Sequence record: SRR20825010_6902
Length of the DNA: 34,491 nucleotides
Direction: 5' to 3' (one strand)
Shown here: piece after piece, positions 1-34,491 of the stretch
Position numbering within the stretch: position 1 is the stretch's first letter
How the letters are laid out: each line of letters starts with the position of its first letter
Translations under genes and position numbers: made by a program
Notes under the pieces: generated by a model
Told to the model about the DNA's origin: nothing
Database searches by the model: none
Seen by the model: only the letters and a program-made list of their open reading frames with translations

Positions 1-1
1 A

Positions 2-46
2 CAAGGTTAAAAAAAACCTTGCAGGACAAAACAACAACCTTGCAGG
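2..46. repeat. REP-like palindromic unit (truncated at window edge) plus a direct 11-bp copy of its right arm
   Basis: CAAGGTT-AAAAAA-AACCTTG hairpin at 2-21; AACCTTGCAGG occurs at 15-25 and 36-46, immediately downstream of the metH stop; similar layout to 5221-5246. Confidence 0.5.
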
Positions 47-49
47 CCC

Positions 50-2764
50 CTAATCATCGGCTATATTGGGTGCCAACCATCGGGCTGCCTCTTCCAAGGG
101 AATCCCTTTCCTCGCTGCAAAGTCGGCCACTTGGTCGTCCTTTATTTTGCCTACCCCAAAATACCGAGCCTCTGGGTTGCCAAAATAATAACCACTTACA
201 CTGGCCGCAGGCCACATGGCCAAACTATCTGTCAATTCTACCCCAATCTTTTCCTTCACTTCCATCAATTCCCACAACGTTAACTTTTCCAAGTGGTCCG
301 GACAGGCAGGATAACCAGGTGCAGGCCTAATACCAACGTAGGATTCCTTGATCAGCTCCTCATTGCTAAGTCCTTCATCAGCGGCATAACCCCAATGGTC
401 GATCCTTACTTCCTTGTGCAAATATTCTGCAAACGCCTCGGCAAATCGGTCTGCGAGTGCCTTGACCATTATGCTGTTATAATCATCCAAATTCTTGCGG
501 TAACCATCTGCCAGTTCATCTGTTCCAAATCCTGTGGACACACAAAAACAACCAATATAATCCTGCAGACCACTTTCTTTGGGGGCAATAAAATCAGACA
601 GTGCAAAATTAGGTTTCCCCACATATTTTTTAGCCTGTTGACGCAAAGTCCTGAAAATATATTCTTCCCCGTTATGGGTAAGGGCTATATCATCATCATT
701 AATCGTATTGGCGGGAAACAGTCCAAAAATAGCCATTGCCTTAAATAGCTTACCGTCCAAAATCTTCTTCAACATTGCCTTGGCATCTGCAAAAAGCTCG
801 GTTGCCTGTTTGCCAACTACCTCGTCTTCCAAAATATCCGGATACTTGCCATGCAGTTCCCAACTTCTAAAGAAAGGGGACCAATCTATATAAGGCACCA
901 ATACCCTTAAATCAAAATCCTCGATCATTTGGATGCCCAAAGTCTTGGGCTCCACGATTTCGGCCTTTGCCCAATCCAATTGATATTTATTTTTCCTGGC
1001 CTCCTCCAAGGTTAAATACTCCTTGTGCTTGCCCCTATTCAGGAATTTTTGCCTAAAATCGGCATAGTCCAATTTAATATTTTCCTTATACTTATTGGAC
1101 GATTCCTTTTGCAGAAGGTCGCCCACCACTGTAACCGCCCTTGAAGCATCATTTACGTGCACCACTGCACTCTTATACTGAGGGTCAATTTTAACCGCCG
1201 TATGTGCCTTACTGGTGGTAGCACCCCCGATTAGCAAGGGAACGGTAAAATTTTGTCGCTGCATTTCCTTGGCCAAAAAGACCATCTCATCCAGGGATGG
1301 GGTTATAAGACCGCTCAGCCCTATAATATCCACTTTCTCTTCTTTGGCAGCATTAATAATCTTCTCTGGGGGAACCATTACCCCCAAATCTACTATCTCG
1401 TAGTTATTACAGGCAAGGACCACACTTACAATATTTTTTCCTATATCGTGCACATCCCCTTTTACGGTAGCCATGAGTATTTTTCCCGCCGAAGAGCTGC
1501 TTCCTTCAGGAAGTGGATTCTTAAGTTTTTCCTCTTCAATGAAAGGCAATAGATAGGCCACAGCCTTTTTCATGACCCGGGCCGATTTTACCACCTGGGG
1601 CAAGAACATCTTACCACTTTGAAAAAGATCCCCTACCACGTTCATTCCGGTCATCAAATGTCCTTCGATCACTTCTATAGGTGCTTTAACACTTAAACGG
1701 GCCGCTTCTACATCCTCTACAATATATTGATCTATTCCCTTGACCAAGGCACGGGTAATCCTATTTTGCAAGGGTTCTTCCCTCCAGGAAAGATCTATCT
1801 TATTTTCCTTCTCCTTACCAATTACGGTTTCTGCAAAATCCAATAATCGCTCCGTGGCGTCTTCCCTTCGGTTGAGGATTACATCCTCTACATGCTCCAA
1901 AAGGTCCTTGGGAATATCATCATAGACCTCCAACATGCTTGGGTTTACAATTCCCATATTCATCCCCGCCTTTATAGCATGATACAAAAATACGGAGTGC
2001 ATTGCCTCCCGTACGGGATTATTCCCCCTAAAGCTAAAGGACACATTACTTACCCCTCCACTAACACTACAAAAAGGCAAATTTTCCTTTACCCATGCAG
2101 TTGCCTTTATAAAGTCGAGCGCGTTCAGCTTATGCTCGTCCATTCCAGTGGCCACGGGGAAAATATTTAGATCAAAGATTATATCTTCCGGGGGAAATCC
2201 TACCTTATCCACCAAAATGTCATAGGATCGTTTGGTGATTTCCAATCGCCTTTCGTAATTATCTGCCTGCCCTACCTCATCAAAGGCCATTACAATAACC
2301 GCAGCCCCGTAACGCCTAATTAATTTGGCGTGTTTAATAAACTCTTCCTCCCCCTCTTTGAGACTTATGGAATTCACTACACATTTTCCCTGGACTACCT
2401 GTAGACCTGCTTCTATGATCTCCCATTTAGAGCTATCTATCATGATAGGAACCCGGGCAATATCCGGTTCGGCCACAATAAGGTTCAAGAACTTTACCAT
2501 AACCTCTTTTCCATCAATAAGACCATCGTCCATATTAACGTCAATGATCTGAGCCCCGCCTTCTACCTGTTCGCGAGCTATATCCAATGCCTCTTCAAAC
2601 TTCTCCTCCTTGATGAGTCGAAGAAATTTTTTGGAACCAGCCACATTGGTACGCTCCCCTACATTTACAAAATTGCTTTCTGGGGTAATCACCAAAGGTT
2701 CCAAACCGGAGAGTTTTAAAAACCGTTTTGTACTATGTTGTTCCTTATCCGTTGTATTGCTCAT
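50..2764 (-). CDS. metH: B12-dependent methionine synthase, pterin-binding + cobalamin-binding + activation domains (C-terminal part of split MetH)
   Basis: 904 aa; NVGERTN pterin-domain start, DVHDIGKN cobalamin DxHxxG motif, [12 protein letters not shown] activation-domain motif. Confidence 0.97.
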
Positions 2765-2808
2765 TATTTTTATATTGACCTCGACATTAAAAACACCAAA
2801 CTGTGTCT

Positions 2809-3750
2809 TTAAAATGGCAAATTTGATAGTTCCACATTGCCTCCTGAGAGTATGATCCCCACCTTTTTATTTTTAAACTTTTCCCTTTCCTTTAACAAGG
2901 CAGCAAAAGGCACCGCACTTGACGGTTCTATTACCAACTTCATCCGCTCCCAAATCAACTTCATGGCATTGACAATTTCACCCTCCTCCACTCTAATTAT
3001 ATCAGAGACCAGTTCCATGATAATCGGGAAATTTATATCCCCTAAGTTAGTTTTAAGTCCGTCCGCAATGGTGTCTGTTGATGTATTGTACTCTATTTTC
3101 CCACTCTTAAAAGCTCTATAAGCGTCATCCACTTCCATTGGCTCAGCACCTATAACCCTGCAATTGTTCCCTAAATAATGGGCTGCCAATGCCGTACCGG
3201 CAATAAGTCCACCGCCACCTACCGGGCTCATAACATACTCCAAACCTGGTTGATCCTGCAATAGTTCCAATGCTGCTGTACCTTGCCCCACAATTACATT
3301 CAGGTCATTGGATGGATGTAAAAATACAGCTCCCTTTTCCGCAACAATGTTTGCTGCCGATTTTTCCCTGGCCTCCAAAGTAGGCTCCGTAATGGTAACC
3401 AACCCTCCATAAGATTTCACTGCCTCAATTTTTACGGCCGGGGCACTGGATGGCATTACTATATAAGCATTCACCCCTAAATTCTTGGCCGCCAAAGCCA
3501 AGGCCTGACCAAAATTTCCGGATGAATGGGTTACCACACCTGCCTTTTTCTGGGCCTCACTTAATTGTTGAATGGCATTGATAGCGCCCCGCATTTTAAA
3601 AGCACCCATTTTTTGAAGGTTCTCGCATTTAAAGAAAACCTCTGCCCCTGCCATTTCATTGAGTAAGCGGGAGGTGAGCACCGGTGTTCTATGAACAAAG
3701 GGTGCAACCCTATCCCCAGCTTCAATAACAATCTGCTTGCTAGGTATCAT
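2809..3750 (-). CDS. PLP fold-type II serine racemase / Ser-Thr dehydratase family enzyme (no ACT domain)
   Basis: 313 aa; [20 protein letters not shown]-Lys motif, [19 protein letters not shown]; start overlaps the upstream stop (ATGA, 3747-3750). Confidence 0.88.
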
Positions 3751-4760
3751 TGGTTATGCGCTTCTAAGGTATTTAGAATTCTAGGGGAATAATCCTTAAC
3801 CACATCGGCCATTGCCTTTATATGTTCGGGAGTGGTGCCACAACATCCGCCAACTATATTTACTAAGCCTTTTTCGGCATATTCCTTTATCTGTGCCGCC
3901 ATTTCCTCCGGTGTTTCATCATATTCCCCAAAAGCATTTGGCAATCCCGCATTGGGATGTGCAGAAACGGCATGCTCCGTTTTACTGGAGAGCACCTCTA
4001 AATGGGGCACTAACTGACTAGCTCCCAAGGCACAGTTGAATCCTACGGACAAAATGGGTATATGGCTTATGGATATCAAAAAGGCTTCAGCGGTTTGGCC
4101 GGATAAGGTTCTACCGGAAGCATCGGTTATAGTACCGCTCACCATAATGGGGACATCTATATTTCTTTCTTCCTTCACCTCTTCAATGGCAAATAAAGCA
4201 GCCTTGGCATTTAAGGTATCAAAAATAGTCTCTACCAATAAGATATCCACACCTCCGTCCAAGAGGGCCTCCACCTGCTGTTTATAAGCCACGCGTAATT
4301 CATCAAAAGAAACTCCTCTGAAACCGGGATCATTTACATCTGGCGACATACTGGCCGTTTTATTGGTAGGCCCAATACTCCCCGCTACAAAACGCGGTTT
4401 ATTGGGTTCTTTGGCCGTAAATTCATCAGCGACAGCCTTTGCTATTCTAGCCGACTCATAATTTAATTCGTAGACCAGATCTTCCATATGATAGTCTGCC
4501 ATAGCAATGGTAGTGCCGGAAAAAGTATTGGTTTCAACTATGTCGGCTCCAGCTGCAAAATACAGACGGTGTACCTCAGCTATAGCTTCCGGCTGGGTAA
4601 GGGACAATAGGTCATTATTTCCCTGTAAGGGATGTTCCCAATCCTTAAATCGTTCTCCCCTAAAATCTTCCTCCGTAAACTTATGCCGTTGAAGCATGGT
4701 CCCCATGGCACCATCCAACACCAAAATCCTTTCCTTGAGTACGTCCTGAATATTCTTCAT
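3747..4760 (-). CDS. metH: Homocysteine-binding (S-methyltransferase) domain, N-terminal part of split MetH
   Basis: LDGAMGT, GFNCA and GGCCGT Zn-ligand motifs; ATG at 4760 preferred over TTG at 4772. Confidence 0.95.
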
Positions 4761-4949
4761 ATTAGTTTTCAAAAATGTTTGCCCGCTTTAGACCAAACAA
4801 AGATACCTTCACATATGGCCCAAACTTTTTGGGACCACAAAATTAGAAAATTGACACCCGAAAAACAAAGTATAACAACCCTGTTATAGGTATCAAATAA
4901 ATTAATAAAATCAAGTAAGGAAAAGTTTTGGACCTGCGTCTTTCTTTAT

Positions 4950-5099
4950 GTTATCTATTCCCAAATTAAATTCCAGCCAAATAGAATAAAACATAGGATT
5001 AGAACGTAGCACCTTCTTTATTCTTCTCGATAGATACCGACTACGAAAAAGGGTTGCTAAGGCTTCACCGGGTCTAGTCCCTCCGCCTTTCTTGATAAC
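4950..5099 (-). ncRNA. SAM-I (S-box) riboswitch upstream of the metH unit
   Basis: Minus strand reads GTTATCAAGAAAGGCGGAGGGACTAGACCCGGTGAAGCCTTAGCAACC...GGTGCTACGTTCTA...GATAAC: P1 GTTATC/GATAAC, P2 kink-turn, GCAACC/GGTGC P3, L2 TAGA / J3-4 TCTA pseudoknot. Confidence 0.95.
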
Positions 5100-5125
5100 G
5101 TTTCAAATTGATAATGAACTAAGTG

Positions 5126-5133
5126 CAAAGTAA
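5126..5133 (-). promoter_or_regulatory. Possible Bacteroidota -7 promoter element (TTACTTTG) for the SAM-I/metH transcript
   Basis: One mismatch from TAnnTTTG; lies just upstream of the riboswitch leader. Confidence 0.45.
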
Positions 5134-5220
5134 CGCATCAGTGCCCTTAAAAGCAAGGAAACACTACTTTATTTTAATACTCCCAAAATATAAATTCACG
5201 GGAATAGTGTAAAAATGAAA

Positions 5221-5246
5221 CCTGCCAGATTTTAAGACCTGGCAGG
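5221..5246 (-). terminator. Hairpin (REP-like / intrinsic terminator) after the FNR gene
   Basis: CCTGCCAG-N10-CTGGCAGG perfect 8-bp arms, followed on the minus strand by TTTCATTTTT. Confidence 0.6.
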
Positions 5247-5269
5247 CTAAAATATTGGTAAAATGGTTA

Positions 5270-6334
5270 TTAAGCCAAAATACTTTGAACTACTTCTTTT
5301 TTAGCTTCCTTCTTGCTACCGTCAAATCCTTCTACACCACCAACAGTGGTATATTTCATTACATAACGCTTTCCAGGATTAATCAACTGGTATGCACTCT
5401 GACACATCACAGCAGCTTCATGGAACCCGGACAAAATTAATTTAAGCTTTCCAGGATAGGTGTTTACATCCCCAATAGCATAAACCCCAGGAATATTGGT
5501 CTGATAATCGTAGGCGTTGTTAACTTTTATAGCATTTTTCTCTATTTCAAGCCCCCAGTCGCCAATAGGACCCAATTTTGGGGAAAGTCCGAACAAAGGA
5601 ATAAAATTATCCGCTTCCACATAGGTTTCGCCTTTGGCCTCATCATTGTGCTTTACTACAACGGCTTCCAAATTATCGTCTCCGTACAATTTAACCACTT
5701 CTGCTTCCGTAAATAGTTTAATTTTACCCAGCTTGGCCAAATCGGCAGCCTTTTCCACGGAATCCAAGGCTCCCCTAAATTCATTTCTTCTGTGCACCAA
5801 AGATACTTCAGCAGCCACATCGGACAGGAATATAGCCCAATCCAAGGCAGAATCACCACCTCCGGAAATAACCACTTTCTTATCCCTGTACACTTCAGGA
5901 TCCTTAATAATATAGGCTACACCCTTATCCTCAAAATCTACCAAATTCGGAATTAAAGGTTTTCTAGGCTCAAAAGAACCCAATCCGCCAGCAATTACTA
6001 CTACGGGAGCATGATGTTTTGTTCCTTTATTAGTAGTTACCACAAAGGATCCATCATCCAATTTATCCAAAGTTTCGGCTCTCTCGCCCAAAGTAAACCC
6101 AGGTTCGAAAGGTTGAATCTGTTGCATTAGATTCTTAACCAAATCTCCGGCAAGAATTTCAGGGAATGCTGGAATATCATAAATAGGCTTCTTAGGATAA
6201 ATTTCCGAACATTGGCCCCCAGGTTGAGGCAAGGCATCTATAAGATGCGTCTTCAATTTCAACAATCCCGCTTCAAAAACCGTGAACAACCCTGTTGGAC
6301 CCGCTCCAATAATAAGTATATCTGTCTTTATCAT
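5270..6334 (-). CDS. Ferredoxin/flavodoxin-NADP+ reductase, TrxR-like (YumC-type)
   Basis: 354 aa; GAGPTG FAD motif, YPKKPIYDIP, GGGDSALD NADPH motif, YAIGD; no redox CxxC, so not a true thioredoxin reductase. Confidence 0.88.
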   Translation of the reverse strand: MIKTDILIIGAGPTGLFTVFEAGLLKLKTHLIDALPQPGGQCSEIYPKKPIYDIPAFPEILAGDLVKNLMQQIQPFEPGFTLGERAETLDKLDDGSFVVTTNKGTKHHAPVVVIAGGLGSFEPRKPLIPNLVDFEDKGVAYIIKDPEVYRDKKVVISGGGDSALDWAIFLSDVAAEVSLVHRRNEFRGALDSVEKAADLAKLGKIKLFTEAEVVKLYGDDNLEAVVVKHNDEAKGETYVEADNFIPLFGLSPKLGPIGDWGLEIEKNAIKVNNAYDYQTNIPGVYAIGDVNTYPGKLKLILSGFHEAAVMCQSAYQLINPGKRYVMKYTTVGGVEGFDGSKKEAKKEVVQSILA

Positions 6335-6412
6335 ACTACTTTGATTAATTCCTAATTTATAATTGTACCCTTAAATCCTAAACTATTTTAGATAGGTACT
6401 TTTCTTTATTAT

Positions 6413-7246
6413 TTATAACACCTGTGGGTGTACTTCTAATGTTTGGGCATAATTCAATACCGCCGATCTGTGTTTTACAACTTCTCCCACCACTATAATC
6501 GCCGGGTTGCTCAATTGTCGCTCGACCACGATTTGTTCAATGGTATCTATGGTGCCAATACCCAACTTTTCATCCTCACGAGTACCGTTTTGAATTATTG
6601 CAATTGGCATATCTGCCTTACCCTCCAGTTTAAAAAGCTCTACGATCTCGGCTAGTTTTCCCATCCCCATCAAAATGACTATTGTGGCATTGGATTTAGC
6701 TGCCAAGGCAACATCTGTGGACAACTTATGCTCTTTGGTCGTACCGGTAATTACCCAAAAACTTTCCGCCGCACCTCTTTTGGTAACGGGAATGTTTTGG
6801 GATGCCGGTACGGCAACCGAAGAAGAAATTCCGGGCACCATGGCCACTTTCACACCCTTACTGGCCGCATATTCCATTTCTTCTGCCCCTCTACCAAAAA
6901 CAAAGGGATCCCCGCCTTTTAATCGGACTACGTGCCCATGGGTTTTGGCCCTGCTAACAATAAGATCGTTTATCTGCTCTTGCTGATAGGCATAGCATCC
7001 TTTCCTCTTCCCTACAAAAATATGTTCGGCATTAGGCGCATACTCCAATAAGGCTACGTCCACAAGAGCGTCGTACAATACCACGTCAGCCGCCTGCAAG
7101 GCCTTTATGGCCTTTAGCGTTATCAGCTCCACATCGCCTGGTCCAGCACCTACTACGGTTAACTGTCCATGGCTCATGGATTCCTGATTGGAATCAGGAA
7201 TTACCACTGTGGCATCAACGTGAATATCATTTACCTTATTAATCAT
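6413..7246 (-). CDS. cobA: Uroporphyrinogen-III C-methyltransferase (siroheme pathway, CysG(A)/CobA/SirA)
   Basis: VGAGPGD, LYDALV, VRLKGGDPFVFGRG, VPGISS motifs; exact start uncertain (an in-frame Met precedes SHGQ). Confidence 0.93.
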   Translation of the reverse strand: MINKVNDIHVDATVVIPDSNQESMSHGQLTVVGAGPGDVELITLKAIKALQAADVVLYDALVDVALLEYAPNAEHIFVGKRKGCYAYQQEQINDLIVSRAKTHGHVVRLKGGDPFVFGRGAEEMEYAASKGVKVAMVPGISSSVAVPASQNIPVTKRGAAESFWVITGTTKEHKLSTDVALAAKSNATIVILMGMGKLAEIVELFKLEGKADMPIAIIQNGTREDEKLGIGTIDTIEQIVVERQLSNPAIIVVGEVVKHRSAVLNYAQTLEVHPQVL

Positions 7247-7248
7247 TG

Positions 7249-9339
7249 TTATACGTTTGTCAATTCTAATTTTCTATAAGCCTCTACATTGGCCAAAAAC
7301 TCTTCGGCATCCTTTAAATAAGCTTTTGCAAAGGCTTCGGTAGGCGCATTCTGATTTAATTGAAGTACCATTTTTTCAAAGCTTTGATCCAATTTAAATT
7401 TACCGGACGCCACAAACAACTCATCAAAATCCTTTATAATACTGATGTGCGTATTTACCTTGGTATTTTCGGCAGTCAATAAAGCCTTGGCCGTATTTAC
7501 CATTGATGAATAGGAATGATAGATACTGGCTGCCCATTTCTCCTCTTCCAAATTCAGTTTTGCTGTTTCAATCTTTTCCTCACTGTCAAACAACAAAGTG
7601 GCTATTAAATCGATTACCACCCCGGCACATTCTCCTATACCTATGGCTTGTTCATATTTTTCCGAGGTTCCCCAATCAATAAAATCGGATGCCGTTAGAT
7701 TGTCAACATCTGACAAGGGCTTTAGAAAATCATAGAAATACATTTGACCCTTTTCCTCGTAATATTCTACAAAAGGCTTTCCATTCCCGTTTGCATCGTA
7801 ATCATTTAAAATAAGTCTCAAAGATTCAGGTCCCCTCTTACTAGGTATCTTAATAACCTTATCTGCAAAGCGACCATTTCCATCTCCTAAATTACCGCCT
7901 CCCAAAAGCACTTGAAGTGCAGGGGCCACCAATTTATCCTTTGTTCTCACGGACATTCCCTGAAAACCAATATTGGCCATATTGTGCTGGCCACAGGCAT
8001 TCATACATCCACTTATTTTAATAACCACATCCGGGTTATCTATATAGTGTGGGTATTCTGCTTTAATTACCCTTTCCAATTCATCAGCAATCCCTGTACT
8101 ACTGGCAATACCCAAATTACAGGTATCCGTACCAGGGCAGGCAGTAATGTCCAATGCCGTATTGTATCCAACTTCAGCGAACCCCAATTTTTCCAATTCT
8201 TGATAAAAGAAGGGCACCAAGGATTCCTTAACGTAAGGAATCAATATATTTTGACGCAGGCTCAACCGAATTTCACTTGCAGCATATTTTTCCACCAAAT
8301 CAGCCAATTGTCTGGCCTTTTCAATATAAAAATCCCCCAATAGTACTTTTATTCCAATAGCAACATATCCCTGTTGTTTTTGGGGAACCAAGTTTGTGGC
8401 CTTCCATTTTTCAAAAGCCTTCTGATCCTTAATAGTTACTTCAGGAGCATCATTCTCCGCAATATTTACTTTTGGATAGGCATCTGCATCTATTGCATAT
8501 GTTTGGACAGGTATTGCCAATTTCTCCTCTTCCAACAATTGCTTAAATCCGTCCAGGCCAATATCCTTAATTAAGAATTTCATTCTTGCCTTTGCCCTAC
8601 TTTTTCTTTCTCCAAAACGGTCAAAAACACGAACCACACCTTCCATCAAAGGAATAATCTGGTCTGTAGGAAGAAAAGAATAGATTACATCAGCATGGCG
8701 GGGCTGCGATCCCAATCCACCACCCAAAAGCACCTTAAAGCCTCTTACTCCATTTTCAATCTTGGCAATAAAGCCAAGGTCGTGCATGTAGGAAAGACCG
8801 GTGTCCTCATCCGAGGCAGAAAAGGAAACCTTAAACTTCCTTCCCATCTCTTGACTAATAGGGTTTCTTAAAAAGTATTGAAAAAGTGCATGTGCATATG
8901 GGGAAACATCAAAAGGTTCCTTTACATCTATACCGGCAGTTTCACTGGCCGTTACGTTACGAACCGTATTTCCACAGGCCTCCCTTATAGTAATATCATC
9001 CTGTTCCAACTGCGCCCATAATTCCGGTGTACGGTTGATATCCACATAATGGATCTGAATGTCCTGACGGGTGGTAATATGAAGTCGACCGGTAGAATAT
9101 TCCTCCGAAACATCACAAATCCTCCTAAGCTGTTGGGAGCTAACCTTCCCATAGGGCAGCTTTATACGAATCATTTGGACCCCAGGTTGTCTTTGCCCGT
9201 AAATTCCCCTGGCCAACCTAAGGCTACGGAATTTCTCCTCGTCCAAATTACCGCCTTGAAATTCACGGATCTTAGCTTCCAATGCTATGATGTCCTGTTC
9301 TACAACCGGGTTTTCCACTTCTGTTCTGAAAGTCCGCAT
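7249..9339 (-). CDS. Siroheme/[4Fe-4S] sulfite (nitrite) reductase hemoprotein with C-terminal HEPN-like domain
   Basis: 696 aa; GIYGQRQ, TTRQDIQ, ACPGTDTC (Cx5C) and GCMNAC (Cx3C) ligands; about 120-aa helical tail after GIGECAGV; cys operon context. Confidence 0.9.
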   Translation of the reverse strand: MRTFRTEVENPVVEQDIIALEAKIREFQGGNLDEEKFRSLRLARGIYGQRQPGVQMIRIKLPYGKVSSQQLRRICDVSEEYSTGRLHITTRQDIQIHYVDINRTPELWAQLEQDDITIREACGNTVRNVTASETAGIDVKEPFDVSPYAHALFQYFLRNPISQEMGRKFKVSFSASDEDTGLSYMHDLGFIAKIENGVRGFKVLLGGGLGSQPRHADVIYSFLPTDQIIPLMEGVVRVFDRFGERKSRAKARMKFLIKDIGLDGFKQLLEEEKLAIPVQTYAIDADAYPKVNIAENDAPEVTIKDQKAFEKWKATNLVPQKQQGYVAIGIKVLLGDFYIEKARQLADLVEKYAASEIRLSLRQNILIPYVKESLVPFFYQELEKLGFAEVGYNTALDITACPGTDTCNLGIASSTGIADELERVIKAEYPHYIDNPDVVIKISGCMNACGQHNMANIGFQGMSVRTKDKLVAPALQVLLGGGNLGDGNGRFADKVIKIPSKRGPESLRLILNDYDANGNGKPFVEYYEEKGQMYFYDFLKPLSDVDNLTASDFIDWGTSEKYEQAIGIGECAGVVIDLIATLLFDSEEKIETAKLNLEEEKWAASIYHSYSSMVNTAKALLTAENTKVNTHISIIKDFDELFVASGKFKLDQSFEKMVLQLNQNAPTEAFAKAYLKDAEEFLANVEAYRKLELTNV

Positions 9340-9387
9340 GCTACTTATATTTTTTATTCAAAATGATTATTAAATTCTTTTAAACCT

Positions 9388-9412
9388 TTATCCCATAGGA
9401 ATAATAGGTTAA
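9388..9412. promoter_or_regulatory. Possible third Rrf2-type operator upstream of the sulfite reductase
   Basis: TTATCCCAT-AGGAATA-ATAGGTTAA; same 9-7-9 layout as the box at 12748, 17/25 identical to it. Confidence 0.4.
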
Positions 9413-9451
9413 ATTGACAACAACTCCATCCCCTTGGGGCTGGAAGGAGGA

Positions 9452-10699
9452 TTAATTTATAAACCCAACCCCGGCCGTTGTATTGGTTTGATTATCTATT
9501 AGGATAAAAGAGCCATTGGTTCTGTGATTCTTGAAGGAATCATAAAAAATAGGCTTGTTCAATCTAAAAGTAACCTGTGCAATATCGTTCATTCCCAAAG
9601 CAGTGATTGATGTATCTATGCCAGAGTAATCCGGATGAATCTTATGGTGAATGTTCTCGACCTTGGCCAAAACCTTATTTACACCATGTTGCACTACATA
9701 TTTACCTCCCACGGTCAATTTTTGGGAATCCATCCATGAAACAGTAGCGGTAAATTGCTTGTCGATAGTAGGCAAGTCACCTGCCTTCACCAACATATCT
9801 CCCCTACTCACATTGATCTCATCTTCTAAGGTAATGGTTACCGAAGAACGTCTGGTTGCCGTTTTATACTTCTTATCGTAAAAATAAATATCCTTGATCT
9901 TGGATCTGGTCATAGATGGCAGTACCACTACTTCGTCCCCAACACTTAGTTCACCGCCATATACTTTTCCAGCAAATCCTCTAAAATCGTGGAATTCATC
10001 GGTTTTGGGACGTATCACATACTGAACTGGGAATCTAGGGGTACCAACGTTGTAGATATCCTTTCTATCCAATTCCTCAAAATGCTCCAATAGGGTCTGA
10101 CCTTTGTACCAAGCCATTTTTTCTGATCTGTTTACCACATTGTCCCCTTTAAGCGCACTAACCGGGATAAAGGTAATTTTCTGATCCTGGTAATCGCGCT
10201 TGCTCATCAATTGCTCAAAATCGGCCTTGATCTCATTATATCTTTCTTCCGAAAAATCAACCAAGTCCATTTTATTTATGGCTACAATAACATCTTTTAT
10301 CCTCAATAAATTATTGATAAAAAAGTGTCTGTTGGTCTGCTCAATAACTCCTTTTCTGGCATCGATCAATATAATGGCCGCTTGGGAGGTAGAGGCACCG
10401 GTAACCATGTTACGGGTATACTCCACGTGACCAGGAGTGTCCGCTATAATATAACTCTTGTTAGGCGTGGAGAAATAGATATGCGCCACATCTATAGTTA
10501 TTCCCTGTTCCCTTTCCGCTACCAAACCATCTGTGGCCAACGAGAAATCCAGATAGTCATATCCTTTCTGCTTAGATGTTTTTTCAATGGCTTCCAACTT
10601 ATCATCGGTAAGCGATTTGGTATCGTAAAGCAATCTTCCGATCAAGGTACTTTTACCGTCATCTACACTTCCTGCTGTTGCTATTTTTAGTACTTCCAT
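9452..10699 (-). CDS. cysN: Sulfate adenylyltransferase GTPase subunit (no fused APS kinase)
   Basis: 415 aa; GSVDDGKST, EREQGITIDVA, DTPGH, NKMD; ends at GSFILID...TAGVGFI. Confidence 0.96.
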   Translation of the reverse strand: MEVLKIATAGSVDDGKSTLIGRLLYDTKSLTDDKLEAIEKTSKQKGYDYLDFSLATDGLVAEREQGITIDVAHIYFSTPNKSYIIADTPGHVEYTRNMVTGASTSQAAIILIDARKGVIEQTNRHFFINNLLRIKDVIVAINKMDLVDFSEERYNEIKADFEQLMSKRDYQDQKITFIPVSALKGDNVVNRSEKMAWYKGQTLLEHFEELDRKDIYNVGTPRFPVQYVIRPKTDEFHDFRGFAGKVYGGELSVGDEVVVLPSMTRSKIKDIYFYDKKYKTATRRSSVTITLEDEINVSRGDMLVKAGDLPTIDKQFTATVSWMDSQKLTVGGKYVVQHGVNKVLAKVENIHHKIHPDYSGIDTSITALGMNDIAQVTFRLNKPIFYDSFKNHRTNGSFILIDNQTNTTAGVGFIN

Positions 10700-10774
10700 T
10701 TCTTTTGTGTTTTGTATTTGGCGTTAGATTTTGTTGACATTATTTTAATTGTCAACCTGCTTCAAATGCCGACT

Positions 10775-11731
10775 TTAAAAGTATCCTTGTTGTTTTCTTT
10801 TCTCCATTGCAGCTTCGGAACGCTTATCGTCTATCCTTGCTCCCCTTTCGGATATCTTGGATTCCCTAATTTCCCCTACTACCTTTTCAATGGTATCTGC
10901 ATGGGAAAGCACCGCGGAAGTACAACTCATATCCCCTACAGTTCTAAAACGAACCATACGCTCCTCCACTTTTTCATCTTCAGCACGGAAAACCACATCA
11001 TCTTCTGCAGACCATATAAATCCGTCCCTTAGGAATATCTTTCTCTTATGGGCAAAATAGATGGAAGGTATTTCTATTTCCTCTTTTTGGATATAGCTCC
11101 AAACATCCAATTCCGTCCAGTTACTAATTGGAAAAACCCTTACGTTCTGTCCCAACTCAATCTGACCGTTCAACATGTCGAACAATTCTGGACGCTGATT
11201 TTTCTCATCCCACTGACCAAAATCGTCACGAACGGAGAAGATACGTTCTTTGGCACGTGCCTTTTCCTCATCCCTTCTTGCTCCACCAATACAGGCATCA
11301 AATTTAAATTCCTCAATGGCATCCAACAAAGTGGTGGTCTGCAACATATTCCTACTGGAGTATTTACCCGTTTCCTCGACCACTTTTCCTTGATCTATGG
11401 AATCTTGAACATTACGTACAATTAACTCCACTCCCAATTCCTTGACCAATTTATCCCTAAAGGCAATGGTCTCAGGAAAATTATGTCCGGTATCTATATG
11501 CATTAAAGGGAAAGGTATCTTAGCCGGATAAAAGGCCTTCTGGGCCAATCTCACCAAAGTAATGGAATCCTTACCCCCCGAAAACAGCAACACAGGCTTT
11601 TCAAACTGGGCCGCAACTTCCCTTAAAATATAAATAGCTTCGTTCTCCAAAGCATTATTGTTCAATACTTCCAATTCAGTCGATTCGTTCACGCCTACTA
11701 ATGTTTCCAATTCTGATTCTACAATGCTCAC
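10775..11731 (-). CDS. cysD: Sulfate adenylyltransferase catalytic subunit
   Basis: FSGGKDS PP-loop, GGARRDEEKARAKER, RFRTVGD, MEKRKQQGYF; GTG start uncertain. Confidence 0.96.
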   Translation of the reverse strand: MSIVESELETLVGVNESTELEVLNNNALENEAIYILREVAAQFEKPVLLFSGGKDSITLVRLAQKAFYPAKIPFPLMHIDTGHNFPETIAFRDKLVKELGVELIVRNVQDSIDQGKVVEETGKYSSRNMLQTTTLLDAIEEFKFDACIGGARRDEEKARAKERIFSVRDDFGQWDEKNQRPELFDMLNGQIELGQNVRVFPISNWTELDVWSYIQKEEIEIPSIYFAHKRKIFLRDGFIWSAEDDVVFRAEDEKVEERMVRFRTVGDMSCTSAVLSHADTIEKVVGEIRESKISERGARIDDKRSEAAMEKRKQQGYF

Positions 11732-11795
11732 AATAATTCTGTATTTAATTGGCTTCCCCTAAAGGAACAGTTCACCAATTGTTAATATTATTTTC

Positions 11796-12419
11796 TTAGG
11801 TATGTAATCCACATTCCCGGTTTTCCAAAACCTTGGTGGGGTCAAAATATTTATGTTCATTGGGCAAATTCCTATCCTTGAGGTAGGCATCCAACTGACT
11901 ATCGTTATAATGGTAAAAAGGACTCACCTTCAAAACCCCGTCCCTACTTAAACTTAGAATATCCAAAGAATCCCTCAAAGCTGTTTGACCTTGTCTTAGG
12001 TTCGTAAACCAAACATCTGGCTTATGCTCCTCCATAGCCCTTCTAAACGGCTCCAATTTCACCTGCTCCGTAAAAAGCTGATGCCTTGGATCATCTATCC
12101 CAGGAATTCCCATTATGGCATCCCTATGAGAGGAAGTTTGTTTGGGCACATATAATTTTACATTCAAATGTAATCTTGCAATCAGCTCTTCGGCATGCTT
12201 GTAGGTATTGGGCGTATTATAACCAGTATCGCACCAAACAACAGGGATATGAGGGGATACATCTGTCACCGCATGCAAAATAGCCACTTCATATGGACGG
12301 AAATTTGTGGTTACCAATGGATTCTTGGCAGACTGTATTGCCCAGGAAATTATTTCTTCTGGTGGTATACCTTTAAATTGTTGGTTTAATTTGTGTATTT
12401 GCTCCTCTGTATATGCCAT
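11796..12419 (-). CDS. cysH: PAPS/APS reductase family protein lacking Fe-S ligands
   Basis: DTGY motif, KLEP, C-terminal RECGLH catalytic motif; ATG at 12419 (MAYTEE) avoids overlap with the upstream gene. Confidence 0.9.
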   Translation of the reverse strand: MAYTEEQIHKLNQQFKGIPPEEIISWAIQSAKNPLVTTNFRPYEVAILHAVTDVSPHIPVVWCDTGYNTPNTYKHAEELIARLHLNVKLYVPKQTSSHRDAIMGIPGIDDPRHQLFTEQVKLEPFRRAMEEHKPDVWFTNLRQGQTALRDSLDILSLSRDGVLKVSPFYHYNDSQLDAYLKDRNLPNEHKYFDPTKVLENRECGLHT

Positions 12420-12456
12420 TGTCCTCAAATCTTTAATTACTTTGAATTTTGCCTTT

Positions 12457-12726
12457 TTATTTTCCCCAATTAATCTTGTTCCAGATTCTTTCATGAAAGA
12501 AATACAACAACATCTTGGTAAACAACTCTACAACACCTATTGAAAATGCAACTGACAATGTCCCGGTAACGATCCAAGAAATAAGAATGGTATCCAAGGT
12601 TCCAATAATTCTCCAACTAATAGATTTGGCAATACTCCTTTTAGGATTTTCGGAAGTCTTATCCGCCTTATAGCTTTTAGTGACAGTACTTGAATTATTA
12701 TTTGCAATTAATTGTTCAGCAATCAT
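12457..12726 (-). CDS. DUF2061 family small membrane protein, first gene of the cys operon
   Basis: RSIAKSISWRIIGTLDT...YFFHERIWNKINWG pattern with two hydrophobic segments. Confidence 0.85.
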   Translation of the reverse strand: MIAEQLIANNNSSTVTKSYKADKTSENPKRSIAKSISWRIIGTLDTILISWIVTGTLSVAFSIGVVELFTKMLLYFFHERIWNKINWGK

Positions 12727-12747
12727 ATGACAAAAAACTTAAATTTA

Positions 12748-12772
12748 TTACCCTATCGATTTAATAGAGTAA
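12748..12772. promoter_or_regulatory. Operator-like 9-7-9 inverted repeat, box 1 (putative Rrf2 site)
   Basis: TTACCCTAT-CGATTTA-ATAGAGTAA, arms 8/9 complementary; overlaps the predicted transcription start. Confidence 0.7.
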
Positions 12773-12773
12773 G

Positions 12774-12781
12774 CAAAAATA
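12774..12781 (-). promoter_or_regulatory. Bacteroidota -7 promoter element (TATTTTTG) of the cys operon
   Basis: Exact TAnnTTTG match about 48 nt upstream of the DUF2061 ATG. Confidence 0.65.
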
Positions 12782-12827
12782 GAAATATTTTGCAAACCAC
12801 CATAAAAAAATAAAGTTAAAATTCAAC

Positions 12828-12852
12828 TTACCCTATAAATTTAGTAGATTAA
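12828..12852. promoter_or_regulatory. Operator-like 9-7-9 repeat, box 2 (putative Rrf2 site)
   Basis: TTACCCTAT-AAATTTA-GTAGATTAA; 21/25 identical to box 1, 80 bp away. Confidence 0.68.
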
Positions 12853-12944
12853 TAAAATTTCGCTCGAATTTTGAAGATTATTAATGCTTCTAACCAAATT
12901 GAAGCATAAACCAAAACACTAACCTAAAAATTATTGCTTATCCC

Positions 12945-13355
12945 CTAGGGTACCAGATCGGCAAGCGTATTGTTCTTAAAGACCTCAAGGGTACTGTCCC
13001 TGACCTGTAGCATCAATTTATGTACGGAACAGCTGGCCTCATCGGGACAGTCCTCACATTTCTCGTAGAAGTTTAAACTTACACAGGGAACCATAGCAAT
13101 AGGACCTTCCAGCACCCTCATGACCGTAGTCATTGGAATATCCTTGGGTTCCTTAATAAGGTAATAGCCTCCACCTTTTCCTTTTTTGGAACCGAGAAGT
13201 CCTGTTTTTCTCAAAGTGAGAAGAATACTCTCCAGAAACTTTTGGGAAATGTTCTCATGTTTGGCTATTTCAGAAATCTGAACAGGGGAACGTCCTTTTT
13301 GAGCCGCCAAGAAGGTCAGCGCCTTTAATCCGTATTTTGTCTTTTTGGAAAGCAT
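12945..13355 (-). CDS. Rrf2-family transcriptional regulator (CymR/IscR-like) with four Cys
   Basis: MLSKKTKYGLKAL start, SKKGKGGGYYL wing, C-x8-C-x2-C-x5-C cluster; ATG at 13355 preferred over the ORF-track start. Confidence 0.92.
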   Translation of the reverse strand: MLSKKTKYGLKALTFLAAQKGRSPVQISEIAKHENISQKFLESILLTLRKTGLLGSKKGKGGGYYLIKEPKDIPMTTVMRVLEGPIAMVPCVSLNFYEKCEDCPDEASCSVHKLMLQVRDSTLEVFKNNTLADLVP

Positions 13356-13450
13356 GAAGCGAAGATAAGGAAAATTAACATTCGCAATAAGACATGCCCC
13401 ATTTTTACAAAAACAGCTTGGGCTCCACCTCAAGCCCACTAAAAATTAGC

Positions 13451-14620
13451 CTATCCCAGTGCTTGTTCAATATCCGCAATGATATCATCTATATGCTCCA
13501 AGCCTACCGAAACCCGTACCATACCATCCGTGATTCCGGATGCCATTCTTTCTTCCACGGACAATTTACTATGCGTGGTAGACGCAGGGTGTGTGACTAT
13601 ACTTCTTGAGTCCCCTAAATTAGCGGACAATGACAACATTTTTATAGCATTGAAGAATTTTTGGCCGGCTTCAACCCCTCCCTTTACTTCAAAAGCTACA
13701 ACGCAGCCCCCTGCCTTCATCTGTTTCTTGGCCACTTCGTATTTGGGATGTGATTTTAAAAAGGGATATTTTACCCAATTCACCTTGGGGTGACCTTCCA
13801 AGAATTCGGCCAGCCTCAGTGCATTGTCACAATGTTTATCTACGCGCAATGCCAAAGTCTCCAAGCTTTTGGATAGCACCCAGGCATTAAACGGAGATAA
13901 AGAAGGACCAGTGATCCTGGAAAAACGATACACTTTATCTATCAAAGCTTTGTTACCCACTGTAATACCGGCCAAAACCCTTCCTTGACCATCCATTAAT
14001 TTTGTTCCAGAATGGATGACTAAATCGGCCCCATACTTAATAGGTTGCTGTAAATAGGGCGAAGCAAAACAATTATCTATGATATAGATCAAATTGTGTT
14101 TTTTGGCAAACTTGCCCAATTCCTCCAGGTCCAAAACATCCACTCCAGGATTGGTTGGAGTTTCCGCATAGATAATTTTAGTTTTAGGAGTGACCAATTC
14201 CTCCAATTTATCCAACTCATCTATCTTGAAGTAGCTGGTTGAAACATTCCATTTTGGAAAAAATTGAGTAAACAGACTATGGGTAGACCCAAATATACTT
14301 CTAGAAGAAATGATGTGATCCCCACTGTCCAACAGAGCAGCAAAAGTGGAAAACACCGCCGCCATACCCGATGCAAAGGCAAAACCATCCTCGGCCCCTT
14401 CCATCTTGCAAACCTTTTCTATAAACTCGGAAGAATTGGGGTTGCTATATCTTGAATAAATATTGCGTTCCTTTTCCTCCGCGAAGGAAGCCCTCATATC
14501 TTCCGCATCCTCGAAGATAAAACTAGAGGTTAAATACATAGGTGTGGAATGCTCCAAAAATTGGGTGCGCTCCGTTTGGGTGCGTATAGCTTCCGTTTCA
14601 AATTTAAAATTCTTCTTCAT
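13451..14620 (-). CDS. metZ: O-succinyl/O-acyl-homoserine sulfhydrylase (trans-sulfuration family, MetZ-like)
   Basis: 389 aa; EHSTPMYLTSSF, YSRYSNP, ASGMAA, HSGTK PLP-Lys, NLGD...THPASTTH. Confidence 0.82.
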   Translation of the reverse strand: MKKNFKFETEAIRTQTERTQFLEHSTPMYLTSSFIFEDAEDMRASFAEEKERNIYSRYSNPNSSEFIEKVCKMEGAEDGFAFASGMAAVFSTFAALLDSGDHIISSRSIFGSTHSLFTQFFPKWNVSTSYFKIDELDKLEELVTPKTKIIYAETPTNPGVDVLDLEELGKFAKKHNLIYIIDNCFASPYLQQPIKYGADLVIHSGTKLMDGQGRVLAGITVGNKALIDKVYRFSRITGPSLSPFNAWVLSKSLETLALRVDKHCDNALRLAEFLEGHPKVNWVKYPFLKSHPKYEVAKKQMKAGGCVVAFEVKGGVEAGQKFFNAIKMLSLSANLGDSRSIVTHPASTTHSKLSVEERMASGITDGMVRVSVGLEHIDDIIADIEQALG

Positions 14621-14720
14621 TATTTCTGATCTATCTAATTCTTTTTTCTGCCATTGTCAATCATAACATTAGGCCTCGGCACACTTCTTATCGCTCTGCT
14701 TTATCTCCGAACCACAAAGT

Positions 14721-14840
14721 TGGCTGAGCCTGGCTGTCGGCAGACAGGCGGAGCCGAAGCCACATTCAAATTCTTTCCCTTTCAACTCTAACCGATTTCG
14801 ACTACGCTCAATCTACAGCATTCCTTGGTGGCTGAGCCAC
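14721..14840. repeat. Cluster of short REP-like palindromic units, one interrupted by a 20-bp palindrome
   Basis: TGGCTGAG[CCTGGCTGTCGGCAGACAGG]CGGAGCCGAAGCCA at 14721-14762; inverted unit GATTTCGACTACGCTCAATC at 14794-14813; collapsed unit GTGGCTGAGCCAC at 14828-14840. Confidence 0.65.
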
Positions 14841-14845
14841 AAAAC

Positions 14846-17800
14846 TTATCCTTTTTCCGCAATACGCAATATATCCCCAAAAACACCTCTGGCAGTTACC
14901 GCAGCTCCAGCACCTGCGCCTTGTATAACCAATGGATGCTGCCCATAAGACTCCGTATATATTTCTATGATGGAATCGGACCCCTTAATCTGTCCGAGCG
15001 CGCTTTCTTTGGGAACCGAAATCAACTTTACCTCCAATTTCCCTTTTTCCTTCTGTAGGTCACCGGATAGATCCCCTACATAACGCAGAACATGACCTGG
15101 TTTTTGTGAATTCTTTATCTTGCTAAACTTTTCATCCAAGATATCCAATCGCTCCAAAAAGCCCTTTACATCACCGTCCTGCAAAGATTCCGGGATTAAA
15201 TTTTCAATGAGAATGTCCGAAAACTCATTGCTAAGATCCAGCTCCCTGGCCAAAATCAATAATTTCCTGCCCACATCATTTCCGGAAAGGTCTTCGCGTG
15301 GATCCGGTTCTGTATACCCCAAGTCCATGGCTTCTTTCAAAATTTCGGAGAACAAGGCATCCTTTTCCGAAAAAGTGTTGAAGATATAGCTTAAGGATCC
15401 AGAGAACACCCCTTTTATCCTTGTAATATTCTCTCCTGAAAGATGTAACAATTTAATAGTGTCTATCAACGGCAATCCCGCACCTACATTGGTTTCATAT
15501 AAATATTGCTTTTGATGCTTGGCGAGTTCTTCCCTAAGCAGCTGATAATAATCAAAGCGCAAGGTATTGGCAATCTTATTGGACGACACCAAGTCGAAAC
15601 CATTGTCCACAAAATCGAAATAAGAGGCCACAAATTCTTCATTGGCAGTATTGTCTACCGCAATAAGGTTCTCCAAATGATTGTCCTTGGCATATTTAAA
15701 TATATCGTCTAACTCGTAAGGTACTGCCTTTGTTTCCATGGAGCTTTTCCAATTTTTGGAAATGCCATTTTTATTCAAAAGCACCTTTTTAGAATTGGCC
15801 ACTGCAAAAACATTGATATGGATCCCCTTTCTTTTTTCGATGGTCTTGTTCGATTTAAGAATTTGATCAATGAGGGTCCCCCCCACATTTCCATGACCAA
15901 AAATGGCCAAATTTACTTTTTTGCTTATACCAAATATCTGCCCGTGTACTACATTTAGTGCCTTGTGCAAATCTGATTTCTTTACCACCAGACTCACATT
16001 TTTTCCCGAAACGGTATTGTTGAACAACAAGGGAACCACTTGGTTTTTAATAAGCGCATTGAAAGGCTTGTGAAAAGTACTCAAGTCCTGTCCTACGATA
16101 GAAATAACGGATACTTGATCTATAACGGTAATATTGTTTATATCCTGTAGCTTGAAATCGGTCTGAAATTCCTCTTCCAAAGAAGATTTGGCCAAAGCGG
16201 CATTTTTAGCGTCGACCACCAAACCAATACCTCTTTCCGATGACCCCTGGGAAATAATACTAACACTTATGTTATTATTGCCCATTGTCCTAAAGATACG
16301 GGCATCTACCCCTACCTTGCCCAATAAACCGCGCCCTTCCAAATTGATCAAGGCCATATTTTCAATAACGGACAAGGATTTTATACCTTCCTTACTGGTC
16401 TTGGCACTGATCAAGGTGCCCTCGTTATCGTTATTGAAGGTATTTAGGATCCGCAGTGGAATATTCTTTTCTATTAATGGAATAATAGTCTTCGCATGCA
16501 GAATGTTGGTTCCAAAATTTGCCAACTCATTGGCCTCACTATAGGAAAGTTCAGAAATTCTTTTGGCCTCTGTAACCAAATCAGGGTTGGCCGTAAATAT
16601 ACCATCTACATGGGTATAGTTCTGCAACTCTTCGGCATTGAGGTAATTGGCCAATAAGGCGGCGGAATAATTACTTCCGTTTCTACCCAAGGTGGTTGTT
16701 TCGTTAAGTTCATTGGATGCAATAAAACCAGTAGTGACCACTACGGCATCCAGATCCAATTTCCCAAACTCACTTTTTACATTTTCCTTGGACAAGGTCT
16801 CCAAGACTTTGGCGTCCCCAAAGTTGGAATCTGTTTTAATGAGCTGTCTGGAATCAATAAACTTGGCATTGACACCTCTACCAATTAGTAATTTGGTCAC
16901 CAATTTTGCCGAAAGCAACTCTCCAAAAGCTAAAACCTGATCTTTTATTTTAGGGCTATAATCTCCCAACAGTGCCACACCTTCAAATAACTTTACCAAT
17001 CCCTTAAATTCCTCTGAGAGATTTACATTACCGTAAGCGTGTTGTTGATATTTTTCAAATTCTTCAAAATCCTTTACATAATCCAACCCCTTGGCCGCTT
17101 TGTCCAGCATCGCTTCCAATTCGTCCGTAGCCTTGTTCCTGGCAGAAACCACTACGGCAATATTCTCACCATCTGTAACCTTGTCGGTTATTATCTGAAG
17201 TACAGTATCCAAGCCCTCTCCATTGGCCAATGACTTGCCACCAAATTTAAGGACCTTGACTTTTTTAGATCTTCCATTACGCTCAAAAACTCCCTTTAGC
17301 AACTCCTCCATTTGATTGAATTCGATCAAGAAGGCATCGTGCCCGTGCAGGGAATGTATTTCCCCATAAGTGACATTGCTGTTGGCCTGGGCCAATTTCT
17401 TAAAGGTATCCTTGTTTTCCTGGGCAGTAAAAAAAAGGTCGGAATCTACTCCAATGATATGGATATTGGTATCACTATTCTGAAGATTAATGAATGCCTC
17501 TTCCCCATTTCTATTGATATCAATAGTCTTCAGCAGTTGATTCATTAGTTTATAGGCCGACAATTGAAAACGTTCCTGTAATTTTTTACCATGGTGCGTT
17601 AGCCAACTCTCTACATTAAAGACTTTAAGTTCCTCGTTGGTGCTTCTTTTAAAACGCTCCTTAAAGGATTCCGGCGTCCTATAGCATAGCATGGCATGCA
17701 TACGCGCATCATGTACGGGCTGCTTGGAGTTCACCAAAAACTGCTCCTGAATCTGGCAATTGGCAATAAGCCAGTCCGTAGACTTCCAATCAGATGCTAC

Positions 17801-18232
17801 CGGAATAAGATGCTCCGTTAAGTGAGGATCAATAGCCGCCATTTCCCACGCGATACCTCCACCTAAAGAACCACCTATAAGGGCATATAACTTACTTATT
17901 TTTAAGGCCTCCAGTCCCAGAAGGAAAATCTTGGCTATGTCCTTGGCAACAAAATCCTTATAATTATCTATTACAAAACCGTCGTACCCATTTCCTGGTA
18001 TATTAAAGCAAAGAATGGTGTATTTCTTGGTATCTATACATTTGCCCTCTCCTATCAAGGTTGTCCACCAGCCATTTTCGCCTGCCACATTGGAATTACC
18101 TGTAAGGGCATGGTTCACCATTATAATTGGTGCGGAATGCAAGGGTTGGCCAAAGAGCTCGTAGGACAAATTAATATCCAAGGTTTTGCCGCTATAGGTA
18201 ACGTATTTATTTATTGAAAGATGATGTAACAT
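14846..18232 (-). CDS. Fusion: homoserine O-acyltransferase (MetX-type alpha/beta hydrolase) + aspartokinase + ACT domains + homoserine dehydrogenase
   Basis: 1128 aa single ORF; N-terminal HALTG, GGSLGG, DSDLFF, HGHDAFL; then VLKFGGKS, TLGRNGSNYSA, DGIFTANP; then GHGNVG, YETNVGAGLP, GYTEPDPREDLSG, GAGAGAAVTA. Confidence 0.93.
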   Translation of the reverse strand: MLHHLSINKYVTYSGKTLDINLSYELFGQPLHSAPIIMVNHALTGNSNVAGENGWWTTLIGEGKCIDTKKYTILCFNIPGNGYDGFVIDNYKDFVAKDIAKIFLLGLEALKISKLYALIGGSLGGGIAWEMAAIDPHLTEHLIPVASDWKSTDWLIANCQIQEQFLVNSKQPVHDARMHAMLCYRTPESFKERFKRSTNEELKVFNVESWLTHHGKKLQERFQLSAYKLMNQLLKTIDINRNGEEAFINLQNSDTNIHIIGVDSDLFFTAQENKDTFKKLAQANSNVTYGEIHSLHGHDAFLIEFNQMEELLKGVFERNGRSKKVKVLKFGGKSLANGEGLDTVLQIITDKVTDGENIAVVVSARNKATDELEAMLDKAAKGLDYVKDFEEFEKYQQHAYGNVNLSEEFKGLVKLFEGVALLGDYSPKIKDQVLAFGELLSAKLVTKLLIGRGVNAKFIDSRQLIKTDSNFGDAKVLETLSKENVKSEFGKLDLDAVVVTTGFIASNELNETTTLGRNGSNYSAALLANYLNAEELQNYTHVDGIFTANPDLVTEAKRISELSYSEANELANFGTNILHAKTIIPLIEKNIPLRILNTFNNDNEGTLISAKTSKEGIKSLSVIENMALINLEGRGLLGKVGVDARIFRTMGNNNISVSIISQGSSERGIGLVVDAKNAALAKSSLEEEFQTDFKLQDINNITVIDQVSVISIVGQDLSTFHKPFNALIKNQVVPLLFNNTVSGKNVSLVVKKSDLHKALNVVHGQIFGISKKVNLAIFGHGNVGGTLIDQILKSNKTIEKRKGIHINVFAVANSKKVLLNKNGISKNWKSSMETKAVPYELDDIFKYAKDNHLENLIAVDNTANEEFVASYFDFVDNGFDLVSSNKIANTLRFDYYQLLREELAKHQKQYLYETNVGAGLPLIDTIKLLHLSGENITRIKGVFSGSLSYIFNTFSEKDALFSEILKEAMDLGYTEPDPREDLSGNDVGRKLLILARELDLSNEFSDILIENLIPESLQDGDVKGFLERLDILDEKFSKIKNSQKPGHVLRYVGDLSGDLQKEKGKLEVKLISVPKESALGQIKGSDSIIEIYTESYGQHPLVIQGAGAGAAVTARGVFGDILRIAEKG

Positions 18233-18291
18233 AGGTTGTTTGAACTAGTAATTTTCTTGAAAGAACATGGTCATTTATTATGAAAAGACAA

Positions 18292-18332
18292 GGGAGTGCA
18301 TTGATATTTCACATATTAATTGCAGCACTCCC
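18292..18332 (-). terminator. Long hairpin between metY and the metX fusion (terminator/attenuator or stabiliser)
   Basis: GGGAGTGC...GCACTCCC 8-bp arms plus an inner A/T stem; followed on the minus strand by TTGTCTTTT. Confidence 0.5.
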
Positions 18333-18374
18333 GTATCAATTTGATAATGACTTTATAAGGAAATAAAATAATTT

Positions 18375-19667
18375 TTACGCTAAAACAGATTTATCAATGA
18401 CCGAAAATGCCTGCACCAAATCCGCTTTTATATCTTCAATATCCTCCAACCCCACACATAAACGTATTAGATCTTTGGTTACTCCTGTAGCTTGTTGGGC
18501 TTCATCATCCAACTGTTGGTGCGTTGTACTGGCAGGGTGAATAATTAAGGACTTGGTATCCCCAATATTTGCCAATAGGGAAAATAGCTTGGTTTCATCT
18601 ACCACCTTTTTGGCCGAATCGTATCCACCCTTAACTCCGAAGGTCACTATTCCACTTTGTCCTTTTGGAAGGTATTTTTTGGCCAAGGAATAATACGGAC
18701 TGGTTGAAAGGCCTGGATAGTTTACCCATGCCACTTCTTTTCTATCCTGTAACCATTTAGCCAATTCCAAAGCATTTTCACTGTGTTTCTTGATACGAAG
18801 TTCCAAGGTTTCCAAACCTTGAATAATTTGAAAGGCATTAAATGGGCTCAAGGCAGCACCAAGATCCCTTAAACCTTCAATTCTTACTTTTGCAATAAAG
18901 GCTGCAGCACCCAAGACATCGTGATAAACCAAACCGTGGTATCCTGGGGATGGCTCCGTAAACTCAGGGAATTTACCACTGCTCCAATCGAAAGTACCTG
19001 CATCTACAATGACACCCCCCATAGAAGTTCCATTACCATTGATATATTTTGTAAGTGAATGTATTACAATATTTGCCCCGTGTTCAATTGGCTTTATCAA
19101 AGCACTTGTAGCTACCGTGTTATCCACAATAAATGGTATTTTGGCTTTTTTGGCCACTTCTGATATTGCCTTCAAATCCAGCACGTCCAATTTTGGATTC
19201 CCTAGGGATTCCACAAAAATAGCTCTTGTATTTTCCTGAATGGCATTGGCAAAGTTCTCCTCGTCCCCTGGCTCAACAAAGGTGGTTGTGATACCCAATC
19301 TAGGTAAAGTCACCGCCAAAAGATTATAGGTACCTCCATAAAGACTGCTGGAAGCCACAATATGATCCCCGGTTTTAAGCAAAACCAATAGAGCGGTAGA
19401 AATAGCTGCCGTACCGGATGCCGTTACCACACTGGCCAGTCCACCTTCCAAAGCCGCCAAACGCTGCTCTAAAATGTCATTGGTAGGGTTGTTTAGCCTG
19501 GTGTAAATAAAGCCAGGTTCCGATAAGTTAAAAAGATTGGCCGCATGGTCCGTATTATTAAACACATAGGCGGTATTCTGATAAATAGGCACTGCCCTGG
19601 TGCCAGCTGTTAATTTTGTGTCATGTCCTGCATGCAAAGCGTTTGTTGAAAATTTTTGAGTACTCAT
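18375..19667 (-). CDS. metY: O-acetylhomoserine aminocarboxypropyltransferase / sulfhydrylase
   Basis: 430 aa; RAVPIYQ, IYTRLNNPT, HSLTKY PLP-Lys, YHGL insertion, LANIGDTKSLIIHPASTTHQQL. Confidence 0.94.
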   Translation of the reverse strand: MSTQKFSTNALHAGHDTKLTAGTRAVPIYQNTAYVFNNTDHAANLFNLSEPGFIYTRLNNPTNDILEQRLAALEGGLASVVTASGTAAISTALLVLLKTGDHIVASSSLYGGTYNLLAVTLPRLGITTTFVEPGDEENFANAIQENTRAIFVESLGNPKLDVLDLKAISEVAKKAKIPFIVDNTVATSALIKPIEHGANIVIHSLTKYINGNGTSMGGVIVDAGTFDWSSGKFPEFTEPSPGYHGLVYHDVLGAAAFIAKVRIEGLRDLGAALSPFNAFQIIQGLETLELRIKKHSENALELAKWLQDRKEVAWVNYPGLSTSPYYSLAKKYLPKGQSGIVTFGVKGGYDSAKKVVDETKLFSLLANIGDTKSLIIHPASTTHQQLDDEAQQATGVTKDLIRLCVGLEDIEDIKADLVQAFSVIDKSVLA

Positions 19668-19790
19668 GATTTCTTGTTTTTTATATTATTAAAATAGATA
19701 AAATAAAAAGCCAAAACAAATAATGCGGACAATGCAATATTATAAAATCAAAAAGTTAAAAAGAAAATCCGTTACAGAAGTAACCGTTAG

Positions 19791-19931
19791 TGTTATCTGC
19801 CATGGATACTGTAAAACAAGCCATAATAATTTGGCCCAGTACTTAGGTAGAATTTAGCACCTTCTTTAATAAATGATCAAAGGGTTGCTAAGGCTTCAAA
19901 GGGTCTATTCCCTCCACCTTTCTTGATAACA
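19791..19931 (-). ncRNA. SAM-I (S-box) riboswitch upstream of metY
   Basis: Minus strand reads TGTTATCAAGAAAGGTGGAGGGAATAGACCCTTTGAAGCCTTAGCAACC...GGTGCTAAATTCTA...GATAACA: P1 TGTTATC/GATAACA, extended P4 (GTACTG/CAGTAT, GGCCA/TGGCT). Confidence 0.95.
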
Positions 19932-19960
19932 ATTCAATAAGTGTTTGAACTTTAGGTTTG

Positions 19961-19968
19961 CAAATATA
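19961..19968 (-). promoter_or_regulatory. Bacteroidota -7 promoter element (TATATTTG) for the SAM-I/metY transcript
   Basis: Exact TAnnTTTG match 30 nt upstream of the aptamer. Confidence 0.7.
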
Positions 19969-20007
19969 GGTATGGAAAATTCTTTTTTCCTAATCTTTTC
20001 AATAAAA

Positions 20008-21264
20008 TTATAAATCGAAAGCTTCTTTCACCAAATCCACAGCATCCAATTTCTCCCAGGTAAATAATTCCACTTCCTTTTCTACACGTCCGTTGTAAGG
20101 CGATTCAAACACCTTGATCATTTTTTTAGGGTCTTTGCCCATATGACCATAGGCGGCTGTTTCCAAATAAATGGGATTTCTTAATTTTAGCCTTTCTTCT
20201 ATGGAAAAAGGACGCATATCGAACAATTGTGCAACTTTCTTGGCAATCTCGCCATCGCTCAAAGCTACTTTAGCGGAACCATAGGTATCCACAAAAATAG
20301 AAGTGGGCTCCACAACCCCAATAGCGTAACTAACCTGAACCAAAATTTCATCGGCAACCCCTGCAGCAACAAGATTTTTGGCTGCATGCCTAGCGGCATA
20401 TGCGGCACTGCGATCTACCTTACTGGGATCTTTTCCACTAAACGCACCCCCACCATGGGCTCCCTTGCCTCCATAGGTATCCACAATAATCTTTCTTCCA
20501 GTTAGACCGGTATCACCGTGGGGACCTCCAATTACAAATTTCCCCGTAGGATTAATATGGTACTTTATAGTATCGTTAAAAAGCTTTTGTATTGCCACTG
20601 GCAATTGTTCCTTGACCCTCGGAATAAGAATGGAAATAATATCCTTCTTAATTTTGGCCAACATTACATCATCATCCTTATCAAACTCGTCATGTTGGGT
20701 AGAAACAACAATAGTATCTATACGTTGCGGAACATTATCATCGGAATATTCGATGGTCACTTGTGCCTTGGCATCTGGCCTTAGATAAGAAATTGCATCT
20801 CCTACCCTTCTCAAATCTGCCAAAACCTGCAATATTTTATGGGAAATATCCAGGGCCAAGGGCATATAGTTTTCCGTTTCCTTAGTAGCATAGCCGAACA
20901 TCATACCTTGATCTCCTGCCCCCTGATCTTCTTTTGCTCCACGATCCACTCCTTGGTTGATCTCTTTGGACTGCTCGTGTATCAAGGAAATAACACCACA
21001 GGAATCTCCGCTAAACTTATAATCACCATTAGTGTAGCCAATTTTATTGATAACATCCCTCGCAATTTGCTGAACATCAAGATAGGTGTGGCTTTTAACC
21101 TCCCCGGCCAATACCACCTGACCAGTAGTGACCAAAGTTTCGCAAGCCACCTTACTTTCCGAGTCAAAAGCCAAAAAATGATCCAATAACGCATCACTAA
21201 TTTGATCCGCTATTTTATCTGGATGCCCTTCACTAACCGATTCCGAAGTAAATAAATATGCCAT
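20008..21264 (-). CDS. metK: S-adenosylmethionine synthetase
   Basis: [35 protein letters not shown] signatures. Confidence 0.98.
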
Positions 21265-21354
21265 AAATCCTTTCTAAATAAAAATTAATAGGGATTTGAC
21301 GAAGCACACTAGAGAAGAGTGGATGTTACAGCTCCAATGGAACAGAACAACTTA

Positions 21355-21425
21355 AACTGCTTTAGCATTTAGTTATGCCGAAACTAATTCAGCACATGAG
21401 GTTGCAATCAGTCAAATCCTTCCTC
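21355..21425 (-). ncRNA. SAM-II-type riboswitch aptamer (long L3 with inserted hairpin) upstream of metK
   Basis: Minus strand reads GAGG-AAG-GATTT-GACTG-ATTGCA-A-CCTC-[TGCTGAA/TTCGGCA hairpin]-AAA-TGCTAAA-GCAGTT: H-type pseudoknot with the SAM-II GAUUU, AUUGCA and GCUAAA elements in the canonical order. Confidence 0.8.
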
Positions 21426-21441
21426 GATATTTTTTCGCATA

Positions 21442-21449
21442 CAAAAGTA
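21442..21449 (-). promoter_or_regulatory. Bacteroidota -7 promoter element (TACTTTTG) for the metK leader
   Basis: Exact TAnnTTTG match just upstream of the aptamer. Confidence 0.7.
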
Positions 21450-21509
21450 CAAGAATTCTTGACGTAACTAAAAATGTTTAACAACAATTTTAAAATTGAC
21501 CCTAAAAAC

Positions 21510-24197
21510 CTATAAATCGTATTTTACGGTAAATAGGATATAACGGGGTTGAATGAAATAAGAGGAGGTCGTAAAAAATAATTCGTTGGTGCTATCCCTA
21601 TTCAAGGTATCCGTTCCGAGTAGGTTGGTACCCTTTATTCCAAACTCCCAATGACTATCCCTTTTCTGATAACTGAGGTTACCTTCCAAAAAGCTATAAG
21701 TATTGTCTATGGTATTTTCTTTGTCCATATACTTATAGTAATCGTAGTCCAAGGTAAAAATGAAACTTTTTAGAAAGTTGGCATCAAATTTGGCATAGGG
21801 TTGGTTGGTATAAAAGGTAGTATTCCTACCCCCATTATCGTAGTTATTTACGGTATATCTATAACCCATCTCCAAATTAGGGGCATTCCTAAAATTAGTG
21901 GCTAAAGAGGAATTATAGTTTTGTGTAAAGGATTCCGATCTCCTTGGCTGAAGGTCAATAATATTATTGGTAGCAGACCATGAAACATTTGCTCCTACAG
22001 AGGCCTTTATTTTTCCAAATGTCCGTTGATACCTACCGTTGCCACTTAAGGATTCGTCTTCCAAATTGGAGTTTATAGTAGTACCAATCCTGTTTATTCC
22101 AATAATTTCAGAAGCACTTTTAAGTGCGTCTATTCGTTTCGTATAGGTAATATTCCCAAAAATATTGGTGAAATTGAACATATTAAAACTGAAGAAGTTC
22201 AATGATAGGTTGTGGTTCAAAGCACTCTCCAAGTCCCTGTTTCCGGAATAAACGGAGTTGTAGTTATTGAGCACGTAGGCCTCCGCAAAGCTATTGACAT
22301 CTGTAAAAGATCTTGATACCCTATAATTAAATCGAATGTTTTCGGATTTTTTAAGTTGAACATTTATGTACAAATCCGGCAGCAAAGCGGTTAAATTATC
22401 CTCAACAGTAGTTCCCAGCTGTTCGTTTTTAGTACCGTATTGATGCAAGGTAACACCAGGATTAAAGGTGAATATCCCGGCTATTACCTTATAATGAAAA
22501 CCTAAATACAAATCCGAAACATTATAGGTTACATCGTTGTTGAAGGCGCTGTCGGTAAAAGTCAATGGGGCCCCACCATCCAATATTTGAAAAATGCCGG
22601 AATTAAAATTCTGATGGCTCTGTGTAGTACCCAGTGTAAAATTTAAATTACTCTTTTGGCCCGTTACCCAATAATAATCCAGCTTCGCGTCCACTTTATT
22701 GGTTATGGTATTATTGCCCTGATTAAGGTTATAGATACTCTGATCTTCATCTACCGGGAAAATATCGGTAAAGGCAAAATTATCCCTGATAGCATTGTAA
22801 AATGGATCTTCATCCTGATAAATATGTTGGGCTTCAAAGGCAAAAATATTTTTTGAATTTAAAGTAGTATAATAAATATTGGCATTTTGATTCACGGAAA
22901 TAGGCTTTTGCCTCTTAGTTTCCGTAATTTCATCAGTAATCGTGGAAATTGATATAACATTCTCAATTTCATCATCGTCAGATTGCTTCAAAAGTATGTC
23001 GTAATCAAATTGGAACCTGTCATTAGGCTTATACTTAGAACTAAATTTTGCTAATCCCAAATGAGCGGTCTGATCTGTGGACGTGGTAGCATCCTCCGTT
23101 TCGTTGGAGGAAATATAAACCCTTCTCGTTTGGTCTTCCATTAAGGTCCCGGTATAGGAATAAATACCAAATCCGCTCAAATCCCAATTTTCTTTGGGGG
23201 AATAACTAAAATTCACGGCAGCAAACTTGGTATCTATATTTTTTGCCCTATTGTTCTGAAGGCTGGAAAGTCCCAAGCCATCCCCTCCTATATCTATGGA
23301 GCTTCCACTTGAGCTGCCCAGATTTCTAAATCCTCCGGTAAAACTCTGGTAATCCCTTCTATTAAAGGGTGCTTCCCCAATATTATTGAGATCGGTAATA
23401 ATATTAATACTATAATCAGGGCTATAAAAAAAGAGTTTTGGATGTGCCAGATAACTATCATTAGTACCATAACCCGCCGTTATTTCCCCAAACCAAAATC
23501 TCTTTTTACCCTGCTTCAACTTAATATTGAGCGCCACATTATCAGTATCATTGGTCAGGCCCTGCATTTGGGTTACTTCGTTAAAATTTCTCAACACCTC
23601 TATCTTGTCCAATGCATTGGCTGGAATATTATCTGCCGCCAACTTTGAGTCTCCGTCGAAAAAATCCTTCCCCTCTACCATTACCTTGGTCACTTTTTTT
23701 CCTTCCACCTCTATTTGCCCATCATCATTTATTTCTACACCAGGCAAATTGGCAAGCACATCCTTAAGCTTCTTTTCAGTACCTGTAACAAAGGAATCCG
23801 TATCATAGACTATGGTATCACCTTTCACCGAAATAGGCATCTCATAGGTAACTTCAACCTCGTCCAATTGATTGGTTTGTTCGTAAAGAACAATGTCCTT
23901 ATTTACATCGGCCGTAGGTGCCGTAAAAGAGAATTCTTCCGTTTTAAAACCCAAATAGCTTACGCGGACGTTAAAATTTGACCCCGCTTTTAAATTTAGT
24001 TTATAGAGTCCACTATGGTTAGTAATACCGTAAGATTCCAAGGCCTTGGTTTCTGTATTTATGGCAATGACATTTGCCATATCGACCCCCACTCCGGTGG
24101 AATCCTTAACAATTCCCGTAAGGGTAATTTCTTGACCCAAAGCTGCAGAAAAAGCAAAAACAGCTACTAGTACGGAATAAAAACATTTATTGTACAT
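21510..24197 (-). CDS. Outer-membrane beta-barrel / TonB-dependent-receptor-like protein with N-terminal carboxypeptidase-regulatory-like domain
   Basis: 895 aa; signal peptide, VSYLGF, LDEVEV, LPGVEI...V.GKDFF plug-like motif, C-terminal barrel strand VKYDL. Confidence 0.8.
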   Translation of the reverse strand: MYNKCFYSVLVAVFAFSAALGQEITLTGIVKDSTGVGVDMANVIAINTETKALESYGITNHSGLYKLNLKAGSNFNVRVSYLGFKTEEFSFTAPTADVNKDIVLYEQTNQLDEVEVTYEMPISVKGDTIVYDTDSFVTGTEKKLKDVLANLPGVEINDDGQIEVEGKKVTKVMVEGKDFFDGDSKLAADNIPANALDKIEVLRNFNEVTQMQGLTNDTDNVALNIKLKQGKKRFWFGEITAGYGTNDSYLAHPKLFFYSPDYSINIITDLNNIGEAPFNRRDYQSFTGGFRNLGSSSGSSIDIGGDGLGLSSLQNNRAKNIDTKFAAVNFSYSPKENWDLSGFGIYSYTGTLMEDQTRRVYISSNETEDATTSTDQTAHLGLAKFSSKYKPNDRFQFDYDILLKQSDDDEIENVISISTITDEITETKRQKPISVNQNANIYYTTLNSKNIFAFEAQHIYQDEDPFYNAIRDNFAFTDIFPVDEDQSIYNLNQGNNTITNKVDAKLDYYWVTGQKSNLNFTLGTTQSHQNFNSGIFQILDGGAPLTFTDSAFNNDVTYNVSDLYLGFHYKVIAGIFTFNPGVTLHQYGTKNEQLGTTVEDNLTALLPDLYINVQLKKSENIRFNYRVSRSFTDVNSFAEAYVLNNYNSVYSGNRDLESALNHNLSLNFFSFNMFNFTNIFGNITYTKRIDALKSASEIIGINRIGTTINSNLEDESLSGNGRYQRTFGKIKASVGANVSWSATNNIIDLQPRRSESFTQNYNSSLATNFRNAPNLEMGYRYTVNNYDNGGRNTTFYTNQPYAKFDANFLKSFIFTLDYDYYKYMDKENTIDNTYSFLEGNLSYQKRDSHWEFGIKGTNLLGTDTLNRDSTNELFFTTSSYFIQPRYILFTVKYDL

Positions 24198-24248
24198 CTA
24201 TAAAAAAATTTAATATATCTAATGGTTGATAATAAAAAAAGCACAGAA

Positions 24249-25097
24249 TTAAGGCCTACCACCGCCTCCACCTCTATTTCCTCCACCTCCGCCACCACGA
24301 CGGAAATTCTCCCTCATTTCGGCCATCTTGTCCTTGGATATTTTATCATATTCCTCCTGGGTAACGGTCTTACCTTTACTTGGAGCCTTTATCTCCTTTT
24401 TCTCTGTTGGGTTGAGCACTAATTTTGTACATAGTATAACCGTAACATCATCCTTGACCTCCAAAATTAGGCCTGGTAGTCCCCAATATTCTCCTGGACC
24501 TTGATTTACAGGAACATCCGGGGCATACCAAGCGGTTATCTCAATTTCCTTTTCTGTAAATTCCTCCTCCTTATTTTCATCGTTGTCCCCTCCCCTACGA
24601 AAAATAGCCCTCATATTGGGCCTCTTAATGGTTTTGGTTGCTGTAGCCTTAAAGGCAGTATAATTACCGATCTGTTTTGTTTCTCCACCGAGTTTCCATT
24701 CCAAGATTGGCAATTTATCATCCACCAAAAAAATCTTTCCAAAAAGTTCATTTTTAACCAAATATCTACCATCCCTCACATCTTTATAATAATCACCTCC
24801 GGCTCCGCTCATCATTCCAAATCGCCCACCACCACCTTGGTTGCCAGGCTGCTCCAATCTTTCCTCCTCCTTGTAAATTGATGTGGATTTGTCAAAGGTT
24901 AAAATATAGGTCCGCTCATTGGCTTCCTTCATCCTTTGCATTATTTCCTTCTTTCTATCCTCCGGTATTTGTCTTCCGCCAAAATCCATATTAACAGTAG
25001 TCTTACTAAAATAGGTAGCCTCTCCTTGAAAATCCTGGGCATAAATTCCGAAATTGGATGCAAACAGCATCAAAAAGAAAAAATAGAAATTTTTCAT
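24249..25097 (-). CDS. GLPGLI family protein
   Basis: Signal peptide; WKLGGETKQIGNY, AWYAPDVPVNQGPGEYWGLPGLILE; Gly-rich C-terminus. Confidence 0.92.
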   Translation of the reverse strand: MKNFYFFFLMLFASNFGIYAQDFQGEATYFSKTTVNMDFGGRQIPEDRKKEIMQRMKEANERTYILTFDKSTSIYKEEERLEQPGNQGGGGRFGMMSGAGGDYYKDVRDGRYLVKNELFGKIFLVDDKLPILEWKLGGETKQIGNYTAFKATATKTIKRPNMRAIFRRGGDNDENKEEEFTEKEIEITAWYAPDVPVNQGPGEYWGLPGLILEVKDDVTVILCTKLVLNPTEKKEIKAPSKGKTVTQEEYDKISKDKMAEMRENFRRGGGGGGNRGGGGGRP

Positions 25098-25294
25098 TAT
25101 TTTACATTTTATATCAAGCTTAAGACTACAACAATTTGATTTGGTTTAATCCAAAATCAATAAAAAATACAAATATCCTGTCCTGTAAGTTTTTTATCGG
25201 ATTATCATCCAAAGATTTTAACATGCACCCGATATCTTGTATATTGTACCTCTTTATTACAAGTGCAAAAAACACTAACCATAATTACAAACCT

Positions 25295-25909
25295 ATGCAT
25301 ATCGCCGTTGCAGGAAATATTGGGGCTGGCAAAACAACCTTGACAAGATTACTATCCAAACACTACCAATGGGAGGCCCAATTTGAAGATGTGGTTGACA
25401 ATCCCTATTTGGACGACTTTTACAATCAAATGGAAAGATGGAGCTTTAATCTCCAGATATACTTTTTAAATAATAGGTACAGACAAATTTTACAGATAAG
25501 GAAGGGCGGCAAAGACACTATTCAAGATAGGACCATCTACGAGGATGCCCATATTTTTGCCCCCAACCTCCATGCCATGGGCTTAATGACCAATAGGGAT
25601 TTTAGCAATTACACCAGTCTATTCGAATTAATGGAAACGTTGGTACAGCCTCCAGATCTATTAATTTATTTAAGAAGTTCCATCCCAAACTTGGTGAATC
25701 AAATCCACAAGCGAGGACGCGAATATGAAAACAGCATTTCTATCGACTATCTAAGCCGATTGAACGAACGTTATGAAGCATGGGCGCAAAGCTATGAAAA
25801 GGGCAACCTCTTGGTCATTGATGTTGACAAATTAAATTTTGTGGACGAACCGGAAGATTTGGGCTTGGTCATCAATAAAATTGATGCCGAGATCAATGGC
25901 CTTTTTTAA
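25295..25909 (+). CDS. Deoxynucleoside kinase
   Basis: MHIAVAGNIGAGKTT P-loop, DRTIYED, RGREYE lid; ATG at 25295 preferred. Confidence 0.93.
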   Translation: MHIAVAGNIGAGKTTLTRLLSKHYQWEAQFEDVVDNPYLDDFYNQMERWSFNLQIYFLNNRYRQILQIRKGGKDTIQDRTIYEDAHIFAPNLHAMGLMTNRDFSNYTSLFELMETLVQPPDLLIYLRSSIPNLVNQIHKRGREYENSISIDYLSRLNERYEAWAQSYEKGNLLVIDVDKLNFVDEPEDLGLVINKIDAEINGLF

Positions 25910-26017
25910 ACCACGAACCTAAGAAACCTTATAGGCAATAGAAAAATTACACCTGCAATAGTTCTTATCTTATTTCATCTAAAGGCCTTTGATCACAATT
26001 TTTTAAAACCCACTTGA

Positions 26018-27283
26018 TCATAAATGCCAGGATGCAGGCCATAGCCATATTAAAAATATGCCTACAATTATAGCTATTCCAAAGGAAAGCGCAATCCATT
26101 TCGCCAACTGTTTGGTACCCAAAATTCCTGCCATAACACCCTTAAAAACCAAATTTGACAAGCTGGCCAAAAGTATAAGTTTCCAACCCGTAGACACGTT
26201 TAAGGCATCGATTTTAATTAGCTGTGACAAAGATAGGGTTATGGCATCCACGTCTGTTAGTCCGCTTATTATAGCCACAATATATAGGGCGTCATCTCCA
26301 AACTCCTCATTGGCAAATGCTACCGCCAACAATATGGCCCCGTAAAGCAACCCAAATACCAACGCACTTTTAAATTCGGCAGGGTTTTCCGGTTCAGGCA
26401 TTGTATCATCCTTGGAATCCTTGTTTATACTATAGAACATACCCAGACAAATAAGTGCCATGACTACAAATTCTACCATTAAAGGCAGTAGAATTACAGG
26501 TAATTTTTCTGGTATTACCACCCCTATCTCTACCATTACCCTGGCCAGGGATATGGCAGAAGCAACGGTGATCACAAAGGCCGCCATTTTGCTTATAGAT
26601 GCCGTATCTACAGTTTTACGGGCATAACTAACGGTGGTTGCCGTACTACTGATCAATCCCCCCAAAACACCATTGGAAATAATCCCCAACTTTTTCCCGA
26701 CAAACTTATAAATAAAATATCCCAAGACACTCAGCCCTACTATAAGCGTAATCATTAACCAAATGTTTTGGGGATTGAGCACGTTGTAAGGCCCATAGGT
26801 TTTATTGGGCAGAATGGGAAGCACTACCAAGGAAATTCCTGCAAAGGTCATTATAGCGGAAAGATCCTTTTCCTGTAGTCTATTTATAAAACCATGAAGC
26901 CTTTCCTTTACATAAAGAAGTACAGACATGGAAACCCCAATTACAATGCCCAACACCCTATCCCCCATTACCAAATAAGCACCAATAGCAAACATCAATA
27001 AGGCGGCCACCTCCGTTGTCTGCCCAACATCCGGATTAGTAAATACCTTTATCTTTATAAAATTGGCGGCTACTAGAAGGGAGGTTAGGGCAACACCGAG
27101 AACAGGCAAAATAAAAGGGTTTTGATAGTCCCTACTTAAAAACCCCGCCAAAACTCCTAAAATTGCAATCAGGGTAAAGGTCCTTACCCCCGCCAATTCA
27201 CTATTTGCCTTTTCCCGCTGAAGACCAACCAAAAGGCCCAATCCGAAAGCAATGCCGAGTGTAGTTAAATCGTGATAATCCAT
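26018..27283 (-). CDS. MgtC/SapB-domain + DUF4010 membrane protein
   Basis: GLLVGLQRE...AGVRTF, GQTTE, GGLISSTATT, SGLTDVDAI; many TM segments. Confidence 0.85.
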   Translation of the reverse strand: MDYHDLTTLGIAFGLGLLVGLQREKANSELAGVRTFTLIAILGVLAGFLSRDYQNPFILPVLGVALTSLLVAANFIKIKVFTNPDVGQTTEVAALLMFAIGAYLVMGDRVLGIVIGVSMSVLLYVKERLHGFINRLQEKDLSAIMTFAGISLVVLPILPNKTYGPYNVLNPQNIWLMITLIVGLSVLGYFIYKFVGKKLGIISNGVLGGLISSTATTVSYARKTVDTASISKMAAFVITVASAISLARVMVEIGVVIPEKLPVILLPLMVEFVVMALICLGMFYSINKDSKDDTMPEPENPAEFKSALVFGLLYGAILLAVAFANEEFGDDALYIVAIISGLTDVDAITLSLSQLIKIDALNVSTGWKLILLASLSNLVFKGVMAGILGTKQLAKWIALSFGIAIIVGIFLIWLWPASWHL

Positions 27284-27312
27284 TTGCCGTTAAGTATTAA
27301 CAACTTAAAATG

Positions 27313-27340
27313 TAAAAACCCCGTATAAACGGGGTTTTTA
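27313..27340. terminator. Intrinsic terminator after hppA
   Basis: TAAAAACCCCGT-ATAA-ACGGGGTTTTTA perfect 12-bp arms with T tracts. Confidence 0.85.
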
Positions 27341-27369
27341 ATATAGTGCCAAAATATAAGTTTTGCAAC

Positions 27370-29784
27370 TTACTTTTTAATATCTATTTTTTCAATAACC
27401 ACTTTTTTATCATTTTCACCACTTACTTGAGTAGTCTTTTCGAATGCTTCCAATTGGGATTTTACTTCCGCCTGGGTTCCCTTGAAGGTTTTTTCCTCAG
27501 TAGTGGTTTCACCATTTACCGTAGTGCTATAAGTAATTACAGCCTGTGCCAAATCTGCCGATTCCACATTCATTTCAATCTGCACATCTTGCTCCACTAC
27601 CCCTGTTTCCATATGTCCTCCCAATATTGGGGCGATTACCAATCCAATTAAACAGGTAAGTTTTATAAGAATATTCATTGAAGGTCCGGAAGTATCCTTA
27701 AATGGATCTCCTACGGTATCCCCTGTTACTGCCGCTTTATGGGCATCAGACCCCTTGTAGGTCATTTCACCATTAATTTCCACTCCAGCCTCGAAAGATT
27801 TTTTAGCGTTATCCCAAGCACCACCGGCATTGTTTTGGAATATGGCCCAAAGCACCCCAGAAACGGTAACACCGGCCATATAACCTCCCAACATTTCGGC
27901 GATCAATTGATTATCACTTCCATAAACCAATTTTCCCAAAAGCACAATAGCAATTGGAAAACCTATGGTAAGTATACCAGGCAACATCATTTCACGTAGT
28001 GCAGCCTTGGTAGAAATATCCACACACTTGGCATAATCAGGCTTACCTGTACCTGCCATTATCCCTGGAATTTCCTTAAATTGTCTACGAACTTCATAAA
28101 CCATATCCATAGCGGCCTTACCAACAGAATTCATAGCCAAGGCAGAAAAAACAACTGGAATCATACCCCCTACAAACAACATGGCCAATACCGGGGCTTT
28201 AAAAATGTTGATTCCGTCGATCCCCGTAAAGGTTACATAAGCTGCGAATAATGCCAAGGAAGTCAATGCTGCAGAGGCAATAGCAAATCCTTTTCCAGTA
28301 GCTGCCGTTGTATTTCCTACGGAATCCAATATATCCGTACGTTCCCTTACAATTGGATCCTGCTCGCTCATTTCTGCAATACCTCCTGCGTTATCGGAAA
28401 TAGGTCCGAACGCATCAATTGCCAACTGCATGGCCGTAGTTGCCATCATTGCAGAAGCGGCCAATGCCACTCCATAAAAACCGGCAAAGGCGTAAGAAGA
28501 CCAAATGGCAGCAGCGAACAAAAGAACCGTTGGAAAGGTAGAGATCATACCTGTTGCCAATCCGGCAATTACGTTGGTTCCCGCACCAGTACTTGATTTT
28601 TGAACTATGGCCAATACCGGCTTTGTTCCCAGACCTGTATAATATTCGGTAACGGAGGAGATAACTCCACCAACAACCAAACCTACAACCGTGGCATAAA
28701 ACACCCTTATAGATGAAATATCCTTTAAACCTTCACCAAAAAACTCCATTTGCATGGTTTCTGGCAACATATATTTTACCAATACAAAACAGGCAATCAA
28801 GGTCAACGCAATAGAAACCCAGTTTCCTACGTTCAAGGCACCTTGTACTTCTTTTTCCTTAGCCTCATTGTTTTTTATTTTCACCAACATGGTACCAATA
28901 ATCGAAAAAATAATTCCGAAACCGGCAATTGCCATGGGCAATAAAATTGGCCCTATTCCACCAAAGGCATCCTGAATGGCACCTCCCATATCCTTAATAA
29001 CATAATTCCCAAGGACCATGGCCGCCAATACAGTAGCTACATATGATCCAAATAAATCGGCTCCCATACCTGCAACATCACCCACATTATCCCCCACGTT
29101 GTCGGCAATGGTGGCCGGATTACGGGGATCATCTTCAGGAATACCCGCTTCTACCTTTCCAACCAAATCAGCCCCAACATCGGCAGCCTTAGTATAGATA
29201 CCTCCACCAACTCTTGCAAACAAGGCAATGGATTCCGCTCCAAGGGAAAAACCGGCCAATGTTTCAAGAACAATAGTCATGTCCTCTGTAGTAGTCCAAG
29301 CACCGTTCATAAAAAAGTGAAACAATAGAATAAAAGCCGTAGTCAGACCCAATACGGCCAGACCTGCAACACCAAGTCCCATTACGGTACCACCTCCAAA
29401 AGACACCTTTAATGCCTGTGGTAAACTGGTACGGGCAGCCTGCGTGGTCCTAACATTTGTTTTTGTGGCAATTTTCATTCCCATATTCCCCGCCAATGCA
29501 GAAAAGAATGCGCCAAAAATAAAAGCTACTACAATTAGTATATGGGTAGTAGGCACTATAAAAGAAATTGCGGCCAATGCAACACTGGCCCCTATAACGA
29601 AAAATGTCAATAATTTATACTCTGCTTTTAGAAAAGCCAAGGCCCCTTCATAGATATAATCTGAAATTTCTTTCATTTTACCGTCCCCGGCATTTTGTTT
29701 TAATACCCAAGACCTTTTTACCGCCATAAAAGCAAGACCTACCAATGCCATAATTACTGGCAAGTAAATAATTATTGATTCCAT
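27370..29784 (-). CDS. hppA: Membrane-integral, K+-dependent ion-translocating pyrophosphatase
   Basis: 804 aa; [35 protein letters not shown] (Ala at the K+ determinant), [14 protein letters not shown]. Confidence 0.95.
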
Positions 29785-29816
29785 TTGTTTGATTGTTTGT
29801 TATATATTTTGAGGGG

Positions 29817-29824
29817 CAAAAGTA
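29817..29824 (-). promoter_or_regulatory. Bacteroidota -7 promoter element (TACTTTTG) for hppA
   Basis: Exact TAnnTTTG match 33 nt upstream of the ATG, downstream of the ppa terminator. Confidence 0.65.
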
Positions 29825-29843
29825 GTAAAATATGGCAGAATAA

Positions 29844-29877
29844 AAAAAGCAATATTACTTCCGCAATATTGCTTTTT
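29844..29877. terminator. Intrinsic terminator after ppa
   Basis: AAAAAGCAATATT-N8-AATATTGCTTTTT 13-bp arms. Confidence 0.8.
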
Positions 29878-29898
29878 AACTTTTTAAAAAATTAAGGC

Positions 29899-30429
29899 TT
29901 AATACTTTATACTTACATCTTGTTTTGGCACGTCGCTATCCTTAAACCTCTGTATACATTTTGCCACAATTTCCCTAGCTTCCTGTTGCTCTCCCCAACC
30001 ACCAACATCAACTTTTTTCTTTTCAAGATCCTTGTAAACTTTAAAGAAATGTTCAATTTCCTTTATTAAATGGGGATTTAATTCGCTTAGATCATTGATC
30101 TTATTCCAGATCGGATCGGATACGGGCACACAGATCACCTTTTCATCGGGTCCTTTTTCATCGGTCATATGAAATACGCCAATAGGCTTTACCTCCATTA
30201 CACAACCGGGAAATGTTGCTTCGGTCACCAACACAAGGACATCCAACGGATCGCCATCCAATGCCAAGGTTTCTGGGACAAACCCATAGTCGGCCGGATA
30301 CATCATGGATGAAAAAATCATCCTATCGTACCTTATCTTCTTTAGGGCAAAATCGTATTCATATTTGTTTCTACTACCCTTTGGTATTTCGATCAATACA
30401 TCGAACGACGTAATATCTTCACTGCTCAT
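29899..30429 (-). CDS. ppa: Soluble inorganic pyrophosphatase, family I
   Basis: IEIPKGSRNKYE, YPADYG, DGDPLDV, HFFKVYKDLE. Confidence 0.96.
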   Translation of the reverse strand: MSSEDITSFDVLIEIPKGSRNKYEYDFALKKIRYDRMIFSSMMYPADYGFVPETLALDGDPLDVLVLVTEATFPGCVMEVKPIGVFHMTDEKGPDEKVICVPVSDPIWNKINDLSELNPHLIKEIEHFFKVYKDLEKKKVDVGGWGEQQEAREIVAKCIQRFKDSDVPKQDVSIKY

Positions 30430-30499
30430 ATGGTTATGTTTAATCTTATAATTTTTCTAAAATAACAAATTAATATCAGGTAGCGGTCAAAAAAGTATA

Positions 30500-32995
30500 T
30501 CAGAAATGAAATCCGAAAGACCCAGTTACCCCAAAAGACCTTGCACCAGGGTTTTCCAAATAATTTCCCCTAAAATTAAAATCTATCCTTAAAATCTTTA
30601 ATATATTCCCCACTCCTACCGAATACTCCCAATATATCTTATCATTTGGAGCTATTAAAGGAATATTTGCCGGAGCGCTCAAGGCCCTGTTTTCATCCGA
30701 AAGTTCTCCCCAGACTCCTCTTAGGCCAATTATTTCCCTCAGGTTCCATTTTCTCATAAAGGGAATTCTGGAAAAAAACCTTCCATTAAAATTGTGTTCC
30801 AAATGTGCCGAAACATAAGTATCGGTAACGAATTCATAAAAATCGAGATTCGAGAAAGTATTGTAAACAGAGAAAAATGTTTGATTTCCCGGAATGGCAT
30901 TAAGCAATCCCAGTGGAACCTCTCCAAAGGTCTTCCCTGTCTCCACTGTACTTAGTAACCTGCCAAGACCACCCACCTGCCAAGGCTGTGTATAGCTGAA
31001 CTGAACCTTTTTATAATCGAAATCACTATTCAAGAAATTTTTAACTCCATTGGTATAGGACAAAAACAAGGTACTGTAGTTATCGTTTACATCACGCCTT
31101 TCCACGCCGTTTCCTATGGTTTTCTTTCCCGGGGTATATATAAGAATGGTAGAAAGGTCAAATTGATTAATTTCCGACGATATCCCTGTAGGCGCGGAAG
31201 GATCTATATAATCCAAACTAAAGGCATCGGGCAAGGCAGAACTGAGTGTCCTATAGGACCCGCCTACTCCTATCCTAAGGTTAGTGACCGGTTCCAGCTC
31301 CAGATTAAAAGTTGTAAGATCTATATTGGTAAGGCGGTCATTGGAACCAACGGTAAACACGGAAGAAGAGGCTATACTCCTTCCCAGCACATCAGTAGTA
31401 GCCGTTAAACTAATCCCCAATTGTTCTATATCCCTTCTTTTACCACCTGAAATTATAAACCGAGATTTTTTGTCCACCAGCCATTTTCCGGAAATCCCAT
31501 ATTTAAACTTATCGTCTCCAAACCCATAAGCCAGATAACCCTGCAATCGCCACGGATCATTTTGCCCAAAATAAGTCCGGGCCCCTGCCCTTAGTCGGAC
31601 ACCCTCCGCTTCATTATAGCCAAAAATACTGTACACATCCCCCAGGTCCAAATTCCATTTATCTATTTCCACATATCCGGATCCCAGGATACTTACTATG
31701 TTATAGTAGCTTTTAAACTTGGGCACTGTCTTTAATGTATCCAACAATTTATAAATCCCTTTTTCATCAGCATTTAAGGACTCCAATCTATTGGCTTCCC
31801 AAAAGTCATCTTCCTTATTCAAGACCAAAGGGTCAAATGGGTCGGTTTTGGCCTTATAAAATTCATTGGGTTTGGGCTGATCAAATTTATAATCCCCGTA
31901 GACCGTAGTCCTCTTGCCATATACCCCTCTTGAATTTTCCTTTTTATTAAAGCTAAAATCAGACAACATATAATCCCGGGTCAAAAGAAAAACCGAATCA
32001 TTGACCACATCGAACTCCTGTTCAATATAAATTTCCTTTACCCAGTTGATATTGGCACTTTTGGTGACGGCCAAATTTATATTCTTCACCGCATAGGTGG
32101 AATCGTTCACCCAAAAATCCCCTTTAAACGTAAGTTCATTTTTTCGCCTGGGATAATAAATAATATTATAACACCATTTATTATCTATAAAGGCACTATC
32201 CGCCAAGACATAATTGTAGGTATCCACACCTGTCTTAGACAATGGACTGGTAAAACTCTTGTCGAAAAATTTTAAATAATTATTGTAAATATCGTAGTCA
32301 GAATAAAGATCCTCAATAAAGGCAATTATAGCCTGATTATTGCTGAAACCAGAATTCTTGCTCCCCAAAACATCTTCCTTTACCACGGCTGTCTCATTAT
32401 TGCCATAGACCTTGGAAAAAGTTTCGTTCAAAAAAATGGGCAAATAGGTCTTCCCTGTTATCCGTGAAGTATCCAAATCGTTGAAAACAAATTCCAACCC
32501 CCTAAAAACCCTACTCTTCATTAGGGCACTATCTATAGTATTTAGATCGAACTCTACTTTCTCATACTTGTCAAACTGATATTGTTTAAACATATGAACC
32601 CCGTTCTTACGCTTTTTGGCCCATATTTTTTTAAGTATATCTATCGCCGGATTATTTTTTTTGTCGGTTTTGCCAAAATATACCACCACCTCATCCAACT
32701 GTTCGCTGGACTCTGTGAGTACAACATTCATGTTATAGGTAACCTTAGTGGTAAGAGTTATTTCCTTGGTTTCGTATCCAATAAAAGACACCAATAAAGT
32801 AGTATAGGTATTCTCCGATTCCATATAAAACCTACCGTTGTCATTGGTTATGGTACCTTCTGAAGAATCCTTGAACAGAACATTGGCAAATGAAACGGGT
32901 TCACCCGACTCATCCACTACAATACCCCCAACCTTGGTCTGGGAAACAGAGTATTGAACAATAAATAGAAATAAGATTAAAAGGATTCTTGTCAT
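30500..32995 (-). CDS. DUF5686 / carboxypeptidase-regulatory-like domain outer-membrane protein
   Basis: 831 aa; signal peptide, VSFIGY, NPAIDILKK, YEKVEFDL, FTSPLS...YNY.L.DS, YNEAEGVR; C-terminal Phe. Confidence 0.8.
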   Translation of the reverse strand: MTRILLILFLFIVQYSVSQTKVGGIVVDESGEPVSFANVLFKDSSEGTITNDNGRFYMESENTYTTLLVSFIGYETKEITLTTKVTYNMNVVLTESSEQLDEVVVYFGKTDKKNNPAIDILKKIWAKKRKNGVHMFKQYQFDKYEKVEFDLNTIDSALMKSRVFRGLEFVFNDLDTSRITGKTYLPIFLNETFSKVYGNNETAVVKEDVLGSKNSGFSNNQAIIAFIEDLYSDYDIYNNYLKFFDKSFTSPLSKTGVDTYNYVLADSAFIDNKWCYNIIYYPRRKNELTFKGDFWVNDSTYAVKNINLAVTKSANINWVKEIYIEQEFDVVNDSVFLLTRDYMLSDFSFNKKENSRGVYGKRTTVYGDYKFDQPKPNEFYKAKTDPFDPLVLNKEDDFWEANRLESLNADEKGIYKLLDTLKTVPKFKSYYNIVSILGSGYVEIDKWNLDLGDVYSIFGYNEAEGVRLRAGARTYFGQNDPWRLQGYLAYGFGDDKFKYGISGKWLVDKKSRFIISGGKRRDIEQLGISLTATTDVLGRSIASSSVFTVGSNDRLTNIDLTTFNLELEPVTNLRIGVGGSYRTLSSALPDAFSLDYIDPSAPTGISSEINQFDLSTILIYTPGKKTIGNGVERRDVNDNYSTLFLSYTNGVKNFLNSDFDYKKVQFSYTQPWQVGGLGRLLSTVETGKTFGEVPLGLLNAIPGNQTFFSVYNTFSNLDFYEFVTDTYVSAHLEHNFNGRFFSRIPFMRKWNLREIIGLRGVWGELSDENRALSAPANIPLIAPNDKIYWEYSVGVGNILKILRIDFNFRGNYLENPGARSFGVTGSFGFHF

Positions 32996-33165
32996 TTTCT
33001 CATTTAAAAAGACTTCTAATAAAAAAGCACCTCTCCATTATAGCAAGGAACCGAACGTATAGACGTAACCAAAAGTCCATACTTACCCTTTTAATTAGAT
33101 TTATAATATAAAAGCTCCGTTAACCCAAAGTCAACGAAGCCATAACATCATTTTTCAGATATGTA

Positions 33166-34146
33166 TTATAATTTGTACATAACCTTCTTTACCGCCTTAA
33201 CAACATCCTCATGATTAGGCAACCATTCTGCCAATAGCACTGGGGAATATGGTGCGGGGGTATCGGCCGTATTGATCTTGACGATCGGAGCATCCAAATA
33301 ATCGAATGCGTTGGACTGAACATGATAGGTAATCTCAGTAGCCACATTGCCAAAAGGCCAAGCCTCTTCCAAAATAACCAATCTATTGGTTTTCTTTACC
33401 GATTTTAAAACCGCCTCGTAATCCAATGGCTTAACCGTACGTAAATCAATAATTTCTACACTAATATTTTCCTTGGCCAATTCGTCGGCCGCTTTATCCG
33501 CTTCCTTAATTATTTTACCAAAGGAAACAATGGTGACATCCGTACCTTCCCTCCTAATATCGGCAACACCTAATGGGATGGTAAAATCTCCTTCGGGCAC
33601 TTCGCCTTTATCGCCGTACATTTGTTCCGACTCCATAAATATAACCGGATCATTATCACGTATAGATGCTTTTAAAAGACCCTTGGCATCCCTTGGATTG
33701 GAAGGAACCACCACTTTTAGCCCAGGGCAGTTGGCATACCAACTTTCAAAAGCTTGGGAATGTGTTGCTGCCAATTGACCCGCAGAGGCAGTTGGACCGC
33801 GAAAAACAATAGGACAATTAAACTGGCCTCCGGACATTTGTCTGATCTTAGCTGCGTTATTGATAATTTGATCAATACCTACCAATGCGAAATTGAAAGT
33901 CATAAATTCTATAATGGGCCTATTCCCGATCATAGCCGACCCTACACCAATACCGGCAAAACCAAGCTCGGATATAGGGGTATCTATTACCCTTTCAGGT
34001 CCAAATTCATCCAACATTCCTTTGGAAGCCTTATAGGCTCCATTGTATTCAGCAACTTCCTCACCCATTAAATAAATGGTCTCATCCCTCCTCATCTCCT
34101 CGGACATTGCCTCCTGTATAGCCTCCCTAAACTGTAGTGTTTTCAT
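33166..34146 (-). CDS. pdhB: Pyruvate dehydrogenase E1 beta subunit
   Basis: GEEVAEYNGAYK, DTPISELGFAG, EFMTFNF, QLAATHSQ. Confidence 0.96.
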   Translation of the reverse strand: MKTLQFREAIQEAMSEEMRRDETIYLMGEEVAEYNGAYKASKGMLDEFGPERVIDTPISELGFAGIGVGSAMIGNRPIIEFMTFNFALVGIDQIINNAAKIRQMSGGQFNCPIVFRGPTASAGQLAATHSQAFESWYANCPGLKVVVPSNPRDAKGLLKASIRDNDPVIFMESEQMYGDKGEVPEGDFTIPLGVADIRREGTDVTIVSFGKIIKEADKAADELAKENISVEIIDLRTVKPLDYEAVLKSVKKTNRLVILEEAWPFGNVATEITYHVQSNAFDYLDAPIVKINTADTPAPYSPVLLAEWLPNHEDVVKAVKKVMYKL

Positions 34147-34188
34147 CTTTAAAATGGAATCTTTATGTTAAAATGCTTAAAGCGCTAG

Positions 34189-34196
34189 CAAAAGTA
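34189..34196 (-). promoter_or_regulatory. Bacteroidota -7 promoter element (TACTTTTG) for pdhB
   Basis: Exact TAnnTTTG match 43 nt upstream of the ATG. Confidence 0.65.
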
Positions 34197-34245
34197 GGAA
34201 ATAATATATCAAAACTAAGAAGTTAATAATTAAAAATACCTCAAA

Positions 34246-34271
34246 AAAATACTATGCATGCATAGTATTTT
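34246..34271. promoter_or_regulatory. Perfect 26-bp palindrome, putative transcription-factor operator between divergent pdhB and etfB
   Basis: AAAATACTATGCATGCATAGTATTTT equals its own reverse complement. Confidence 0.65.
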
Positions 34272-34332
34272 AAAAAATTATTGAGTATCTTAGCCACCAT
34301 TTCTTAATTAACGGTCAACAAAATATTAATAT

Positions 34333-34491
34333 ATGAAAATTTTAGTATGTCTAAGTAATGTCCCGGACACCACTTCAAAAATAAACTTCACGGATGGCGA
34401 CACCAAATTTGACACCAATGGGGTTCAATTTGTAATTAATCCCAATGATGAATTTGGTCTGACACGTGCCATGTGGTTCAAAGAAAAACAA
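34333..34491 (+). CDS. etfB: Electron transfer flavoprotein beta subunit (5' part, runs off the window)
   Basis: Not in the ORF track; my translation is MKILVCLSNVPDTTSKINFTDGDTKFDTNGVQFVINPNDEFGLTRAMWFKEKQ, matching the EtfB N-terminus (MKILVC..VPD, INP.DE). Confidence 0.88.
   Translation, partial: MKILVCLSNVPDTTSKINFTDGDTKFDTNGVQFVINPNDEFGLTRAMWFKEKQ

Follow-up and report, generated by a model that had tools for sequence, protein, structure and literature searches.

How can a metabolite-binding aptamer control a gene whose start codon lies well beyond it, in bacteria whose mRNAs offer no Shine-Dalgarno sequence to hide? The metK leader in the window, by which we mean the whole 34,491-nucleotide stretch of DNA analysed here (sequence record SRR20825010_6902), raises this question. 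A SAM-II-type aptamer precedes the gene, there is no Shine-Dalgarno sequence at its 3' end (21352), in keeping with the original prediction for this locus, and the metK ATG follows 88 nt farther downstream. A preprint on Bacteroides (10.1101/867226) describes as largely open how riboswitches act in Bacteroidota, a phylum of mRNAs without Shine-Dalgarno sequences; for Flavobacterium, Baez et al. 2019 (PMC6847099) report mRNAs without Shine-Dalgarno sequences in which structure tunes initiation. The original prediction proposed that a single leader strand has two mutually exclusive partners, a segment of the aptamer and a hairpin that buries the AUG, and that SAM binding releases the strand onto the start codon. 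The features discussed below are collected in Table 1.

Table 1. Positions of the aptamer, leader and gene features in the window.
Feature	Position	Strand	Remarks
metK (S-adenosylmethionine synthetase)	20008..21264	minus	418-aa ORF, ATG 21264-21262
AUG-occluding hairpin AGUGUGC-UU-CGU-C-AAAUCC ... GGAUUU-AUG-GCAUAUU	21255..21310	minus	
AAGGAUUU, 8-nt copy of aptamer 21421-21414	21265..21272	minus	adjoins start codon
Anti-aptamer strand GUCAAAUCC (DNA GTCAAATCC)	21292..21300	minus	9/9 complement of 21419-21411
Pyrimidine box ACUCUUCUCUAG	21309..21320	minus	candidate second anti-aptamer strand; partial complement of pseudoknot 3' strand CUAAAGCAGU
Small spacer hairpin GUUCC-AUU-GGAGC	21331..21343	minus	RNAalifold, genus alignment: columns 84-87 with 99-102
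SAM-II long-loop aptamer (RF01726)	21352..21431	minus	cmscan 54.4 bits, E 6.5e-8
Pseudoknot 3' strand GCUAAAGCAGU	21366-21356	minus	
Inserted hairpin in L3 loop	21397-21375	minus	compensatory changes
Aptamer P1	GAGG 21425-21422 with CCUC 21401-21398	minus	closes loop holding GAUUUGACUGAUUGCAA
Aptamer L1/P2 5' strand GGAUUUGACUGAUUGC	within 21352..21431	minus	
Aptamer segment GGAUUUGAC (DNA GGATTTGAC), L1 plus first two nt of P2 5' strand	21411..21419	minus	anti-aptamer target
Candidate Bacteroidota -7 promoter box TACTTTTG (TAnnTTTG)	21442..21449	minus	just upstream of aptamer

The product of the downstream ORF matches all three S-AdoMet synthetase domains (Pfam PF00438, PF02772 and PF02773), and its N-terminus aligns with homologues at 119 of 120 loci. 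Named metK relatives, from Flagellimonas (86% identity) and Euzebyella (85%), place the window in the Flavobacteriaceae. Scanning the window with all Rfam families at their gathering thresholds yields three matches: the SAM-II long-loop family RF01726, for which the cut-off is a score of 44, and two SAM-I aptamers elsewhere; in the same scan the classic SAM-II model, RF00521, stays below its gathering threshold. The RF01726 match spans the full model (positions 1-60 of 60) and has 20 nt inserted in its long loop. This L3 loop is A-rich and carries an inserted hairpin, as this class allows. On the strength of this covariance-model scan, the element first recognised as SAM-II-like is a member of the known SAM-II long-loop family and would be expected to bind SAM. 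The window holds two classes of SAM riboswitch that would share out the control within one cell, SAM-II long-loop acting on metK and SAM-I on two methionine-synthesis operons.

The promoter-like block upstream of the aptamer is kept in 22/22 leaders of the window's genus. In Flavobacterium the TAnnTTTG motif spans -12 to -5 (PMC9723704); with the box in this usual place, the transcript would start at about 21437, a few nucleotides before the aptamer. Contigs from two RNA-type libraries span the leader and the coding sequence, and their cover ends by 21426; such contigs carry no ends, strand or level, so they are mute on mechanism and give a weak hint on the transcript start.

The comparison with relatives was centred on the nearest genome, G001. 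RF01726 is present in 35 of 41 relatives, including 25/25 genomes of the window's genus, once per genome. In the family, sampled with one genome for each genus, 144 of 151 genomes have it, and 141 score above the cut-off. The copy lies directly before metK at 30/30 loci and at 119/120 loci (the exception is L033), and the distance from the GCUAAA tail motif to the metK ATG is 50-117 nt across 119 loci. The family-wide loci are 90 + 2 of 147 listed places, the 90 being the best-scoring 30 together with 60 chosen for matches of at least 71 nt, like the window's, a choice that affects every family-wide count given below. The 99 one-per-genus leaders comprise the window, 9 leaders from the order's other families and 89 from the family itself, and leave out 21 other genomes of the window's genus. 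By eye, Bacteroidales leaders in a phylum-wide set seemingly have other downstream segments and long AU-rich tracts.

The aptamer fold is well kept in these relatives. In the covariation alignment, which consists of the 77 leaders that carry the 8-mer GTCAAATC within one mismatch, the P1 and pseudoknot pairs together reach 99.2% pairing, and P1 shows compensatory changes: there 98.7% of cells are paired and two pairs are kept through two-sided changes, in 3 rows each. The pseudoknot, in which the loop (ACUG, UU, GC) meets the 3' tail, is 99-100% paired; because its pairs are mostly invariant, we take them as evidence of compatibility and not of covariation.

The first of the two proposed pairings is exact: GTCAAATCC is the perfect reverse complement of GGATTTGAC over nine of nine positions. 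Because the target of GUCAAAUCC comprises L1 together with two nucleotides on the 5' side of the pseudoknot, overlapping the pseudoknot pairs at alignment columns 17-18, this helix and the ligand-binding fold exclude each other, and the original expectation that the strand would disrupt the aptamer holds. Taken by itself, the window sequence goes only mildly beyond chance. A perfect complement of at least 9 nt linking the aptamer (80 nt) to the leader downstream of it (97 nt) arises in 595 of 20,000 shuffles (about 3%), and the energy of the window's aptamer-to-spacer duplex is unexceptional (z -0.15, p 0.40). The weight of the argument therefore comes from relatives.

Indeed, the spacers of 42/99 one-per-genus leaders contain an exact copy of GTCAAATC, where shuffles lead us to expect 0.17, and 59/99 contain it with at most one mismatch, where 3.4 are expected; the exact copies begin 26-45 nt upstream of the ATG. 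An unbiased count of 6-mers in the 99 spacers tells the same story, since the top four all derive from the anti-aptamer strand: TCAAAT (56 leaders against 5.5 expected), CAAATC (51 against 3.0), GTCAAA (50 against 1.7) and CGTCAA (46 against 0.8). In 74 of 120 leaders, the duplex between the 5' half of the aptamer and the spacer is stronger than in dinucleotide shuffles at p<=0.05; at p<=0.01 this holds for 39, and the median z is -2.17.

The original prediction called for a covariation test of both helices, and in this one covariation is found. As the 77 aligned leaders were picked by the 8-mer, their pairing at eight of the nine positions follows from that choice; the ninth position played no part in it and is informative. 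At this position there are 32 G-C, 31 A-U and 2 G-U pairs, with 6 leaders unpaired and 6 gapped, a degree of covariation that 0/500 shuffles reach, and every slid register pairs far less. Both types of pair occur inside groups set by an unrelated character, the tail variant, and G-U and A-C intermediates are also seen, so that more than one evolutionary event lies behind the covariation. RNAalifold, run unprompted on the 22 genus leaders, draws the anti-aptamer helix (columns 10-16 with 136-142), and this helix is the minimum-energy fold in most leaders when no pseudoknot is imposed. By eye, one leader (L088) opposes aptamer UGCUUGC to downstream GCAAGC where relatives oppose UGAUUGC to GCAAUCA, and other lineages pair different parts of the same aptamer strand. 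These comparisons strongly support the view that the anti-aptamer strand is a conserved, covarying competitor of the aptamer fold, and by the counts above it is common to many Flavobacteriaceae genera.

Two further elements lie in the spacer. The small hairpin keeps two pairs through two-sided changes in the RNAalifold analysis of the genus alignment, and the sequence of its stem differs in L016, L017 and L011. The pyrimidine box is a candidate second anti-aptamer strand, directed at the 3' side of the pseudoknot: words akin to it (AACTTC, CTTCCT, ACTTCC) occur in 23-29 of the 99 spacers where 2-3 are expected. By duplex energy, its pairing with the tail is weak (p<=0.05 in 14/99 leaders), in the window that pairing has two internal mismatches by eye, and its complementarity to the start site is at chance across the family (7/99 leaders).

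The second proposed pairing, over the start codon, also folds as drawn in the window. The segment 21312-21252 has a predicted energy of -11.3 kcal/mol (z -1.88; 9/200 dinucleotide shuffles equal it), with a bulged, AU-rich stem around a loop of 21 nt. Once the aptamer is locked, the rest of the leader takes this hairpin as its minimum-energy fold. GGATTT at 21270-21265 directly adjoins the metK ATG, and the 8-nt word to which it belongs is the longest that the start region and the aptamer strands have in common (p about 0.01 by shuffling). Within the genus the arrangement recurs: 17/22 genomes carry the GGAUUU copy at the ATG (it is absent from L010, L011, L012, L014 and L015), 16/22 leaders share a word of at least 6 nt between start region and aptamer, and complementarity of the strand to the start site reaches p<=0.05 in 17/22.

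Here the two helices part company. Across the 22 genus leaders, 87.4% of cells in the AUG hairpin are paired, a value matched by 172/500 shuffles, and these leaders give no covariation for it (score 0.108 against 0.109 when shuffled); several single changes break its outer pairs, leaving, at two positions, 5 and 7 cells without a partner. Family-wide, complementarity of the strand to the start site is near chance (p<=0.05 in 9/99 leaders, median z -0.69). The AUG side of the original prediction is thus present in most genomes of the genus and lacks a general counterpart in the family. A family-wide rule that would place an aptamer copy at the start site was rejected, being significant in 6/99 leaders.

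Particular leaders nonetheless present the start codon in related ways. In L010 a variant, GUCAUAU, pairs with AUAUGGC, and L106 has a GGAUUU of its own at the AUG, facing GCAAUCC. In a group with short spacers (L031, L032, L035-L039, L046), the pseudoknot 3' strand is copied as (U)AAAGCA at 4-9 nt upstream of the AUG, facing a UUGCUUU that also complements the real tail. In the largest clade a local GACG...CGUC hairpin takes up the released strand, with nothing obvious over the AUG. By predicted accessibility, the metK start site comes no higher than 6th when the 21 ORF starts of the window are ordered from the most structured. The start-codon relay is plausibly the specialisation of one lineage.

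Would such a relay respond to the ligand? We folded the leader with the aptamer free or locked, using models without pseudoknot, ligand, kinetics or ribosome. At equilibrium the loss of start-site accessibility predicted for the ligand-bound fold does not appear, either in the window, where the unpaired probability is 0.388 free and 0.379 locked, or in the 99 leaders (0.570 free and 0.550 locked, median difference 0.015), where the change is a rise of more than 0.05 in 31 and a fall in 16. The SAM-released relay to the AUG is accordingly borne out in part: locking the aptamer gives the predicted hairpin, but accessibility at equilibrium hardly moves. The two competing states are near-equal, with ensembles of -47.56 kcal/mol when the anti-aptamer helix is forced and -48.87 kcal/mol when the AUG hairpin is forced; at full length with no ligand lock, the AUG hairpin has a pair probability of 0.87 and the anti-aptamer pairs 0.10. 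In growing transcripts, by contrast, the anti-aptamer pairs have a probability of 0.97-0.99 from the synthesis of the strand until the start region emerges. Since equilibrium gives no contrast and growing transcripts do, the three-way switch could work only as a kinetic, co-transcriptional device, an order of events that these models make plausible.

Our best reading of the window, on which our opinion is evenly balanced, is a kinetic, Shine-Dalgarno-independent translational OFF switch built on the two elements that comparison establishes, the identity of the aptamer and the conserved, covarying anti-aptamer helix. The metK mRNA would begin a few nucleotides upstream of the aptamer. When SAM is scarce, the pseudoknot would not be held, and GUCAAAUCC, once transcribed, would pair with GGAUUUGAC and keep the aptamer unfolded; with the strand occupied in this way, the start region emerging about 30 nt later would stay open and metK would be translated. 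When SAM is bound, the pseudoknot would hold GGAUUUGAC and leave GUCAAAUCC free to pair with AAGGAUUU, the copy of the aptamer segment that lies against the AUG. This helix and its flanking pairs would bury the AUG and the first codons, and initiation would be blocked without any Shine-Dalgarno sequence, the AUG hairpin serving as the presumed output. More broadly, and as a tentative proposal about which we have more doubt than confidence, the anti-aptamer strand, possibly one of two, may be the actual expression platform of the class across the Flavobacteriaceae, with lineages wiring the release differently: through copies of different aptamer segments by the AUG, or through Rho or decay.

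Could the complementarities in the window instead be a by-product of chance or composition, with the aptamer acting by some unrelated route? The single-sequence figures (3% for the 9-mer, the duplex z of -0.15 and the hairpin z of -1.88) are weak enough to invite this explanation, and for the AUG hairpin it stands. For the anti-aptamer strand, however, the recurrence of the 8-mer across genera and the covariation of the ninth pair bring it close to refutation, and as an account of the locus as a whole we consider it very improbable. Still harder to credit is intrinsic termination, in which the AUG hairpin followed by UAUUUAUUUACUU would act as a SAM-dependent terminator in the first codons. 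Such a hairpin would form only when GUCAAAUCC is free, and a U-rich run does follow it, but a terminator scan finds no terminator-like site in the leader, the AU-rich, bulged stem and wide loop described above speak against it, and the U-rich run encodes the conserved residues A-Y-L-F-T and is found in almost all leaders, with or without the hairpin.

The main rival is an output at the level of the transcript. Here SAM would free the pyrimidine-rich stretch from ACUCUUCUCUAG to GUCAAAUCC, and the exposed C-rich tract would recruit Rho or a ribonuclease, so that the metK mRNA is cut short or degraded and the AUG hairpin becomes a lineage add-on or incidental. Consistent with this, the anti-aptamer strand is family-wide and the AUG relay is not, and in the largest clade the released strand goes to its local hairpin and not to the start site. 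Spacers have a mean C content of 0.208 against 0.106 for G, with C exceeding G in 95/99 leaders, and the stretch 21325-21290 holds 13 C and 4 G, on a minus strand that is G-rich in the window overall (C 0.166, G 0.238). Against this, the aptamer strand is purine-rich, so that a C-rich spacer is expected anyway from complementarity; the exposed tract is short, at roughly 40-90 nt; and RNA contigs run from leader into gene, although they are uninformative on level. To our knowledge, no Rho-dependent riboswitch has been found in Bacteroidota. Rho itself is present in the nearest genome (Rho_RNA_bind, 121.5 bits, in a 566-aa frame), and in Bacteroides, TPP riboswitches at a distance from the start codon brought the mRNA level down (10.1101/867226). 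The C-rich spacer, the presence of Rho and the TPP precedent together make this a serious rival, especially family-wide; for the window we rate it possible but doubtful.

If the family-wide platform is real, these leaders would form a natural series on the control of initiation without Shine-Dalgarno pairing. The window's leader is itself a concrete, mutable model, made up of an aptamer of known class, a competitor strand that recurs across dozens of genera and, in a single lineage, a copy of an aptamer segment set on the start codon. Sister species of one genus with and without the copy (17 and 5 genomes) provide a ready-made comparison.

How does this arrangement relate to systems already described? 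Classic SAM-II riboswitches (RF00521) occupy the metX/metA leaders of Proteobacteria, are represented by the crystal structure 2QWY and place the ribosome-binding site in or beside the pseudoknot 3' strand. The window's aptamer shares with them the H-type pseudoknot, the U-rich L1 in the P2 groove and, by expectation, a SAM-responsive OFF logic; it differs in having its ATG 88 nt away, no Shine-Dalgarno sequence and a separate competitor strand. A second point of reference is the E. coli thiM TPP riboswitch, in which a sequestor/anti-sequestor relay hides the Shine-Dalgarno sequence. As in relays of this type, one strand would alternate between the aptamer and the initiation region, whereas here it is the AUG and its surroundings that would be hidden, and the segment to be sequestered repeats 8 nt of an aptamer segment letter for letter. 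In other classic SAM-II leaders a terminator follows the aptamer instead (PMC2258182).

The aptamer itself is not new. 'SAM-II long loops' (RF01726) appear in the list of Weinberg et al. 2010 (PMC2864571), there from Bacteroidetes and marine sequences, and the window shares the conserved core, the pseudoknot, the long L3 loop and the SAM-gene context of that family, with a full-length match. The Rfam model of 60 positions describes the aptamer only and takes in neither the window's conserved strand, which follows some 50 nt downstream, nor the AUG hairpin. Our search of the full-text literature turned up, besides the 2010 discovery paper, whose main text defers details to Additional File 1, only unrelated texts and no earlier account of the expression platform; the anti-aptamer strand, well supported by comparison, is undescribed as far as that search reached.

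A functional parallel is provided by the TPP riboswitches of Bacteroides. The preprint by Costliow, Degnan and Vanderpool (10.1101/867226) reports from experiments that a distance of more than 40-50 nt to the start codon went with control of the transcript level and that riboswitches adjacent to the start acted on translation, and leaves the molecular platform open. Like them, the metK leader belongs to a phylum in which riboswitches operate in the absence of Shine-Dalgarno pairing; it differs from them in ligand and aptamer. By their distance rule, the window leader, at 88 nt, would be classed as a transcript-level switch.

Between the SAM-II long-loop aptamer (RF01726) and the pyrimidine box, the candidate second anti-aptamer strand, the metK leader of the window carries a small spacer hairpin. 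Its stem sequences differ widely in the genus leader alignment, A2, with pairing retained; the variants include GUUCC/GGAGC, UGCUC/GAGCA, GUCU/AGAC, and CGUUGU/ACAACG.

Coordinates of the spacer hairpin and of two further SAM riboswitch aptamers
Feature	Position	Strand	Remarks
Small spacer hairpin	21331-21343; alignment A2 columns 84-102	(-)	pairing kept within genus
SAM-I aptamer 1 (RF00162)	19824-19932	(-)	66.9 bits
SAM-I aptamer 2 (RF00162)	4948-5101	(-)	65.3 bits

Local hairpins are also found in other leaders. The largest clade of leader loci, L079-L118 (for example, L083 and L102), has a GACG-N4-5-CGUC hairpin in the spacer before the GUCAAAUC strand, within which the initial bases of the anti-aptamer strand can be tied up. 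Its GACG is similar to the GAC(U)G of the aptamer. Directly 3' of the anti-aptamer strand, both L083 and L102 have CCAUA, a potential pairing partner of the start-codon sequence UAUGG. Where the spacer is short (L031, L032, L035-L039, L044, and L046), a UUGCUUU...AAAGCAA hairpin closes 4-9 nt upstream of the ATG; the aptamer tail, UAAAGCA, is a second complement of its 5' strand, UUGCUUU, and CAAAUCCUUCC, the complement of GGAAGGAUUUG, lies in the hairpin loop. This looks like the same switching logic in compact form.

The aptamer itself varies at linked positions. In L085 and L099, GGC rather than GAC precedes UGAUUGC and the tail, the 3' strand of the pseudoknot, reads AAAC rather than AAAG; L003, L006, and L009 are also listed for this variant, the joint change itself being seen in L085 and L099. 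Because the GGC aptamer comes with the AAAC tail, the sequences suggest that A and G oppose each other here in the pseudoknot and that a G-C pair can replace them.

Bacteroidales metK leaders (L170, L176, L196, L200, and others) share this aptamer type; their P1 is GUGG/CCAC, and GCUUGC lies in the loop. Downstream of the aptamer they are far longer and AU-rich, and L196 has a possible terminator, a hairpin that leads into a stretch of U. By eye, the expression platforms of metK SAM-II long-loop leaders look clearly different from one order to another.

Three Flavobacteriaceae genomes in the one-per-genus scan (G112, G147, and G182) have two RF01726 matches each. In the window, the additional aptamers are SAM-I. 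Aptamer 1 lies downstream of the metK stop codon and upstream of genes for a Cys/Met PLP enzyme and for a 1128-aa protein in which an alpha/beta-hydrolase domain, aspartokinase, and homoserine dehydrogenase are fused; aptamer 2 is followed by a homocysteine S-methyltransferase gene. Since SAM-I precedes methionine-synthesis genes and SAM-II long-loop precedes metK, this one genome thus places methionine synthesis under one riboswitch class and metK under the other. As of 2007, according to PMC2258182, both SAM riboswitch classes occurred together in no known species.
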